A DNA stretch of 64,000 nucleotides, taken from contig OY970340.1 in NCBI GenBank assembly GCA_963717465.1, positions 128,001-192,000 of the forward strand. Reading direction: 5' to 3'. The notes beneath the pieces were generated by a model. It was not told where the DNA came from. It made no database searches and saw only the letters and a program-made list of their open reading frames with translations. The translations under genes and the position numbers were made by a program. Of the stretch, positions 1-64,000 are shown one piece after another. This stretch comes from Candidatus Bathyarchaeota archaeon (lineage in GTDB: Archaea > Thermoproteota > Bathyarchaeia > Bathyarchaeales > Bathycorpusculaceae). How positions within the stretch are numbered: position 1 is the first letter of the stretch; each line of letters starts with the position of its first letter.

Positions 1-90
1 ACCACATAACGCCATTAGAGCAAACAAAACTTGCAGGTTTTCCAGTAGCTTCTTATCTAACGTATCTTGCTTGCCCAAAAGCTTATTCAC
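1..90 (-). CDS. 5' end of an Lrp/AsnC-like regulator, truncated by the window edge; paralog of 48698-49270
   Basis: GTG at 90 reads MNKLLGKQDTLDKKLLENLQVLFALMALCG, matching MNKKLKSKQDRAERNFEQNLKILFALMALSG of the 48698-49270 protein. Not in the ORF track. Confidence 0.85.
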   Translation of the reverse strand, partial: MNKLLGKQDTLDKKLLENLQVLFALMALCG

Positions 91-111
91 CCAATGTAGT
101 ATTCACCAAAG

Positions 112-128
112 CGGCTTTAAGTCTTTTC
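112..128 (-). promoter_or_regulatory. BRE/TATA promoter of Lrp paralog 1
   Basis: GAAAAGACTTAAAGCCG on the minus strand; identical 17-mer upstream of the second Lrp paralog (49293-49309). Confidence 0.75.
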
Positions 129-204
129 GTTTGACATCGAGACTAAACCAAAAATAACGACTTACCTAAAACAAAGTTTTAATTGAGATAACCAGCCAAG
201 ACTA

Positions 205-239
205 TAAATAAAAAAGAAAAAGACAGAAGTCTCTGTCTT
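205..239 (-). terminator. Hairpin plus U-tract after the corrinoid gene
   Basis: AAGACAGA-N4-TCTGTCTT 8-bp stem (220-239), followed on the minus strand by T-runs. Confidence 0.6.
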
Positions 240-254
240 AGTTTTATTGCTTAT

Positions 255-908
255 TTAGGTTTTGCCTACGAGCATTCGTGCCTTCTTAATGGCGTCACCG
301 CAGTCTGCACCCCAAGTATCAGCCTTAATCCGCTTGCAGAAATCATCAGTCATCGGAGTACCGCCAACAAGAACCTTATACTTCTTACGCAACCCACGCT
401 CAACAAGCGTATCAACGAGTGCTCTCTGATAAGACATACTGCTAGTCATCAACGCACCCATAGCAACAATATCAGCATGGACCTCTTCAGCCTTCTTCAC
501 ATAATCCTCAGTTGGAATCTCTTCACCTAAATCATAAACATCAAAGCCATCAGTACGCAACATATCAGCAATCAAGTTCTTACCAATACTGTGAATATCA
601 CCAAACGCTGTACCAATAACAACTATGCCTTTTGCCTTTGGCAGCTTATCTTTGGGATACTTTTCCTTGAGATAATTAACTGCAGCAGTCATCGCATTAG
701 CAGCCATAATCACGTAGGGTAGTGGGTATTCGAAGCGGCCAAAGCGGTCACCAACTTCTTTGATGCCAACGGATAAGCCTTTCTCGATAGCGTCCATAAT
801 CTCCAGCTTGTTCTCAACAGCCTCTTTAGCCGCTGCAACAGCCTCATCCTCATTATAATCAATGATAGCCTTAGCCAAATGCTCAAGAACTTCAGCCTTA
901 GTCACCAT
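255..908 (-). CDS. mttC: Corrinoid methyl-carrier protein (MttC/MtbC family)
   Basis: N-terminal cap domain and B12-binding GDIHSIGKN (DxHxxG) motif; directly downstream of mttB. Confidence 0.92.
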   Translation of the reverse strand: MVTKAEVLEHLAKAIIDYNEDEAVAAAKEAVENKLEIMDAIEKGLSVGIKEVGDRFGRFEYPLPYVIMAANAMTAAVNYLKEKYPKDKLPKAKGIVVIGTAFGDIHSIGKNLIADMLRTDGFDVYDLGEEIPTEDYVKKAEEVHADIVAMGALMTSSMSYQRALVDTLVERGLRKKYKVLVGGTPMTDDFCKRIKADTWGADCGDAIKKARMLVGKT

Positions 909-932
909 AAAAATTCCCTTCTTTTGTCTCCT

Positions 933-2507
933 TTAGAATCTGGCGCCCGTTCCTGTTTTGTCTGCCGTGTAGCCGCCTATTTGGTACATCTTATCATACT
1001 TAGCAATAATTTCATTCATTTTGTCAGCTACGTCTTTTGGTGGTAATGGATTTGGAAATTCCTTTACGATCTTGTTAGTCAGGGCGAAAGCGCGATCATC
1101 CATGGTAAGCTTGTCTTCAATCCACCGAAGATATTGCCTCGTTTCCCATAAGCCATAACCATGACGCATAGGATAGAAGCCAGTATCTACCATGTTTTGC
1201 AAAGTGTATTTTTCCTTCATGAAGTCTCCTCTTGGGGTCTTCGTGAGCCATACATCTTTCATGTATGCGCCGGATGAAAAGTCTAAGTCCTTGAAATACC
1301 ATGTCATCATTCGAAGCATTTCAGCTGTCACAGCATAGCCCCATGGATTGATTCCATTCGGACCTACGGTGGAACTCCAACATCCTGTCTGATCAGTAGC
1401 GCTTTGGAGGGCGTTAAACAGATTGTAACTCATTAGGCCATTTTGTGTGTCTGAACCGCCACTGTAACCTCCTATGCTTTGTCCAGGCCACATTGTTGCT
1501 TTTGGCAAACTGTAGTTGCGGTGCCAGAAGTTCACATGAAGAGATAGCGCTTTACCGAATTGATCACCACATGCTGCTAGCATTTGCGTGTACGGCTCCA
1601 TGGGCATCACCAGATCATAGGTCATGACGGGGATATGGCCTTTTGCGACTCCGCCCATTCCCAAACCTAAACTTACCGCCATTCCTATAGATGAAGCCAC
1701 AGTCACTGAGTAGGCGCCCGTTAAGCTAATGGGACCTTGGAAACCAGGTATGCACACGTCAGTGAAATCTATAAGCAGAGGCCTGTTATTCTTCCAGCCT
1801 TCCAACGTACCAGTCATTCTGTCGCAAGTCTTTTGTCCATAAACTAAGCCTGGAGTGTCTCCATGGTTAGTTATGAACGGTCTCTTCGCAAGCTCATCAA
1901 ATCCTCCAAGAACCTCAGCAGCTAAATCAGTATAGCATTCAATATGATCAATTGCATCAATATGCCAAATATGCTTGGTAGTACATTGAATAGTGCTGTT
2001 AAGATCATGAGTATCCACTGGCAAACCAGCCTCAGCCAAATCCATAGGCAGGAAAATTGGGCTCGTCATATCGAACTCTGGGAAGTACTCAACAATTTTC
2101 TGCTCTCTCCAGTTGTCAGCGTCAACACAGTCTCTGAATTCAAAAAGTCGCGTAGCCGGATTCCATTTACCATAGAGAGCCATAATCCCAAAACCGCCTG
2201 CAAGAGTTCTGTTGCTTCCAGCGGATAAGAAACAGTCATTCTGGGGCGTCCTACCTGGCAAAATCTGCTCACTTGGTATTGCATTTACGGCTTCTACTGC
2301 AAGACCCTGAGACATCTTAGCAATTCCTTTCTTCTCGTCAACAGTGCAACCTAAATCCTTATAGACTTTGCAAAGCTTAGGAGTAACGCCTCCTACTCCA
2401 ATTCTTTCCAGCAGAAACATTGCGGCTTCATGGATTGACATTAATTCTTCTTTCGTTGCTAAAGAAGGGTTAGTGAACCTTCTAGGTACATTTATTCCTG
2501 TTCTCAA
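933..2507 (-). CDS. mttB: MttB-superfamily methyltransferase, non-pyrrolysine (paralog 1)
   Basis: 524 aa with MttB-like N-terminus (IHEAAMFLLERIGV) and C-terminus; DTQNGLMS aligns with the DxQxGxE-Pyl motif, with Ser at the Pyl position; TTG start with GGAG SD; adjacent corrinoid gene. Confidence 0.82.
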   Translation of the reverse strand: MRTGINVPRRFTNPSLATKEELMSIHEAAMFLLERIGVGGVTPKLCKVYKDLGCTVDEKKGIAKMSQGLAVEAVNAIPSEQILPGRTPQNDCFLSAGSNRTLAGGFGIMALYGKWNPATRLFEFRDCVDADNWREQKIVEYFPEFDMTSPIFLPMDLAEAGLPVDTHDLNSTIQCTTKHIWHIDAIDHIECYTDLAAEVLGGFDELAKRPFITNHGDTPGLVYGQKTCDRMTGTLEGWKNNRPLLIDFTDVCIPGFQGPISLTGAYSVTVASSIGMAVSLGLGMGGVAKGHIPVMTYDLVMPMEPYTQMLAACGDQFGKALSLHVNFWHRNYSLPKATMWPGQSIGGYSGGSDTQNGLMSYNLFNALQSATDQTGCWSSTVGPNGINPWGYAVTAEMLRMMTWYFKDLDFSSGAYMKDVWLTKTPRGDFMKEKYTLQNMVDTGFYPMRHGYGLWETRQYLRWIEDKLTMDDRAFALTNKIVKEFPNPLPPKDVADKMNEIIAKYDKMYQIGGYTADKTGTGARF

Positions 2508-2562
2508 TTTTTTTCTCTCCTAATTTTTAATTGTTTTTGACACGAAATTAAATATATGCGGT

Positions 2563-2684
2563 CTGATGTGTATTTAAGGTTAAATTATAAGTCAGTTTCA
2601 GCTTTTGCCACAAAATAAGACATTTCAACAATTGTCAATGACATTATCACATAATGAACAGAGTTTTTGGCACAATGTGCAACA
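2563..2684 (-). promoter_or_regulatory. Conserved promoter module, copy A (mttB1)
   Basis: TATTTAAGGTTA at 2571 (TATA/BRE on minus); boxes with ACA cores at 2610, 2641 and 2672 (31-bp period). Confidence 0.85.
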
Positions 2685-2828
2685 ATATATTTTGAACCTT
2701 TATCTGAAAAATCACAAATCAGAAAACATTTTAAAAGGAAAACAAGAAAACAAATGTCCGTTTTTTCACATTAACGATAAATAAGCAACTAAACAAAAAA
2801 ATAAAAAAAGAGTATTGAGGTTTTCTTC

Positions 2829-5145
2829 TTAAGGTCCCATGGGCCCGATGTTGGCTGAGTATACTTTTGCAAGATTAGCCTTGAAGCACCATGCACCAAG
2901 TTCAGGGCTAAGATGCTCTGGGCCGTCAGGCACTGTAACGTTAATGTTCCAGTCTGCCCATCCATAAAGCGTTGGTTCCTCAGCCGGCAACTCAGGACGC
3001 CACCAGCCGTGTTCTGGGTCGATTATCTTGGGGTTAACACCAAAATCATAACGTACTGTCTGTCTGCATCTGCCAAGCGGTGTTTCAATGTAAACCCATT
3101 CGCCATCTCCGATACCCATATTCCGTGCTGTAAGTGGATGCATCTTTACACGTGGAACCGGACGTAAATGACGCATTAACGTGAGATGTCGATGTTCACC
3201 ATGCTGCGCTTCTTGGAATCTGGCTCCACTGCACATAATCAGCGGATAGTCTTTTGCAATGTCTGGTGCACTGATCGGTGTCCATGCACATTCCACATAG
3301 TACGGCAACGGATTGTACCCAAGTTCTTCTAAGATGGTTGAGTAGAACGCAACTTTGCCCTCAGGGGTACCAAAGCCTCTAACCAGCCCAGTCTCTGGAT
3401 CGATCTCTTCGTATTTCTTGAACCTTGGCTCATAGGGCGGAACACCCTTCCATTCTTCAATAACTTGCTTTCGTGTCCAACCAGCGGGCTCGTAGAACCA
3501 AGCTTGAAATTCCTCTAGAGTCTTCCAATGCCAAACTTCATCAACTCTTTGTTTACCGACAACGGCGACAGCTAGGTCTCTGAATATGATGCTGTCGTCT
3601 TTTAGATCCCAAAGTCCAGGTATTTTCTGGGGTAGTGCGCGGTCGCCTGCAATCTCAAACTCAATCTGGCCTTGACATGAACAGGTTGCGTACCCAGATG
3701 GCCTCTCAAATTGACTGGTACCGGGCAGCACGTAATCTGCTATCATAGCCTCTGGAGTCATGGAAGCGCATTCTACGTAAACAAAGAGGTCAAGTTTCTT
3801 TAAAGCCTCGTAAACTTTCTTGGTGTTCGGATAGCCTCTCATGGGACCTACTTCACCGGAAAGCATAGCTTTAATGGGGTATGGTTTTCCCGTTAAAATC
3901 GTATCTATCGTGCTAGGGAAGTTTGGACCTATTGGCCCAGCGGATGGAACTCCCTTCCAGTATCCTTTATCCATTCCTGCAGCAATAATTGCACCTGCGC
4001 CAGGATAAGCCAGCATCTTATACTTGTCCGCTCCTATCTGGTTTGACATCATTGACATGTCACAAGCGTTTATGACATCAGTATGCATCTCAGTACCTGA
4101 GTGGAATTTGGGTTTTGCATGCAGATATTCGCCGCCTTCTACGTCAATGTTGCCTGTTAACGCAGGTAACATATATTTTGATCGGATGTTGCTCAAAGAG
4201 TTCCTGCCTGCTGATTCGATTGCGTAGCCGAATGGAAAATCGCATGGATGATTTTTCGCTATAAATCGGGCAGCTTCTTTTATCTTTTCAGCTGGAATCC
4301 AAGTAATTTCCGCAGCCTTCTCAGGCGTATACTGCTTAACGCGCTCTTTGAGCTTATCAAATCCAAAACACCATTTCTCCACAAAATCATGATCATACAA
4401 GTCCTCCTCAATGAGAACGTTCAACATAGCCATATTCAGCGCAGTATCAGTTCCAGGCCTAATTGCTAACCAAACTTCTGAAAGTCTACCAGTCTCAGTA
4501 AATCTTGGATCAACAGTGAGCATTTTTACGCCAGCATCTACACCTGCAACAAACCCAGGCCACGAATACGTCCAAGACTCTCTTGGGTTCGTACCAGATG
4601 CAAAGATACCCTTAGTCTTACCAGGAATTATGTTTGCATACGTTAATCCCACGCCATAGCCTACTCCTAAGGCTTGGATCGTGGGTCCGGCTCATGTCTG
4701 AGCAGCAGCGGAACCAAAGTTTGGGCTACCCATCATGATAAAGAAAGCAGCCTGTCCAAGACCCAGATTCGCAGCTTCGCCCGGTGCCGCTAAAGCCGCA
4801 AATTGATTCTCCACCGTACTTTTCCTTGATTTCTTTCACTTTTGTGGATATTTCTTCGGTCGCTTGTTCCCATGATATTCTTTGCCATTTGCCTTCTCCA
4901 CGTTTGCCTATTCTTTTTATTGGATACATCGGTCTGTCCTTGTTGTAAATGTATTCTAAACTGTACTTCCATTTTACACAATAGGGGCCCGGATTGAACG
5001 GGCTTTCCCAATCAGGCTCGACCTTTGTGATTTTTCCATTCTCAACAGTCTCAACAAGTTGACAGGAACCAGTACTGCAAAAACCGCAAACACACCTGTG
5101 AATCCCATCGAAACTCTTTGGATCTTCAAGTTTTTCACTCATCAT
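2829..5145 (-). CDS. Mo/W-bisPGD oxidoreductase (DMSO reductase family, acetylene-hydratase-like branch); putative selenoprotein; one frameshift at ~4760-4778
   Basis: N-terminal CGFCSTGSC...C 4Fe-4S motif, RIGKRGEGKWQRISWEQA, DPRFTET, RPGTDTAL, ADYVLP and a C-terminal dinucleotide-binding domain. In-frame TGA at 4692-4694 within GSPNFGSAAAQT*AGP. Start ATG at 5145 with GGAG SD. Confidence 0.9.
4648..4685 (-). other. Bacterial-type SECIS-like stem-loop immediately 3' of the in-frame UGA
   Basis: UGA-GCCGGA-CCCACG-AU-CCA-AGCCU-U-A-GGAG-U-AGGCU-A-UGG-CGUGGG: 6+3+5 bp helices, a bulged U and a G-led apical loop 24 nt after the UGA. Confidence 0.7.
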
Positions 5146-5196
5146 CCTATCTCCTATTTTTACTGTGTTTTTAGCACAAAAATGAATGTATGCAGC

Positions 5197-5318
5197 CTGA
5201 TGGATATTTAAGGTTAGATTATAAGGCAGTTTGGATTTTTGCCACAAAATAAGGCATATAAGCAATTCTAATTGACATTATAGCATGAAAAGTATTTATT
5301 TTGGCACAATGTGCAACA
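5197..5318 (-). promoter_or_regulatory. Conserved promoter module, copy B (Mo/W enzyme)
   Basis: TATTTAAGGTTA at 5205; GCCACAAAATAAGGCA, TGACATTAT and GGCACAATGTGCAACA lie at the same offsets as in copy A (ACA cores 5244, 5275, 5306). Confidence 0.85.
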
Positions 5319-5473
5319 GCACTTTAGGAACCTTTGTTAGGTACGAAAAACCACTCTTTTCTTGTTGATTGCTTTCCAGTTAGTTTTTGACTGATTAGTT
5401 AGACTTTGCAATTTAGAGTATCCTGAGATTGCTTTCTAGAGGAAATGATTCTTCGAGATTCTGAAAAATTCTA

Positions 5474-5588
5474 ACACATTGTGTTAAAAAAAACCGCAAT
5501 TTAATGCAACATTTCAAAACATTAGTTACCTCTTTCAGCTTGTTTTGAGGCAGAAATTTGAAAGCAATATACGACTTAGCTTAAATAA
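5474..5588 (+). promoter_or_regulatory. Diverged inverted copy (E) of the promoter module, upstream of the SDR gene
   Basis: ACACATTGTGT (5474), CTTGTTTTGAGGCA (5539) and CTTAAATA (5580-5587) are reverse-complement equivalents; box1-TATA spacing is identical; the middle box is weak. Confidence 0.6.
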
Positions 5589-5661
5589 CATTGTAATCTC
5601 CTATTATTTTTCAATAAGAAAAGTTGGAGATTTTGACAAAGATAGAATTGAGGAATTTAAG

Positions 5662-6507
5662 ATGGACATGAAGAATTTATTTGGTTATGAAAAGCAGACA
5701 GTGGTGGTTGTCGATGCCGCCTCTGGAATTGATAAGGAAACAGCTTAGATATTAGTTGAACTTGACGCCGAAGTGTACGGTTTAGATATTCAGGAAACCA
5801 AGACTTCAGGTGTTAAGTACATTAATGTAGACTTGAGGAAAAACAATCAATCGAGGCTGCAATCGCGAAGTTGCCTTCAAAGGTTGACAAGATTTTCAAT
5901 GTTGTAGGAATTGGCGAATCGCCGAATCGCGTTGATATAGTTCTAATAAATTTCGTTGGACACAGACATATCATTGAAAATCTTCTTCCACGGATGCCAG
6001 ATGGCAGTGGAGCTATTGCGATAGTTTCATCCCTTGGCGGCTTGGCTTGGTTGATGAACCTGCAGAATGTGCAAACTTTTCTTGCCATACCAGATTGGGA
6101 AGGCGCCGTTGCATGGCTTGAAGAACATAAAGAGGATCCTGAAATCATCGGCGGACCAAAGCAGAACATTAGAGAATATAATTTTTCCAAAGAATGTCTC
6201 GTTGCATACACCAAGGCACGCGCTTATCAGCTATCTCAAAGAGGCATTAGATTAAACACAATCATGCCTGGTGTCACTCAAACTCCGTTGTTGAAGGGAA
6301 TGACCGATGAACAGGGGAAAAAACATAATATCACTTATTGGACGTTACGCGAAGGCTGCTGAACAGGCATGGACGCTCGTATTTCTAAACAGCAATTTAG
6401 CAAGTTACATTAGTGGAGCAGACATCGTCGTTGACTATGGATTCTCAGGCGGCATATACACCGGTCAAGTAGATCTGTCAAAGACAGGTTGGCTGCCCTC
6501 TGTTTAA
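5662..6507 (+). pseudogene. Short-chain dehydrogenase/reductase pseudogene (3-alpha-HSD / coniferyl-alcohol dehydrogenase-like)
   Basis: Pieces in several frames; YNFSK catalytic motif, NTIMPG and ISGADIVVDYG. In-frame TAG at 5746, Rossmann motif degraded to VVVDAASGID, and two frameshifts. Confidence 0.75.
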
Positions 6508-6737
6508 GAAGATCTAAACGGAATAAGCACTGCCCACAAGTTTTTCTTTTTTTATTTTGTTTTTAGTTTAGCGGAAAAGATCAGAAGTTAAAAAGAGGTT
6601 CTAAAAAGTTATCAAGCAAGCATTCATCTCTAAAGGAATGAACAAACATTCTTCTTAAAGACTGGGTTATCGGGTTTTAGAATTATTGATGAACAAAAGA
6701 TAATTAAACACGCGAAAAAGGGACTAAAAGAAGAAGA

Positions 6738-8567
6738 TTATTTTACGGTGACGGATTTAGCTAAGTTGCGAGGCATATCAGGATCAAGCTTTCTTTCTAA
6801 GGCTACATAATATGCAAGCAGTTGCAGGGGAACTACGAACGGGATTGGAGATAAAACAGGAGGTATGCCCTTTGGAACTTCAACCCAATCGTCTGCCAAC
6901 GCCTTGATTTCTTCATCGCCTTCTTCGATAATTGCAATGATTGATGCTCCTCTGGCTTTCATCTCCATAATGTTGCCTATCAATGTCTTGTGTGAATCAT
7001 CCTTTGGACAACTGAAGATAACTGGAAACTCGGGTTCAACAAGGCTAATTGGACCGTGCTTGCTTTCGCCTGCTGGAAAAGCGATAGATGGGATGTATGC
7101 GATTTCCATGAGTTTTAGTCTTCCTTCAAAAGCGGTGGCAGAGCTAATTCCCCTTCCTAGAAAGAAGAAAACCTTTGAATTACAATATTTCTTGGCGATA
7201 TGCTTGATTTTTTCCTCTTGAGTCAGAATCGTTTTATCAACTATATCAGGGAGTTTGTCGAGATTTTCTTCCAAGCGATCTATTTCATCCTGTGAAATCT
7301 TTCCTCTTTTCTTTGCTAATCTAAGTGCCAGTTGGGCTAAAACAGAAAGCTGAGAAGTGAAGGTTTTTGTCGCGGCAACTCCGATCTCTGGACCTGACTG
7401 TTGACCAATATACACTCTTGAGATGCGGGTCAAAGTGGAACCAATAACATTTGTAAGGCTTAAAATTGTGGCAGCGCGTTGCTGGGCAACGGTTACGGCT
7501 GCAAGGGTATCAGCCGTTTCTCCTGATTGACTTACAGCTAAAATAGTGCTGTCGATACTTACTGATTTACCATATTGTTCAATGAATTCGGAAGCATAAA
7601 CAGGATAAGAAGGCAGAAAGGCAAGTTTAGAGAACATGTATGATGCAGCTAAGCAGGCGTGATAACTTGTTCCGCAAGCAACCATAAACACTTCATTTGC
7701 ACGATCAAGGAAAGTTGAGATTAAATCCAGATAATGCTCTTGCATTCGAAGCGTATTTCGAAGGGTTGCAGGCTGCTCATGAATTTCTTTAATCATAAAA
7801 TGCGGATAACCCTGTTTAATAGCCATTTCAGCTGTCCACTCAATAATTTCTGGTTCACGGTTCACTATGCTGGAATCAGAAATCTTCTTAATCTCATAGC
7901 CCTGTGGAGAAAGAATTATCAGCTCACCATTGTTTACCGTTATTGCTTTGTTTGTTATCGGCAAGAAAGCTGGAATGTCTGATGCACAATAAACTCCATT
8001 GTCACTGATTCCTAAAACCAGTGGACTTTCGTTTCTGGCACAAATTATTTTATCTGGTTCTTTTGTAGAAATCACTGCTAAAGCATAGGATCCTTCAAGC
8101 CGTTCAATTGCATCCAGGACAGCGTCAGCTAATGATAATTTAGAATTGTTTTTCATAATTTCTTCAATCAAATGCGGAATAATTTCCGTGTCAGTTTTTG
8201 ACACAAATGTATGACCAAGATTTTGCAACTCAAGTTTAAGTTCAGCAAAATTCTCGATAATTCCGTTGTGAACCACTACTACTTGATTTTTGCAGTCTGA
8301 GTGCGGGTGTGCATTAACTTTCAATGGTGCACCATGCGTAGCCCATCTCGTGTGGCCAATTCCAACGCTTCCAGGCAAATCATCAAGGTTTAACTCTTTG
8401 TGCACTTCGTCTATTTTGCCCTGATCCTTTTTAGTGAATATTTTGCCATCTTGTATTGTTGATATTCCAACTGAATCATAACCTCGATATTCAAGACGTT
8501 TTAATGAGGCGTGTATTATTGGTGCTACTTTTCCTTCCTTTAAGACGCAACCGAAAATCCCACACAT
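6738..8567 (-). CDS. glmS: Glutamine--fructose-6-phosphate transaminase
   Basis: MCGIFG start at 8567, LEYRGYDS, GHTRWATHG, SQSGETADT and C-terminal PRNLAKSVTV. Confidence 0.97.
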   Translation of the reverse strand: MCGIFGCVLKEGKVAPIIHASLKRLEYRGYDSVGISTIQDGKIFTKKDQGKIDEVHKELNLDDLPGSVGIGHTRWATHGAPLKVNAHPHSDCKNQVVVVHNGIIENFAELKLELQNLGHTFVSKTDTEIIPHLIEEIMKNNSKLSLADAVLDAIERLEGSYALAVISTKEPDKIICARNESPLVLGISDNGVYCASDIPAFLPITNKAITVNNGELIILSPQGYEIKKISDSSIVNREPEIIEWTAEMAIKQGYPHFMIKEIHEQPATLRNTLRMQEHYLDLISTFLDRANEVFMVACGTSYHACLAASYMFSKLAFLPSYPVYASEFIEQYGKSVSIDSTILAVSQSGETADTLAAVTVAQQRAATILSLTNVIGSTLTRISRVYIGQQSGPEIGVAATKTFTSQLSVLAQLALRLAKKRGKISQDEIDRLEENLDKLPDIVDKTILTQEEKIKHIAKKYCNSKVFFFLGRGISSATAFEGRLKLMEIAYIPSIAFPAGESKHGPISLVEPEFPVIFSCPKDDSHKTLIGNIMEMKARGASIIAIIEEGDEEIKALADDWVEVPKGIPPVLSPIPFVVPLQLLAYYVALERKLDPDMPRNLAKSVTVK

Positions 8568-8778
8568 TGCAAAGTTCACTTTCCAATTGCTTGTTGTTCT
8601 ATGCATAACCCTGGTTTATTAATAAGTTTTATTAAGAAACAATACATATGCTATAAAATTTTTTTTAATGGTCGGGTCTCATTTTTGTGTAATCACGCTT
8701 GGTGTAGGTCAATAATCTTTTGAACCATTATAAATAAATTTTTTATACTACTTTCCGCTTAACCCTACTGACATCAAG

Positions 8779-9738
8779 ATGGATAAAAAACTTCTTCTCC
8801 AAGAAAATGGCAACACCCAAGAAGTAAAAGAAATCAGCATAATCAAAGAGTCCACAAAAACTCAAGATCAATGCTAGGTAATCTAAGCTGGAAAATTCTA
8901 ACGATGCTATCAAAAGACGAAATGTACCCCATAGAAATCGCAAAACAACTCGGAATCCATGAGCAAAAAGTCTACTACCACATTAGAAAGCTAGCACAAT
9001 CAGGCGCCATAACTGTGATAAAAGAAGAAAAGAAAAAAGGTGCAACAGCAAAATACTATAAAACCGTTTCACCTGCTTTTGGAATAGAATTTTCCGGCGG
9101 CTATAAACAAATACAAAACATTCGCTTTACTGACGAACAATTAAAATTATTCTTCGATGAATTTGTCAGAAAGAAACATTCTGGATGGTAAAATAGTAGT
9201 TGGCAGTCCATTACCGCACGGCCCCTTTAAAACAAGCGCAAGAGACGGCCATTATGCTGCACATTTATCGCTTTTCTTAGGGCAATTTGCCAAAATGCCC
9301 TCTGAATTCGCGGTAAAATTGGACGTTGATGTTAAAGCTGAAAAAGAAGAGAAAAACAACTTAATCCTTGTTGGCGGTCCAGGAACAAACCTGCTTACAC
9401 AGGAAATAAACGATTATTTACCCATTAAATTTATAATGCAATCTTCCGAACAAGGTTTCTTGCTTGGCGGTTTGCAATCTCAAAAAACCATGAGAATTTA
9501 CACATCTGATGTTTCAGGATTAGTAGCTAAAATAGTGAATCCATGGGAAAAAACCAAACGCATCATAGTTTTAGCAGGAAACAAAGCTGTTGGAACAAAA
9601 GCTTGCGTTTTAGCCTTAACCAATTTCTGGAAAAAAACATTGCAAAATTATCAGGGGCAAGATACTTTTGCAGTTGTCATTCAAGGGTTCGATCTTGACG
9701 GCGACGGCAAAGTGGATTCAATCGAGGTTAATGAATAG
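8779..9738 (+). CDS. ArsR-type HTH regulator fused to a C-terminal alpha/beta domain (two frameshifts)
   Basis: MYPIEIAKQLGIHEQKVYYHIRKL HTH; continuation with NLILVGGPGTN; upstream ATG at 8779 in another frame. Confidence 0.7.
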
Positions 9739-10171
9739 TTGAGTTCTAAGAAAACTGAGAAAATTTTAGCTTACGGAAATCCTAACATCCAAGCTACTCA
9801 TCCAACTACTTTGATGCTCACAAAAGATAAGCATCTTTCAAAAACAGGTGATTGCATAATCGCGGTTGCCGCAAACAAAGCATTGGCAGATTTGAGCGAT
9901 GAATTTAAGAAAGCTCTCAAGGCGCCGAATGTTAAGTTAACAGTTCTAATCGAAGTGAATGGCTTAATTGAGCAAGTTACCGCTTTTGGCTCGTCAAAGC
10001 TTACTTTAACAGACAAAAATGATATAGTAATCAGAAAAAGCAGATTACGTTTGCGATCGGACATTAGCAATTCACTGCGATAAAGCTTCAAAGGATCTTT
10101 CAAGAAAACTTGTTGAAAAACTCAAAAAACCTGAAAACAAGGTAACCATAACACTTACTGTTGAAGACTAA
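9739..10171 (+). CDS. DUF371 family protein (frameshift near the 3' end)
   Basis: AYGNPNIQATHPTT...GDCIIAV...IVIRKS; C-terminus in a shifted frame to TAA at 10171. Confidence 0.8.
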
Positions 10172-11236
10172 ACAACCTTCACGTCCAAAACAATCTGCGA
10201 TTCAAAAGGAGCAGTTTCACGAACACTTCTAGCTTGAAGATATTTGTCCACTTTTCTGCCAGTTTTTTCAACCTCAACAGAAAATCGGTTTTTGAGGTTA
10301 TCCATTGAATCAGGCTTTCGGATGAAAGTGTAAAAATGAATTACGCCGCCTGAAAGCTTCAGCGATTGACAGGCAGCGGAAACATATTCTAACGCGGTTT
10401 CTGGCAGGTTCATGATGACGCGGTCTGCAACGCTGCTGAGTTTATTCGCTGCAACATGTTGGGCATCGCCTAAAATCGGGTGCACTCTGCTTTCTACCCT
10501 ATTAACCCTAATGTTAACCCTCAAAAACTCGATTGCTTGGGGATTAATGTCCACCGCGTAAACCTTGACTTTTGGATTTTTCTTGGCGATAAGCACCGAG
10601 AAAGGCCCAACTCCAGCAAACAAGTCAACAACTGTTTCATTTTCTTGAACCAGTGATGCCACGCGCTGGTGTTCATTGGAAAGTCTCGGTGAAAAATATG
10701 CTTTTTCAACATCAATGTGGTATATGCAGCCGAATTCCTTGTGGACCGTGTTGGTTTTGTTTTCTCCAGCGATGAAAGTAAATTGTCTTAACCGGTAAGT
10801 TCCACTTATTGCACCCGCTTTAGCGAGCACAGTTTTAACGTTTTTATGTGTTTGCAGGATTGCTTTGCCAATTTGGTTTGCGTAAATTTTCAATTCAGAC
10901 GGAACTTCAATGATAGCTATGTCACCAATGATGTCTAAGGCACGTGGCAAGTCTTCAAGCAAATTTGCCGGTATCTGCCCTTGGAGGACTTGCATGAAAG
11001 TTTTTGCGTTTTCTCGTTTCTCCAAAAAATCATCGGTTGTTAACTGTACATCGACCACTTGATCTTTAAGCATTGTCCACTCATTTTCTTGAGGTTGCCT
11101 CTCTAAGGGTATGCATAAAGTGTGTGTCTTGTCGTTTAATGCTCAAAGACTTGTCGATGAGTCCAAGTTTGTTAACTAAGGCTAAAGTTTTTTCTCCATG
11201 CGCTTTAGGAACTTTAAGGCAAACAGAACTTGGCAT
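10168..11236 (-). CDS. trm5: tRNA m1G37 methyltransferase Trm5/Met-10+ family (frameshift ~11075-11115)
   Basis: DIIGDIAI, YFSPRL, VDLFAGVGPFS, DRVIMNLP; N-terminal domain MPSSVCLKVPK starts at 11236. Confidence 0.88.
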
Positions 11237-11240
11237 AAAA

Positions 11241-12279
11241 TCAACTGGTTTTTTCTATCTTGAAGAGGTTACTTACTTTTTGAATTGAAAATTTAACGCT
11301 TAACATTTTTTCCATGAGCCAAATGTTCGTTTCAAGATGCTGCGAAATTGTTGTGGTTAAGAAGACTTGATTTCCCCTTAGCCAAAGAGATGTAGGGAAT
11401 AAGCATATCAGCCAAGTACACGTCAACTGTCGGCGAAAAACTCAGGTCGCCAAGAAGCTTGAATGCAGCTTGTTTTCCAACAGTTTCACTTGTTTTTCCG
11501 AGCTCACCTATTGCGTCAGCACCGATGATTACTCCTTTTTCAGTTTCTGCCCACAATGTGATTGAACTGCCTTTTTGGAATTCGTTTGATTGGTCGTTTA
11601 CAACCTGTATGTTAGCGTTGAAGCCTTTTTGAAGGAGAATATCTTGTGCTGTTTTTGCTTGACGGCGAGCTACTTCTTTATCGGAAAGGAAAGTGCAAAC
11701 GGAAATCCCGTTTACGCTTTTAAGTTTGCCAAAGTCTTTAAGCAGAATAGGCTTTAGATTGCGATTCGGTGTTACATTCATTGTGGCTTCGCCCATCCCT
11801 TTTGGATAATAACCATATTTTTGGACGGTTATTTCTGCTTCAACACCCATTTGCTTTAGAACAGGGAGCAGGATATTGCGTAAGTAATTAATTGTTGGTG
11901 AATGGGAAACATCTGTCCCGCCTTTAGACACGTGCAGGCGAACAGGATTTTTAGAGAATAAGCTAATCGGCAAGGTGGCAAGGTACAGCATCGGGATGCT
12001 TCCGGCAGTTTGGATTTCTGCTTCCACGTTTCCTCCGATTATTTCATTTGGAGCAAACCAAAGTTCTTTTGAGCCAAGGCTTGCCCCTTCAATTTTTGCT
12101 TTGCAGAGTTTAGCTGCTGTTTGTACAGCTTCTAAATGTTGCGGTTTTAAGCCCGATGGTGATCGGCGCTGTCTTATGTTGTAGATGTGTAATGGTTGTG
12201 CTGTTATGGCTGATATTGCCATTGAAAGGCGAAGTAGTGTGCCGCTTCCACTTTTTTGGCTTCCATCAACCTCTAACAT
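11241..12279 (-). CDS. rtcA: RNA 3'-terminal phosphate cyclase (frameshift ~11350)
   Basis: MLEVDGSQKSGSG, GLKPQH, KGGTDV, GYYPKG, VDVYLADML; tail ISQHLETNIW in the next frame. Confidence 0.9.
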
Positions 12280-12373
12280 ACTAATTCTTTCCAATGCAAG
12301 GTCTGATATTTGAGTTTGCAAATAATTAATAAGCGCCTTACATGTATTTAGGAATTTGAGGGGAAACGTTAAC

Positions 12374-12805
12374 ATGAGTGCTGACAAAGCGAAAATGGAT
12401 CAGTTAATTAGTAAACTTGATGAACTTCTTTCAGTTTTAGGCAAAGCTACAGAGGAACTCCGGACAATTTCAGCTTCGATGAAGTCGCTTGCAGTCGCCC
12501 AAATTACTCAGCCCGTACCTCAAACACCAACTTCAGTCCCGCGTGCAGCAGCCGAAAGCGGACCGCGCGCAGTAGCTGATAGCGGAAAGAAACGTTCACT
12601 TGATGATATTCGCATGTCATTTCCTGAAGACTTGGAAGCAAGATTGACGTTCGAAGAAAAGGGCGATTACATAATTATTAAGCCTAAACAGTTTTTAGGC
12701 TCTGAAAACTTTGCAAAGATTGCTTCTGCAGCACGAGGAATGGGTGGAGAATACATAAGCGCGGGGAAAGATTCTCATTTTAGGGTACCTAAGAAGAAAG
12801 CATGA
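12374..12805 (+). CDS. Hypothetical protein (coiled-coil N-terminus, P/T linker, small C-terminal domain)
   Basis: Clean ORF with plausible composition; no family recognised. Confidence 0.7.
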   Translation: MSADKAKMDQLISKLDELLSVLGKATEELRTISASMKSLAVAQITQPVPQTPTSVPRAAAESGPRAVADSGKKRSLDDIRMSFPEDLEARLTFEEKGDYIIIKPKQFLGSENFAKIASAARGMGGEYISAGKDSHFRVPKKKA

Positions 12806-12808
12806 AAT

Positions 12809-13081
12809 TTACCGCGTCTTAAAATTGTGAAATTCGTTGATGCTGTCTTCCCATTTCAATTCTACGTTTTCCACTTTTGCTCTTGAAGGCCCATGCTTAC
12901 AAAATTCAACGATTGACTTGACAGATTCTTCTTCTCCTTCAAAAACGGCTTCCACTCTGCCATCAGGCAAGTTTCGAATCCATCCCTTAACATCAAGATT
13001 CTCCGCTTGCCGCCTTGTCGTTTGCCGGAAGAAAACGCCTTGAACTTTACCGCTTATGAAAATGTGAGCCCTCGTTTTCAT
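12809..13081 (-). CDS. acyP: Acylphosphatase
   Basis: GKVQGVFFR and GWIRNLPDGRVE motifs. Confidence 0.95.
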   Translation of the reverse strand: MKTRAHIFISGKVQGVFFRQTTRRQAENLDVKGWIRNLPDGRVEAVFEGEEESVKSIVEFCKHGPSRAKVENVELKWEDSINEFHNFKTR

Positions 13082-13150
13082 AACTTCTTCAATGGCATAA
13101 TAGACTAATAAATTTTAAAACTATATCCAAGAAACGCTTAATCTGGCTTT

Positions 13151-13609
13151 TTAAACTTGATATTTTATTTTTTCTCCAACAGAAAATAAGAAAAGAATTG
13201 CTGAACCAGGACCCAAATGCTTGAAAGTTTTAGTCAATTCGTGGACAACACTAGCATAATTATTTGACTTGTCCGAGCTGTCAATATAAGCCTGAAAAGA
13301 GCCGTATTCGTTGTGTATTTGCATGAATTTTCGGGCATTTAATATTGTTGCTTGGATTTTACTTCTGTTGCGTACAATCCCTTTGTCCTTCAGTAAACGT
13401 TCAAGGTCATCATCGTTAAAGCGAGCAACTGTCGGGATAGAAAAATTGTGAAAAGCCTTTTTTGTGGTTGACCACTTATTATCGATTACATGCCAGTTTA
13501 ATCCTGCCTGAAAAATTATTCTGCTTAAATTTTCAAAGTATTCATTATCGTTTGAAGGCCGCTTTTCCCTGAACCACCATTCTGGAGGCTGCCATTCATG
13601 TTCTTGCAT
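13151..13609 (-). CDS. tag: DNA-3-methyladenine glycosylase I family
   Basis: FQAGLNW, GIVRNRSKI, FKHLGP; AGGTGA SD before ATG at 13609. Confidence 0.88.
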   Translation of the reverse strand: MQEHEWQPPEWWFREKRPSNDNEYFENLSRIIFQAGLNWHVIDNKWSTTKKAFHNFSIPTVARFNDDDLERLLKDKGIVRNRSKIQATILNARKFMQIHNEYGSFQAYIDSSDKSNNYASVVHELTKTFKHLGPGSAILFLFSVGEKIKYQV

Positions 13610-13855
13610 TAAAATCACCTAAGTATTTCGCTCAGTTAAAGGGCAAATTCTTGGTCGTCTAAAACCATATTTTCGACCAAAAATAGGGAGTTTTTGTTCA
13701 GATTTAAGGCGTTGTGGTTGCTTTTTGTGGTTACAATTGGCTTTTTTTCGTTTGCTTGACTTTACTTTAACTTACCTCTGTGCTGTCGTAATTAGTTGTT
13801 TGTGAATTTGCTTTAAATGGATTTTTAGCCTCAAATATGTTTAGAGAGTAATTGT

Positions 13856-14191
13856 ATGTATAAGAACAATATTGGGAAATTAATGGTGTACGCGTCGACT
13901 GGTTTTCAAGAACGCAAACGGTTAGAGTCTGTTAGAGCAGCTGCAAAAGAAACTGCTAAACGTTTGAATCTTGATTTTGAAATGGTGCATTTCGAAAAAT
14001 CGGGTTCGCCAATTTACGTGTACTATGAGGATGACGGCGAAGAAGCAATCCCCCTTTATTGTGATGAGGGAAAAATGACTGGATTAGACGAGATATGCTC
14101 TAAATTAAGAAACATGATGTTTGTTTTATCTTTTCATCCAAAGCATACAGCGCTAAAACAGCTACGAAACGAGATTGTTAAACTTTCTTAA
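13856..14191 (+). CDS. Hypothetical protein
   Basis: 111-aa ORF with an upstream TATA-like sequence; no family recognised. Confidence 0.65.
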   Translation: MYKNNIGKLMVYASTGFQERKRLESVRAAAKETAKRLNLDFEMVHFEKSGSPIYVYYEDDGEEAIPLYCDEGKMTGLDEICSKLRNMMFVLSFHPKHTALKQLRNEIVKLS

Positions 14192-14501
14192 AATGAATAC
14201 CTTGATTTTCTAAAGCTACCTCGTAAACTTGGTTAACATCGAAGGTTATGCCCAAATCGTCGTACTCCTGTTCTGTTAAAAACAGAATTATTTTCGGCGT
14301 GGACATTTGCGTTTTCTGCGGCAGAAACGGCATTTGCTGTTGCAAAGCTTGCATTATGTCTTGAGCCATTTTTGCTTCCTCCGATTGTGGTCTAAGAACG
14401 TACGGGTTGACTTCTCGTTCTTCAAGCAACTCTATTCTTTTTCCAAGGTTGCCATCTAAATCTCTGGTTGACTCAATTCTGTTAACTCTTACGCGGAACA
14501 T
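14178..14501 (-). CDS. Arcadin-1-like protein
   Basis: MFRVRVNRIE..RDLDGNLGKRIEL and PKIILFLTEQEY..LG..FDVNQVYEV resemble archaeal arcadin-1 proteins (recognised from memory). Confidence 0.65.
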   Translation of the reverse strand: MFRVRVNRIESTRDLDGNLGKRIELLEEREVNPYVLRPQSEEAKMAQDIMQALQQQMPFLPQKTQMSTPKIILFLTEQEYDDLGITFDVNQVYEVALENQGIHFKKV

Positions 14502-14652
14502 GGTCGGTTACACATCAATAGGGATTATTTAACTCATCATTTTAAGCTATTCTCTTTTTTTTCAGTTAACTTTATTCTTGCAAAAAATTTTCATGATTAA
14601 AAAGTAATTTTCTCTTATGTTCTTGATCCACTAATCGTTAGGAGGTGGAACA

Positions 14653-15816
14653 TCAGGAGGCGGTGACGGTGGTCACATTATTTGTGTTTGTTATGGATGG
14701 ATTAGTTTGTTGCCTTCTTCTCCTTTTCACTACGTAAATTATCAGTGCACTGATCCCTCCTGCGATGAAAAGAATTGCTATTGCAATCAGATACCATGGA
14801 ACAACTATAGCGTATATTACTGAACTTGTCGCACCAGCATATACGTCATTTCCTGACCAGCTTGCCAAAAAAGTGTATACACCAAGCGATTCAGGGTTCT
14901 ATGTATAAGTGAATTCGCCATTTGATTGTGTTGATGTTGTTCCTATCTGAGCTCCAATTAGAATCATCAAATTGCTCGTACAAAGTCACATTTTGATTTT
15001 CCAATGTCGGATTAATTTGGCCATTAAGAGTGAAATCATTATCCTGCAATTAGCACATTAAAAGTGGTTCCTAACGATAAAGTGCTTGACTGTCAATAGT
15101 ATTATAGCTGGCTGAAACTTGTCCAAGGCAATGCTTGCAACGTATTTTCTAAAGTGATCACTTGAGATGATGCAGATATAAATTCAGTGGGGCATTCTCC
15201 GATTCGCCATCCTTCCTGCCAATCCCCGCCTGTGCATTCACCAATGTAGTAATCTCGTGTCGTTATAGGTTACATAGTAATAGTTTGTGTATCTTATTTC
15301 CGTCGGAGGACTGTTAAGGTGAACACCAATCTCCATATGCTCCTGCGACTCATAATACAAAAGCACCACGTTAAATCCGCCGGCAATAAGTATTGAAGCG
15401 GCAATGTCAGAGAATAGGTCGCATTTTCCCACACCATTGCCATGGTTTCAACAGGGTATGTTTCAGCAGAATTTTCTTGATATGTTATTTGGTGAACAAT
15501 CATCAAAACTCCGTTAGCGTAGTCTTCTTGGTCATTGTATATTTGCCATAACTTGTCAGCTATAGGCTTTAACGCGTAAGGCGTAACGAACTTAGAAAAA
15601 TCGTTGGCCGAATGTAATTGATGATTCAAACCACTGTAATATTGAACTAGCGATTCAGGAATTGAAACATACAGTTGATAAGTAACATTTCCCCCTGGTT
15701 TATTGGTTAATTGATAAGTAATATTGTAATCCTGCGCTAAACAAGTAGGTAAAAAGGAAAGCGCAATAGCAACACAGAACTACAATCACCAAAGCTTTAA
15801 AGAATATGATTTTCAT
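14653..15816 (-). pseudogene. Heavily frameshifted secreted/membrane-anchored protein (transglutaminase-like segment, Ig-like region, C-terminal TM)
   Basis: Signal-peptide-like start at 15816; fragments YPVET..GKCDLFS..AASIL..H, ASWSGND.YAGATS, and a TM helix followed by KRRRR. Confidence 0.55.
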
Positions 15817-15901
15817 ACTCACACTTTTACGGATAAGGGTTTATAACTATTTTAAATGAAGAATTACGAGTTAAAATATTTATTTCCAATTTATGCACAA
15901 T

Positions 15902-16717
15902 TTATTTACTAATTGTTTTTAGACCACTCTTCTCAATTAATTTTGAAAGTTGACTTTTTGCTTTCTCAAGTTTTTCATTCGGCTCGTCATCACTTTGACC
16001 AACAATGGTAAAGTGAATTTCGATATGAGGCTTTGCGGAGCCTATTTTAACATGAGATTTAACGTAAACGCCCTTGTTATCGTTCATGACTTTATCGATT
16101 AGCGGTGATAAGACGGATTCCATTAAGCTATCAATGAACAAGCTTGTTTCATAAAATCCATTCTTACCCGAAGCCTGCTTAAGCATTGGAGCAATCGTTT
16201 CTTGAAATATTGCCTCCATTTCCAAAGGCACTCCTGGCAAAGCGAACAGAATTGTTCCTTGCAAATCGACCAAAACGCCAGGCGCTGTTCCAACTGGATT
16301 ATGCAGTGGTTCAGCTTTTTCAGGTAACATTGCCATCTTTAACCTTGGCTTTGTTAACTCAAAGTCAACTGGAAGATTTCTCTGTTTAGCAAATTCCTTG
16401 TATCGCTGCTTGATCATTTCCAATGCTTTTTCATTTAATTCTAGTTTTCGGTTTAACCCTTCTGCAATGCCCAGCAAGGTCTTGTCATCAAAGGTTGGTC
16501 CTAAACCGCCAGTGGTAATTATAAACCCCGGTTTCCTGGCTAAAGCTTCCTTGACAGTGGTAGCGATTTCTTCTGTTATGTCTTGAATTACAGTTACACG
16601 TTTAACATTCACACCCAAACGCGTTGCTTGAAAAGATAAGTAATGAGCGTTAGTATCATGTATCTTACCTATAAGCAACTCATTGCCCACGCAGATTATC
16701 TCAAGATCAGCCACCAT
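15902..16717 (-). CDS. cinA: CinA-like molybdopterin-binding-domain protein
   Basis: EIICVGNELLIG..DTN, TTGGLGPTFDD, NPVGTAPG, LPGVP. Confidence 0.9.
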   Translation of the reverse strand: MVADLEIICVGNELLIGKIHDTNAHYLSFQATRLGVNVKRVTVIQDITEEIATTVKEALARKPGFIITTGGLGPTFDDKTLLGIAEGLNRKLELNEKALEMIKQRYKEFAKQRNLPVDFELTKPRLKMAMLPEKAEPLHNPVGTAPGVLVDLQGTILFALPGVPLEMEAIFQETIAPMLKQASGKNGFYETSLFIDSLMESVLSPLIDKVMNDNKGVYVKSHVKIGSAKPHIEIHFTIVGQSDDEPNEKLEKAKSQLSKLIEKSGLKTISK

Positions 16718-16812
16718 GCTTTTCACGCTTAACATTGTTAATAAAAGAACCCAGTTTTAAGTTTTAAAGTGTTTACTGATTAAACGATTAAAAGCTTAGC
16801 GTTTGACGGCGT

Positions 16813-17016
16813 TTACTTTTTACTTAGATACCATTTTAAGTACTCTTTTCTGCGGTTTTGTCTTATTTCTTCAGGTGTTTCTTCATTCGGCCTGTTTTTT
16901 TCTCGAAGTTCACTGATTTCCTGCTGTGTTACTGATAACCCGCAGCTTTTGCACACGTAGTGTTTGGTGGATATCATGTACTGCATTTCTCCGCCGCATT
17001 CAGGACAATACGTCAT
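16813..17016 (-). CDS. Small Zn-ribbon protein
   Basis: CPECGG...CKSCG, 67 aa. Confidence 0.8.
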   Translation of the reverse strand: MTYCPECGGEMQYMISTKHYVCKSCGLSVTQQEISELREKNRPNEETPEEIRQNRRKEYLKWYLSKK

Positions 17017-17226
17017 TTACAGTTCACTTTTGAATTTAACATCATTACTGAGAGATATTAGTCTTATGCGATTTATTCGTCCTTCTATACGTTATTTTTT
17101 ATCAAACATTAGGTTCCGACCGCTCGTCATCGAAGTAAGCAAAGTTTTTCACCTAAGAAGCAATAAAAAACAGAAAACAATCGAAATAGTGTAAAGTTTT
17201 TATCTAAATTAAACAATTTTCACTGT

Positions 17227-20109
17227 ATGCCCGAAGAATCGCCAAGAACGACTAACCAATTTCGCAAATTCGGCAATTATCTTGTAGGAGATATACCATG
17301 GGGAACGCATCTTTGTCAATTTTACGAGTCAAAACAAGACTTAATCGACATTTTGGTTCCTTACTTTGCTGAAGGTCTCAACAGCAATGAATTCTGCATG
17401 TGGGTTACTTCTCCACCTCTTGAGGTTAAAGAAGCCAAACAAGCACTTGCCAAAGCAGTCTCAAATATAGATGACTATCTGCGAAAAGGGCAACTTGAGG
17501 TAATGTCTTATAACGATTGGTACTTGCAAAGTGGAAAGTTTGATGCTGACCGAGTCCTACAGGGTTGGGTTGACAAAGAGAAGAAAGCATTGGAAAGTGG
17601 TTTCGAAGGTTTACGTCTTAGCGGTAACACTTTCTGGGTTGAACGGAGTCTTTGGCAAAATTTTGCCTCTTATGAAAAGACCGTGAACTCGATTATCGGC
17701 AAGCACAAGATGCTTGCCCTTTGCACCTATCGTTTATCGAACTGCTCAGGCACGGATGTTGTAGACGTGGTTCGCAATCATGTTGGAGCGCTGATTAAAC
17801 AAGGCAAAAAATGGGTTCTAGTTGAGGATGTAGTGCACCGTAAGAAAGCCGAGCAAGAGCTTTGGAATGCGAAGACCGATTGGGAACGAACTTTTGATGC
17901 TATTCCTGATTTCATAGCAATCTTGGATAATAAGTTTAGAATAGTGCGGGTTAATTTGGCTATGGCAAAGCAGTTAGGGGTATCTCCTGAAGATGCTGTG
18001 GGATTGAAATGTTATGAATGCGTTCATGGAACAGCATCTCCGCCGAATTATTGTCCCCATGCCCAACTATTAAGAGATGGCAAGGAGCATTCCAGCGAGG
18101 TTTTTGAAGATCGTCTTGGCGGGGACTTTTTGGTTAGCACCACTCCGCTTGTGGATGAAAATAAAAAATTAATTGGTTGTGTGCATGTTGCACGGAACAT
18201 TACTCATCGTAAAAAAGCCGAAGATGATCTTAAGAGAAGTGAACAGCGGTGGATAACCACTGTGTCTAGCATTGGCGATGGGGTTATTACGACTAATTTG
18301 GATGGTAATGTCACTTTCCTTAATAGCGTTGCACAAGAGTTGACTGGTTGGAAGCTTAATGAAGCTTTACAAAAGCCGCTTAAAGAAGTCTTCAATATAG
18401 TTAATGAATTCAGCCGTAAGGAAGTTGAAAACCCAGTTAGCCGAGTTCTCAAGGAAGGTACAATTGTAGGGCTTGCTAATCATACACTTCTAATAAAGAA
18501 GAACGGTGAAGAAATTCCCGTTGACGATAGTGGTGCTCCGATAAAAGATAAAGACGGACACGTTTCGGGTGTTGTGCTAGTTTTCCGCGATATAACTGTG
18601 CGGAAAAAAATGGAGAAGGAGTTAATCAGCCTTGCCAAGTTTCCGTCCGAAAACCCGAATATCGTATTGCGTGTCGACAAAAGCGGTGTTATCTTGTATG
18701 CTAATCCTGGGAGCCAAAACTTGCTTTACCAGATCAAATTAGAGCCAGGCGATCTAATTCAAGAACCTTGGCTTTCAAACATAACTGAGGCTTTTTCTAC
18801 TAACAGCAAGATAGTTTTTGAAGAAAAAGTAGGAGAACGCGTCTTTTTGTTTAATACTGCGCCGATTCTTCAGGAAGGATACGTGAATGTTTATGGAATC
18901 GACATTACTGAACGCAAGAAAGCTGAAGAAGCACTTAAAGAGAGTGAAGAACGCTTTTCCAAGGCATTTAATGCAAATCCTAATCCTATACTAATCCAAA
19001 GAGTCAGCAATACTATATTTGTTGACACGAACGAAGCATACTTGCACCTGTTTGGGTTCAAGAAACATGAAATTATTGGGCACACGGCTGCAGAGCTGGG
19101 AATAGTAATAGACCCTAAAGTCAGAGCGGAAATAATTAGTGGGTCAAAGCAACACAAAATTGCTAGCAATGAATCCGTATTCATGACGAGGAGAGGAGAA
19201 CATCGGTATCTGTTGATTTCAACGGCAATAATCACTTTTAATGGAGAAGATCACTTTTTATCGATTCTTACAGATATCACAGAGCGTAAGAAATCGGAAG
19301 AAGACCTAAGAGAACGCACTCAGCAATTAGAAGTTTCACAAAAAAAACTTGAAGAAAATGCTTTCCAGCTTGAGGAGTATGCAAGCCAAATGGAGGACCT
19401 TGCAAAGGCTAGGCTGGAGCAACTTAAGGATGCTGAAAGATTGGCTGCAATTGGGGCAACGGCAGGCATGGTTGGTCATGACATCCGTAATCCCCTACAA
19501 TCTATAATGAATGACTTGTATTTAGCGAAGATAGACTTATCTGATCTTCCAGATAGTGAACAAAAGGAGAGTATTCTAGAAAGCGTGAGAGCAATTGAAC
19601 AATCCGTGGATTATGTTAATAAGATTGTTCAGGACTTGCAGGACTTTGCAAAACAAATCAAGCCTACCAAAAAAGAAACCGAAGTTGAAGAACTAATTAG
19701 TCTAGTTATTTCAAAAAGTAATTTGCTTCCAAACATTAAAGTAAAAACGAAAGTTCAGAAAGAAGCAAACACAATTATAACTGATCCAGATTTGCTTAGA
19801 AGAATTATTAGCAACTTAGTTTCAAACGCGTTCCAAGCAATGCCAAACGGTGGGAAACTCGATATAGACGTTTATATGGAAAGAGAAAGCGTCGTCATTT
19901 CAGTCAGTGATTCTGGCCATGGAATTCCTGAAGATGCAAGAGACAAGCTGTTCACTCCGCTTTTTACAACTAAATCTAAAGGTCAAGGTTTCGGTTTAGC
20001 TGTAGTCAAACGCATTACTGAAGCCTTAGATGGCTCTGTGTCCTTCGAGAGTGAAGTTGGCAAAGGAACTAAATTCATTTTAAAGTTTCCAAAATCATCT
20101 AAAGTCTAA
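17227..20109 (+). CDS. MEDS + multi-PAS sensor histidine kinase
   Basis: PWGTHLCQFY (MEDS), four PAS/PAC segments, H-box GHDIRNPL, HATPase DSGHGI/FTTK/GQGFGL. Confidence 0.93.
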   Translation: MPEESPRTTNQFRKFGNYLVGDIPWGTHLCQFYESKQDLIDILVPYFAEGLNSNEFCMWVTSPPLEVKEAKQALAKAVSNIDDYLRKGQLEVMSYNDWYLQSGKFDADRVLQGWVDKEKKALESGFEGLRLSGNTFWVERSLWQNFASYEKTVNSIIGKHKMLALCTYRLSNCSGTDVVDVVRNHVGALIKQGKKWVLVEDVVHRKKAEQELWNAKTDWERTFDAIPDFIAILDNKFRIVRVNLAMAKQLGVSPEDAVGLKCYECVHGTASPPNYCPHAQLLRDGKEHSSEVFEDRLGGDFLVSTTPLVDENKKLIGCVHVARNITHRKKAEDDLKRSEQRWITTVSSIGDGVITTNLDGNVTFLNSVAQELTGWKLNEALQKPLKEVFNIVNEFSRKEVENPVSRVLKEGTIVGLANHTLLIKKNGEEIPVDDSGAPIKDKDGHVSGVVLVFRDITVRKKMEKELISLAKFPSENPNIVLRVDKSGVILYANPGSQNLLYQIKLEPGDLIQEPWLSNITEAFSTNSKIVFEEKVGERVFLFNTAPILQEGYVNVYGIDITERKKAEEALKESEERFSKAFNANPNPILIQRVSNTIFVDTNEAYLHLFGFKKHEIIGHTAAELGIVIDPKVRAEIISGSKQHKIASNESVFMTRRGEHRYLLISTAIITFNGEDHFLSILTDITERKKSEEDLRERTQQLEVSQKKLEENAFQLEEYASQMEDLAKARLEQLKDAERLAAIGATAGMVGHDIRNPLQSIMNDLYLAKIDLSDLPDSEQKESILESVRAIEQSVDYVNKIVQDLQDFAKQIKPTKKETEVEELISLVISKSNLLPNIKVKTKVQKEANTIITDPDLLRRIISNLVSNAFQAMPNGGKLDIDVYMERESVVISVSDSGHGIPEDARDKLFTPLFTTKSKGQGFGLAVVKRITEALDGSVSFESEVGKGTKFILKFPKSSKV

Positions 20110-20293
20110 TTGCAAATCAGCATTTAACGTTCAATTCTTTTGCAGCGATTCCCGTTTAGCCATGCGTTAATTCAAGCATTTAAGGTGGTCAAAAAGTAAT
20201 TGCATCATTTCATCTATTTTAAACAAGGTTAATTAGTTGCAGTCAATTTCGTTTGTCTTTAAAGCTAGCGACATCTGCGTTTCTCTGCAGCAC

Positions 20294-21064
20294 TTAATGC
20301 TTCGGGTAAGCAACTTGAGGTCTTTTAGTTATAAAGGACTTGTCAACGTCTTCGCAAATTCTAATTGCAAGCTTAATAGGTATTCCAAGCGCCATGTGGT
20401 CTTCTGGGAACCAACAGTTGCCAGTAGGATCAACTGGTCCTATATAAGCCGAGTCTTTGGGTGCTTTTTCTGTTAATCCAGCTGGATAAGTCAGTATTGT
20501 AGAGCAAAATGGACCCCAAGCACAGTTTACAGCGTTGAATGGTTCTATGCTGCCGAAATGGATAAGGCTGCAAAGATTGCGTATTTGTTCAGCATTGCCA
20601 AAGCATATGATTGCTTTAACATCAGTGTCTTTGGCACACTCTTCACAAGGGCTTATAACAGTATACGATCCTAACGGTGAAATTGTGCCGACAGCCTTTT
20701 TTGATTCTCTAACAACTTCTGGACTGGCTTTCAAGAATTCCGCTTCACCATTCCTGAACTCCTTTGTGCCATAAGAAATAAAATAGTCGAGTAAAGGCGC
20801 CATTTTCCCGTATCCAGTCCAACCTACGCCTCCGGGACAGCATCCGTCGATTGCTCCTTTGCCAAAATAGAGCGGTGGAGTGTTTTCCTTGAAAGCTGCT
20901 GTAAATATAGCTTTTACGAGACATTGGTTCAATGAAGTTATCGGTATTGCATTTTCTGGAATGGTTTCTGTGCCGTACACGCATAACGGTTTTGCCTTTA
21001 ATCTTCCTGCGAAATTAATTTTTTGTCCGATTTCTAATATTGATAATGAACCCATAATGTTCAC
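20294..21064 (-). CDS. DUF169 family protein
   Basis: Cys pattern (QCL, GCCPGG, GPFCS) and GNAEQIRNL. Confidence 0.7.
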   Translation of the reverse strand: MNIMGSLSILEIGQKINFAGRLKAKPLCVYGTETIPENAIPITSLNQCLVKAIFTAAFKENTPPLYFGKGAIDGCCPGGVGWTGYGKMAPLLDYFISYGTKEFRNGEAEFLKASPEVVRESKKAVGTISPLGSYTVISPCEECAKDTDVKAIICFGNAEQIRNLCSLIHFGSIEPFNAVNCAWGPFCSTILTYPAGLTEKAPKDSAYIGPVDPTGNCWFPEDHMALGIPIKLAIRICEDVDKSFITKRPQVAYPKH

Positions 21065-21239
21065 CTTAATGTTGAGTTCCTAATTAACCGCAATAAAGTG
21101 AGACTTATTTAACAATTATGCAAAAAAGCGATAAAGAAAAAATGCCGATCTCAAGCAACGTCTAGTTTTCGCATACTGTCAGAAAAAAGAAAACCTTTTC
21201 GAAGAATTTTTTGACTTTACTCGGGAATTTCTTTTTAGC

Positions 21240-22260
21240 CTAAATTGGGTAGGCTCCGCATATTCGGCAGAATTGCACTCGTGTTTTTACGTAACCTTTG
21301 CATTCGGGGCATTGTCTTGCGCCATCAATTGCAATTGGGATATTCTGAGGGTTTTCCGAAGATTTTCCTAAAGTACTTGTAGTAAAATAGTTGTTCTTTA
21401 TCACGGATTTGTACGTCATCTTTTTCGAGAATACGCTTCTTTTCCTCTTTGAATTCTTTGTCGTTAAACTCTTTCGCTAAAACTGTGCTAAGAGCGTCTG
21501 CTCCTGTTCCTTGTTCTATGGGTGCTTTTGCCCGCCAGATAACTTCTTTTGGTATAGCGTCCTCGTAGGATTTGCGTAATAATCCATTTGCTGAATTTTT
21601 CGCCTTCATGTAGGTTTATTTTAACTTTTATCGGCAATTTTTTTGCCCAATCCATGAATAATGGTCCAGATACGGCTGTTTTACATCCATCCCAGTGACT
21701 GTGCCATTGGCGTTGAAGAGAAACTCATTCCAGCCCACATGTTCAATTGTTGCTGTTGAAACTCTTTTTCTGAGAAGTGAAATTGCCAGGGATAACCGAA
21801 TAGCTCGTCTAATCCATCTCCTGTGAAGACTGTTTTTAATCCCTTATTTTTCATGACGTTAAGCCGATATAAATTGGGATGCTGTTTCTTACTTCCATAG
21901 GATCAAATGTCTTTAGAATTTTGATTACTTCGGGAGCGGTTTTTATAGCATCTTCTTTTGTAAAAATGTGAGTTTGATGGGAGAGTTTAAGGAAACTACC
22001 ATTTTCTCAACGAATTTTGTATCTCTTGGGTTTCCTTGTTCAAAAGCTATTGTTAAAGCGGACAGATTCGGCTTGTGCTTCACTGCCTCATAAGCTATGA
22101 CTGAAGTGTCAGTTCCCGCAGAAAATAAGATACCTTCAGCCATATTTTTCAAAACAACTTTCTTTATTAAATCACGTGTTTCAGATATTAAAGGAAGATA
22201 TTTTTCAGCCTCAAGCGCCATTTCGATTCCTCTCTGTCTAAAAGCTTGTTTTGCATCCAC
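21240..22260 (-). CDS. Asparagine synthase-related protein with C-terminal Zn ribbon (several frameshifts)
   Basis: LFSAGTDTS, TFDPMEVRN, TGDGLDELFGY, RAKAPIEQGTG; tail CPEC...CRICGAYPI* ending at 21240. Confidence 0.75.
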
Positions 22261-22425
22261 TATTTAAACTTACTATTTGAAGCATGGAATTCTAGAAAAC
22301 ATGACAAGTGAGGCAAGTAAGGTACTATAAACTGGATAATTGTTGAATATCAGGAATTTCCATCCATGAATACATAAAGCTTCAATTAAAAAATTAGCCA
22401 GAACGGAATTCTAAAGAATAGGGGA

Positions 22426-23337
22426 TTAATATTGGAAAATTTTGTGAATCGGATGTGAGCTATTTAGCAGTTTTGTTCCTAAACCAGAAGTTGCTGTTGC
22501 GATGTAAGTGTCAGTTATGGCGACTGCTGGGAACACCCATTCTGCTTGCTCTGCTGGACCAATCATAAGCCAGTTTGCGCCTGCCGTTTGCATGATAGCG
22601 TTTGTTGCAGTTACACAGCCCTTTCGAAATTCTTTGGCAATTTTCGTTTTGACCCAACTCATTGTTGTAGCAACATTTCCACTTACTAAACCAACGGGAT
22701 GCCCATACTTTTCCTTTATTAGTGACATAGCTCTAACTGCGGTACCCATTTCAGGAGTGAACGCGGGGATAGAAGCGTCAATCAACGGCTTTGTAATTCC
22801 AGCTTTATGAGCTAACGCTAATACTTCATCAATAATCTGCAATTTTCCCTCAGCACTGTTGTCTTGAGGATTATCAGCGATAACGATACACGCTTTTATT
22901 CCAGATTCCTTAAGCACAGCCAATTCCGCCTTATCAATGCCCTTGTAAATCGAGTTGTATATGCATCTATCTTGAAGACCCATTTGCTTAGCAAGCTTTG
23001 CGGCACCTATATGAGCGTCATGACCCACAGCATCAAGCAAGAGTGGTGCATCACTGTGTTTAGCAAGGAAATCCATGTATTTTCCAAAAGCTTCTTCGGT
23101 CGTGCCAAATACATCAAAGGCAAATTTGACCCCAGTTAGGTCACTTTGAGTTTGTACTCTGTTGATTATTTTTTCTGCCTCATTCTTATCAAAGATGCCT
23201 TTATCGACATCTTGAACAATTTTTTGAGTAAGCCAAAAGATTGAGCACATCAAAAAAGTGGGTAACTCGCCAGGCTGACCGCCGACTTTTACTCCACCTA
23301 TCTCGTAAATATTTTGTTTAGTTTTAAACTTAAACAT
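22426..23337 (-). CDS. mtrH: MtrH/MtgA-family corrinoid:pterin methyltransferase
   Basis: MFKFKTKQNIYEIGGVKVGGQPGELPT, IYNSI, KPLID, GANWLMIGP. Confidence 0.88.
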   Translation of the reverse strand: MFKFKTKQNIYEIGGVKVGGQPGELPTFLMCSIFWLTQKIVQDVDKGIFDKNEAEKIINRVQTQSDLTGVKFAFDVFGTTEEAFGKYMDFLAKHSDAPLLLDAVGHDAHIGAAKLAKQMGLQDRCIYNSIYKGIDKAELAVLKESGIKACIVIADNPQDNSAEGKLQIIDEVLALAHKAGITKPLIDASIPAFTPEMGTAVRAMSLIKEKYGHPVGLVSGNVATTMSWVKTKIAKEFRKGCVTATNAIMQTAGANWLMIGPAEQAEWVFPAVAITDTYIATATSGLGTKLLNSSHPIHKIFQY

Positions 23338-23781
23338 TTAACTTTCACTAGTTATTTTTTTATTTATCGCTTTTTTAGCAATTTTAACGGCTTCATCTTT
23401 GTCTTTACCAAAGAATGCACCGAATTTGTCAGCATCTTCTTTTTTAACCGCAGCACCGCCGATAATGATAGTTAATTTGTCTGTCAATTTGGTTACTTTT
23501 AATGTTTCCGCTATCATCTGCAAATTATTCTTCGCCGCCAGCGTATTTATTGAAAGCACAAGCAGGTTTGCCCTATTTTCTTTTACTTTATCAATAAAAA
23601 CTTTTGGGGCAACATTTTTTCCGACGTCAATAGTCTTAAAACCAGCGCGTTTTAATGATCGACGAACCGTTTCTTTCGGGGCATCATGCATGTCAGGTTC
23701 TAGATTTCCTATAACTAAAACTCCGAGAGGGTTTTTTGGCTCAGGCGGTTCTTTTTCCATCACAGACTTAAGCCATGACAT
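23338..23781 (-). CDS. Stand-alone cobalamin-binding domain protein
   Basis: VIGNLEPDMHDAPK, IDVGKNV, IIIGGAAV; no cap domain; abuts mtrH. Confidence 0.8.
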   Translation of the reverse strand: MSWLKSVMEKEPPEPKNPLGVLVIGNLEPDMHDAPKETVRRSLKRAGFKTIDVGKNVAPKVFIDKVKENRANLLVLSINTLAAKNNLQMIAETLKVTKLTDKLTIIIGGAAVKKEDADKFGAFFGKDKDEAVKIAKKAINKKITSES

Positions 23782-24083
23782 TCAACATTAACCTTTTTGA
23801 GTTTTTCTTTTTCTATTTTGCAGTATAAAAGGCAATATGTGATAACTTATATGGCTTTTCACAAGAATTGAGTGTTTTATCATTCAAATAATGTATTATC
23901 GCTTAATTTCTTTGTTATCAAATCATTGTAACGGTTTCCAGTTTGTTCGGAAATCAAACAATTTCCATGAATGTTCTTGTCACTCGTTTTTGTTGGGTAA
24001 CTTCATATTTTTATCGATTTTAGTTTTTGACCTGAAATTTCATAGAAAAATTAATTTTCTTAAAAAAATTATTAAATTAAGGG

Positions 24084-24677
24084 ATGCAATACAATTTGGC
24101 TAAAGAGTCTGTTTTAACTGTTTTTACAATTGGGCATTCTACCCGAACGCTTGAGGAGTTCACGGGTTTGCTCAAGGTATACGGTGTTTCCTTAGTTGTA
24201 GATGTCCGAACGGTTCCCCATAGCCGTTACAACCCACAGTTTAACAAAGAAAACTTGCCAAGCGCACTCAAACCAATCGGCATAAAATACATTCATATGC
24301 CAGAAATCGGCGGATTACGCAGACCAAAACGAGACTCAATAAACATCGCATGGAAGAACAGCAGCTTTAGAGGTTACGCGGACTTTATGCAGACAAAAGA
24401 ATTCACCGATAACCTGCTGAAGCTAATCACTCTTGCTCGCGAAAATTGCCTTGCAATCATGTGCGCTGAAGCTGTGCCTTGGCGATGCCACCGAAATCTG
24501 CTCTCTGATGCGTTGGTTGTTCGGCATGTGAAGGTGATGCATATTTTAAATGCAAATAGTTGCGTTAGCCACGAATTGAATGAGACTGCTCATGTTGAGG
24601 GAAACATGGTAACTTATCCATTGTTCAACAAAGAAACACCTCAGAGAACACTCGGCGATTTTGGGTCAAACGTTTAA
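24084..24677 (+). CDS. DUF488 family protein
   Basis: TIGHSTR, VDVRTVP.SR, MCAEAVPWRCHR. Confidence 0.92.
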   Translation: MQYNLAKESVLTVFTIGHSTRTLEEFTGLLKVYGVSLVVDVRTVPHSRYNPQFNKENLPSALKPIGIKYIHMPEIGGLRRPKRDSINIAWKNSSFRGYADFMQTKEFTDNLLKLITLARENCLAIMCAEAVPWRCHRNLLSDALVVRHVKVMHILNANSCVSHELNETAHVEGNMVTYPLFNKETPQRTLGDFGSNV

Positions 24678-26044
24678 AGTTGTGATTCTGAAATTTTCTG
24701 CAGTTTTGCGATGAAAAAACCATTGCATTGATCAATATGTGGGTATAATCTTCGGCATTTTGTTAGGTCATGCATGCCAGCTGAACCAAGTTGTGGCTTA
24801 ATTTCCGTCAGAGCGAATTCCGGATGCGAATTCAAAAATTTTTCAATTATCAACTCATTCTCCTCTAAGGTTATGCTGCATGTAGAATAAGTTAAAGCGC
24901 CTCCCAACTTCACTTTTTCAGCACAATTGTTGATCATTTGCCACTGAATTGCTGCCATTCTCTGGATAGACGCAGGTTTAATTCGCCATTTAGCTGAAGG
25001 CTGCTTGGCAAAGACACCTGTACTCGTGCATGGAGGATCTAAGACTACTAAATCTGCTTCACAATTGATCGGCAAAGAAGCACAAGCATTCGCGATCAAA
25101 GGTTCTGCAATATTTACTCCCATTAATTCTACTTGTTGTTTCCAGACTTTTATTCGTCGAGATGAAAAATCAACTGAATATATTTCTCCGTTGTTTTGCA
25201 TGAGTTGAGCGAGATAAGTGGTTTTTGCGCCTGGAGCTGCACAGACATCAAATACGGTGCTGCCAATTTTCGGGTCGGCAGCTTCAGCTGCAAAACAGCT
25301 CGCTTTATCCTGAACATAAAACAGTCCATCCTTGAAACTGTGCAACGAGTTTAATGGATGCTTTATGTTTGGCAAGCTATAGGTATATTTTAACGGTTCA
25401 ATTTTTATCGGTTGCAAGCCTTCTTCGCCGAGCCTGTGCAGGGTCTCCTCTTCAGAAGCCTTCAGAGTGTTCAGTCGAATGTAAGTTGGCGGTGGAGTTA
25501 CACTTCCCTTAAGAAAGGCTAATGCTTCGTCGTGTCCGAAAAGGTTGAAGCAATAGCTAACGAACCAAGATGGATGAAAAGTTTGAACACTAACTTTTTC
25601 CTCATCGCTTACTCCGTTTAAGATCGTTTCCAATTGTCGCGTCAGCAAAACGCCCAGTACAGGCTCCACTTCGATCAGGGTTTTCCAGCCTAATATTGAC
25701 CTGCCAAGACCTGCAATGCTCTTCGCTTCATCGAGGTTAATTTTGCCCCAATTTTTTTCCACGCGTGTTTGGTAAACATAAAGCCTCAGAAAAGATTGAA
25801 CCCCAAGGTTAAATTCCACTATTTTTTTGGGCGCAATTACCGAGTTAACAAATTTATCTATGAGATTTTTGCGTCTTGTAGTTTCAACCACTAAACCGAA
25901 AGCATAACGAATTGAGTCAGGACTGCTTATGTTCAACTGTTTTGTTGTCCTTACTAAGGCTAAGCGTTCACTTAGTCTTTGTTTTTCCATCCAGCTTAAT
26001 GTTTCAATGGCAACGGTCCAAGCATCTTTTAACAAATTATTCAC
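24674..26044 (-). CDS. RsmB/NOP2/Sun RNA m5C methyltransferase
   Basis: QDKAS, DVCAAPGAKT, LDPPCTSTG, YSTCS. Confidence 0.93.
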   Translation of the reverse strand: MNNLLKDAWTVAIETLSWMEKQRLSERLALVRTTKQLNISSPDSIRYAFGLVVETTRRKNLIDKFVNSVIAPKKIVEFNLGVQSFLRLYVYQTRVEKNWGKINLDEAKSIAGLGRSILGWKTLIEVEPVLGVLLTRQLETILNGVSDEEKVSVQTFHPSWFVSYCFNLFGHDEALAFLKGSVTPPPTYIRLNTLKASEEETLHRLGEEGLQPIKIEPLKYTYSLPNIKHPLNSLHSFKDGLFYVQDKASCFAAEAADPKIGSTVFDVCAAPGAKTTYLAQLMQNNGEIYSVDFSSRRIKVWKQQVELMGVNIAEPLIANACASLPINCEADLVVLDPPCTSTGVFAKQPSAKWRIKPASIQRMAAIQWQMINNCAEKVKLGGALTYSTCSITLEENELIIEKFLNSHPEFALTEIKPQLGSAGMHDLTKCRRLYPHIDQCNGFFIAKLQKISESQL

Positions 26045-26224
26045 AGCCTAAATGATTATCAGGGTTCTAAATAAGAATTAGAGTAAATAAAGCTGAAATT
26101 AAGAATAAATCATCATTTTTAGCCGACCTTATTTGACTAATTTTTGCCTTGAATCTTTTATCATCTGGCAAGCAAAGATTTTAGTGTCGTTGCACCATAG
26201 AAATGCCAAGGTAAAGAAGGGAAA

Positions 26225-28936
26225 ATGGCTCAGCAAAAGTTAGACGCTTATTACAAAACGACAGATAAGCCTGTAAAGAACACGGAAACCGTGACGAAGG
26301 CATCAGCTTCACAAGTTCAAGCAACAAGTATTCCAGTTGAGAAAAGGAAAGAAAAGAAACGCCGAAATTTTCCTCTTGTTGCGCCTAAAAATCTTCCGCC
26401 GTCATATTTTGTTTCAGCATCCTATGATGGGCGCCAAAAAAAAGCAGTAGTGAAACTGTATGAACCTGAGTCAGGTCAAATATTTTTCTGGTATGATAAC
26501 ACTGGTCACAAACCTTACTGCTTAACTAACTTGTCACCGTATGATCTGGAGAAAATTGACCGTTTAGTTAATCATGAGGGTTTTGATAGCCTTGAACTTA
26601 TTGAAAAGTTTAATCCATTAATCAACGAGCAAGTTAAAGTTACAAGAATACTGGCAAAGGATCCTTTAGCTATCGGCGGACGACCAGGAGGCACGATCAG
26701 AGATATTATTCCGCAAGATTTTCCAGAAGTTGCTGACGGCAAAATTGAGCCTGAAGAAATTAAGATTTGGGAATCCAAAATCAAGTATTACCAGTCTTAT
26801 ATTTATGACCGACAGCTTTTGCCAGGCATGATTTATGAAGTGAAAGATGATAAGCTTGTACTCAAGATTGTTGATGATGCGGAAAAGTCTCTTAACCAGA
26901 TAAGATCAATTTTCACTGATGCCACAGAAGAAGAACGGGAATACTTGGAAGCGTGGGCTAGACTGCTTGAGTACCCAGCGCCAAAGTTTCGAAGAGCAGC
27001 TGTAGACATTGAGGTTTATGCGCCTGTTGCAACAAGAGTTCCTGATCCTCGTGAAGCTGTCTATCCAGTGATAGCTACTTCCGTTTATAGTTCAGATGGC
27101 GAAAAAAAAGTTCTGATATTGAGACGCGAAGGCGTTAGAGAAGGCAATCAACATTTAGCAGCTGACATCACATTGGAATACTGCGACACGGAAGAGGAAT
27201 TACTAAAAAAAGTCTTCGAAGTTCTCAACGATTACCCATTCATCTTAACATTCAATGGAGACGACTTTGACCTACGCTACCTTACGCATCGCGCCTTAAA
27301 CTTGGGCTTAAACAGGAATGAGGTTCCAATAGAGGTTGGCAAACGAGTATGCCTCTTAAAATACGGGGTACACATTGACCTCTACAAATTCTTCTTCAAT
27401 AGGTCAATTCAAATCTACGCTTTCAACAATCGCTACCGAGATGTTACACTAGGCGACGTGGGAAACGCGCTTATTGGATTAGAAAAAATTCATTTGGAAA
27501 AAAACTTCGGAGACCTAAACTACTCTGAGCTTGCGCAGTACTGCCTGAGAGATTCAGAAATCACTTACAAACTAACCAGCTTTGACGATGACTCCGCAAT
27601 GAAGCTCATTTTAGTATTAGCTAGAATAAGCAGCATGCCGATGGAAGACGTTAGCCGCCAAGGCGTATCTCGATGGATCCGTAATTTTATGCATCGAGAA
27701 CACAGAAAAAGAAATTATTTAATTCCTAACGCTCAAGACATTCTTACAGCAAAAGGCAAAACCGCCACTATCGCTATTATTAAAGGGAAAAAGTACAAGG
27801 GTGCCATCGTAGTCGAGCCGACTCCTGGAGTGCATTTTAACGTTGCCGTCATGGATTTTCCAAGCCTATATCCATCGATAATTAAAGTTTGGAACCTTGG
27901 TTACCAGTCAATACTTTGCAATCACCCTGAATGCAGAAAACACGTTATACCTGATACACCTCACTGGGTATGCGTCAAAAAGAGAGCACTAGAAAGCCTG
28001 CTTATCGGTTCATTGAGAGATTTGCGTGTCCGCTGGTACAAGCAACGCTCAAAAGATAAGACATTGCCACCTGAATTGAGAAGCTGGTACAACATTACTC
28101 AAGGAGCACTAAAAGTTATTTTAAACGCGAGTTACGGAGTTTTCGGCGCTGACAGTTTTGACTTGTATTGTCCACCAGTTGCGGAAGCAACAGCAGCCAT
28201 CGGCAGGTACTCTATAACTCAAATACTTAAACACGCAGAAACATTAGGCATCCAAGTGCTATATGGCGACACAGATAGCTTGTTTTTGAAAAACCCTTCT
28301 AAAGAGCAAATTGACGCGTTAATCCGTTATACGGAACACGAATTGAATATGGGCATCGACATGGATAAGAACTACAGGTACGCAGTTTTCAGTTCCCGCA
28401 AAAAAAATTATCTGGGCGTACTTGAAGATGGCACTGTTGACGTGAAAGGTTTAACGGGAAAGAAAAAACACATTCCAATATTCATAAAGAACGCTTTCAA
28501 CAATATGAAAGAGCGCTTAGCAAAAGTTAAGAGCCCAACGGATTTTGAAAAGGCAAAAAAAGACATCGCTGACATAGTTCGCGACCGCTACACGAAGCTT
28601 AAGAGAAGAGAGTGGGACAACATCAGCGAACTTGCATTTCATGTGGTCTTAGGAGAAGAACTCGTGCATTATACCAAAACAACGCCCCAGCACGTTAAGG
28701 CAGCGAGAATTCTGCAGCAAAACGGAGTTGAACTAAAAGCAGGCGATTTGATTAGCTTCGTTAAGGTCATAAGGGAGCCACGTGTGAAACCTGTTGAGTT
28801 AACTTCAAAAAATGAGGTTGATGTGGACAAGTATATTGATTACTTGCATTCCACTTTTGATCAGGTTCTTGACGCTTTAGGCTTAAGTTTCGACGAGATT
28901 ATTGGCTTAACAAAGCTTGAAAGATTCCTTGCTTAG
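26225..28936 (+). CDS. polB1: Family B DNA polymerase (PolB1 type)
   Basis: DIEV, FNGDDFD, DFPSLYPSII, KVILNASYGVFG, YGDTDS; N-terminal DNTGHKPY. Confidence 0.95.
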   Translation: MAQQKLDAYYKTTDKPVKNTETVTKASASQVQATSIPVEKRKEKKRRNFPLVAPKNLPPSYFVSASYDGRQKKAVVKLYEPESGQIFFWYDNTGHKPYCLTNLSPYDLEKIDRLVNHEGFDSLELIEKFNPLINEQVKVTRILAKDPLAIGGRPGGTIRDIIPQDFPEVADGKIEPEEIKIWESKIKYYQSYIYDRQLLPGMIYEVKDDKLVLKIVDDAEKSLNQIRSIFTDATEEEREYLEAWARLLEYPAPKFRRAAVDIEVYAPVATRVPDPREAVYPVIATSVYSSDGEKKVLILRREGVREGNQHLAADITLEYCDTEEELLKKVFEVLNDYPFILTFNGDDFDLRYLTHRALNLGLNRNEVPIEVGKRVCLLKYGVHIDLYKFFFNRSIQIYAFNNRYRDVTLGDVGNALIGLEKIHLEKNFGDLNYSELAQYCLRDSEITYKLTSFDDDSAMKLILVLARISSMPMEDVSRQGVSRWIRNFMHREHRKRNYLIPNAQDILTAKGKTATIAIIKGKKYKGAIVVEPTPGVHFNVAVMDFPSLYPSIIKVWNLGYQSILCNHPECRKHVIPDTPHWVCVKKRALESLLIGSLRDLRVRWYKQRSKDKTLPPELRSWYNITQGALKVILNASYGVFGADSFDLYCPPVAEATAAIGRYSITQILKHAETLGIQVLYGDTDSLFLKNPSKEQIDALIRYTEHELNMGIDMDKNYRYAVFSSRKKNYLGVLEDGTVDVKGLTGKKKHIPIFIKNAFNNMKERLAKVKSPTDFEKAKKDIADIVRDRYTKLKRREWDNISELAFHVVLGEELVHYTKTTPQHVKAARILQQNGVELKAGDLISFVKVIREPRVKPVELTSKNEVDVDKYIDYLHSTFDQVLDALGLSFDEIIGLTKLERFLA

Positions 28937-29485
28937 TCATTTTTGTTCCAAAACTTTTAGTCCACGAGACTTTAAGGGTCCTACAACATTTGGTCGGCTG
29001 AGAGTTGAAAGCAGAATGTATCCTAATACGCCTACAGTGATTAAGCTGCTTATCGTTATGCTGGTTATGCTTGCTAACCAAATGGGCAAAACTCCTAAAA
29101 CATTAGGTGGAGGAAAGAACAGCCAAAGATAACCACCAACAATAAATCCAATGGGCAAAGCACCGATGATGCAGGCTGGTAAGCGATATCTTCTCAGGAG
29201 CATAATAAGACATGCAGCGACCAGATTAGCAATCGGACCCAAAATCACATCCGTTGGGTTTACGTAGAAGTAAGCGTTTGTCAAAAGGCAGCCAACAGTG
29301 ACTCCACCAACTACAGGCCAACCGAAAAGTGCTGCTAAAGGAATAAGGGCATCAGCGATTCGCAATTGAATTGGACCAAAAGTAATAATAGGACTTCCTG
29401 AGACGAAGGATTCTAAAATGTTTATGACAACGTAGAGCGCAGTGAAAACGGCTGTCAGGGTTAAGTCTCGACTATTGAAATTCAC
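28937..29485 (-). CDS. queT: QueT family transporter (queuosine/archaeosine precursor uptake)
   Basis: AVFTALYVV, ITFGPIQLRIADAL, GVTVGCLLTN, DVILG; true start GTG at 29485 with GGAGGTG SD at 29491-29497. Confidence 0.88.
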   Translation of the reverse strand: MNFNSRDLTLTAVFTALYVVINILESFVSGSPIITFGPIQLRIADALIPLAALFGWPVVGGVTVGCLLTNAYFYVNPTDVILGPIANLVAACLIMLLRRYRLPACIIGALPIGFIVGGYLWLFFPPPNVLGVLPIWLASITSITISSLITVGVLGYILLSTLSRPNVVGPLKSRGLKVLEQK

Positions 29486-29557
29486 TTTTACACCTCCTAC
29501 ACCGGGGTTTCTTTTCATGGCGGAACGGGTGGAGGCACCACCTACCCGCCAATTGAC
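29486..29557 (-). promoter_or_regulatory. Structured 5' leader of queT, riboswitch candidate
   Basis: GC-rich ~70-nt leader between TATA (29577-29584) and the SD, with alternative helices and an internal anti-SD GUGCCUCC. Confidence 0.6.
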
Positions 29558-29626
29558 GATTCACATGTAAAACAGGTTATTAAACGTTCCAACTTAAAAC
29601 ACGAAAAAAGGGGCATGTGAAATGAA

Positions 29627-30520
29627 TCATAACAGCGCAAACAGAAGGGCTAATAAAGTGAAAACCAAGAAGATTAAAGCGACAATTGCGACGGCTCTGC
29701 GCTCAGTCATTGGATGCTTGTAAGTTATTAAAGTCATTAAGCTGCGTACATGATTGGAAACAAGTTTTTCTCCGTCGAATGCCACTTGTGCTTTTTTCCT
29801 GACAAAGAAGACTGTTGCAAGAATCAATATGGAATTGAAGACGTAGGGCAAGATGGAGATTATCATGAAAGATTTTAGATCTGCAATTACCGCGAATGAG
29901 GCTATTGTCATGCCAATGGCAAAGGAGCCAGAGTTTCCGACAAATATTTTGCCCTGAAAGTTAAAGCCTGTAAGTATTAACCATACTATCAAGGGTCCTG
30001 TTAAGAGATAAACGTATGAGTTTGATAGCGCCATCAATCCAAGAAGCACTATTGCCGAACAGATCGTTTCGAGACCATTAAAACCGCCGAGCATGTTAAC
30101 CGTGTTGGTTACTATCATGACGATCAACGGTATGATTATGAAGATGTACACGGAGCCAAATTGTATGGATCCAAAATAGGGCAGTGAGATGGATGTTCGA
30201 ATAGCGCTGTTTTGCACGCCTTCATAGGCATAGTACATTAAGGGTAGTGCGGCAATCAGTGGCATGAAGGCCTTGTAGCGCCATTTCAGATCCATCCAAT
30301 CGTCTAAGAGACCCATGAAACCACCGAAAAGTATGCATACAGCCAGCGTTAATGAGGCTGAGACCCCGTTTATTGATGTGTCGATGCCTAGCCTGAAGAT
30401 TTTGCTAAGAAAATAAATTACGAAAAGGTAAATGGTGGTTATTAAGATGTAAATTACACCGTAACCATTTGGAACTAAAGGTTGCCCAGGTTTATGTTGA
30501 TCTGGAACCTTTGGAAACAT
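29627..30520 (-). CDS. MraY/GPT family polyprenyl-phosphate GlcNAc-1-P transferase (AglH-like)
   Basis: GLLDDW, TNTVNMLGGFNGLE, IFVGNSGS; multi-TM; follows aglB. Confidence 0.85.
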   Translation of the reverse strand: MFPKVPDQHKPGQPLVPNGYGVIYILITTIYLFVIYFLSKIFRLGIDTSINGVSASLTLAVCILFGGFMGLLDDWMDLKWRYKAFMPLIAALPLMYYAYEGVQNSAIRTSISLPYFGSIQFGSVYIFIIIPLIVMIVTNTVNMLGGFNGLETICSAIVLLGLMALSNSYVYLLTGPLIVWLILTGFNFQGKIFVGNSGSFAIGMTIASFAVIADLKSFMIISILPYVFNSILILATVFFVRKKAQVAFDGEKLVSNHVRSLMTLITYKHPMTERRAVAIVALIFLVFTLLALLFALL

Positions 30521-30546
30521 GACGTTCGCGTCCTAACTTTCTTGAA

Positions 30547-32806
30547 TTAACCAGTCGAAGTTGCGTTATCGTAAGCGCTCCAGTTAATTTGGTACAGGGC
30601 AACCAGCGGTATGAGATAGACCCCTGTACCAATTTCATACTGCGTAGTCACATCTAAACCCTCAATATGCGCAAGCGTAAAGTAAGTTGGTGTTGCTCCT
30701 GTTTGACCACTAATATAATTGCTCAAGTCGTTCTCAGATGCCCATGTCTGCTCCACATTACTCAACAACTTGAAAATAGTCGAGTTAAGGCCCATAGCAT
30801 TCCATTGCCATGTATTTGTAGTTGTGTTTTCTAAGCCGAAGTTGTTTTGGTTTGTCCAATTGTATTCATTATTCATCCAGCTTGTTCCAAAAGATTCATT
30901 ACTCATGAATCTGCTCTGTGCTTCTCCGGAAATGCTTGCCATCCACGACCATTTACCTTCATCGCCATAACCTGCAAAACCGACCGAGTATCCGCTGCTT
31001 GAAGCTTGAAGTTCAAGTGTCACGAAAACTAGTACGTAGGAAGCATTATAGTGCTGTAGCATTTGTAGTGATTGAGTTTCAGTAGCCATAAAACTGTATG
31101 CTTGATTTTCAATTTGTGTAGTATTCTCAGTCGTGTTATCCGTTATTGTTGTGACATTTCCCTGTACAGTCAGCCATTCGCCGTAATCCCACCATGCACT
31201 AACTACTGTTGTAGAGTTAAGATTAGTCTTCATCCAGTTCAGCATATTTGACCATTGTGGCACTGATGTTGCAAGCGGAAGGCTAGAGGCTGTTATCGTT
31301 AGTGGCACGTAAGCGGAAGAGTATGCCCTAGGTACGCCGTTTGTTTGAGGAGAAAACGCAAGATTACTAACCAACAAAACAAAAATCAATAAGACAGCGA
31401 TAATGCTGAACTCTTTGCCAACACGGCGCAAACGCTGCTTCGCCTTCACTGAAATATGCGAAGGTTCCTTAAGAAGCAAGTAGAAGGGTTTAAGCACGCC
31501 CACAATGCCTAAGGCAGCAATCAATCCAAAAGCTGGAGCCAAAATCACCAGTAACCGCACCATCGAAGCTGCAAAATACAAGCCCGTTAAACCGAATAAT
31601 ATCAAGAAAATGTTTTTTGTAGTTGGATTTCTAATTACAAAGTACAATCCAATTATGAAGAATAGTATGGAGATTCCAAATTCAACGTACATTTGACCCC
31701 ACGAGGTAATTGCGTGTTCAGCAACCGAAGCTAAGATTGGAGTGTCGACTCGATAGAACGGGTCAACTGTCGATACAAATTTGGTTGCAATACTTGATAT
31801 CTTGCCATCATGCCATAAATATGCAAGACCACCAGCTAAGGCAGCAATTATGAAGCCGGAAAGAACAGTCTTGTATTTCATAGATTTGAGTTCCTGCCAG
31901 ATTTCTGACACGAATAGCAACACGAACACGGCTGAAGCTGCCAATACCGGAGCTGTCAGAAGATAGTCGATGGTCAGATAGGTCATGTTTATGCTTAAGA
32001 ATAACCCTAAACCGAAGCTAATAGCGTAGGAGAGCAAAAGTCGATGGTTGTATCTTTTTAGTATAATCATTACAAAAGCGAATATCGCCACTAGGCCGAA
32101 GAGGTAATACGCTGATCCCCAACCACCGGTGAAGAAGGCGAGGGCTAAGCCTGCGAGCACCGAATAAACGATGCAACTGTTTAAGGAGCGTTTTGTATCG
32201 TTAGCTCTTAGGAAAAGCAGGATGTACAGTAATAATCCGAGGACGCCGACTGCTTCTGTTTCGTACCAGCCCAAATTTGATCTGCCGATAACTGATGGGT
32301 CTAATGCTAAAAATAATGCTGCGAGTAAGCCGACTGTTTTTCCGCCCAGATCTTTGCCTATAAAGTATAGCACTAGTACCGCTAATGTGGCAAGAAATAC
32401 AGGTAGGATTGATAAGAAAGTCATAAGGTTAATGTTTATGCCAATGGCGGAGACAGCTTCGTATGTTATTGCACCTACCCAGGGCAGGATGGGCAGGGAA
32501 TTCATGTCTAGACCCCACGGATAGTTTTGTTGCATGTTAATCCAGTGAGTTGGCCAGTATGGTGATCCCAAGCCGTACTGGATCATGTGGCTGGTTAGGG
32601 AGTATTCAAAGAATGAGTCAAATTCCCCAAGTTGTAACGTGCCGCTAGATAACGGTTCCCAAGCCATCGGCAATATTCGAATTGACGAAAGCGACAAAGA
32701 GAATTAAAATTAAAGCTGAGTAGGACATTACCGTGGTTCGGTTCGCTTGAATGCGAAGCCTGCCAAAAGATTTCAAGCCCTTAACCAGTCTTTCCCTTTT
32801 TGACAT
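30547..32806 (-). CDS. aglB: Oligosaccharyltransferase STT3/AglB (frameshift ~32680)
   Basis: EFDS, SVAEH, WWDYG, DNTT, GDEGKW; N-terminus MSKRERL starts at 32806. Confidence 0.92.
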
Positions 32807-33091
32807 TGTGTCTCTTTTCTCCATTCATCAGCGTTGAATGTAATTTTGAAGTTATAACCTTGTATATCGCAATGTGGTTTATTTATGGCTTTCCAACATA
32901 GTTAACAATGCTTCGATTATCTCTGGCTTGCATATTTGCATTATTAATCAAATACGCGGTTTGTTTTTTGAAAAAATTTTTTCTTTAAGAATTGCTTTCA
33001 GATTAGCGAAACCAAATTTGGTATTTTGTTTTTTCGTTTTTAAAATTTAAAAATATAAAATGGTGACGTCTTAATTCTAAAAAGTTTTTTC

Positions 33092-33262
33092 TTAAGTTGC
33101 CTTTAAGGGTTTAACTTCTACGTTTAGAGGCATCAACGATAGTTTTCTGCCACATTTAGGGCAGTTTCCATTATGTAATTGAAGAATTTCATCTGGAGGC
33201 TTAAGCTCCACGCCTTCATATAATAGATTATTACAACCATGACAAATGACTCGTTGTGGCAT
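33092..33262 (-). CDS. Small Zn-ribbon protein, 56 aa (not in ORF track)
   Basis: MPQRVICHGCNNLLYEGVELKPPDEILQLHNGNCPKCGRKL...; GGAGG SD at 33271-33275. Confidence 0.85.
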   Translation of the reverse strand: MPQRVICHGCNNLLYEGVELKPPDEILQLHNGNCPKCGRKLSLMPLNVEVKPLKAT

Positions 33263-33302
33263 CCCATTACCCTCCAGTATAACAGCCTGTGAGATATTTA
33301 TT

Positions 33303-33330
33303 GGTTACTAAGTAACCGTTACTAAGTGAT
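33303..33330. promoter_or_regulatory. Tandem palindromic operator-like site between divergent genes
   Basis: Perfect GGTTACT-A-AGTAACC followed directly by GTTACTAAGTGAT. Confidence 0.5.
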
Positions 33331-33384
33331 CATTAATCTAAGAAATGCTTTAAGCGTAATTCGAATAAAAATGTTCAAGACTGG

Positions 33385-35478
33385 TTGTGCTCTTTGGAAA
33401 AGTACACTTTGATAATCACTGAAAAACCGGATGCTGCTGACAGAATAGCTAATGCACTTGATATTTCAGGTAAAGCTAAACGACTAGTAGAACAAGGTGT
33501 TCCATATTTTTGGGCGACAAGAAACGGTGGCATAGTTGTCGTGCCTTCATTGGGACACTTATACACTGTTGCAGGTACAAAACAAAGTAAAGCGAACTAT
33601 CCAGTTTTTGATTATCAATGGGTTCCAAGATACTGTGTTGAACGAGGATCGCAGAGAATCAAGACTTGGCTTAGGGTTATTTCAAGACTTGCAGAAAACG
33701 CTGAAAAATTCATCGATGCGTGCGATTTTGATGTTGAAGGTAGCATAATTGGCTATTGCATACTCAAATACGCTTGCGGCGATAAACAGGACATTGCTCA
33801 GCGAATGAAATATTCAACATTAACTGAAGAGGAAATTCAAAAATCGTACAATCAACTCATGGAAAATTTGGATTTTAAAATAATTGAGTCTGGACTTACA
33901 AGGCATGAAGTTGATTGGCTTTATGGAATAAATTTATCTAGAGCCTTAACATCAGCAGTCAAGAACTGCAGCGGGCAATACGCTACGCTTAGTACTGGAA
34001 GAGTTCAGGGGCCGACTTTAAAGTTTCTTGAAATTCGTGAACGTTACATACGCTCTTTTGTTCCCTCGCCTTATTGGAGTATAACTGCAAAAATAAACGT
34101 AGACAACTTTGTTCTTGAAGCGAAATACGAAAAAAGTGTATGCGAAACAAAAGCTGAAGCAAAAACGATTCTTGACGCTTGCAAAGACAAAGAAGGCATT
34201 GTAGAAAACATCGCTGTTAAAAAGTTTTTACAGAGTCCACCTTTCCCTTTTGATTTGGGTACGCTTCAAAGCGAAGCATATCGTCTTTTCAGGTACAAGC
34301 CACTGTATACTTTGAGTATTGCTCAACATTTGTATTTGAACGCTTTAATCTCTTACCCAAGAACCAGTAGCCAAAAATTGCCTCAGGCAATCGGTTATCA
34401 AGCCATACTTCGAAAATTATCTAAATGCTCTGCGTACAAACAACTGGCATTGATACTGCTCGCTAAATCAAGATTAATACCAAATGAAGGAAAGAGATTT
34501 GATTCAGCGCATCCGGCGATTTATCCAACGGGAAATTTGCCCACTAAACCTCTTGATAAATCTGAAAGCAACGTTTTTGATCTAATCGTTAAAAGGTTTC
34601 TAGCAGTTTTCGGTGAACCGGCGGTGAAGCAAAGCGAAAAAATGGATTTTAATATAAATGGGAAAATTTTCTTTTATTCAAGTCAACGAACATTAGTTGA
34701 CGGTTGGCTACAATTTTATAAACCTTATATCCACTCGTTAGACTTGCCTTTACCGCCTTTTGTTAAAGGACAGAAAATTAACGTTGAAAAAATAAGTGCT
34801 AAGAAAAATTTTACTAATCCACCAGCAAGATACAATCCCAGTAGTTTGCTTAAGAAGATGGAAAAAGCGGAAATTGGAACAAAAGCAACAAGGGCAGGAA
34901 TTATACAAACGTTGCTTGATCGAAAATATCTTCAAAGCGGGCAGAGTTTTACTGTAACTGATTTAGGTTTTGAAGTTATCGAAGTTTTAAGAAAATATTG
35001 TCCCACTCTATTATCCTCAGAATTAACAAGAGAATTAGATGAAAAAATGAATGAAATTCAGTTAGGAAACATGTCCAAAGAAGAAGTTTTGGCGCAAGCA
35101 ATTGAAATAATAAAGACTGCTGCAAAAGAACTTAAAGAAAACGAAGCCAACGTAGGTTTAATCTTAAGTCAAGCCCTAAGGAAATCCAGATTTGAAGAAA
35201 AATCCTCAACCAATTGCCCAGTGTGCCTTAAAGGTAAACTGGTGATTTTGCGTTCAAAGAAGACGGGAAAACGTTTTATCGGTTGCACAAATTATTTTGA
35301 AAACAAATGTAACGCCTCGTTTCCGCTTCCACAAACTGGCGCGATAAAACTTTTAAGGGCTACTTGTAAGAGTTGCGGTTGGCCCATCATAAGAGTCCTG
35401 ATCAAGCCGAAGCGACATTGGGACTTTTGTCTTAATCCTGAATGTGTATCAAAGAGGAAAGAGAAAAATGAAGTGTAA
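33385..35478 (+). CDS. topA: Type IA DNA topoisomerase
   Basis: ITEKP, DACDFDVEG, STGRVQGPTL, ISYPRT (catalytic Tyr), IGTKATRA, C-terminal Zn ribbons. Confidence 0.95.
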   Translation: MCSLEKYTLIITEKPDAADRIANALDISGKAKRLVEQGVPYFWATRNGGIVVVPSLGHLYTVAGTKQSKANYPVFDYQWVPRYCVERGSQRIKTWLRVISRLAENAEKFIDACDFDVEGSIIGYCILKYACGDKQDIAQRMKYSTLTEEEIQKSYNQLMENLDFKIIESGLTRHEVDWLYGINLSRALTSAVKNCSGQYATLSTGRVQGPTLKFLEIRERYIRSFVPSPYWSITAKINVDNFVLEAKYEKSVCETKAEAKTILDACKDKEGIVENIAVKKFLQSPPFPFDLGTLQSEAYRLFRYKPLYTLSIAQHLYLNALISYPRTSSQKLPQAIGYQAILRKLSKCSAYKQLALILLAKSRLIPNEGKRFDSAHPAIYPTGNLPTKPLDKSESNVFDLIVKRFLAVFGEPAVKQSEKMDFNINGKIFFYSSQRTLVDGWLQFYKPYIHSLDLPLPPFVKGQKINVEKISAKKNFTNPPARYNPSSLLKKMEKAEIGTKATRAGIIQTLLDRKYLQSGQSFTVTDLGFEVIEVLRKYCPTLLSSELTRELDEKMNEIQLGNMSKEEVLAQAIEIIKTAAKELKENEANVGLILSQALRKSRFEEKSSTNCPVCLKGKLVILRSKKTGKRFIGCTNYFENKCNASFPLPQTGAIKLLRATCKSCGWPIIRVLIKPKRHWDFCLNPECVSKRKEKNEV

Positions 35479-35698
35479 AGTTTGCGGTCGAGAGGCTAAA
35501 GAAAAAGGATTTTGCCCATTACATTTGAAGGCGTACATGAACATAGTGGACAAATATGATGTCTGGGCTAAGGCGCTATCGATTTCTTGGAAACAGTATT
35601 TATCTGAGATTCAGAAAAATTCATTAACTGGAACATGGGCTAGAGAAGTGATAAAGTGCTTGACGGAGGAAGAAAAGCAAGTTGTCAAAGAGACCTAA
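35468..35698 (+). CDS. Small Zn-binding hypothetical protein
   Basis: MKCKVCGRE...FCPLH; overlaps the topA stop. Confidence 0.75.
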   Translation: MKCKVCGREAKEKGFCPLHLKAYMNIVDKYDVWAKALSISWKQYLSEIQKNSLTGTWAREVIKCLTEEEKQVVKET

Positions 35699-36101
35699 AA
35701 AAAACGTGCCAAAACGTGCCTCATCATTTAGCCGAATGTACCGCAGATTGTCAACAATTCATCCTTCAACAGTTGTAATTGCTGCCGTTTTCGTTGCGTG
35801 TGCAATTTTCATTTTCAGCGGTGGGGTATGGACGGTTATTAATGCCCCGCCTCCCGCAGTATACTACAACAGTGAGTTTTACTTTTTATATCCAAGCTTA
35901 ACTAGCCAGTTCATATCAGATACAGTCATTTCTGCTGTTCTTTACTTGCTTGGTTTTGTAGGTTTACTAGCTATCTACCAGAGTACGAAGAACGCTTATA
36001 ATCCAAGACAAGCTTACATGCTACTAGCCATCGGGATTTCACTTTTAGTCGTGGCATACATAGCTTTGGAGGGTTCAATAGCCTTCAAAATATCAGGCTA
36101 A
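35682..36101 (+). CDS. OST3/OST6 (DC2/OSTC)-like three-TM membrane protein
   Basis: IFSGGVWTVINAPP...FLYPSLTSQFISDTVISAVLYLLGFVGL follows the GG..Y.VI..PP...Q...E...L...G..G pattern of DC2/OST3 TM domains (recognised from memory). Confidence 0.65.
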   Translation: MSKRPKKNVPKRASSFSRMYRRLSTIHPSTVVIAAVFVACAIFIFSGGVWTVINAPPPAVYYNSEFYFLYPSLTSQFISDTVISAVLYLLGFVGLLAIYQSTKNAYNPRQAYMLLAIGISLLVVAYIALEGSIAFKISG

Positions 36102-36113
36102 ATTAATCATACT

Positions 36114-36608
36114 TCACCAAGGATTACTTTTCAATTTTAGTTTGTAAGCAAGGAAGTTAGTAAACAAGTGAATCGGCGGCGTAACAATTAGAACTATCAC
36201 TGCCACTTCCCAGCCTATTATTGAAAGCGGAATCGCGAACAATAATGCGCCAACGACAAAATCTATTTGATCAACAACTGGCAATAGCCCTCCTGGATTA
36301 ATTCCTAAACGCCTCTTTGTGAAGGCACCAGCTAAATCACCAATCAAAGCACCTAAAGGTATCAACACACAAAATAAAATTGGAAAATTAAAAAGCAAAC
36401 ATTCAATTAACCCAACACCAGCCCCGACAAACCAACCGAAAAAAAAACCCTTAAAAGTCTTATTATTTCCAAAAATCCGCTTGCCATCAAAAAAATTCTT
36501 TCCAAAATCCATTGACAATCCGCCACCGGCAAGCACGGGTGCACCATTTGCACAATAAGCTGGAAAAATAAACTCCAAAGATGCAATAATCGCCGTAACT
36601 ATATCCAT
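36114..36608 (-). CDS. carS: CDP-archaeol synthase
   Basis: PAYCANGAP, DFGKNFFDGKRIFG, GDLAGAFTKRR, DQIDF, LKSNPW. Confidence 0.93.
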   Translation of the reverse strand: MDIVTAIIASLEFIFPAYCANGAPVLAGGGLSMDFGKNFFDGKRIFGNNKTFKGFFFGWFVGAGVGLIECLLFNFPILFCVLIPLGALIGDLAGAFTKRRLGINPGGLLPVVDQIDFVVGALLFAIPLSIIGWEVAVIVLIVTPPIHLFTNFLAYKLKLKSNPW

Positions 36609-36623
36609 GTCCCATACCCGTTA

Positions 36624-37325
36624 TCAGTAGAGTTCAGTGTCACTAATTCCGCTTTCACCTATTTGTACATAACAGGTGGATTCCTTCAAGTTTTGGGAGG
36701 GCTTCTCCACTACTGCCTTAATGGTTTGAGGATTCTCGGTTTGCTCCATGTTGATAATGTTATCAGCCCAGAATTTTAAAACGCGACTAGCTACTGGAGC
36801 GATACTCACGCTTGAATCGTTAAAAACGCTGCGCACCTGACTTGTGATTACAAAGGGAATTTTTCTGATCGCTGCAGTTTGAGCTAGAATCGCTAATTGT
36901 CTGTTTAATTCACGATTTACTTCAAATCCCTTTTTCCCTTCGCTTTGAGAAACCTTTGCCCCATAAAGCGACGTTAAAGTGTCAATGATTACTAAACCAA
37001 AATTCTTGGCTGTATAATCCGAAATGCTATCAACCACCACTGCTTGCTCCTTAAAGTCAACTGGTCTTAACAAGATAATCAGTTCAGCGATTTTATCAAA
37101 GTTATTTGACGATAACTGGGATAACCTTTTGGCTGAAAAAGTATTATCGCAATCAACAAACAATGTTTTGAATCCTTGCATGGCACAGTTAACTGCGCAT
37201 TGCATAGCCAGTGTTGATTTTCCGGTTTCAGGTTCACCGTAAATTAACGTAACACTTCCAGGTGAAATTCCTCCGCCAAGGTTTCTGTCTATGCATTTGC
37301 AGCCTGTAAGGATTTTTTTAATCAA
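36624..37325 (-). CDS. radB: RadB-like RecA-family ATPase
   Basis: TGCKCIDRNLGGG, GEPETGKST, VIIDTL, TSQVR. Confidence 0.8.
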   Translation of the reverse strand: MIKKILTGCKCIDRNLGGGISPGSVTLIYGEPETGKSTLAMQCAVNCAMQGFKTLFVDCDNTFSAKRLSQLSSNNFDKIAELIILLRPVDFKEQAVVVDSISDYTAKNFGLVIIDTLTSLYGAKVSQSEGKKGFEVNRELNRQLAILAQTAAIRKIPFVITSQVRSVFNDSSVSIAPVASRVLKFWADNIINMEQTENPQTIKAVVEKPSQNLKESTCYVQIGESGISDTELY

Positions 37326-37403
37326 GATGTATGCACATCAATGATTATTAACTGTAAAACTAATAATGTGTTGCGCTTAGATTATAAGTATCTTGGAAGA
37401 TGT

Positions 37404-38053
37404 ATGAAAGCAAAAGTTGCAGTAGCGACAGTCCAGGGAAAGGTATACTTTCTTGTCGTAAATGAGCTGAAAGAAAGAAGCATTCCTTTTTTAAGTTTAA
37501 TTCCAGGTCAATCAGTGCCTTCTGGAAGTTAAAGCAGTCATAACTACGGAGAAAGAGCAGAGTTTGGTTGATTATGGTGAAAAAATAGTTTTAAGCGATG
37601 AATCTGAACTGGAAGGAGTAATAAGCAGAGTAACACAAATGCTTCAAGGCAAAAAATCCTATGATAAAATAGTTATCGGGGTCGATCCAGGCGAAGTTTT
37701 CGGTTTAGCAGCAATATTATGATGGGAAAGTAAACGAAAAAGAAAACTTGTATAATGTGCATGAAGTTGCAATTAAAATAAAAAGTATCTTAAAGAACGT
37801 GGATTTTGCTTCAACCAGCGTTATCGTCAAAATAGGCAACGGCGTTCCAACATACAAGGAATTAATCTTAGAGCTGGATGAAACTCTGCCAGTTCATGTT
37901 AATTTGGAAATCGTCAGCGAAGCTGGATCAAATAAGCCATTAAAAGAAAATAAACGCAGCCGAAGTCTAAGACACATTTCTTCTGCCATACGTATCGCCG
38001 CAAGAGAAGGCTACATTTATCCACGGAGAAGAAATATTGAACAAAACAGTTGA
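37404..38053 (+). CDS. Conserved hypothetical protein with an RNase H-like IGVDPG motif (two frameshifts)
   Basis: MKAKVAVATV..., IVIGVDPGEVFGLA in the middle frame, VKIGNG, SAIRIA. Confidence 0.65.
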
Positions 38054-39005
38054 TTCAAACAAGACATTGTTGATTGATGGCCCCGCTTCCTTAACGGTTG
38101 TTTCTGGCAAAGTTGAGGTTTTCGGCGCGCAAGCTAAATGGTTTGGAAGAATCTTAATCCGAGATGGAAAACGCCTGCCTTTCTATGTTGAAGAGAAGGC
38201 GAGTTTTGAATTGTCGCTGGGATCAAAGGGCGCAGCAACCGAAGTCGATGGCAACACTATTCCAGCATCATGGATTCAACTTGCCAAGAATTTATTCCTT
38301 ATCAAGAAAAAGCCCGCGGATGTAATGTTTTTGGGGAAATCTGATTCTGGGAAAAGCAGCCTCTGCACTTACTTGCTTAACAAATTAGTTAATGGAAGAA
38401 AAGTTGCTGTTTTAGATGGTGACATGGGACAATCTGACATTGGTCCACCGTGTACAATTGGATATGCTTTTTCAAATAAGCCTATCACAGAATTGTATGA
38501 GTTAAAGTTGGAAAATGCGGTTTTTCTGGGTGTTACGTCACCAGTTAGAGCTTTAGTTGAAACGATTGAGGGTTTAGTTCAATTGGAGAATGCTATCTTT
38601 AGATATAGCCCAGATTTTATTTTAGTTAACACCGATGGTTGGGTGACGGGTGATGCCGCAGCAAAGCATAAGGCTCAAATGGTTGAGGCGTTGAAACCAG
38701 AAGTAGTTGTGTGTTTTGAAGAGAAGGATGAGCTAAAATTTTTGCTTGAAAACTTGACGAATACTTTAGTTGTTAAAGTGGAGCCATCTGTTTACGTTAA
38801 CGAGAGAAGCGCTGATAGACGCAGAATGATTCGAGAAATGAGTTATGCGAAGTACTTGGATGGCGCTAAAGTAAAAACCTTTGTTCTATCTCAACTGAAA
38901 TTGGAAAACACGAATGCTTTGCATGTAATTAGCAGCTGCGGAGAATTTGTTGGTAGCTTTCAAGGATGCTTTGGGCAAGTTTTTAGGAATTGGTGTTTTG
39001 CTTGA
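38037..39005 (+). CDS. Clp1/Grc3 polynucleotide 5'-kinase family (3' end frameshifted)
   Basis: GKSDSGKSS, DGDMGQSDIGPP, NTDGW. Confidence 0.88.
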   Translation: MNKTVDSNKTLLIDGPASLTVVSGKVEVFGAQAKWFGRILIRDGKRLPFYVEEKASFELSLGSKGAATEVDGNTIPASWIQLAKNLFLIKKKPADVMFLGKSDSGKSSLCTYLLNKLVNGRKVAVLDGDMGQSDIGPPCTIGYAFSNKPITELYELKLENAVFLGVTSPVRALVETIEGLVQLENAIFRYSPDFILVNTDGWVTGDAAAKHKAQMVEALKPEVVVCFEEKDELKFLLENLTNTLVVKVEPSVYVNERSADRRRMIREMSYAKYLDGAKVKTFVLSQLKLENTNALHVISSCGEFVGSFQGCFGQVFRNWCFA

Positions 39006-39092
39006 ATTGAACAGTGTTAGAATGAAAGTTTTAACGCCTGTTTCCGTTAAGCCAACAGTCGTCATTATTGGTCAAGAGTGTATGCTTTAATT

Positions 39093-41028
39093 TTAGGTTT
39101 TTTCTTGTTTGAAGAATTCAGTTATTTCTTTTGCTAATATGCCGTCTACTTCAGGAAGAGTTTTCAATCCATTTGTTATCCATGAAGGGCAAAAATCTTC
39201 GGCAGTAACTTGTGGAAAATCTGGAATCGAGAAAAACTATAGCACCATAGTCTTCCAGCGTCCTGATTGGTCTGCCTGCCGCTTGAGATGCCTTTTTCAT
39301 AGCGGGAAGAACGTAGCCGTATTCACGACCAAAGCCTGAGAAACATTTTTCGTAATATTCGATTTGCGCTTTAACTCTTGGCGTTGGCTCCGCATATGGA
39401 ACCCCAACAATTATGACAGAGTTCATTTGGTTACCTGGAAAATCCACGCCTTCAGATGTTCTTCCTCCTTGAACGCCCAGAAAAACTGCGCCGCCTTTAT
39501 CGCCGCATGCTTTGAAGTCAGATACTATTTTCTCGTTTTCTTTAGATGTCATGCCTCTTTTCTCATGGAAGAGCGGTCTTTCGATGGCAAATCCTAAGCC
39601 TTCGTTGACTAGAGAGTTTAGAACCTCAAAAGAGGCGGCGAAGATCCCAGTGTTTGTAGGAGTATTCTTTACGACTTCATTTATTCTCTTAATTATTGTA
39701 TGGTACATGGTTGGTGTTCTTTTTTCCATCGAAGTTGTGACGCCCATGGAAACTGCGGAAAACACGTGTTCTTTTGGAAACGGCGATGGAACAAGATATT
39801 GCACCGTATTTCTTGGAAGTTTTGTTATTTTCGAGTAAGCATCCAAAGGCTGCAGGGTTCCCGACATTACAACGTTAGCGTAGGTGGATGAAAAGACGGG
39901 TTCAGTAATTTTTGATGGGTCTAACGCCACTATTTCCAGCTTGGCAGTTTTCCCTTTTTCTTTACTTGAATAACTACTTGCAATATTTATGAATGAGTCA
40001 TCGCCCACAGTTTCAAGCCAACTAAGCAAAAATTCGCTTAAGGCATGAATGTATGAGCGCGGATTTTTTCCTTCAGAAAGCAAATTTCGTTTTATGGTTG
40101 CTCCGACTTCATGAAGCTCCTCAAAATATTCACGTGGATTACCTACGCCATGTTTTTGAATTTTGTCAACGAGTGTTTGGGCAGAAATTATTTCTTCACG
40201 ATTTATTTTATCGGTTAATTCTTCAACCTCTTGACGAAGGAACACTACAAAATTTTCAACGCCTTTATCTCCGAATTTGACTGCTTCAAGTTCAGCTTGT
40301 TTTAACCCAAAAAGTGATAGCGAGCTGCTGGAAATGTCGATTGCTGTTTCAGGCAAGTTATGAGCTTCATCGACGACTAAAATAATTTTTGAAAGGTCTG
40401 TGCCCAAGTTTTTTAGGAATGAAGTTCTAATCGCTGGATCAAAAACGTACAGGTAGCTTAAAGCAATAACTTTGCAGTCTGAAAGCGAAGATTTCACCAG
40501 TTCATAAGGACACAATTCCTTTTTCTTGCAGACACGCAAAATTTCAGACGCCGTGTAAGGCCGACTTGACAGTTGCTGTTGAAGCTGAAGGTAATCATAA
40601 GTTTGCTCATCTACGTTAAGGTAGTAGGGGCATCGGCCTTTAGCTTTAAGCAACTCGCAAACTTCCATAAGTGATTTAGAATCAAAAGCGCCCTTCGCAG
40701 CAAAAACGTTGAGGCACATTTCATTGCGTCCTCGAATTGAAACACCTGTGACGGGGTGTTTCTTGTAAACCGCTCGCAGTTCTTCTATAACTCGGTCATG
40801 TTGTCTGTGTGTTCTTGCTACGTAGAGAATTCTCAAGTTTTTTTCGAAAGCAACAGGTAAGCATGCAGCTAACGCGGAGATTGTTTTTCCTAAACCGTTA
40901 CTTCCTTCGATGAGAACAGATTGCCTATCATGGACTGACGCGTAAACAGTGTTTATGAATTGGTCCTGATGCGGTCGTACACTGCTATAGGGGAAGTACC
41001 CTGAGACTTCTTTAGGCATCTGCATCAT
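39093..41028 (-). CDS. xpd: XPD/Rad3 Fe-S DNA helicase (frameshift near the C-terminus)
   Basis: FPY..RPHQ, GLGKT, Fe-S cysteines, VDEAHNL, SGTL, SEGVDF, QAAGR. Confidence 0.92.
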
Positions 41029-41687
41029 TATTTCCACTGTCCTCTTGTCGGGCAATACATGTTAATGGGGCATTTTTCACATAGCGGATGCCTGGCTTTG
41101 CAGTATTTTCTTCCATGCTCTATCAACAAAACGTGTACAGGAAAGTAATCTTCGGCTTGATAAAGCCCTTGAAGGCTAGCGCGGACATCTTCGTACTTAC
41201 CATTGGCAGGCGCAAAGCCTAAACGCTTTGAGACTAAGTCTACATGCGTATCCACGGGAATCGTCGGTTTCTTAGCGGAAAATAATAGAACGACATCTGC
41301 CGTTTTCGGTCCTATCCCTGGCAGTTCGAGAAGTGTTTTTCTTGCCTCAGCGAAAGGCAGAATTAAAATCGGTTTTAATGAGCCATGATATTTTTCCATG
41401 AGAACCTTCGATACCTGCTTGATTACTTTAGCTTTATTCCTGTATAATCCGCCAGCGTGCAGGCAACGTTCAATCTGACTGATTTTAGCGTTCGACAGAA
41501 CTTTTGGGTCAATTTTGAAATGTTTCGATAAATTTTCAAAAGCTCTCGTCGTGTTTTGCTCGGACGTGTTTTGCGAAATAATCGTTCTAACAAGTGTTTC
41601 GTATGGGTCGCTTAATTCAGGCCATTGAGGCATAGACAGAGCTGACTTAAGCCTCTGCAATATTTCTGCTGCCCGATTCTCACCCAT
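41028..41687 (-). CDS. nth: Endonuclease III
   Basis: LPGIGPKTA HhH motif, VDTH, C-X6-C-X2-C-X5-C. Confidence 0.93.
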   Translation of the reverse strand: MGENRAAEILQRLKSALSMPQWPELSDPYETLVRTIISQNTSEQNTTRAFENLSKHFKIDPKVLSNAKISQIERCLHAGGLYRNKAKVIKQVSKVLMEKYHGSLKPILILPFAEARKTLLELPGIGPKTADVVLLFSAKKPTIPVDTHVDLVSKRLGFAPANGKYEDVRASLQGLYQAEDYFPVHVLLIEHGRKYCKARHPLCEKCPINMYCPTRGQWK

Positions 41688-41900
41688 TAATTTTTCCCGC
41701 ACCAAATCCAGAATATCCTCAGTGTGACATCGAGTATAAATATGCTCAGCGTTGAAGCGGCATTTTGAAGTTTAAAACTAGCTGTAATATTTGTTTGTGG
41801 GATTGAGATCAGAATGACAGCATCATTCGTTTTCGTTTATCGGTTATGAAGTCTTTTTAAGTGGACACGCCATAAATCAACTATTCCAAGGTGCAGAAAA

Positions 41901-42272
41901 GTGGAGAGGGCAAACGTTATCAAAGAGGAGTTAACTAATGAGGAAAACCGTTTCTTAGCCGTTTACATTGAAGCAAAAAATAGTTGCTTAGTCTTGCTAA
42001 GCGAAAAAGAAGACAAACTTGGAACAACTGCTATAGCCGTACCAAAACCAGCAGACCAATTGGGTTTAGCTTCTTCTTCTGTGCTCGTCGGCGACAGAAA
42101 CGTTATTTCTGCACGAATGTTTGCTGAGTATGTTGCTGCGAAGAAAGGAAAAATCGCGGTTGTTTCTGTTTATCTGGATACCATTGATGAAATGCAGGCG
42201 CAGTCCATTTTCTTGAAGCTTCTTGAAAAGGTTCTGCAGGCGGAAAAAAGTAAAGAGGCAACTGCAACCTAA
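41901..42272 (+). CDS. Proteasome assembly chaperone 4 (PAC4/PSMG4)-like protein
   Basis: LGTTAIAVP...SSSVLVGD...ARMFAEYVAAKKGKIAVVSVYL parallels PAC4 L.NLAVAM...STSLLGD...LAQRLARKT.KQVFVSYNL (recognised from memory). Confidence 0.6.
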   Translation: MERANVIKEELTNEENRFLAVYIEAKNSCLVLLSEKEDKLGTTAIAVPKPADQLGLASSSVLVGDRNVISARMFAEYVAAKKGKIAVVSVYLDTIDEMQAQSIFLKLLEKVLQAEKSKEATAT

Positions 42273-42300
42273 AAATAGTCAAAGGTAAATCCTTTCGTGC

Positions 42301-42805
42301 ATGGTGAAGGAAACGATCCGCAAATTATCAAGTCGTGACTTCAACGCAATCTTAACTGTGGTAAATGATGCAGCTATTGCTTACAAGGGAGTTATTCCTT
42401 CTGACAGGTGGAAGGAACCTTACATGCCCGCTGATGAACTGGAATTGGAAATGAAGAGTGGAGTTCAGTTTTACGGAGTATTTTGAAGACAAAGAGTTAG
42501 TTGCTGCAATGGGGATTCAGTCGGTTAAAGATGTTACGTTAATCAGGCATGCATACGTGCTTACTAGTCGTCAACGCAGGGGACTTGGGGAAAAATTGCT
42601 GACTCATCTTAAGGGTTTAGCATTGACGCCTAAAGTTTATGTCGGAACATGGAGTGCTGCTTGGTGGGCAATTCGTTTCTACGAGAAGAACGGCTTTAAG
42701 CTGGTTTCGCAATCGGAAAAGGATAAACTCCTAAAAGAGTATTGGAATATTCCTGAAAGGCAAATAGAAACTTCTGTTGTACTTGAACTTAAAAGGCAAG
42801 CATGA
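42301..42805 (+). CDS. GNAT acetyltransferase (one frameshift)
   Basis: RHAYV...QRRGLG and AIRFYEKNGF. Confidence 0.85.
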
Positions 42806-43876
42806 TGAAAAAAACCTTAATTCTCAAAGTTGACAAGCAAAATCCTGAACTGGAAAAAATAAGGATTGCAGCAAAAAGGATACAGGATGGGGGATTAGTT
42901 GCTTTTCCAACTGAAACAGTTTATGGTTTAGGGGCAGATGCGTTAAATTCAACCGCGGTTTTAGCCCTTTTTGAGGCAAAAAAGCGACCCTTGGATAATC
43001 CGCCTATTGTTCACGTTGCAAATAAAAGCACAGTCTACGAACTTGCCAGGGATGTTTCACTTAAGGCTGAAAAGTTAATGAAAATAGTTTTGGCCTGGTC
43101 CATTAACATTGATTCTTAAGCATTCAAAAATCGTGCCGAAAGTCACAGTTACCGGTTTAGACACGATTGCATTGAGAATGCCCAATCATGAAGTTGCTTT
43201 AGCATTAATTAAGGAGAGTGGTTGCCCCATTGCAGCACCAAGCGCAAATCTCTCAGGCAAGCCAAGCCCAACATGTGCTCAGCATGTTTTTGACGATTTG
43301 AACGGAAGAATAGATGTTATTTTAGACGGAGGTGCCGCGGATGTTGGTGTTGAATCTACTGTCGTTGATTTAAGTGTTGATCCACCGATGATTCTTCGTC
43401 CAGGCGGAACACCGTTTGAGAAGTTAAAAGAGGTTCTTGGCGACTTGAAGCTTCATCCCATGGTTGAAGCTCAAGAAGAATTATCCATTGCACATGTGCC
43501 CTCGCCTGGAATGAAACATAAACATTACGCACCTAATGCACAAGTTATTCTTGTTGAAGGCGATGTCTCTTTAGTTGTCGAAAAAGTGAAAGCTTTGGCA
43601 GAGGATTACCGCCTTAAAGGATTCAAAGTTGGAATTTTAGCCACCGACGAAACTAAAGCCGCGTACAGGGCTGACGTAGTTAAAACGTTGGGGAGCCGTT
43701 CATACTTGGCGTCAATTGCTCAAAACCTGTTTAAACTCTTAAGAGAATTCGATTCAGAAAACGTGGACGTAATTATCGCTGAAGGCGTTTCTTCACAAGG
43801 ACTCGGCTTGGCTGTGCTAAACAGACTTCGCAAAGCTTCAGGCTATCACATCGTTAGAGTGGGAAACAGCAAATGA
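42802..43876 (+). CDS. sua5: Threonylcarbamoyl-AMP synthase Sua5 (one frameshift ~43085)
   Basis: AFPTETVYGLG, KKRPLDNP, APSANLSG, SPGMKHKHYAP, NRLRKA. Confidence 0.93.
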
Positions 43877-44060
43877 AGAGCCTCATGTTATGTAACGGTA
43901 GAATTACAGTCACATATTCTTAAATTATCGCTAAATCTTGTTAAATTGTATATTTCGTGTTAAATATCCCTTAGAAAAGACGAAGCATAACTGTCTTTTC
44001 ACTTGACGCGAAAGGAGAGAATTTCGAAAATGCAGGATTTTTGTTTTTGGAGGTGAAAGT

Positions 44061-44639
44061 TTGCCTGAACTATCCAAGGCAGAAAAAGATAAAATTCAAA
44101 AATCTAAAAAGAACAATAATCAAGCTAACAAAGAGCCACATGATATTGAAAAAAGTGATAAACCCAGGTTCGCTGAGGATTTAACGGAGAATGAAAAGCG
44201 GACTGGAGAGGAATCAGAGGATAATTGGGTTGCTAAAACTCAGTCGCCTATGGCAGGCAAAATTTCTGGCAGTATGGAGGATCTGGAGCGGATTCGTGAA
44301 TCCGAATTCTCAATGAGCGATGAAGTCAAAGAATGCATCCAAGATTGTGTAGACTGTTACAGAACATGCACAGAGACTCTGACAAGATGCCTAAGTTTAG
44401 GCGGTAAACATTCTGAAGGAAGGCATATCAACTTAATTATAGATTGCAGTAGAATATGCAATATTAACACTGATTTCATGCTGAGAAATTCAACCCATTA
44501 TTCGCAGACTTGCAAAGTCACCGCTGACATCTGCGATGCATGCGCCAACAACTGTGAAGAATTTGATGACGATTTCATGAAAGACTGCGCCAGCATTTGC
44601 AGAAAATGCGCTGAATCTTGCAGAGAAATGGCAAGATAA
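44061..44639 (+). CDS. Cys-rich four-helix-bundle copper storage protein (DUF326/Csp-like) with a charged N-terminal extension
   Basis: Repeated CxxxCxxC motifs (CIQDCVDCYRTC, CASICRKCAESC); strong GGAGGTGA SD. Confidence 0.8.
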   Translation: MPELSKAEKDKIQKSKKNNNQANKEPHDIEKSDKPRFAEDLTENEKRTGEESEDNWVAKTQSPMAGKISGSMEDLERIRESEFSMSDEVKECIQDCVDCYRTCTETLTRCLSLGGKHSEGRHINLIIDCSRICNINTDFMLRNSTHYSQTCKVTADICDACANNCEEFDDDFMKDCASICRKCAESCREMAR

Positions 44640-44794
44640 AACAAGTCTACTGATTAATTTAGAGTAAAATATTTTTGTCTATATAGATGTTCTTTGGATA
44701 TAACAGTCATTTTTCTTTAGCTATTCTATATCTTTAAAAGAGGACCGCGAAAGTGAACGACAATTGTCGCTGTTCACCGTCGCTGTCCAGGACC

Positions 44795-44974
44795 TCATCC
44801 ATTGTCATCACAGTTATTGCCTTGCTTGTTCAAACGCATTTGCTTTATGTATTCTCTTTCAGCCTCAATTCGTGCAACTTTCTCTTGACAATTCAGGCAG
44901 TAATCATGATTATCCCATGGAGCAAGATACTCGCCAAGCGAAATCCCGCACCTTTGACATTTATACTCTGGCAT
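44795..44974 (-). CDS. Small Zn-finger protein, 59 aa (not in ORF track)
   Basis: MPEYKCQRCGISLGEYLAPWDNHDYCLNCQEKVARIE...; upstream TATA-like sequence. Confidence 0.7.
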   Translation of the reverse strand: MPEYKCQRCGISLGEYLAPWDNHDYCLNCQEKVARIEAEREYIKQMRLNKQGNNCDDNG

Positions 44975-45533
44975 CTTCTAAACCTAACGAAAACTAGGTT
45001 AATAATAATTTAAACTTTACCGAGGGCGGGATGATATTAAAAAAATGGAGTTTGGATCATTATTCAAAGAAAATAAAGCTTTTACTCAAGCGCTACCAAA
45101 TGAAATGGAAACACTTGGCTGAAACAGGATTTCAGGCAAGGCGAAAACTGATAAAAAGTAAGGTTGCTCAAATGAAGACAAAAAACACGTGCATCAATTG
45201 TGCAATGTTGAATTGTGGTGTCAGGTTTGCCTGTGAAGATAATGAACTCGAGATCCCAATTCAAAAAATTCAAGAAAACATCGAAAACACCGCTACTACC
45301 GCTCAAGTTATAGAGCCAAACCTTGTTGCTAAACCTGACAAGCCATCAAAGAAGTAGTATCAAGAACCCTTTTACAAACTAATTTTTCCATTCCTAACAG
45401 CTTGAAGTTATAATTTCAAGTTTAGGCGTGCGTCTTGTTGGTGATCATGGTTTTTTGAGCCTTTTTGAAGCGAATTCGCAGTAACGTTTAAGATTAGGAT
45501 AATGGCTAACTGCTTTTTTAGGGGAAGGATTCA

Positions 45534-47615
45534 TTGAGTATCAAACGGTTAGGTTTACTGTTTGCAGTTTTGCTATGCTTTATTTTGGCATATTCTGCTT
45601 TTAATCTAAAAGCTGTTTCTGCAGATTCCGCAAGCTGGCCCATGTTCCATGCTGATTCCGCTCATAGCGGCGTTGGCACGGATAATTTAACAGTCAGCGA
45701 CAGCCTGCTTTGGAGTTACACGACTTACGGCCAAGTTTGGTCTTCGCCAGCTGTCGTCGGCAATATCGTCTATATAGGTTCAACTGACCATAACGTGTAT
45801 GCTCTAAACGCTAGCACAGGAAGTAAAATTTGGAATTATACTACAGGTTACTATATTGTTACTTCTCCAGCAGTCGCAAACGGCATAGTGTACATCGGCT
45901 CTGAAGACGACCAAATCTACGCTTTAAACGCCTCCTCAGGAGCTTGGATATGGAACTACACAACAGGTGACCAGATCAATACTTCACCCACAGTCGTTAA
46001 CGGTATAGTTTATTTTGGTTCAGACGATGCAAACGTTTATGCTTTAAATGCTTCCTCGGGTGCCTATATTTGGAATTTCACGACAGGAAAATCACTTGGA
46101 TCAAGTAGCCCTGCAGTAGTCGGCGGCGTTGTCTACATAGGCTCTGAAGACCATAACATTTATGCTTTGAACGCTTTAACGGGCACTCAGATTTGGAATT
46201 TTACAACTGGAAACGCAACTTTTTCCAGCCCTGCTGTAATAAACGGCGTAGTTTACGTAGGTGACTATGACCAACACGTTTATGCTTTAAACGCTTCCAC
46301 CGGCTTAGAAATTTGGAATTTCACCACCGGGAACCAAGTCAACGCGTCACCTGCTGTAAGCGGAGGAGTTGTGTATGTCGGTTCATTAGATAATAATACT
46401 TATGCGTTAAATGCCGCGTCAGGCACCCAAATTTGGAATTATACAACTGGAAACGAAGTTGGTTCTTCAGCCGCTATTGTTAACGGCGTTGTTTATGTTG
46501 GCTCTCATGATGACAGCTTTTATGCTTTGAATGCCACCACTGGCTCAAAACTTTGGAGCTATGCCACCGGCGGCGAGATTAGATCTTCTCCAGCTGTCGT
46601 GGGCGGAGTTGCTTATTTTGGATCCTTGGATGATAATGTTTACGCCATAGGTACATCTAACTCGTCAAACTCTTCAAGTTCGCCATCACCATCACCCAGC
46701 CCATCAAGCTCGCCAAGCTCGTCACCTTCACCCAATCTGTCAAACTCGTTAACTGCGTTTCAATCAGCTTTATCCTCTGCGTTATCCTCAGTTTATTCAT
46801 CTTTAACCAGAAACGTTTGGGTTCCTTCACAAAAAACAAGTGCCGCTTATGCTGTTGCTGCATCAGCGGTTGTGTTAGGGTCTGTTTCAGTACTGTTTTC
46901 CTTGCTGAGTAACCCCTTAGGAGGGGCTGGTGGAGCAGCAGGTGAAAAGCTTAATGGTCTTATTCCTAATAATATAAAGCAGTGGCTTGAAGATTTTATT
47001 TCTTCTAAACATAAACTCGGAGTCGAAGAGAAGAAAGGTTTTATATTCAGACCTACGGGAACGGAGATTTTGGCGTACGCCATTTCAATCGTTGCTCTCA
47101 CAATTTCCTTTTCATACGTCAAAGTAGCTTCAATTGATCAAATATTGCAGGTACTTCCAGTCTTTTTTGCAACAAGCATCCTTGTGGGTTTTGCACAAAA
47201 GTTCTTTTCAATTGTTTACATGCGAAGTAAAGGCGTTTGGAGCGAGCATAAGATTTGGCCTCTCGGCTTAGCTATGTTTCTTGTAACAACTTTCGTGTTT
47301 AAGGTTCCCTTTTCTGCCCCAACGAAAAGTGAGCATAAAGAGGATGAACGTGCCGAAAAATTGGGTGCTATTGCCTCTGCATCGGAAATTCTTATCAGCC
47401 TAGCTTTTGGCTGCATCTTCTTTGTTCTGTTGATTTTAGGCTACGGAGGCATAGGTGGAGCTGGCTTAACAATGTGCGTAATAGGCTCTTTCTTTGGAAC
47501 CTTACCTATAACACCGATGAGTGGAAAAGACATTTTTGACCATAAAAAGTCTCTATGGGCAACACTTTTTGTCGTAACATTAATTATCTTTGTCGCCTGG
47601 CTATTTTTACTGTAA
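45534..47615 (+). CDS. Secreted PQQ/BamB-type beta-propeller with Ser/Pro linker and C-terminal multi-TM domain
   Basis: Signal peptide, WPMFH, eight SSPAV..G.VY.GS.D..YALNA repeats, (SP)n linker and a hydrophobic C-terminus. Confidence 0.88.
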   Translation: MSIKRLGLLFAVLLCFILAYSAFNLKAVSADSASWPMFHADSAHSGVGTDNLTVSDSLLWSYTTYGQVWSSPAVVGNIVYIGSTDHNVYALNASTGSKIWNYTTGYYIVTSPAVANGIVYIGSEDDQIYALNASSGAWIWNYTTGDQINTSPTVVNGIVYFGSDDANVYALNASSGAYIWNFTTGKSLGSSSPAVVGGVVYIGSEDHNIYALNALTGTQIWNFTTGNATFSSPAVINGVVYVGDYDQHVYALNASTGLEIWNFTTGNQVNASPAVSGGVVYVGSLDNNTYALNAASGTQIWNYTTGNEVGSSAAIVNGVVYVGSHDDSFYALNATTGSKLWSYATGGEIRSSPAVVGGVAYFGSLDDNVYAIGTSNSSNSSSSPSPSPSPSSSPSSSPSPNLSNSLTAFQSALSSALSSVYSSLTRNVWVPSQKTSAAYAVAASAVVLGSVSVLFSLLSNPLGGAGGAAGEKLNGLIPNNIKQWLEDFISSKHKLGVEEKKGFIFRPTGTEILAYAISIVALTISFSYVKVASIDQILQVLPVFFATSILVGFAQKFFSIVYMRSKGVWSEHKIWPLGLAMFLVTTFVFKVPFSAPTKSEHKEDERAEKLGAIASASEILISLAFGCIFFVLLILGYGGIGGAGLTMCVIGSFFGTLPITPMSGKDIFDHKKSLWATLFVVTLIIFVAWLFLL
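45706..46650 (+). repeat. Eight tandem ~120-bp coding repeats (propeller blades)
   Basis: ~40-aa unit W(N/S)(Y/F)TTG...SSPAV...YALNAS recurs at ~120-bp spacing. Confidence 0.85.
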
Positions 47616-47754
47616 TCACAAATAACCAGTTAAGCCCTTTTTCTCAGTGCTTTTCGCTTGAAGTTGCTATTAATCTCCAAGCGTCCAATAAAGCGTACAA
47701 TAAACATAAATACACGCTTATAAAGAGAGTATAGAAAAAAAGGGGAGGGCTAAA

Positions 47755-47979
47755 ATGGCAGAAACACAAAAACCAGCTACAACAAGCAGTACAAGTAACA
47801 AGAACTTGCATGCCATCATTCTCGCTGTAGTAGGAATCATCGTATTCATTGCCGGTCTATTAGTTGCAACTGTTCGTGGAACAGGTCTACGCGGTTCAGG
47901 TTTAGGCACAGTTTTAATCGTGATAGGCGTCGTGATGCTACTTATTGCTATCTTAAGATTCTATTATAAACGCAAATAG
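47755..47979 (+). CDS. Small two-TM membrane protein
   Basis: Two hydrophobic helices, basic tail, GGAGG SD. Confidence 0.75.
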   Translation: MAETQKPATTSSTSNKNLHAIILAVVGIIVFIAGLLVATVRGTGLRGSGLGTVLIVIGVVMLLIAILRFYYKRK

Positions 47980-48314
47980 AAAAAAATTTTTTTCTTAAGT
48001 TCACCCACTTTTTTTAATTATTGTTCTATATTAAAAATGCAATAACCAAATTCTTAGGTGCCCAAAGCTAGTGTTATCCTCTTAGCCACTGAAATAACCA
48101 GTTACTCAGTGGCAAGCGATTTAGAACCAGTGGGATTCCATATTTAATTGATTTTTTTTAGTAAATATGAAATGATTATTAATTATTAATATTCGATTCA
48201 GAAGCCATATCTAGAAATCGTTAATTCGCATGATATGCCGCAAAGAAAACCATTTGGACCAGCTAAAAAATGTTCTCTGTTGAATGGCTTGTTTAACACT
48301 CACATGCCCTTGAC

Positions 48315-48411
48315 AAAAATAGTCTTTCTGCAGTAGTGGCTATAGGTTTAGAATGCGTTTTCCTATAGCCACCACACGGTGAATAACGCGTTGCTTGGTA
48401 AACCACGCGCG
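48315..48411 (-). ncRNA. Putative small RNA driven by promoter-module copy D
   Basis: No ORF; 5' hairpin, a single-stranded linker UAUUCACC, a 14-bp stem GUGGUGGCUAUAGG/CCUAUAGCCACUAC (48375-48362 with 48346-48333) and a U-tract. Confidence 0.55.
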
Positions 48412-48429
48412 TGAATAAAGTGACTTAAT

Positions 48430-48546
48430 GGATATTTAAGTTGCGTTAACTGTTGGGTTCGACTTTGTACTCCAAAATGTTGCTTTATGGGCAAATATTG
48501 TTAACATTATTGCGTATAACATATTCTTTTTGATACAATGTGCAAT
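48430..48546 (-). promoter_or_regulatory. Conserved promoter module, copy D (no downstream ORF)
   Basis: GATATTTAAG at 48431, CAAAAT at the same offset as in copy A, TAACATTAT at 48502 and GATACAATGTGCAA at 48532. Confidence 0.75.
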
Positions 48547-48697
48547 ATCATTTTAATCATAAGGGCATGGTCAAGCAAGAGCCATTTTCAGCACTCATCA
48601 GCGTGAGCCGTAGTTTAAGCTAGCCTGGTTTTCAGCGTGCTACCGTCAACGACACGATTTTTCGTGTAAATTGCCATTTCTAAGTCTTAGTATGATG

Positions 48698-49270
48698 TTA
48701 TTGTTTTTTATTGTGCCCAGGGCTTGATGCAAAAGGAAACAGTAATTCCAGGTCTTTGTATGAGAATGGTTTTGGATACAACTTGTCTGTGTAAAACATG
48801 ATTGCATGTCTTTCCATGTGTGGCTGGTACATACCGGATATATCATCTTTTATTTTCTGGGTGAATTCTATAAAGGCATCATAATTTTTGTGCACAGTTA
48901 TAGCAAACCAGTTTGTTCCTTCTAAACCTTGATTTTCTAAGAGGCATAATATTTCAGGATTTTTCTGCGCCAACACATGAGCCTCTTTTAATTGCGCTTG
49001 GGATAAATTATCAGTAGTTGAAGCAAATGAAACGACAATAACGCCTAGTCCTAACTTGCTCAAGTTGGGTTCAACAGTGTACGCTTTTATGTAACCCTTC
49101 TGCTCCAAATTTCTTCTTCGCCTAGACAATGATGTGTTACTTATCCCCAAAACTTTAGCGATCTCCCTATCGCTTTTACCACTCAGCGCCATCAGAGCAA
49201 ACAAAATTTTTAAGTTCTGCTCGAAATTCCTCTCCGCCCTATCTTGTTTACTCTTAAGTTTCTTGTTCAT
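48698..49270 (-). CDS. Lrp/AsnC-family transcriptional regulator
   Basis: HTH KSDREIAKVLGISNTSLSRRRRNLEQKGYIKAYTV.PNLSKLG followed by a RAM-like domain. Confidence 0.88.
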   Translation of the reverse strand: MNKKLKSKQDRAERNFEQNLKILFALMALSGKSDREIAKVLGISNTSLSRRRRNLEQKGYIKAYTVEPNLSKLGLGVIVVSFASTTDNLSQAQLKEAHVLAQKNPEILCLLENQGLEGTNWFAITVHKNYDAFIEFTQKIKDDISGMYQPHMERHAIMFYTDKLYPKPFSYKDLELLFPFASSPGHNKKQ

Positions 49271-49292
49271 CACTGACAATATTCAATTTTAA

Positions 49293-49309
49293 CGGCTTTA
49301 AGTCTTTTC
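49293..49309 (-). promoter_or_regulatory. BRE/TATA promoter of Lrp paralog 2
   Basis: 17-mer identical to 112-128. Confidence 0.75.
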
Positions 49310-49459
49310 ATAGAATTTCTTTTCATCTCTAAGGTAAAATATTGAAACTTTGTAAACAGTAGCGTTCAAAAACAGCGAAAATGTTGCAGCAAACAAAATT
49401 TTAGTCTTTAGCATATTTTAGAAAAAAAGGAATGCACTTTAGGCTGACTACTATGAAGA

Positions 49460-49624
49460 CTTTTCACTTTTAACCCCTGATATATATGGATAAGCCCATT
49501 AGCGATAGCGTAGATTATTTTCAGCTTAGCCTCAACTGCTTCTCTTGCCACTGCAACAGTGCATCCTCATTTTAGTCAATTACATCTTAGCGAGGGGTTC
49601 AAGTATGTCAGCCTTAGTTGCCAG
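49460..49624 (-). pseudogene. mttC: Degraded 5' remnant of a corrinoid protein gene
   Basis: Reads LATKADILEPLAK/..ID*NED../VAVAREAVEAKLKIIYAI, versus MVTKAEVLEHLAKAIIDYNEDEAVAAAKEAVENKLEIMDAI of 255-908; indels, a stop, and the rest deleted. Confidence 0.85.
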
Positions 49625-49644
49625 AAAGCTTTCTTTCCTTCTTC

Positions 49645-51219
49645 TTAGAATCTTGCGCCTGTTCCTGTTTTGTCTGCTACGTAACCGCCGATCTGGTACA
49701 TTTTGTCGTACTTGGCTATTATTGCATTCATTCTGTCTGCTACGTCTTTTGGTGGCAATGGAGCAGGGAATTCCTTAATGATCTTCTGGGTTAGAGCGTA
49801 TGCACGGTCATCCATGTTAAGTTTGTCTTCGATCCAACGTAGATATTGTCTTGTTTCGTATAAGCCGTAACCGTGACGCATTGGATAAAAGCCAGTGTCT
49901 ACCATGTTCTTTAGCGTGAATGGGTCTTTCATGAAGTCTCCTCTTGGACCCTTTGCAAGCCAGCCGCTGTAATTGTATGAATCGGTTGAAAAGTCAAGGT
50001 CTTTGAAGTAAAATGTCATCATCTTGATGACTTCAGCCGTGATAGCGTAACCTTCGGGTCGGATTCCGTTTGGTCCAACAGTTACTGACCAGCATCCATG
50101 TTGATCGGTGCCGCTTTGAAGTGCATTAAACGTGTGGTAAGATAAGAGACCGTTTTGCGTATCTGAAGCACCTGCTGTGCCGCCTATGGCTCCTCCGGGC
50201 CACATGGTAGCTTTTGGGTGATTGTAGTTTCGGTGCCAAAAGTTTACGTGCAGAGCTAGTCCTTTGCTGAATTGATCTCCGCAGGCTGCTAACATTTGAG
50301 TGTAGGGTTCCATGGGCATTACCAGGTCGTAAGTCATGTCAGGGATGTATCCTTTTCCAACTCCATTCTTTCCAAGACCTAAACCTACTGCCATGGATGC
50401 GGATGCGGCAACAGTCACTGCGTAAGCTCCAGTTAAGGTGCATGGACCTTGGAACCCAGGTATGCAAACATCAGTATGATCTATAAGCAGGGGTCTGCCT
50501 TTCTCCCAGCCTTCTAGTGTTCCAGTCATTCTGTCACTGGTTTTTTGGCCGAAAACTAAGCCTGGAGTATCTCCATGGTTGGTGATGAAGGGTCTTTTCT
50601 GAAGCTCTTCGAATCCTCCAAGAACCTCAGCTGCTAACTCAGTGTAACATTCAATATGATCAATTGCGTCAATGTGCCAAATGTGCTTGGTATTGCATTG
50701 AATAGTACTGTTAAGGTCATGAGTGTCTACGGGTAAGCCAGCTTCTGCCAGATCCATAGGCAGAAAAATTGGACTAACCATATCGAACTCGTTAAAGTAC
50801 TCAGTAATTTTTTGTTCTCTCCAGTTATCAGCATCCACGCAGTCTCGGAAATCGAATTTTCTTGTTTCCGGAACCCATTTACCGTATAGAGCCATAATTC
50901 CGAAGGCTCCAGCGAAAGTTCTGTTGCTCCCAGCCACCATGAGAATATCATTCTGCGGCGTTCGCCCAGGCAAAATCATCTCGCTCGGTATTGCATTTAC
51001 GGCTTCCACAGCTACATTTTGAGGTATCTTTACGACTCCTTTCTTTTCATCAACAATGGTGCAGCCAAGTTCTTTGTAGATTTTTTGAAGCTTAGGAGTT
51101 ACTCCTCCTACTCCGATTCTTTCAAGAAGGAACATTGCTGCTCCATGAATTGTTGAAAGTTCTACGTCAGTCGCAATCGGTGGAGCAAATCTTCTAGGTA
51201 CAGATATACCGTATCTCAA
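49645..51219 (-). CDS. mttB: MttB-superfamily methyltransferase, non-pyrrolysine (paralog 2)
   Basis: 524 aa, closely similar over its whole length to 933-2507; DTQNGLLS at the Pyl-equivalent motif. Confidence 0.82.
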   Translation of the reverse strand: MRYGISVPRRFAPPIATDVELSTIHGAAMFLLERIGVGGVTPKLQKIYKELGCTIVDEKKGVVKIPQNVAVEAVNAIPSEMILPGRTPQNDILMVAGSNRTFAGAFGIMALYGKWVPETRKFDFRDCVDADNWREQKITEYFNEFDMVSPIFLPMDLAEAGLPVDTHDLNSTIQCNTKHIWHIDAIDHIECYTELAAEVLGGFEELQKRPFITNHGDTPGLVFGQKTSDRMTGTLEGWEKGRPLLIDHTDVCIPGFQGPCTLTGAYAVTVAASASMAVGLGLGKNGVGKGYIPDMTYDLVMPMEPYTQMLAACGDQFSKGLALHVNFWHRNYNHPKATMWPGGAIGGTAGASDTQNGLLSYHTFNALQSGTDQHGCWSVTVGPNGIRPEGYAITAEVIKMMTFYFKDLDFSTDSYNYSGWLAKGPRGDFMKDPFTLKNMVDTGFYPMRHGYGLYETRQYLRWIEDKLNMDDRAYALTQKIIKEFPAPLPPKDVADRMNAIIAKYDKMYQIGGYVADKTGTGARF

Positions 51220-51270
51220 TTTTAATTTCTCCCTTTTTTACGTTTTTTAGAACAAAATAAGATATATAAT

Positions 51271-51396
51271 GCCTGATTGATATTTAAGGTTAAAATATCA
51301 GCCAGTTTCAAAATGTGACACAAAATAAGGCAAATCAACGATGTATTGTTTACAGTATTGCGCATTAAGCGCTAAGCCCTGATACAATGTGCAACA
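51271..51396 (-). promoter_or_regulatory. Conserved promoter module, copy C (mttB2)
   Basis: TATTTAAGGTTA at 51281, CAGTTT at +22, ACA cores at 51320, 51352 and 51384. Confidence 0.85.
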
Positions 51397-51503
51397 AATT
51401 TTTACTGAGCAAAAAACTCAGAATGTGCTAAATTATTGAGTAAGTTGAGTCTTAATGCGAACCAGAAGAAGAATATCGCCAACCTATTTGTTAATTCATA
51501 AAA

Positions 51504-52451
51504 TTACGCATAGGGGATTGTTATATAAACTGTGAAGTTGAACTCTCCCGTATACATTTGTTGTGGCGTTGTGAACGTATAGTCTATTGTGACATTGTTT
51601 CCCGCAGTAATTATGATTGGGAAAGTCTCGGACGAATTGGTGAGAGCGCTGACAAGTGTAAAGCCCGTGGTGTTGCAAACGGCACCTGTAATGTTAATTT
51701 CGCCAGAGCTACAATTATACGGGATATTAATTGTAAAGTTGCAATCTGCTGGTAATTCTTCAAAAAGAGGGCCTAGCGAAACAGTCGATGTATTTGTTTG
51801 TCCATTTAGAGTGTAATATGACACAATGGTCTCGTAGAAGCCGGTAAAAGTACTGGAATTGGGCGTGTCGCTAATGTAAACTGTGAAGTTGAAGTTTCCA
51901 GTGTATTGTTGTGCTGGCGAATTAAACCTGAATTCTATCGTCAAGTTATCCTGCGCTGCTGAGTTGCTGTTTGGAATAGTTGCAGGCAAAGAAGTGGATG
52001 AGCCTGAAAAATTAAATCCGTCTGTTCCGCTTGAGACCGCAGTTATTTGTTCTGTTCCGTTTTCAGCATTATAATAACAAATGTTTAATCCGAAATTTGC
52101 GCCTACTGCGTCCCATTTGCCTGCACAACTGGTTAAGGTAATTGTATTCGTGGTTGTTTGATTTGTTACAGTATTATTGGTTACTAAGTATTCGTAAACA
52201 GCAGTAAAATTGTTATAAGCAGTCGTTGAAACTCCTGTTGGAGATGCCGTTGGAGTTGCTGTTGGAGAGGTCGTTGGAGAGGAGGAGGAGGAATTGTTTG
52301 AATTTTTTGAAAACGATAAATAGTAAACGCTTAGGCAAGCGGCAATTAGAACAAGAATAAGCACAACAGCAAGGATTGCCTTCTTTTTTGAACTGTGTTT
52401 TGTAGTCTCAGGTGAATTAACGTTATTTACGCTTGAGTTGTCAGCTGTCAT
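51504..52451 (-). CDS. Membrane-anchored Thr/Ser/Asn-rich surface protein with two tandem beta-rich domains
   Basis: N-terminal TM and S/T/P linker; duplicated domain ending SPAQQYTGNFNFTVYI / TPQQMYTGEFNFTVYI; many N-x-S/T sequons. Confidence 0.8.
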   Translation of the reverse strand: MTADNSSVNNVNSPETTKHSSKKKAILAVVLILVLIAACLSVYYLSFSKNSNNSSSSSPTTSPTATPTASPTGVSTTAYNNFTAVYEYLVTNNTVTNQTTTNTITLTSCAGKWDAVGANFGLNICYYNAENGTEQITAVSSGTDGFNFSGSSTSLPATIPNSNSAAQDNLTIEFRFNSPAQQYTGNFNFTVYISDTPNSSTFTGFYETIVSYYTLNGQTNTSTVSLGPLFEELPADCNFTINIPYNCSSGEINITGAVCNTTGFTLVSALTNSSETFPIIITAGNNVTIDYTFTTPQQMYTGEFNFTVYITIPYA

Positions 52452-53366
52452 GTTTTTGGATTGTTCGTTTACTTACTTTTTAAGGTATTGCAGAACGAAG
52501 CAAGATCTTATTTATGGTATTAGATTAAAGTATTAAGTTGGCTCTGACAAATTGATAATTAACCAATCAAATAAAAAGCGAGCTGAAAATATCGGTTCGC
52601 AAAGAAGGGCGTAGAGAACTATTTTTGGCTTTCCATTTTCTCATGTAAATTACTTGAATATAATTTGATATTGTTATCATGATCCATCAGTAACATACGG
52701 AATCAAATAATCGTACATTATGAAATCTTTTGAATTACAATATTTCAAGTAATTTGTCTACCTTTCTCTCTAACGCTTCCCCGTCGTTCTATTTAACGCT
52801 TTATAGTAGTCTTAATACAGTCACAAATACTTAAATCGAAAATTTTAGAATAACGATTGCTTGCAGACGAAACAAGCGAGCAATCAACAGCTGGTTTGAT
52901 TGACGTTTAGCCTAAGCAAGAACCCCTATTCCCTCTATGACATCCATCTATATCTTTTCGGTTCACCTTAGGTTGAAACAAGGTCAACTTAAACCAACAA
53001 AACTTTTTCATTAAATATTTAAGCAGTTAGGTTGTTTCGTGTTAACGTGCGGTTTCATGTCGATTAGGAAAGGTCATATTTTGCCTTCAGGTTAAACTTT
53101 TTACATCGCAACTGAAAGAGACTCCAAAGTCTTCCGAAGTTGTTTGCGCGCTGGCTCTATAGAAGAGATTAATCAAATATTGTAACAACTATTCTCTCGT
53201 ATTATATGTAAACTCTATAAGCGAACTTTATTAGCACGGATAAGAAAAGCTGAACTTAAGAATAGAAAGTGCAAATGAATGGCGAGACGAAGCATTTGCA
53301 CCGATAAAGAATCAAAGGACAAAGAGCTAGGCAAACATTAAAAATTAAAGCAAAAGGTGAATTAAA

Positions 53367-53450
53367 ATGGAAGTACTTGGATTGTTAATTGTCATTCTTA
53401 TGAGCGGCATTTCGGCAGCTATAACATTTTTGTGTCTAAGAAATGTCTAG
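53367..53450 (+). CDS. Putative 27-aa single-TM peptide
   Basis: MEVLGLLIVILMSGISAAITFLCLRNV with an AAGGTGA SD 6 nt upstream. Confidence 0.35.
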   Translation: MEVLGLLIVILMSGISAAITFLCLRNV

Positions 53451-53729
53451 CCTTTCGAACCACATAAAGCTATTTTTGGTTCTCCGGGATTAATAATAAA
53501 CAACACTTTTTGTCCAGTAACTCGATAACTTTATGTTGGGTTACTAAACTTAACAAATCCTATTTCCTAGAAAAGTTTTTCAAAGCGAACCTTAACTTTG
53601 GATTCTTATTAAGTTAACTTTATCAAAGACTAGTATGCGCTCAATGATATACGGTGTAAGCTTAACCATTGACCGTTATAGAAAAGCAACGTGTAGACCA
53701 AGCTTCGCAATATTATTAAGAAAAATAAT

Positions 53730-53981
53730 TTAGACTTTCATTCCAGCTTTGTTTGGTCTTCCAGGTCTTTCTTTCTTGAACACTATCTTGGCTATTCTTA
53801 ATTGTCCCGCCAAAACGCTTAATCGCTCGCCTTTACGGATGAATTTTCCCCGTTTAGCTAGTCGTGCGTCAGTTAAAGCTTCTATAAAGTATCTCTGACT
53901 ATATCCTGTGCTTGGAGCTTTGCCCAAGATTCTTACGGGATAATGACCATTTAGGTATCGTATGTCTTCAATCATCACCAA
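53730..53981 (-). CDS. Basic hypothetical protein (possible mobile-element remnant)
   Basis: 83-aa ORF in an AT-rich, low-coding region near the att remnant. Confidence 0.45.
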   Translation of the reverse strand: MVMIEDIRYLNGHYPVRILGKAPSTGYSQRYFIEALTDARLAKRGKFIRKGERLSVLAGQLRIAKIVFKKERPGRPNKAGMKV

Positions 53982-54456
53982 TGCTTTACACCTCTGGCCT
54001 TGGGATCAAGATTGGTTTTTGCTGTTGAAAGCCACATTGATTTTTACTTATGCATGTTTGGTAATAGTAGTCTTTTCCTCGGCTACTATGCTTGTTCTTA
54101 GTAGTAAACTTGTTTGGGCACCTATCAGTTTTACAACAGAAAATCCATCGATTAAAATGCAATCGTCTATACCTTAATGAATTGCTTACAGACACCTTTC
54201 TTCGTCACCTACACTTTATGGATTTCTCAATCCAGATCTTCTTGCTACGAAGGCTACTCGTTCTTACCATTTAGCAAATTATCTAATCCACTATAAGCCT
54301 TTTAGTTCATAGTTCAAGTAATCTATATTTACTATATTTTAGTAGAGCCAAATTTCAAAAATTTGCAAAAACACACTAAAAGAGGATAGTAGCCAATTAT
54401 CCTAAGTACACTAAATCAACAAACGTCAATATTGTGAGATTTTAAGAAAGATGGAG

Positions 54457-54505
54457 TGGCAAGGTATGTGGGATTTGAACTCATGAGATCTTTCGATTAC
54501 AGACT
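54457..54505 (-). repeat. Degenerate copy of the tRNA-Ser 3' half (att-like site)
   Basis: Ungapped 39/49 match to 56475-56523, ending at the anticodon loop. Confidence 0.8.
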
Positions 54506-54579
54506 CGCATGAAGAAAATAATTGACTTTTTCTTCTTGAAACAATGGTTAAGTCGCACAATTGCTCATTACGCGGAGAC

Positions 54580-55419
54580 TTACTTTTGGCATTTTGGGCA
54601 GTAGTACACTTGTCCGCCGCCTAAACTCAGCCTCTCCACATTTGTGCCGCATGCGGTGCAGGTTTGTCCCTTCCTGTTGGATCCCATGGCAGACAGGTAG
54701 CCGCCTCGTTTGCCGTATAAGTCGATAAACTGGTTCTTTCCGCCCGCTTTGATTCTTTCCTTGACTACAAATTGAATGGCGTCAAATAGTGACCGCTGTT
54801 CAGCCTCATTCAGTTCTGAGGCTTTCCGTTTGGGATGAATCCGTGATAGGTAAATTACATCTTGAAAAGCGCTGTTGCCTAAGCCAACGATGACGGCATC
54901 TTTGCCCACAAGGACTTGTTTGAGATTAACATTCGTCACTGCAAGTTCCCTTGAAAAACGTTTAAAATTAAAACTCTCCTCCAAAGGCGAAGCCACCGAA
55001 GAAAAGTCGCGTTTGTAAACGTAGCTGTCTTCAAGTTCTGAATCCGTGAGGGCTTTGATAACCCCCATGCCAGTCAAAGTAACCGTCAACATTGTTCCAT
55101 CAGTGAAGCCTAGTTTAAGATGATACTTGGAGTTGATAATTTCGCGTTTTGGATGAAAACGAATTATTCCACCATATTCTGGCGCGAGAAGCAAATTCAA
55201 TCCCCCATCAAGCTTGAGCCGGATTATGTTTCCTCTGGAGACTACGGATTCAATTTTGCAGCCGCGTAACCGATCAAAATCTGATAGGGGCTTGCTGATG
55301 AACCCCATTTTTTGGAATTTAGCACAATTTTGCAAATCAAAGGCTGCGACTTGCTTTCCAGTTATTTCCCTGTTCATCTGTATGGCGAGGAGGTAGGCTT
55401 CTGGCAACTCCACGCTCAT
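54580..55419 (-). CDS. Fpg/Nei DNA glycosylase-family protein
   Basis: SVELPEA, H2TH GLGNSAFQDVIYLSRIHP and C-terminal CTAC...CPKCQ zinc finger. Confidence 0.85.
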   Translation of the reverse strand: MSVELPEAYLLAIQMNREITGKQVAAFDLQNCAKFQKMGFISKPLSDFDRLRGCKIESVVSRGNIIRLKLDGGLNLLLAPEYGGIIRFHPKREIINSKYHLKLGFTDGTMLTVTLTGMGVIKALTDSELEDSYVYKRDFSSVASPLEESFNFKRFSRELAVTNVNLKQVLVGKDAVIVGLGNSAFQDVIYLSRIHPKRKASELNEAEQRSLFDAIQFVVKERIKAGGKNQFIDLYGKRGGYLSAMGSNRKGQTCTACGTNVERLSLGGGQVYYCPKCQK

Positions 55420-55591
55420 ATTGTTTCGCACCTTGGAGTTGACATTTGTTTCTCCTTTTAGCATTATGAGCTTTTATAAATATAGGCTTGCCCTGACTTG
55501 GCTTGGGGTTTTATCTTTGTTCTGAGATAAAGCTTATGACTGCATTGCAAATCTGCAATCTTGCCATTACAATATATGTAAATATGCGAGA

Positions 55592-56470
55592 TTGCCATTA
55601 TATTGTAATGGTAACGTATGCGCTGTAGTTAAAAGAGTGAAAGGCACGCAAGCCTACTTCTATTTACAGCATTCGTATCGTAGAGACGGAAAAGTTATCA
55701 CTAGAGAGCGCTATTTAGGCAAGAGAATACCTGAAAATATTGAAGAAGCAAAAGCCCAGCTCCTGCATGAGGCACAAGACTCCATAATAGAGAAGTTAGA
55801 GAAAATAAGAAGCGAGTTCCAAAAGGAATGGCAAACATACCCCAAATCTGTAAAAGAAAGGGAGCTTTGGGAAATTACTATCGCTTTCACGTATAACACT
55901 AATGCAATCGAAGGGTCAACCATAACTCTTGAAGAAACAAGGGTAATACTGGAAGACCAAGTTGCCCCAAACAAACCTCTTAAAGACATCAGGGAAACGG
56001 CAGCTCATGCTAAAGTATTCCTTCAAATGCTAAAAGAACAAACTCAGATACCTCAAGCCGTGCTGCTAAAATGGCATGAAGAAATCTTTAGGGAAACGAA
56101 ACCGGATATAGCAGGAATATACAGACAGTGGCCTGTAAAAGTGGGACCCTACCTAGCGCCTGATTGGCAAACAATAGAAAAATCGATGGAACAACTAATA
56201 AAATTCATAGACAAGTCGACATTAAACCCAGTTGAACTTGCCACTCGGGCACACTACATATTTGAGAAGATACATCCCTTCGGCGATGGCAACGGCAGAA
56301 TAGGCAGGCTTCTAATGAACCACATCCTATGGAAAAAAGGCTACCCTATGCTCATAATTGAGAATTTAAAAAGAAAAAACTACTACAAAGCCCTTCAGCA
56401 ATCCGAGGAAGGTTTTAGAAACTATCTAGTTCGAAAGTACATAGCAACACACCAAAGATTTCTGAAATGA
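55592..56470 (+). CDS. Fic-domain protein
   Basis: TYNTNAIEGS and HPFGDGNGRIGR motifs; N-terminal YFYLQHSYR..GKV..RYLG domain. Confidence 0.92.
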   Translation: MPLYCNGNVCAVVKRVKGTQAYFYLQHSYRRDGKVITRERYLGKRIPENIEEAKAQLLHEAQDSIIEKLEKIRSEFQKEWQTYPKSVKERELWEITIAFTYNTNAIEGSTITLEETRVILEDQVAPNKPLKDIRETAAHAKVFLQMLKEQTQIPQAVLLKWHEEIFRETKPDIAGIYRQWPVKVGPYLAPDWQTIEKSMEQLIKFIDKSTLNPVELATRAHYIFEKIHPFGDGNGRIGRLLMNHILWKKGYPMLIIENLKRKNYYKALQQSEEGFRNYLVRKYIATHQRFLK

Positions 56471-56474
56471 GGAT

Positions 56475-56561
56475 TGGCGCGGGATGTGGGATTTGAACCC
56501 ACGCGGCCTTTCGACCACAGACTTAGCAGGCCTGCCCCCTACCAGGCTAGGGCAATCCCGC
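56475..56561 (-). tRNA. tRNA-Ser(GCT)
   Basis: Acceptor GCGGGAT/ATCCCGC, anticodon arm CAGGC-CTGCTAA-GTCTG, long variable arm, TTCAAAT T-loop, discriminator G, encoded CCA, no intron. Confidence 0.95.
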
Positions 56562-56944
56562 ATGAAGATACGTTGTTGTTCTAAGCCTGCTCTTAACTCA
56601 TTTAGGTGTGCAGTCTGAACACTTAGGTGATCAGTCTCAGCCATTTCAGTATATGATAATTTAATTAAAGTTTTCTGAACTTTAAACTGATAATCAAAAA
56701 AGTCTCAGTAAGAGATTTTTTAACTTACAATTAATTTTCAGAGATACCACTTTTTAATCGACCAATTATATCTTTAGATGGCGTCACAAAAGATTTGCTT
56801 TGAAACTCTGCTTAGAATAGAATTGATACAGAATATGTAAAAATAGACTTTAATATGATGGTTTTAGAAAAAAAATAGCAATTTTTATTAATAAGTCGAT
56901 TTTAATTAAGAATTTGATAAGCTAGTAAGCAAAGGATTGGCGAA

Positions 56945-58108
56945 ATGATGAAACAAGTCATGCAAGATATTGAACCAGAGTTACTTGACCGAGCTATTAA
57001 AATGTCTTTAGATGGAATTGTAATTGGCGAATTAACGGGTAAAATAACCTATGTTAATGATTCAATATTAAAAATGTTTGCCGTTCCAAATCAAAGCTAT
57101 GTGATAGGGAAGCATGTCTTAGATTTTATAGCTGATAAAGATAAGCGTAAAGCCTTTGATAATTCAATGGAATGTCTAATAGCAAATCAGGGCAGGAAAG
57201 AGCAATACACAGTTGTGGCGTTTGATGGCAGGGAAGTTCAAGCTGAAATAACAATTGCTTTAATAAAAGATGAGAAAGGAACGAACATAGGATTTGTTGA
57301 TGTGGTTAGAGATTTAACAAGTCAGGTATTAGTTCAAGATTCGCTTAGACTACGCTCGGAAGAATTGGAAGCTTTAGTTGATAAAAGAACTAAAGAGCTA
57401 CAGGAAGCCCAAAGTCGATTAATAAAAGCAGAGAGGTTCTCTGCAATTGGTGAATTAGCGGGCATGGTTGGGCATGACTTGCGCAATCCCCTTACAAGCA
57501 TCAAAAACGCAACTTTCTACTTGAAAAGAAAACTGGGTCAAACTGCTAATGCGAAAGAACTGGAAATGCTTGATATCATTGAAAAGTCAGCTAATTATTC
57601 AAATAAAATTATTACTGACTTGCTTGATTACTCAAGAGAAATTACTTTGGAAATTGAAGAGACAACACCAAAAGCTCTTGTTGATTATGTGCTTCTGCTC
57701 TTTCCATTTCCTAAACATATTATTGTTAAGGACAGGACAAGCAATGAGCCTCAAATTTGGGTTGACGTAAATAAACTTGAAAGGGTTTTCACTAACATAA
57801 TGAAGAATGCAATTGATGCTATGCCTGAAAAAGGAGTATTTGAGATCAGCAGTCAACAAGTAGGTGACAATGTTGAATTCATTTTTACTGATACAGGTAT
57901 CGGCATGTCCGAGCAGACTTTAGCCAAGATTTTTTTGCCACTTTTTACAACTAAAGCGCAAGGAATGGGGTTTGGCTTAGCAATTTGTAAGCGCATTGTT
58001 GAAGCTCATGGAGGAGAAATACAAGCTAAGAGTGAAACAGGCAAAGGCACCACATTCACAATAACTATGCCGATAGAAAAAAGCTCTCCAAAAGTCCAAA
58101 CCAAATAA
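56945..58108 (+). CDS. PAS sensor histidine kinase
   Basis: PAS domain, H-box GHDLRNPL, DTGIGM, FTTKAQGMGFGL. Confidence 0.92.
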   Translation: MMKQVMQDIEPELLDRAIKMSLDGIVIGELTGKITYVNDSILKMFAVPNQSYVIGKHVLDFIADKDKRKAFDNSMECLIANQGRKEQYTVVAFDGREVQAEITIALIKDEKGTNIGFVDVVRDLTSQVLVQDSLRLRSEELEALVDKRTKELQEAQSRLIKAERFSAIGELAGMVGHDLRNPLTSIKNATFYLKRKLGQTANAKELEMLDIIEKSANYSNKIITDLLDYSREITLEIEETTPKALVDYVLLLFPFPKHIIVKDRTSNEPQIWVDVNKLERVFTNIMKNAIDAMPEKGVFEISSQQVGDNVEFIFTDTGIGMSEQTLAKIFLPLFTTKAQGMGFGLAICKRIVEAHGGEIQAKSETGKGTTFTITMPIEKSSPKVQTK

Positions 58109-58435
58109 GTTCCCTTTTGCATTAAGCTTGCCTGGATTATTTTGGCTCTTCAGTTTTTAAGTGCTTTTTGAATTTCGCTCAATTCATTCAATAAAGCGAT
58201 TATGTCTTTTTAACTTCTTCTAGATCTGCGCTAATGCGTATAATTTAAGAGTTAATGCCACCAAGTTCTTCGCGCAATCTATCATTGCTGAACTAATGAC
58301 AACTTTTTCAAGCAGGACAATTTTTTAAAGACCCAGCAATATTAGCGCCAAGGATTGAAGAACGCCACGATTTTTTGTGTGTCTGGATTTTCAACTCACT
58401 TATGCTTTAATGCTGCATGAGCCTTTGCGTACCTG

Positions 58436-58603
58436 GTGATAGATATAGCGAATCCAGAAAAATGTCCTGTTTGCAACGGTAGTGGAGTTTTAGAAGAAAA
58501 AGGAACAGTTTTCATTGCCTCTAGTTTTTATGGTGATAAATTAGTTAGAACCGAGAAAGGAGAAATTCGTTGTCATGAGTGTGAAGGAAAAGGAATTATC
58601 TGA
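58436..58603 (+). CDS. DnaJ-type zinc-finger mini-protein, ~55 aa (not in ORF track)
   Basis: CPVCNGSG...CHECEGKG: two CxxCxGxG motifs. Confidence 0.75.
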   Translation: MIDIANPEKCPVCNGSGVLEEKGTVFIASSFYGDKLVRTEKGEIRCHECEGKGII

Positions 58604-58802
58604 GTTTCACAACTTATTTGCAAAAGAATACATTCAGGTTAATCCTTTCTTTTTCAATTAAATACGTTTCAAGAAATTTTTAGTGATTATTTACTTTCTG
58701 CAGTTGTCCTTTTCATTATTTGATTTTTCTAAAAAGCAAATAATTTTTATGTACTTAGCAAGCATGTATTCTTATAAAGTAGGAGAAGAGTAGGAGAAGA
58801 TC

Positions 58803-60176
58803 TTGATGGACCCAAGTACGATGGAACTTTTTGATAGATTCTTATTTGCTTTCACCATTGGATCTCATATTGCACTTGTTTCCGCGAGTATAGCATTAAT
58901 TGTTATAATTTCGATAGCAGAATTTTTATCAATACGCAGAAGCGACAAGTACTATGGCACTTTATCTAAGCGGCTTTCCAAAGCGTTCGTCATAGTTTTT
59001 GGGATTGGAACAGCAAGCGGCATAGTCATGGCAGTGGAGCTTGTAACCCTTTTCCCCACGTTCATGACACTTGTTTCCACGACTGGAGCAATCGCAATCA
59101 TTTACATTGAAATTTTCGCGTTCTTCATTGAGACAATACCGCTGGTGATGTACGTTTATTATGCTAATTATTTCAGCAAGTACGCCCACTGGGCACTGTC
59201 AATAATTATCGCGGCAGGCGCATTTCTTTCAGCTGTACTTATTACAATGCTTAACGCGTGGATGAACACGCCTAACGGCTTTGACCAATCTGCCTATGCA
59301 AACAGCGGAACAGTCACGGGAATTGACGTTTGGGAGCCATTCTTCACAACTTCAACTTTAAGCGAGGTAGCCCATGTTCTCCCAACGGTGTTATTCGCAG
59401 GAGTAATGCTCGTAGGAGGCTACTTTGCATGGCGTAGCATTAAATCAAAAAATAAAGAAGAAAAAATCATGCTTACAAAAGGCCTGAAAATTACGGCGGT
59501 GCTCGGAATAGTCACAATTGTCCTGTCAGTACTAACTGGAATAGTTCAGATAGGGACATTGCTTCAGCTTCAACCGTTAAAGTTTGCAGCGCTTGAACTT
59601 AACCCCATGCCAGGCACTAACCTGCCTGAAAAATTGTTTGGCAGTCTAGTCAACGGTCAGTATGTCGGCGGCATCGAACTTCCTGGGTTGCAATCATTCC
59701 TTGCGCGGACCGAAACTGGAATCACACAACTTCCAGGGCTATCACAGTATCCATCAACAGACTGGCCTCCGCTCTTTGTACATGCCACTTTCGATATAAT
59801 GGTAATCGGAGGCATGTTACTTGGATTATTCTTCTTAGTCTATCTTATTGATTGGGCAATCTTGAAGAGAAAACCCCACGAATCCAAACTCTTCGTGTAC
59901 AGCTGGGTCCCTCTGGGTTTCTTCGCGTTAATAATTATGGAGTTGGGTTGGGTAACAGACGAGGTTGGGAGACAGCCTTGGATAGTCTACAACGTAATGC
60001 GGGTCGACGCGGCAGCCAACTACGGCTCAGGCTTCCTAATTCCAGGCATCCTAATCATCGTTTTCTACATCGTCTTATTGCCATTAACGTATTACTTCTT
60101 CTCAAGAATCTTCAATTCCAACCCGATGCCTGAAGCAGAAAACCCCAAACAAAAAGATACTGCAAAAAAGGTGTGA
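58803..60176 (+). CDS. cydA: Cytochrome bd oxidase subunit I
   Basis: N-terminal His (GSH), GTASG..M..E, NAWMNTP, QPLKFAALE, GWVTDEVGRQPW. Confidence 0.93.
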   Translation: MMDPSTMELFDRFLFAFTIGSHIALVSASIALIVIISIAEFLSIRRSDKYYGTLSKRLSKAFVIVFGIGTASGIVMAVELVTLFPTFMTLVSTTGAIAIIYIEIFAFFIETIPLVMYVYYANYFSKYAHWALSIIIAAGAFLSAVLITMLNAWMNTPNGFDQSAYANSGTVTGIDVWEPFFTTSTLSEVAHVLPTVLFAGVMLVGGYFAWRSIKSKNKEEKIMLTKGLKITAVLGIVTIVLSVLTGIVQIGTLLQLQPLKFAALELNPMPGTNLPEKLFGSLVNGQYVGGIELPGLQSFLARTETGITQLPGLSQYPSTDWPPLFVHATFDIMVIGGMLLGLFFLVYLIDWAILKRKPHESKLFVYSWVPLGFFALIIMELGWVTDEVGRQPWIVYNVMRVDAAANYGSGFLIPGILIIVFYIVLLPLTYYFFSRIFNSNPMPEAENPKQKDTAKKV

Positions 60177-60180
60177 ACAA

Positions 60181-61137
60181 TTGAACCTCATATTTGAAGT
60201 ATACTTTGCTATCTTCGCAATATTTGCATCAATTCTAATAACAGAAATCATGGGCTCTGTACTGTTGCTTCTTTTCTGGAAACAAGCAAAATCCAAAGTT
60301 CTCGAATACGTTGCACCCATATGGGAAGTAACAGGCACATTCGCAGCATTCCTAGTAGTTGCCGGAGACTTTGCCTATCCCACACTTCTGATTCCAGTCG
60401 CTGACCTTTTTGCGCCGTTGCTAACAGTGTTTTTGATACTGTTTGTTGCAAGAAGTGCCTCATTGGCTTTTGCAGAGTCCATAATCAAGAAAAGATGGCT
60501 TGATCAAGAAAAACTATACAAGGCGTATGCTGTAGCAACATTGATTCTCGGTATAACCGTTCTAGTTCTTCTTTCCGCCCTAATTAGCGGCGCAGGCATT
60601 AATCTTACTGCAGATACATTTTCAATCGGAAACTGGGTTTCCTCCTCAGGCTCCCTTCTTTTCATGGTAGGCACGTTGCTCATAGGCATAGGCGCTGCAC
60701 CCATATTCTTCTCCCTTGATTCAATGAAGAAAATCGTTCTGCCAGTAACTGCGGTCGGCATCGGCCTCTCAGTCCTCGCTTACTACTTGTACCTGCCGTC
60801 GTCTCTCTCCGTCCTTATGCTTATTCCAGTTGTTCTCACTCTACTAGTCGGTCTTCTCTTTGTAGTGTCGAAAAAGACGGCTGCAATAGTGTCAAACAAG
60901 GCAGTCTTCATCGCAGCACTTAGCGTCGTAATATTTTCTCTTCAGTTTCTGGTTTACCCCTCCGCAGCTGGCGGAGCAATCACAATTGACAACGTAACGA
61001 CATCAGGCCCATTAACATCAGCATACTTTGCCATCACAGCCGGCGGAGTACTGTTGCTGGCAATTCTACTCGGATTCTACATGAAAACTGTAATGCACGC
61101 TAAAAACTCCACACAAGGAGCAAATCAAACTTACTAA
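60181..61137 (+). CDS. cydB: Cytochrome bd oxidase subunit II (divergent)
   Basis: Multi-TM protein with PIWEVTGTF, directly after cydA. Confidence 0.75.
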   Translation: MNLIFEVYFAIFAIFASILITEIMGSVLLLLFWKQAKSKVLEYVAPIWEVTGTFAAFLVVAGDFAYPTLLIPVADLFAPLLTVFLILFVARSASLAFAESIIKKRWLDQEKLYKAYAVATLILGITVLVLLSALISGAGINLTADTFSIGNWVSSSGSLLFMVGTLLIGIGAAPIFFSLDSMKKIVLPVTAVGIGLSVLAYYLYLPSSLSVLMLIPVVLTLLVGLLFVVSKKTAAIVSNKAVFIAALSVVIFSLQFLVYPSAAGGAITIDNVTTSGPLTSAYFAITAGGVLLLAILLGFYMKTVMHAKNSTQGANQTY

Positions 61138-61203
61138 GTTTAAAAAGCTACAATACCAAGCTAGGGCAATCGTAAAGCTTCTACAACTAAGTGGTCTTTA
61201 ATT

Positions 61204-61893
61204 TCAGGATTTATACGTGTTTATTACTTGTTTTAGTTTCTCCAAAACTCTGTCAGCAGCCTCTTTATCTGGAAATTCAAGGTCGCCTTCCTTGGGTGTT
61301 GTTGCGGCAAAAAGGCATAAAGCTTCAATGTTTTTAAGTTTTGCAAGTCCAAAAACCAATCCTGAAAAACCAAGAAAAGGTCCTTGGTAGCCGGTTCCGA
61401 TATCAAATTTTTCTTTCATTTCAGTGATGAGTTTAGGACTGTTTGCTGCACAGTATACTTTTTTGTCTTTCGACCCATACCCAGCAATCACAACCATTCG
61501 CTTAACACCTTTTTCACTGAGAAAGCTAACTGCATCATCAGCTACGTTGTATTGTCCTTCAAAGTTTGGATGGTAGCCTCGAACTAAAATTAGCGATTGC
61601 TCAGTGCAAGCGTAAAACTGGACTTTAGGCAAATCCAAACTACCATGCTCAACGATTACTCCTCCTTCGCCTGGAAGTAGCGGGTTAGCAGCATAGGAAG
61701 GCATCGTTTGATAAATTGAAGGCAAATGTGTCGAGTATAATTCTGCGATTAGTTGAGCTTTCGTTTCCACGATGAGACTGTCAACGGCGAGTTTGCCGAT
61801 GGATCGCAGTCCAGGCGACCCGACAACCGCCACTGGCTCAACAAGCTTGGGAATTTCATAACGGGTAATCCATATGTCTTTTTGCGTTTCCAT
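61204..61893 (-). CDS. PAC2 family (proteasome assembly chaperone-like) protein
   Basis: GSPGLRSIGKLA, GFSGLVFG, CLFAAT, PDKEAA. Confidence 0.82.
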   Translation of the reverse strand: METQKDIWITRYEIPKLVEPVAVVGSPGLRSIGKLAVDSLIVETKAQLIAELYSTHLPSIYQTMPSYAANPLLPGEGGVIVEHGSLDLPKVQFYACTEQSLILVRGYHPNFEGQYNVADDAVSFLSEKGVKRMVVIAGYGSKDKKVYCAANSPKLITEMKEKFDIGTGYQGPFLGFSGLVFGLAKLKNIEALCLFAATTPKEGDLEFPDKEAADRVLEKLKQVINTYKS

Positions 61894-61904
61894 GCAACTC
61901 AGCC

Positions 61905-62681
61905 TTAAGTAACATAGCTTGGTTTCTTGCTTGACTGCTTCATTTCTTCACTTAAACGTTTTTCAATCTCTGTCATTCTTGAAATAGCCTCATCCATCTG
62001 GGAAGCCTGCTTCTCCATTGGACCCATGTCAATTTTTACGCCTAAGAGTTTCGTCAAAATATTCAGCGCTGCATTACCAGCTTTAGGATCAATCATGAAT
62101 TCTCCAGCTGCAGTCTGGTAACCATGAGTTTCAGCCAGCAAACATACCCCCTCAATATCCTTCTTTTTGGCAATGCCCATGATCAACCCGTTTTCGCCGC
62201 CGATAATACCTTCATCCAAAGCCTGCACTCCAAGAGCCTTAGCCTCTTCAAGCATAGGTGCTGATGTCGCAGTACAATAAACTGTAGGCACATCAAATGG
62301 CTTCTCAGTCACCAACGCCGCAACCGAAACCACTTTCTTCACACCATTTTCCTTAGCCCAATCAATAACTTTCTCGGTAATTTCATATTGACCTTCCGGC
62401 GAGAAAACCTGCGAATTACCAGACAAAAACACGAAAACTCTCCCGTTTTCATCGTTAAAACAATATAATTCATTCCTAAGAAGCTCTACCAACCCATCTT
62501 TATTTATAACGACGTAGGGAGGAAAATGTTTTGAGTAAATTTCACCAATTAACTCAGCCTTAAGCTGCTGAACCATGAAATCAACTGGTAATTTTCCAAC
62601 GTAAGCTGTACCAGGCAACCCGCAAATAAGAGTGAACTCTTTCGCAGGAAGCGATTTTAGAATCTTTATTTCGGAATCCAT
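61905..62681 (-). CDS. PAC2 family (proteasome assembly chaperone-like) protein
   Basis: GLPGTAYVGKL, YSKHFPP, GENGLIMG, CLLAETHGY, DPKAG. Confidence 0.88.
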   Translation of the reverse strand: MDSEIKILKSLPAKEFTLICGLPGTAYVGKLPVDFMVQQLKAELIGEIYSKHFPPYVVINKDGLVELLRNELYCFNDENGRVFVFLSGNSQVFSPEGQYEITEKVIDWAKENGVKKVVSVAALVTEKPFDVPTVYCTATSAPMLEEAKALGVQALDEGIIGGENGLIMGIAKKKDIEGVCLLAETHGYQTAAGEFMIDPKAGNAALNILTKLLGVKIDMGPMEKQASQMDEAISRMTEIEKRLSEEMKQSSKKPSYVT

Positions 62682-62789
62682 AAGTTAAGAATTCACGCGC
62701 CCATTATTAAGTTAAATGTATTGTTGCTACGACAGAAGACAAATCCAAGAGAAAAAACGAAAATCAATAATTACGAAAAAAGTTAAAAT

Positions 62790-62935
62790 TCAGGTGCCAT
62801 TCAACGGATCGCTTTGCGTGCAAACGGGATGCTTAGAAGAACACTTTGGGAGCCTAAGCCCCATAGTGCTAATCCAGAACTATCCTCGTTGAAAGCAGCA
62901 GGCAATCCGTCGAACAGCGCAAACATTTTGTTCGC
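62790..62935 (-). ncRNA. Putative rod-shaped non-coding RNA
   Basis: 62796-62918 folds by eye into one long interrupted hairpin with a 17-bp closing stem and G-U pairs on the minus strand, followed by a U-tract. Confidence 0.6.
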
Positions 62936-63045
62936 ATTTGTTTGGCAATAATAGTTATTTCAATTGAAATAAGATAAAATTTTGTGGTTGCGTTTAAGCA
63001 GTCACAAAGAAGGTTCAAAGTTGCAGAGGATTCTAAAAATGTAGC

Positions 63046-64000
63046 TTAGGTTTCTTCGCATTTTTTGAGAAGCCATTGCCAACGTTCATCTGTTAATCGT
63101 TGAATTTCATCGAGCAAAGGCTTGTTTTCCGCGGTGAAGACGTGCCTGTATCGTCCTTGTCCTTGAAGGTACTCTTTTACTGGCTTTTTCTTTTGGGGTG
63201 CTAGTGCGATTACTTTGCTTGGTATTGACAGCTGGCGTTTTCCTTTTACTGCTTCCCAGATTGGAAACACGCATGATTCCACGGCTAGTTTGGAGTATTC
63301 GATTGATTTTGCAGGGTCGGTTCTCCATCCTCTGTGGCAAGGAGCGAAAACATGCAGGAAAGCTGGGCCTTCAACTTCTAAGCCTTTGCGCACTTTTGTA
63401 AGCAGATCTTTCCAGTAGTATGGTGATGCTGTAGCGACGTATTCCATTTCGTGAGCCAGCATGATCTCGGTGATTGGTTTTTTGCGTTCAAGTTTGCCGT
63501 GCACGACTGAACCAGCAGGCGTTGTTGTTGTTGAAGCACCCAACGGCGTACCACCGCTTCGTTGGATACCTGTGTTCATGTAAGCCTCGTTATCATACAA
63601 GACAAACAAGAAATCGTGTCCACGTTCAACTGCACCAGACAAGGCTTGCAGACCAATATCGTAAGTGCCTCCGTCTCCAGCAATAGCAATAATGTCAACG
63701 TGCTCCTTTATTTTGCCTTTCTTCGTCAGGGCTTTTAATGCAGCGTCAATTCCCGAAGCGTTCGCTGCGGCTGTTTCAAATGCAGTGTGAAGCCAGGGAA
63801 CTCCCCAAGAGGTGTAAGGGTAAGTTGAAGAGGTAACTTCCATGCAGCCTGTTGCTTGAGTGACAATTGTGGGGCCGCGTGTAGCCTTCATGATTAAACG
63901 CATCACGACGGCAGGAGCACAGCCCGCGCATGCTTTGTGACCTGAAAGGAACAGATCAGGCTTTAACGCGATATCTTTATTCGTGAACTTCCATTCTTGA
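63046..64000 (-). CDS. porB: Pyruvate/2-oxoacid:ferredoxin oxidoreductase beta subunit (5' end beyond the window)
   Basis: GHKACAGC upstream of the listed ORF, ATGCMEV, GDGGTYDIG, DNEAYMNTGIQRS. Confidence 0.93.
   Translation of the reverse strand, partial: QEWKFTNKDIALKPDLFLSGHKACAGCAPAVVMRLIMKATRGPTIVTQATGCMEVTSSTYPYTSWGVPWLHTAFETAAANASGIDAALKALTKKGKIKEHVDIIAIAGDGGTYDIGLQALSGAVERGHDFLFVLYDNEAYMNTGIQRSGGTPLGASTTTTPAGSVVHGKLERKKPITEIMLAHEMEYVATASPYYWKDLLTKVRKGLEVEGPAFLHVFAPCHRGWRTDPAKSIEYSKLAVESCVFPIWEAVKGKRQLSIPSKVIALAPQKKKPVKEYLQGQGRYRHVFTAENKPLLDEIQRLTDERWQWLLKKCEET

Follow-up and report, generated by a model that had tools for sequence, protein, structure and literature searches.

The signals that recode UGA as selenocysteine (Sec) lie in the 3' UTR in archaea and eukaryotes and in the coding region in bacteria, as set out in the available portions of two reviews from 2024 and 2026 (PMC11227280, PMC13188914). 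The eaSECIS of Methanococcales and Methanopyrus and the eSECIS-like elements of Asgard archaea are located in the 3' (rarely the 5') UTR and have a GAA_A internal loop or a GA quartet (PMC13188914, PMC11227280). The bacterial element (bSECIS) is modeled as a hairpin with a loop of 3 to 9 nt at 16 to 37 nt from the UGA, an upper stem of 4 to 16 bp, and an MFE of -7.5 or lower (PMC13188914). SRE stem-loops near the UGA are documented in eukaryotes, including in SPS2 (PMC4561486, PMC8704476), and for the SPS genes an intermediate between the bacterial SECIS and the eukaryotic SRE has been hypothesized (PMC4561486). Sec encoding with a PSTK-aSelB fusion has already been published for the Bathyarchaeota (Mukai et al., Front Genet 2022, PMC8762117), which contradicts the view of the first-pass annotation of this DNA that the lineage is not known to use Sec. 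The genome studied here has the same fused gene, in two copies. The difference is that the main text of that article, in its available portion, contains neither the word 'SECIS' nor a position for the recoding signal nor this enzyme family. Sec use in Bathyarchaeota is known, and we came across no publication on the position of the signal within the gene: the literature searched, with subscription journals outside its scope, held neither an in-gene SECIS in Bathyarchaeia or the TACK group nor a Sec-containing acetylene hydratase.

The window, which is the whole stretch of 64,000 nucleotides that was analyzed (C1:128001-192000), carries on its minus strand a gene for an enzyme resembling acetylene hydratase (AH). 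We consider it likely that this enzyme has Sec as its metal ligand, that the Sec is made by the archaeal route, and that a hairpin within the gene, 6 nt after the UGA, serves as the recoding signal. The features of the locus are as follows.

2829..5145, minus strand: whole acetylene-hydratase-like Mo/W bis-MGD enzyme gene (Pfam and a match to PDB 2e7z)
4726..5145, minus strand: N-terminal ORF, with an ATGATG start and the Fe4S4 Cys motif, running on to GTGR and stopping at TAG 4728-4726 (ORFs, Pfam, paralog comparison)
4776..4777, minus strand: AA where nine paralogs have one A, shifting the frame between GTGR and AANLGLG... (MAFFT of 10 paralogs, one gap column at 4777)
4692..4694, minus strand: in-frame UGA (about codon 151), predicted to encode Sec at the Mo/W ligand column (frame, alignment, paralogs)
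4686..4691, minus strand: 6-nt spacer GCCGGA between UGA and hairpin (fold; the spacing is likewise 6 nt at both HdrA-MvhD UGAs)
4648..4685, minus strand: coding-region hairpin, candidate in-gene Sec recoding signal (fold, synonymous conservation, pair counts, independent contig)
2829..4652, minus strand: 607-aa ORF 3' of the UGA, intact, with its stop TAA 2831-2829 included (dN/dS against paralogs 0.09 to 0.14)
2795..2809, minus strand: T7-A-T7 tract, 20 to 36 nt past the stop, archaeal-terminator-like, with no 3'-UTR hairpin after it (sequence, fold)

The gene has about 771 codons when an extra A is disregarded, and it is assembled as a 140-aa N-terminal ORF plus the UGA-containing rest; the N termini of the paralogs begin MMSEKLEDPKSFDG. 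It contains the Pfam domains Molybdop_Fe4S4 (PF04879), Molybdopterin (PF00384), and Molydop_binding (PF01568). The closest solved relative is the acetylene hydratase of Pelobacter acetylenicus (PDB 2e7z, E = 1.9e-109), followed by thiosulfate reductase (1e-55). Profile positions 12 to 643 of 2e7z align with residues 120 to 726, and both the domain order and the GSPN-x7-ligand motif are identical, but the ligand of 2e7z is a Cys whereas the ligand codon here is UGA. From its sequence we class the gene as AH-like and not as an acetylene hydratase. Its product would be a cytoplasmic AH-like enzyme of the tungsten/molybdenum bis-MGD type, carrying a 4Fe-4S domain at the N terminus. The nearest relatives outside the lineage are mostly bacterial and 29 to 41% identical; the best match in genome contigs, at 41%, is bacterial, and matches in metagenome contigs are 32 to 41% identical. 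Relatives at 29 to 37% identity are abundant in the Eggerthellaceae and Coriobacteriia, whose expanded Mo enzymes include catechol dehydroxylases. Among 119 congeners, the family had no match at an E value of 1e-30 or lower. The proteins are orthologous at the level of at least 90% in a second NCBI assembly. A Sec-ligated AH-like family that is expanded in one species and without a match in 119 congeners would point to a lineage-specific metabolism. Gene callers truncate these genes, and relatives are recorded as ORFs some 596 to 607 aa long that start directly past the UGA. A palindromic upstream motif was considered as a family-wide element and rejected, as the genome has only two strict and two weak matches to it.

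On the minus strand the frame reads ...FFIMMGSPNFGSAAAQT-TGA-AGPTIQALGVGYGVG, with the TGA at 4694-4692, 14 codons 5' of the 607-aa ORF (4652..2829) and in frame with it, as the first-pass annotation had stated. In the alignment, the TGA column corresponds to the metal-ligand Cys of 'SAMYMC' in 2e7z. Of the alignable homologs from other organisms, 97 out of 101 have Cys (TGC or TGT) in this column, and TGA was present in none (163 loci examined). In the genome itself, by contrast with those organisms, 11 paralog sites have TGA at the ligand column. Coding constraint extends to either side of the UGA: the reading frame continues through it in eight full-length paralogs, and the paralogs diverge with a dN/dS of 0.09 to 0.14 at a dS of 1.05 to 1.68. 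Reassignment of UGA to an amino acid in the whole genome was rejected because TGA terminates 253 of the 1,032 ORFs of at least 300 codons. We infer that Sec is inserted at UGA 4692-4694, so that the metal ligand of the enzyme would be Sec. The alignment with 2e7z, the Cys of the homologs, and the full Sec machinery of the genome all support the earlier proposal of Sec at the Mo/W ligand, and the comparison of sequences makes this TGA very probably a selenocysteine codon at the metal site.

The annotation had named the absence of Sec genes from the genome as grounds for abandoning the proposal, and such an absence was not seen: tRNA-Sec, SelD, SepSecS, PSTK, and EF-Sec are all present. There are two tRNA-Sec genes (71.8 and 61.8 bits, with a cut-off of 47), SepSecS (488.9 bits), SelD (240 bits, with a TGA of its own), and two PSTK-aSelB fusions, in single open frames of 744 and 740 aa whose ORFs of 732 and 730 aa have the Pfam content KTI12, GTP_EFTU, D2, and aSelB_III. 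All Sec genes score above the curated cut-offs of their profiles except PSTK (151 versus 290.5 bits), which is fused to aSelB. They lie at 845 kb, 951 to 955 kb, and 2.83 Mb of C1 and thus outside the window, in which, as was noted before, there are no sel genes. The completeness of the genome is estimated at 88%. The PSTK-aSelB fusion has 264 relatives at an E value of 1e-40 or lower; the six that are named among the matches listed belong to Bathyarchaeota/Bathyarchaeia (four), Nanoarchaeia (one), and Nitrososphaerota (one). In the Protein Atlas, the fusion matched bacterial CysN/CysC-like kinase-GTPase fusions only (0.89). The host is an archaeon and, as everything indicates, a member of the Bathyarchaeia. 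Sec-tRNA would be formed by the archaeal route, through PSTK, SepSecS, and SelD, and would be delivered by the PSTK-aSelB fusion.

These genes bear directly on one of the two explanations that were offered for the hairpin, namely that a bacterial Sec system, with SelA and a winged-helix SelB, was acquired and reads a true bSECIS. The mostly bacterial affinity of the nearest relatives outside the lineage (29 to 41% identity) and the fit of the hairpin to three of the four constraints of the bSECIS model would agree with such a transfer. However, the best SelA match in the genome reaches 20.5 bits against a cut-off of 267.9, the SelB profile is covered only at positions 2 to 338 of 581, Pfam finds the archaeal aSelB_III domain and no bacterial SelB winged-helix domains, and both PSTK and SepSecS are present. 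The Sec system is archaeal and lacks SelA and the SelB winged helices, which refutes the transfer of a bacterial system as far as the assembled genome goes; we give it virtually no credence. The other explanation, an undescribed archaeal mechanism, is the one we favor.

In the window copy, RNAfold pairs CCCACG with CGUGGG, CCA with UGG, and AGCCU with AGGCU, giving 14 bp closed by a 7-nt loop, UAGGAGU (4663-4669). From the base upwards the hairpin consists of 6 bp, an AU bulge, 3 bp, a bulged A on the 3' side, 5 bp, and the loop. The helices described in the first-pass annotation do start after 6 nt and the GGAG of the loop does begin 25 nt past the UGA, but what was given there as a single bulged U is in fact two unpaired bases, AU, in the 5' strand of the stem and one unpaired A in the 3' strand. 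The structure has an MFE of -19.9 kcal/mol (z = -2.43), and shuffling gives an equally good fold in 3 of 200 cases. For the 50 nt after a TGA, -19.3 is the 0.1% quantile among 115,348 genomic TGAs. In the whole genome, a fold at least as good as -16 follows 777 TGAs, of which 20 stand in a read-through coding context, and 12 of the 20 are the sites under study.

This hairpin resembles the bSECIS in being inside the ORF directly 3' of the UGA, with a 7-nt loop, an upper stem of 5 to 8 bp, a UGA-to-loop distance of 22 nt, and an MFE of -19.9. Thus ORF position, loop size, spacing, and MFE agree with the bacterial geometry, and three of the four constraints of the model are matched. The exception is the rule that places a G in the first two loop positions: in UAGGAGU the Gs are at positions 3 and 4, and 7 of the 11 paralogs (UAGGAUU or UAGGGUU) fit, by our reading, only the N1-G-G-N-N2 variant of the rule. 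The host also differs, being an archaeon with PSTK/SepSecS, an aSelB without winged-helix readers, and no SelA, and no Rfam SECIS model matches the hairpin. In the region 2400-5400, Rfam in E-value mode returned no SECIS and no other credible family, its sole row being a viral 3'-UTR model (E = 9.8). With the eaSECIS the hairpin shares the biosynthetic machinery, three consecutive S-S pairs (GCC/GGC), and an unpaired 3' A below the upper stem. It differs from it in lying in the ORF, 6 nt past the UGA, instead of in a UTR, in having 5' AU and 3' A as its unpaired bases in place of GAA_A, and in being followed by a 3' UTR that is bare oligo-T. The conserved hairpin is of no described archaeal type.

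A hairpin is present at all 11 TGA sites, with an MFE of -17.9 to -24.5 kcal/mol over 70 nt, whereas the Cys-type paralog in the same genome folds at only -8.4. Covariation was tested on the genome's own paralogs only, because no closer relatives with DNA were found in genome contigs, metagenome contigs, or the 119 congeners. Paired cells make up 89%, against 83.9% in shuffled alignments, and none of 500 shuffles reaches 89%; double-sided changes occur at 5 pairs, as many as in 3 of 500 shuffles. Examples are a U-A pair that becomes C-G via two synonymous Leu codons and a C-G pair that becomes A-U in a 43%-identical paralog. The covariation check returned pair-preserving changes among the paralogs. 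Data from an independent source point the same way: a 178-nt contig (4596-4773) is 93% identical and keeps the TGA, and none of its 13 differences falls in 4633-4688. The same data set gave one further piece of 32 nt, and it holds 0.04 of the words.

Could the hairpin be a by-product of a conserved peptide, of codon bias, or of gene conversion between paralogs, without a role in decoding? The basal stem is invariant among the close paralogs and its conservation is partly at the protein level, because it also encodes the conserved GPT...GVG, and gene conversion is conceivable between paralogs that share one genome. The 15-codon window that starts 2 codons past the UGA has the highest fraction of identical codons among 634 windows (0.80 versus a gene mean of 0.56), but with the runner-up at 0.776 this value is a maximum and not an outlier. 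Against such an origin, unpaired synonymous sites in and near the element vary (alignment columns 6, 30, 54, 57, and 60) while the paired sites are invariant or keep their pairing, and the 43%-identical paralog has a 15-bp hairpin of different sequence. Together with the weak fold of the Cys-type paralog and the HdrA genes described below, this makes a mere by-product improbable. The hairpin 3' of the UGA bears the comparative marks of a recoding signal, and this reading is supported across the paralogs.

Other genes in which a UGA is followed by a hairpin were sought and were found, both among the paralogs and in HdrA-MvhD. In the genus, 9 of 9 UGA-type HdrA-MvhD orthologs have a hairpin 6 nt after each of their two UGAs (means of -26.5 and -23.2), whereas 0 of 21 Cys-type orthologs have one (-6.8/-7.4 and -10.3/-11.9), a contrast that amounts to few independent events because the UGA-type genes form one clade (84 to 86% identical). 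The peptides of the two types are nearly identical, IEGPKMVD versus IEGPRMVE. The hairpin therefore goes with UGA and not with Cys, which argues against the peptide as its cause. One hairpin for each UGA, as in this gene with two UGAs, is also a bSECIS-like trait. The UGA of SelD in the same genome behaves differently: no hairpin lies 6 nt downstream of it, and its first 50 nt fold at -6.4. Its 90-nt fold of -26.8 is close to the mean of 27 TGC-type orthologs (-26.4), and there is no hairpin specific to the UGA form of SelD. It follows that the rule is not universal or that another signal exists.

The last point leads to the possibility that the hairpin is only an SRE-like helper, which slows the ribosome and disfavors termination at the UGA as in SELENON, and that the true SECIS or the specificity signal for EF-Sec is elsewhere. 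The Sec redefinition element (SRE) of SELENON was reportedly described by Howard et al. in 2005, and it has a 6-nt spacer. Like an SRE, which disfavors termination, the present element is a stem-loop within the ORF, shortly 3' of the UGA, and belongs to a system of the PSTK/SepSecS type. A role as helper would suit the archaeal/eukaryal type of the machinery, the lack of a SECIS-binding domain in aSelB, the SelD UGA, whose decoding, if it occurs, does not involve such a hairpin, and the precedent of SREs adjoining the UGA in eukaryotic genes such as SPS2 (PMC4561486, PMC8704476). The difference is that an SRE aids a 3'-UTR SECIS bound by SBP2, and no UTR SECIS was found here. As the annotation had stated, the 3' UTR is U-rich, with the T7-A-T7 tract within 37 nt of the stop and no stable hairpin. 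Oligo-T appears within about 35 nt of the stop in 9 paralogs, whose 3' UTRs have a best 60-nt fold of -7.6 to -14.4 and show no conserved stable structure in the first 260 nt. Rfam likewise had nothing to offer in 2400-5400, and each of the two HdrA-MvhD UGAs has a hairpin of its own, as expected of a bSECIS and not of a shared UTR element. We therefore regard a purely auxiliary hairpin as unlikely, although less so than a by-product.

We infer that the hairpin itself is the recoding signal and that its binder is among the archaeal factors. With the UGA in the A site, the lower stem would be located at the mRNA channel entrance and the loop about 23 nt downstream, and the hairpin would hinder termination, recruit the EF-Sec complex, or both. 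A geometry of the bacterial SECIS or eukaryotic SRE type would then be read by archaeal factors. An in-gene signal is harder to reconcile with the SelD UGA that has no hairpin, with an archaeal aSelB that has no known SECIS-binding domain, and with the frameshift in the window copy. In a broader form, to which we give about even chances, this would be a third arrangement, in which biosynthesis of the archaeal/eukaryal type and PSTK-aSelB are combined with a simple stem-loop that follows every UGA in the ORF at 6 nt and with no UTR element. It would be a living intermediate between the bacterial SECIS and the eukaryotic SRE, and the enzymes would be the first Sec-ligated members of the AH branch, with about 11 copies in one genome. 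Archaeal factors working with in-gene hairpins would break the division between archaeal/eukaryotic UTR elements and bacterial coding-region elements that the reviews describe (PMC11227280, PMC13188914). They would also bear on the kinship of bacterial and archaeal/eukaryotic signals and on the descent of the SRE from a bacterial-type SECIS (PMC4561486). The Bathyarchaeal selenoproteome would escape SECIS searches that rely on UTRs.

The separate frameshift that the first-pass annotation placed about 70 nt upstream of the TGA is present, but it is located about 82 nt from it. It consists of one extra A, which is absent in 9 of 9 aligned paralogs and is real in the assembly, and because of this one-base insertion the N-terminal ORF runs into TAG 4728-4726. 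The independent 178-nt contig breaks off 3 nt before it reaches this position. We set aside programmed frameshifting at the extra A because the paralogs all lack the insertion and because, by our reading, GGG-CGA-A does not look like a slippery or re-pairing site. As assembled, the window copy either is a very recent pseudogene or contains an assembly error. In the first case the extra A is real, translation ends at the TAG, the gene is dead, and its UGA and hairpin are relics, which would concern this copy only. The insertion is unique among the 10 aligned paralogs, and decay is seen elsewhere in the family, where the copy at C1:2797286-2798770 contains both a TAG and a TAA, the one at 616993-618946 is split, and 1076144 holds a fragment of 137 aa; the adjoining SDR gene has likewise become a pseudogene, through two frameshifts and one TAG. 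On the other hand, the copy is otherwise intact, with 7 singleton changes at otherwise invariant columns, below four of the six other copies that have such changes, and faulty assembly may account for an indel of one base in a genome assembled as one contig. To us, the case for a dead copy is evenly poised. The seven other full-length copies in the genome are intact.

We consider it likely that the in-frame UGA of the acetylene-hydratase-like molybdenum/tungsten (Mo/W) enzyme gene in the window is a selenocysteine (Sec) codon served by a signal inside the gene. The first-pass annotation had described a TGA in frame with a 607-aa ORF and a hairpin six nucleotides later, and this observation was confirmed. 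The gene reads as follows (window positions).

5145, minus strand: ATGATG start of the Mo/W gene, reading MMSEKLEDPKSFDGIHRCVCGFCSTGSCQ... as far as GTGRS and then TAG at 4728-4726
to TAA at 2831-2829, minus strand: frame one base out of register, reading AANLGLGQAAFFIMMGSPNFGSAAAQT-TGA-AGPTIQALGVGYGVG, 620 codons stop-free
4694-4692, minus strand: in-frame TGA, 14 codons upstream of GTG, the first codon of the listed 607-aa ORF

According to Pfam, the N-terminal piece contains Molybdop_Fe4S4 and the start of Molybdopterin, and the remainder contains Molybdopterin and Molydop_binding. The family profile matches acetylene hydratase (2e7z) best (E = 1.9e-109), with profile positions 12-643 aligned to residues 120-726; thiosulfate reductase follows (1e-55). 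In the profile alignment the TGA column coincides with the Cys of 'GSPNWTSAMYMC' in 2e7z, which we take to be the tungsten ligand Cys141, so that the window gene has TGA where acetylene hydratase has Cys. The ligand of the AH family is also listed as Cys in PMC10100899. We examined 163 homologous loci from outside the lineage; among the 101 that were alignable at this column, TGC (71) or TGT (26) stands there in 97, TTA in 2, GCT in 1 and TTC in 1, and TGA in none. The earlier proposal that the TGA occupies the ligand column is borne out by these results.

The genome, a single contig (C1) of 3,053,889 bases with a G+C content of 40%, on which the window occupies 128001-192000, contains eight full-length Mo/W copies including that of the window (mutual identity 69-94%) and one distant copy (43% identity), together with the following loci.

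C1 616993-618946: decayed Mo/W piece
C1 2797286-2799215: decayed Mo/W piece
C1 1076144-1076551: decayed Mo/W piece
C1 1818179-1820047: Cys-type relative of the Mo/W enzyme, 33% identity

All 11 sites in the genome that cover the ligand column have TGA. Between the copies dS is 1.05-1.68 and dN/dS is 0.09-0.14; they are old, and purifying selection acts on either side of the TGA. The family was found in none of the 119 other species of the genus (E <= 1e-30); among 60 relatives sampled from the genus and the order, only one genome has homologs, and these have no internal stop. Orthologs at least 90% identical to three of the paralogs are present in the protein collection and come from a second NCBI assembly. 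The close relatives in this collection are all filed as ORFs of 560-607 aa that open directly past the Sec column, which, on the protein records alone, is expected if a stop codon stands before them. Four entries from other, probably bacterial, sources (P0033, P0058, P0071 and P0107; 40-44% identical) are recorded as ORFs of roughly 590 aa that begin with 'M(I/F/T)GWP(L/H)R...', directly past the ligand column. Possibly they represent this enzyme branch in Sec form elsewhere.

A separate frameshift upstream of the TGA had been noted earlier, and it comes down to exactly one extra base in the assembly, AA at 4776/4777 where nine aligned paralogs have A, which converts GTGR-AANLGLG to GTGRS-CESGSW...*. 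Apart from this, the window copy alone departs from otherwise invariant columns seven times; six other copies have changes of this kind, and four of them have more. Either the extra A is genuine and the copy a recent pseudogene, or it is an assembly error; we give the two equal odds, because the copy is otherwise sound, the neighbourhood is decayed, and completeness is estimated at 88% for a single contig.

After the UGA and the spacer GCCGGA, the window copy reads CCCACG-AU-CCA-AGCCU, the loop UAGGAGU and AGGCU-A-UGG-CGUGGG. This hairpin (4685-4648) folds at -19.9 kcal/mol (z = -2.43), with 3 of 200 shuffles equally good; among the 50-nt folds that follow the genome's 115,348 TGAs, the 0.1% quantile is -19.3. 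The fold is similar at all 11 Mo/W sites: it begins 6 nt past the UGA, or 7 nt in the case of the distant copy, and its energies over 70 nt range from -17.9 to -24.5. The Cys-type relative folds at -8.4. In a codon alignment of eight copies, we scored 15-codon windows by how often pairs with the same residue also share the codon. The window starting two codons past the UGA ranks first of 634 (0.80 versus a gene mean of 0.56), yet it is no outlier, the runner-up at codons +100 reaching 0.776. Covariation, which had been proposed as a check, was examined in the 11-sequence alignment: standard pairs fill 89.0% of pair cells versus 83.9% in shuffles (reached by 0 of 500), five pairs are changed on both sides (matched in 3 of 500), and pairing falls to 23-47% when the partners are slid. 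Pairing is kept where two copies replace U-A by C-G via a pair of synonymous Leu codons and where G-C becomes G-U in Gly codons, and the distant copy has a basal stem that is displaced (CCAACG/CGUUGG). The unpaired synonymous columns 6, 30, 54, 57 and 60 vary freely, and at paired column 39 (Tyr TAT/TAC) pairing is broken in some copies. The TGA is preserved in a 93%-identical 178-nt contig of an unrelated data set, whose 13 differences all lie outside 4633-4688; as one contig at depth 2.8, it may lend the hairpin slight support. The synonymous scan, the pair statistics and this contig argue for selection on the hairpin RNA.

The HdrA-MvhD fusion of this genome, a second family with in-frame TGAs, contributes two more sites of the same spacing (...LDCSI-U-IEGP... 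and ...MCNW-U-GYAGAD...), with a hairpin exactly 6 nt past each TGA at -25.8 and about -23 kcal/mol. We compared 30 orthologous loci across the genus (L206-L235); in 9 of them both sites are TGA, and in 21 both are TGC/TGT. The hairpins are present in 9 of 9 TGA-type loci (means -26.5 and -23.2, sd 0.5 and 0.3), whereas Cys-type folds average -6.8/-7.4 and -10.3/-11.9 (best single fold -16.9), with nearly identical peptides in the two types. This contrast represents few independent events, because the nine TGA-type loci form one 84-86%-identical clade. The present genome has both types (Cys-type at C1:1502431-1504851), and further partial matches to the Sec type occur in two other genomes of the genus, G087 and G108. 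A genome-wide scan starting from strong folds is consistent with the gene-family result: of 777 TGAs with a fold of -16 or better, 54 have folds starting at position 6 and 20 lie in read-through coding context; the Mo/W sites together with HdrA site 1 make up 12 of these 20. By inspection, the three hairpin types share one plan: past a 6-nt spacer come a basal stem of 6 bp, a break with an unpaired A on the 3' side, and an upper stem, and the loop centre is 22-26 nt past the UGA.

The 3' flanks of nine Mo/W copies have T-runs within about 35 nt past the stop and no stable structure, the best 60-nt fold within 260 nt being only -7.6 to -14.4, and Rfam gave no SECIS family match in 2400-5400. 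SelD of this genome has its own UGA.

C1:951702: SelD, VHG-U-SCKL

A hairpin at +6 is absent here (-6.4 over 50 nt), the 90-nt fold of -26.8 is level with the average over 27 TGC-type orthologs (-26.4), and neither the 60-nt spacer to the next gene nor 150 nt upstream contains a striking signal. SelD is thus an exception: either another signal serves it or the hairpin rule is not general. SelD in 82 genomes of the genus is nearly all Cys-type, with one TGA in genome G016, and the SelD described here reaches no more than 73% identity with the others.

Scored against the bacterial SECIS model as quoted in PMC13188914, the window hairpin has the loop size, stem length, energy and spacing (22 nt, range 16-37 nt), in line with the bacterial-type signal first suggested, but it fails the rule 'G in the first two loop positions'; 7 of the 11 paralogs fit only the N1-G-G-N-N2 variant, and a reader protein of bacterial type is absent from this genome. 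With the euryarchaeal SECIS it agrees in three S-S pairs and an unpaired 3' A, but it lacks GAA_A and lies outside the UTR. Functionally, it resembles the eukaryotic Sec redefinition elements beside the SELENON and SPS2 UGAs (PMC4561486, PMC8704476 and PMC6844570); such stem-loops were proposed by Mariotti et al. to descend from bacterial SECIS (PMC4561486). Archaeal SECIS are all placed in UTRs in reviews of 2024 and 2026 (PMC11227280, PMC13188914). In the literature searched, we found neither an in-gene Sec signal described for Bathyarchaeia nor an acetylene hydratase of Sec type, and the word 'SECIS' is absent from the main text of PMC8762117.

The search for Sec machinery in the genome was positive. 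There are two tRNA-Sec genes, scoring 71.8 and 61.8 bits against an Rfam cut-off of 47, SepSecS (488.9 bits, adjoining the first), SelD (240 bits), and two fusion ORFs, 732 and 730 aa long, that combine PSTK (KTI12) with archaeal EF-Sec (GTP_EFTU, D2, aSelB_III). The second fusion (C1:2827783-2829725, 730 aa, 54% identical to the first) adjoins the second tRNA-Sec and scores 69.9 bits for GTP_EFTU versus 109.3; it may serve as an adaptor for the hairpin. Elsewhere TGA acts as a normal stop, closing 253 of 1032 ORFs of at least 300 codons. A borrowed bacterial Sec system, which the first-pass annotation had envisaged, is excluded for the assembled genome: SelA was not found (best match 20.5 bits, cut-off 267.9) and Pfam gave no bacterial SelB winged-helix domain in the EF-Sec proteins. 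Nor is the lineage new to Sec, as had been supposed. A search with the fusion gave 264 relatives at E <= 1e-40 (six are listed by name: four Candidatus Bathyarchaeota/Bathyarchaeia, one Nanoarchaeia and one Nitrososphaerota). It is the hallmark described by Mukai et al. for 'diverse Bathyarchaeota and one Archaeoglobus' (PMC8762117), a point echoed in PMC9499178. The earlier guess of a bathyarchaeon is therefore reasonable, and Sec use in Bathyarchaeota is already known.

Near the Mo/W gene, a short-chain dehydrogenase gene (5488-6507, plus strand) is split over three frame pieces. It is interrupted by a TAG in frame at 5746-5748 (...GIDKETA-TAG-ILVELDAEV...), and its frame shifts twice, at about 5870-5907 and 6304-6362. 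The simplest reading is a pseudogene; no tRNA-Pyl was found in the genome by aragorn. The other neighbouring features are as follows.

933-2507, minus strand: MttB-superfamily methyltransferase without in-frame TAG, directly downstream of the Mo/W gene
255-908, minus strand: corrinoid (B12-binding) protein, likewise directly downstream
~5295-5314 and ~2661-2680, minus strand, also C1:118728: palindromic motif GCACATTGTGCCAAAA

The methyltransferase and the corrinoid protein possibly form a methyl-transfer module, and one may speculate that these neighbours hint at the substrate class of the Mo/W enzyme (methoxylated or hydroxylated compounds). The palindromic motif, followed about 60 nt on by TTATTTTGTGGCAAAA, stands upstream of both the Mo/W gene and the MttB-like gene; with only two strict and two weak matches genome-wide, it may be a local operator common to neighbouring promoters.

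What the first reader, a model, noticed from the sequence alone, without database searches (positions are those of the whole stretch)
29486..29584. Riboswitch-like leader on archaeal queT (possible preQ0/preQ1 sensor)
Seen: between TATA (29577-29584) and the SD lies a GC-rich leader, UUGGCGGGUAGGUGGUGCCUCCACCCGUUCCGCCAUGAAAAGAAACCCCGGUGUAGGAGGUGUAAAAGUG, in AT-rich surroundings. It offers competing helices (UGGCGG/CCGCCA, GCGGGU/ACCCGU, GGUGG/CCACC), an A-rich tail after the stem, and GUGCCUCC, which can pair with the SD GGAGGUGU as a pseudoknot. Knowledge: bacterial queT genes are commonly controlled by preQ1 riboswitches (classes I-III), several of which sequester the SD in a pseudoknot; archaea use preQ0 for archaeosine; validated archaeal riboswitches are very rare. 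By eye the sequence does not match the known class consensus. Inference: a new translational 7-deazaguanine riboswitch variant.
Basis: partly seen in the sequence, partly recalled or inferred. Interest (0 to 1): 0.78.

Follow-up and report, generated by a model that had tools for sequence, protein, structure and literature searches.

The report
New archaeal queT-leader pseudoknot riboswitch candidate
The short RNA leader in front of this archaeal 7-deazaguanine transporter gene is one copy of a widely conserved pseudoknot that can hide the ribosome-binding site, and it is most likely an undescribed archaeal riboswitch for the tRNA-modification precursor preQ0.

Summary

The leader matches no Rfam 15 family, including the three preQ1 classes, even at E<=10. 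It is nevertheless one member of a strongly conserved motif:
- 96 compact archaeal instances among 120 pattern hits.
- 92 matches of >=42 bits in 88 of 151 genomes of its class.
- 15 of 131 other genomes of its phylum.

Of 143 distinct downstream ORFs, 135 are QueT, 1 is QueC and 2 are QueE-like.

Covariation supports a 5-bp stem P1. It also supports a 12-13-bp pseudoknot between the P1 loop and the Shine-Dalgarno region. A small inner hairpin competes with the pseudoknot for the same bases.

Promoter geometry puts the transcript start just 5' of P1.

The best reading is a translational OFF riboswitch for a 7-deazaguanine. preQ0 is more likely than preQ1, because QueF is found in only 3 of 151 class genomes. 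Ligand binding is untested.

I found no publication describing it. Earlier sessions of this scan noted the same motif on other genomes.

The parts
29577..29584 (-). TATA box (TTTAATAA) of the queT promoter
   Evidence: It lies at -35 relative to the first G of GCGG. Family-wide, TATA-like words peak at -37..-32 and A+T content reaches 84-90% at -35..-29 in 143 upstream regions.
29552..29556 (-). Predicted transcription start zone (inferred, not mapped)
   Evidence: Inferred from the TATA position and the usual archaeal TATA-to-start distance, which is recalled knowledge. No RNA run was listed.
29546..29551 (-). P1 5' strand (UGGCGG)
   Evidence: Pairs with 29518-29523. The closing pair covaries (GC61 AU17 GU3 UA2 other2) and the innermost pair shows GC82 CG2.
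29543..29545 (-). Junction GUA. G29545 is invariant and U29544 is nearly invariant in the family.
   Evidence: columns 13 (G in 41 of 41) and 14 (U in 40 of 41). These bases are unpaired in every supported helix. A role in the ligand pocket is inferred.
29538..29542 (-). P2 5' strand (GGUGG), the proposed 'anti-anti-SD'
   Evidence: Pairs with 29528-29532. P2 is 91.6-94.6% paired across the family, and all 4 pairs show at least one change on both sides. It is mutually exclusive with the pseudoknot.
29526..29538 (-). Pseudoknot 5' strand (GUGCCUCCACCCG): anti-SD plus ACCCG. It overlaps the P2 loop and P2 3' strand (29528-29532).
   Evidence: 88-92% of cells are paired against 41-59% when the partner is slid. 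9 of 12 pairs show changes on both sides.
29524..29525 (-). L2 (UU) between the pseudoknot strand and the P1 3' strand
   Evidence: column 41 is U in 41 of 41, column 40 is U in 39 and C in 2. There is no C here, unlike preQ1-I.
29518..29523 (-). P1 3' strand (CCGCCA)
29505..29517 (-). L3: A-rich linker ending in the invariant AAA-N-CC (UGAAAAGAAACCC)
   Evidence: A64-A66 and C68-C70 are invariant in 41 instances found by the covariance model. Linker length varies from 6 to 15 nt.
29490..29504 (-). Pseudoknot 3' strand (CGGUGUAGGAGGUGU), which includes the SD GGAGGUG at 29491-29497
29483..29485 (-). GTG start codon of queT
   Evidence: The N-termini of the homologues align here. The Pfam QueT profile begins at residue 8 of this protein.
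28937..29485 (-). queT coding sequence (182 aa), the regulated gene
   Evidence: PF06177, E 2.7e-23, 83.3 bits.

Best explanation
The 5' untranslated leader of queT (about 29555 to 29486, minus strand) is a cis-acting translational riboswitch of a class not in Rfam.

Its core is an H-type pseudoknot with these parts:
- a 5-6-bp stem P1 (GGCGG/CCGCC);
- a two-base L2 (UU);
- an A-rich L3 ending in the invariant AAA-N-CC;
- a long second helix in which the 3' half of the P1 loop (anti-SD CCUCC plus ACCCG) pairs with CGG-GU and the whole Shine-Dalgarno sequence.

Without ligand, the anti-SD strand is held in a small inner hairpin, P2 (GGUGG/CCACC). The SD is then free and QueT is made. When a 7-deazaguanine binds at the P1/pseudoknot junction, the pseudoknot is favoured. 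The SD is buried and translation of the transporter falls. In other genomes the same applies to queC, queE or a queT-queC-queT operon. This is negative feedback. The likely ligand is preQ0, the base that archaea insert into tRNA.

Shown: conservation, P1 and pseudoknot covariation, mutual exclusivity of P2 and the pseudoknot, gene association, promoter placement, and near-balanced energies.

Inferred: that a small molecule binds, which one, where, and the OFF direction.
For: 1. Gene association. Of 143 distinct ORFs directly downstream of motif instances, 135 hit QueT, 1 hits QueC and 2 hit radical-SAM/Fer4_12. The best NCBIfam hits of those two are five QueE models. In L007 the motif heads a queT-queC-queT operon.

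2. Spread.
- 96 compact instances among 120 pattern hits, in records titled Bathyarchaeia, Methanomethylicota, Nitrososphaerota, Promethearchaeota and Hodarchaeota.
- 92 matches of >=42 bits in 88 of 151 class genomes.
- 15 of 131 genomes elsewhere in the phylum.

3. Structure.
- P1 closing pair: GC61 AU17 GU3 UA2. Innermost pair: GC82 CG2.
- Pseudoknot on a MAFFT alignment: 88.1% paired against 43-59% slid, covariation 0.290 against 0.137 shuffled, 0 of 500 shuffles as high.
- Pseudoknot on the model-fitted alignment: 91.6% paired against 41-58% slid, 9 of 12 pairs with changes on both sides.
- Whole-helix swaps are visible: ACAUCUC/GAGAUGU, GUCUC/GAGAC, GCCCCCU/AGGGGGC, UCCGAC/GUCGGA.
- Loops pair better with their own downstream region than with others' (-13.07 against -11.39 kcal/mol, 0 of 5000 permutations).

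4. Invariant unpaired bases. G13, U41, A64-66 and C68-69 are invariant, as expected of a ligand pocket.

5. Balanced alternatives. In the window, P1+P2 is -18.9 kcal/mol and the pseudoknot duplex is -15.5 on top of P1 at -9.0. Family medians are -8.7 for the inner hairpin and -17.7 for the pseudoknot duplex before any knot penalty.

6. Promoter. The TATA box sits at a fixed distance, so the RNA should start just before P1.

7. Ligand. QueF-II (preQ1 synthase) is found in only 3 of 151 genomes of the same class sample in which 103 carry the motif.
Against: - No binding or expression data exist. No RNA run was listed, so the 5' end is unmapped.
- The most conserved core bases never vary, so they carry no covariation signal and the pocket is a guess.
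- The base before the P1 3' strand is U. It is not the C that pairs with preQ1 in class I.
- The first alignment was selected with a pattern that forces three blocks to be invariant. The second alignment is fitted to the pseudoknot, so its counts lean towards that structure.
- The sequences are related, so shuffle statistics overstate significance.
- Folding energy of the single sequence is unremarkable (z = -1.25).
- This genome itself encodes a QueF-II preQ1 synthase (160 bits), so preQ1 cannot be excluded here.
- A small subclass (L191-L196) lacks the CGG of the tail, so part of the long helix is not universal.
Confidence: 0.7

Rival explanations
1. It is a very divergent member of the known preQ1-I family rather than a new class. 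On this reading it has the same H-type fold and the same kind of pocket, with P2 lengthened to cover the whole SD and L1 expanded.
For: - The architecture is shared: a 5-bp P1, then an A-rich segment, then a 3' strand that pairs back into the P1 loop.
- The tail AAA-N-CCCGG is shared with a second leader type in the same genus (L018-L023). That second type has 'AC' before its P1 3' strand, which the 2024 review gives as the type II hallmark (PMC11625349, passages seen).
- Model R1 hits those leaders weakly, at 14-17 bits.
Against: - No RF00522 match at E<=10 on a 121-nt piece.
- The position before the P1 3' strand is UU, never C.
- The element is about twice the length of a class I aptamer.
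- The second helix is 12-13 bp.
Confidence: 0.15
2. It is a riboswitch, but for another ligand. Candidates are guanine or another purine, 7-carboxy-7-deazaguanine, archaeosine base or queuine.
For: - The ligand is inferred only from the regulated genes.
- L2 is UU rather than C, so recognition must differ from class I.
- One instance precedes an unknown membrane protein (L069).
Against: 138 of 143 downstream ORFs belong to preQ0 import or synthesis (QueT, QueC, QueE-like) and none to general purine metabolism.
Confidence: 0.1
3. It is a ligand-independent or protein/tRNA-dependent leader. On this reading the pseudoknot merely damps or times translation of a membrane protein, or is the binding site of a regulatory protein.
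For: - SD-anti-SD pairing alone can tune translation.
- No ligand data exist.
- The anti-SD necessarily resembles the 16S rRNA tail, which by itself constrains the sequence.
Against: - The invariant unpaired bases are not needed for simple occlusion.
- The same element precedes three unrelated protein families of one pathway, in several archaeal phyla.
- The P1/P2 internal loop carries GA on one strand only, so it does not look like a kink-turn (read; the kink-turn rule is recalled).
Confidence: 0.1
4. The region is coding. On this reading translation starts at ATG 29518 and the 'leader' encodes the QueT N-terminus.
For: ATG 29518 is in frame with the ORF, giving 193 aa.
Against: - The homologues' N-termini align with the GTG at 29485.
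- The Pfam profile starts at residue 8 of the GTG form.
- The SD lies 5 nt before the GTG.
- Linker length varies by non-multiples of three, and the ATG is absent from most homologues.
Confidence: 0.01

Closest known systems
preQ1-I riboswitch (Rfam RF00522, types I-III)
   Same: - An H-type pseudoknot.
- A 5-bp P1 followed directly by an A-rich strand.
- A 3' tail that pairs into the P1 loop and, in the translational members, overlaps the SD.
- Control of queT and preQ0/preQ1 biosynthesis genes.
   Different: - No covariance-model match.
- UU instead of the (U/A)C before the P1 3' strand (the rule is from PMC11625349, passages seen).
- About twice as long.
- The second helix is 12-13 bp and buries the whole SD.
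- There is a competing inner hairpin.
- It is archaeal. The review names only bacterial phyla and the word 'archaea' does not occur in its text.
preQ1-II riboswitch (Rfam RF01054; queT/COG4708 motif)
   Same: It sits in front of queT, is of similar size, acts purely on translation, and has the SD fully built into a pseudoknot helix.
   Different: - The known class is an HLout pseudoknot with four pairing regions and is limited to Bacillota (PMC11625349).
- No model match here.
- Here the fold is a plain H-type with P1 at the 5' end.
preQ1-III riboswitch (Rfam RF02680)
   Same: It uses a separate anti-SD:SD helix formed with the 3' tail as its expression platform.
   Different: - The known class is an HLout aptamer with the platform far from the pocket (PMC11625349).
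- No model match here.
- Here the anti-SD strand adjoins the conserved core.
Second queT leader type in the same genus/family (L018-L023, L215)
   Same: It lies upstream of QueT paralogues and has the same AAAAAACC(C)GG tail after a 5-bp stem.
   Different: - It is a short stem-loop (GGUAG...CUACC) with 'AC' before the P1 3' strand.
- It has no long anti-SD helix.
- It is rare: 1 of 151 class genomes.
- It too matches no Rfam family.

Membership tests
preQ1-I (RF00522) | Match to the Rfam covariance model | tested here: not met
   No preQ1 family was listed at E<=10 on 501 nt or on 121 nt around the leader.
preQ1-I (RF00522) | H-type pseudoknot with a short P1 followed by an A-rich L3 | tested here: met
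   P1 and the pseudoknot are supported by covariation. A61 and A64-66 are invariant.
preQ1-I (RF00522) | The P1 3' strand is preceded by UC or AC, the C pairing with preQ1 (PMC11625349, passages seen) | tested here: not met
   The two preceding bases are UU (U in 39 and C in 2, then U in 41 of 41). In the window they are UU at 29525-29524.
preQ1-I (RF00522) | Very small aptamer (about 34 nt; the figure is recalled) | tested here: not met
   From P1 to the end of the pseudoknot 3' strand is 62 nt in the window (29551-29490).
preQ1-II (RF01054) | Match to the Rfam model; HLout pseudoknot with P1-P4 | tested here: not met
   No match. The supported helices give an H-type fold.
preQ1-II (RF01054) | SD incorporated in a pseudoknot helix upstream of queT | tested here: met
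   This shows a functional likeness, not membership.
preQ1-III (RF02680) | Match to the Rfam model; HLout aptamer with a distal anti-SD:SD helix | tested here: not met
   No match.
Riboswitch (general) | A conserved structured 5' leader tied to the genes of one pathway | tested here: met
Riboswitch (general) | Direct, selective binding of a metabolite, and ligand-dependent control of expression | not testable with these tools
   This needs in-line probing or ITC and a reporter or toeprint assay.

The most novel reading that the evidence does not exclude
This is a fourth, structurally distinct class of 7-deazaguanine riboswitch. It is native to archaea (Bathyarchaeia, other Thermoproteota and some Asgard lineages) and tuned to preQ0 rather than preQ1. 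The ligand would be read by an invariant C of the L3 'CCC' run and the L2 uridines, instead of the L2 cytosine of class I. It would switch between an anti-anti-SD hairpin and a 12-13-bp SD-burying pseudoknot.
Probability: 0.55. Interest if true: 0.85.

Novelty: new variant of a known kind. Interest (0 to 1): 0.8.

Why it matters
Validated riboswitch classes in archaea are very few (recalled knowledge). The 2024 review of the preQ1 family lists only bacterial phyla.

A widespread, compact and easily synthesised archaeal element would do four things:
- give a direct handle on how archaea regulate translation through Shine-Dalgarno access;
- show how they balance import and synthesis of preQ0 for archaeosine;
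- add a new RNA fold for a well-studied ligand family;
- supply a ready genomic marker for 7-deazaguanine genes in uncultured lineages, including unknown transporters such as the L069 protein.

It is directly testable with about 70 nt of RNA and commercially available ligands.

Tried and rejected
- **Rfam.** Scans at E<=10 on the window and at E<=1 on 11 homologous loci listed no relevant family.
- **Second copies in the window's genome.** There is only one strong copy. The next hit (19.4 bits) precedes an ORF that by eye may be OB-fold-like (not tested), and only its tail and SD resemble the motif, so it is probably chance. The genome's own queC has no such leader.
- **Alternative helix GCGGGU/ACCCGU.** It is not supported. 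The L175 and L180 compensation fits GCGG/CCGC only. One degenerate copy (L199) has GGCU/AGCC, which would fit the alternative.
- **Pairing of the invariant tail CCC with the 5' GGG.** Both sides are invariant, so there is no test.
- **CCG:CGG as a universal mini-helix.** It fails in the L191-L196 subclass.
- **Kink-turn in the P1/P2 internal loop.** There is no GA on the 3' strand (by eye).
- **RNA evidence.** No RNA holder was listed.
- **Literature.** Eight full-text searches found no description of an archaeal preQ0/preQ1 riboswitch or of a 'preQ1-IV'.
  - McCown et al. 2014 (PMC4145258) is not held, so I did not see its taxonomic tables.
  - PMC9723716 mentions a riboswitch only in its reference list.
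  - PMC5372724 was seen as passages only.
- **Rows dropped.** 24 of the 120 pattern hits were dropped: 17 with cores over 56 nt, and 7 in bacterial records without an SD or QueT context. This was judged from the titles and the downstream ORFs.
- **ORF picking.** I took the longest ORF starting within 70 nt, which is crude. It gave no ORF of at least 50 aa for 6 instances and probably picked the wrong frame for L051, L076, L080 and L178.

Full report
**What is there**

On the minus strand the window reads as follows.

| Feature | Sequence | Position |
|---|---|---|
| TATA box | TTTAATAA | 29584-29577 |
| A+T-rich spacer | 25 nt | 29576-29552 |
| P1 5' strand | UGGCGG | 29551-29546 |
| Junction | GUA | 29545-29543 |
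| P2 5' strand | GGUGG | 29542-29538 |
| P2 loop | UGCCU | 29537-29533 |
| P2 3' strand | CCACC | 29532-29528 |
| Between P2 and P1 3' strand | CGUU | 29527-29524 |
| P1 3' strand | CCGCCA | 29523-29518 |
| A-rich linker | UGAAAAGAAACCC | 29517-29505 |
| Pseudoknot 3' strand | CGGUGUAGGAGGUGU | 29504-29490 |
| Spacer | AAAA | 29489-29486 |
| Start codon | GUG | 29485-29483 |

- The ORF 28937-29485 is QueT (PF06177, 83 bits).
- Upstream on the same strand lie a family-4 glycosyltransferase and an STT3-type oligosaccharyltransferase.
- The leader is 56.7% G+C in a 40.2% window, which puts it in the top 1% of 67-nt windows.
- Its predicted fold is P1 enclosing P2. The energy is not unusual for its composition (z = -1.25). 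The single sequence therefore proves nothing.

**Not a catalogued family**

- Rfam 15 lists no preQ1 family, or any credible family, for the leader at E<=10. This was tested on 501 nt and on 121 nt.
- The same holds for 11 homologous loci at E<=1.

**Conservation**

- QueT relatives were found in 47 of 61 related genomes. Most of their upstream regions carry the same motif: GGCGGGUGAGUGG..CCUCC..ACCCGUUCCGCC, then an A-rich linker, AAACCCCGG and the SD.
  - 96 are compact (37-55 nt) and lie in archaeal records. The record titles name Bathyarchaeia mostly, and also Methanomethylicota, Nitrososphaerota/Nitrosopumilales, Promethearchaeota and Hodarchaeota.
  - I dropped 24: 17 long matches in G+C-rich bacteria, and 7 short ones in bacterial records without an SD or QueT.
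- A covariance model (R1) does not force those blocks.
  - It finds one strong copy in the window's genome (69.9 bits).
  - It finds 92 matches of >=42 bits in 88 of 151 genomes sampled from the class. This is my count, where 103 of 151 have E<=0.01.
  - It finds matches in 28 of 151 genomes sampled from the phylum. 15 of these are among the 131 outside the class and are concentrated in four families. None was found in families f38 (0 of 19), f42 (0 of 13) or f47 (0 of 13).

**Gene association**

- I took the longest ORF starting within 70 nt of each instance, which gave 143 distinct ORFs. Pfam results:
  - QueT for 135, of which 133 are over the curated cut-off.
  - QueC for 1 (L085, also TIGR00364 at 195 bits).
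  - Radical_SAM plus Fer4_12 for 2 (L100, L118). Their five best NCBIfam hits are all QueE models, though below the cut-offs.
  - Nothing for 5.
- Of those five, L076 and L080 are probably mis-picked ORFs, and L051 and L178 come from G+C-rich contigs where the wrong frame was taken. L069 is a 227-aa membrane protein with no Pfam or NCBIfam family.
- Six further instances gave no ORF of at least 50 aa.
- In L007 the motif heads queT-queC-queT-HD.
- This is the regulon expected of a 7-deazaguanine sensor.

**Structure**

Results on a MAFFT alignment of 110 distinct, pattern-selected instances (A1):
- P1 is 99% paired, with a covarying closing pair.
- The pseudoknot between alignment columns 26-33 and 80-87 is 88.1% paired, against 43-59% when the partner is slid by 1-3 columns.
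- 7 of its 8 pairs show changes on both sides. The covariation score is 0.290 against 0.137 for shuffles, and 0 of 500 shuffles reach it.

Results on a second alignment of 91 matches (85 distinct) from 100 loci (A2). Fifty of those loci were found by the model rather than by the pattern. This alignment is fitted to a pseudoknot-only model, so it leans towards that structure:
- It gives a 12-bp helix that is 91.6% paired, against 41-58% slid.
- 9 of 12 pairs show changes on both sides. Covariation is 0.358 against 0.159.

In the window it reads 5'-GUGCCUCC-AC-CCG-3' paired with 3'-UGUGGAGG(A)UG(U)GGC-5'.

Whole-helix swaps make the point without statistics:
- ACAUCUC/GAGAUGU (L099)
- GUCUC/GAGAC (L111)
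- GCCCCCU/AGGGGGC (L195)
- UCCGAC/GUCGGA (L201)
- CCUCCU/AGGAGG against CCUCCC/GGGAGG

Other points:
- An alignment-free test agrees. Loops pair better with their own downstream region than with others' (-13.07 against -11.39 kcal/mol, 0 of 5000 permutations).
- On A2 the P1 closing pair is GC61 AU17 GU3 UA2 other2, and the innermost pair is GC82 CG2 other1.
- P2 is 92-95% paired, and all four of its pairs show at least one change on both sides.
- When the anti-SD changes, the P2 5' strand changes with it. An example is GAGA...UCUC in L111.
- The P2 3' strand and the pseudoknot 5' strand share bases, so the two helices cannot coexist.

All these sequences are related, so the shuffle counts overstate significance.

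**Conserved unpaired bases**

- Among the 41 model-found instances, these are invariant:
  - G9, G11, G13, G38
  - U41, C43, G44, C45
  - A61, A64-66
  - C68-70
- G13 (window G29545), U41 (U29524), the AAA run and C68-69 (C29506, C29505) are unpaired in every supported helix. They cluster at the junction of P1 and the pseudoknot.
- I take this junction to be the ligand pocket. That is an inference.

**Energetics**

- In the window, P1 alone is -9.0 kcal/mol and P1+P2 is -18.9. The pseudoknot strands give -15.5 as a duplex, or -12.0 closed as a hairpin.
- Over 111 instances the inner hairpin adds a median -8.7 and the pseudoknot duplex a median -17.7, before any knot penalty.
- The two states are close enough for a ligand to decide between them.

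**Promoter**

- In 143 upstream regions, TATA-like words peak at -37..-32, and A+T content reaches 84-90% at -35..-29, relative to the first G of GCGG.
- The window's TATA box starts at -35.
- With the usual archaeal TATA-to-start distance (recalled), the RNA should begin 3-6 nt before P1, near 29552-29556.
- No RNA run was listed, so this is not measured.

**Start codon**

- ATG 29518 is in frame, but the homologues start at the position of GTG 29485.
- The QueT profile begins at residue 8 of the GTG form.
- The SD lies 5 nt before the GTG.
- The linker length varies from 6 to 15 nt.

**Which ligand**

- The window's genome has QueC (130 bits) and a 542-aa TGT (278 bits), so it both makes and uses preQ0.
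- It also has a QueF-II preQ1 synthase (TIGR03139, 160 bits against a cut-off of 86.9). This sits next to a SLATT-domain protein and a divergent TGT-like protein, about 2 kb from queC.
- QueF-II is found in only 3 of 151 genomes of the class sample (2 over the cut-off). The by-family denominators are the same as in the motif search.
- Most carriers therefore have no evident way to make preQ1. preQ0 is the likelier signal, but preQ1 cannot be excluded for this organism.

**Comparison with the known classes**

The 2024 review (PMC11625349; abstract and passages seen) describes three classes. It names only bacterial phyla, and 'archaea' occurs 0 times in its text.
- Class I is a small H-type pseudoknot whose P1 3' strand is preceded by UC or AC, with the C pairing with the ligand.
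- Class II is an HLout knot limited to Bacillota, with the SD in P3.
- Class III is an HLout knot with a distal anti-SD:SD helix.

The present element works like all three, in that a pseudoknot hides the SD and controls queT and que genes. Its fold type and A-rich L3 resemble class I. It fails the model test for each class. It has UU where class I has the ligand-pairing C, and it is about twice the size of a class I aptamer. I therefore file it as a new variant (class) of a known kind and not as a member of any known class.

**Prior record**

- Eight full-text searches found no description. Subscription papers and the supplements of McCown 2014 were not visible.
- Notes from earlier sessions of this scan report the same motif on at least eight other genomes with the same reading. 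I consulted them only after reaching my own reading, and they are not independent evidence.

Noticed in passing
L018:1436-1506, L019:1945-2015(-), L020-L022:1436-1506, L023:1933-2003(-), L215:1501-1566(-): A second, shorter leader type stands before other QueT paralogues of the same genus and family: GGUAG-UUUCCGUAUAUAAC-CUACC-UUAAAAAACC(C)GG. It has 'AC' before the P1 3' strand, which is the class I type II hallmark named in PMC11625349, yet it matches no Rfam family. It was found with model R3 in 1 of 151 class genomes. It could be an archaeal preQ1-I-like riboswitch.
   Followed up: partly
Own genome outside the window: G000:C1:1228338-1230254 (locus L214 1318-3234) and queC at L156 1456-2124: A QueF-II preQ1 synthase (TIGR03139, 160 bits) is followed by a SLATT-domain protein and a divergent 329-aa TGT-like protein, about 2 kb upstream of queC. 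QueF-II is rare in the class (3 of 151). This looks like an accessory 7-deazaguanine island, perhaps for DNA modification or defence.
   Followed up: partly
L069:3-683(-): A complete motif instance precedes a 227-aa multi-pass membrane protein with no Pfam or NCBIfam family. It is a candidate for a new 7-deazaguanine transporter.
   Followed up: partly
L199 (G140:C140) and L193 (G169:C281): These are degenerate copies of the motif upstream of QueT. In L199 the P1 3' strand is CCAA and the tail is CCAC, while GGCU/AGCC keeps the alternative inner helix. L193 is heavily decayed. They may be switches locked in one state or decaying.
   Followed up: no
L191, L192, L194, L195, L196: This subclass has the tail AAACCCC-AAAA-SD (no CGG) and L2 CCG(U/C/A)U. 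The pseudoknot is shorter, and C residues return to the loop next to P1.
   Followed up: partly
L015 (G054:C3), about 110 nt upstream of QueT: This QueT gene has a different, longer G+C-rich leader. It starts with GGCGGGUUGAGCUCCGCC and ends with CCUCCGCAGAAAGUGGGGGUG. Model R1 does not match it.
   Followed up: no
window 26225-28936 (+): A 903-aa ORF converges on queT. Its translation contains YGDTDS, which reads by eye like a family B DNA polymerase motif (recalled, not tested).
   Followed up: no
window 29627-32697 (-): A family-4 glycosyltransferase and an STT3/AglB-type oligosaccharyltransferase lie directly upstream of the queT promoter. This is an N-glycosylation gene pair.
   Followed up: no
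L099 (record titled Nitrosopumilales): The pseudoknot 3' strand here is GAGAUGU, not an SD-like GGAGG, and the loop has changed to ACAUCUC to match. Occlusion of the region before the start codon is therefore kept even where the SD sequence is not.
   Followed up: no
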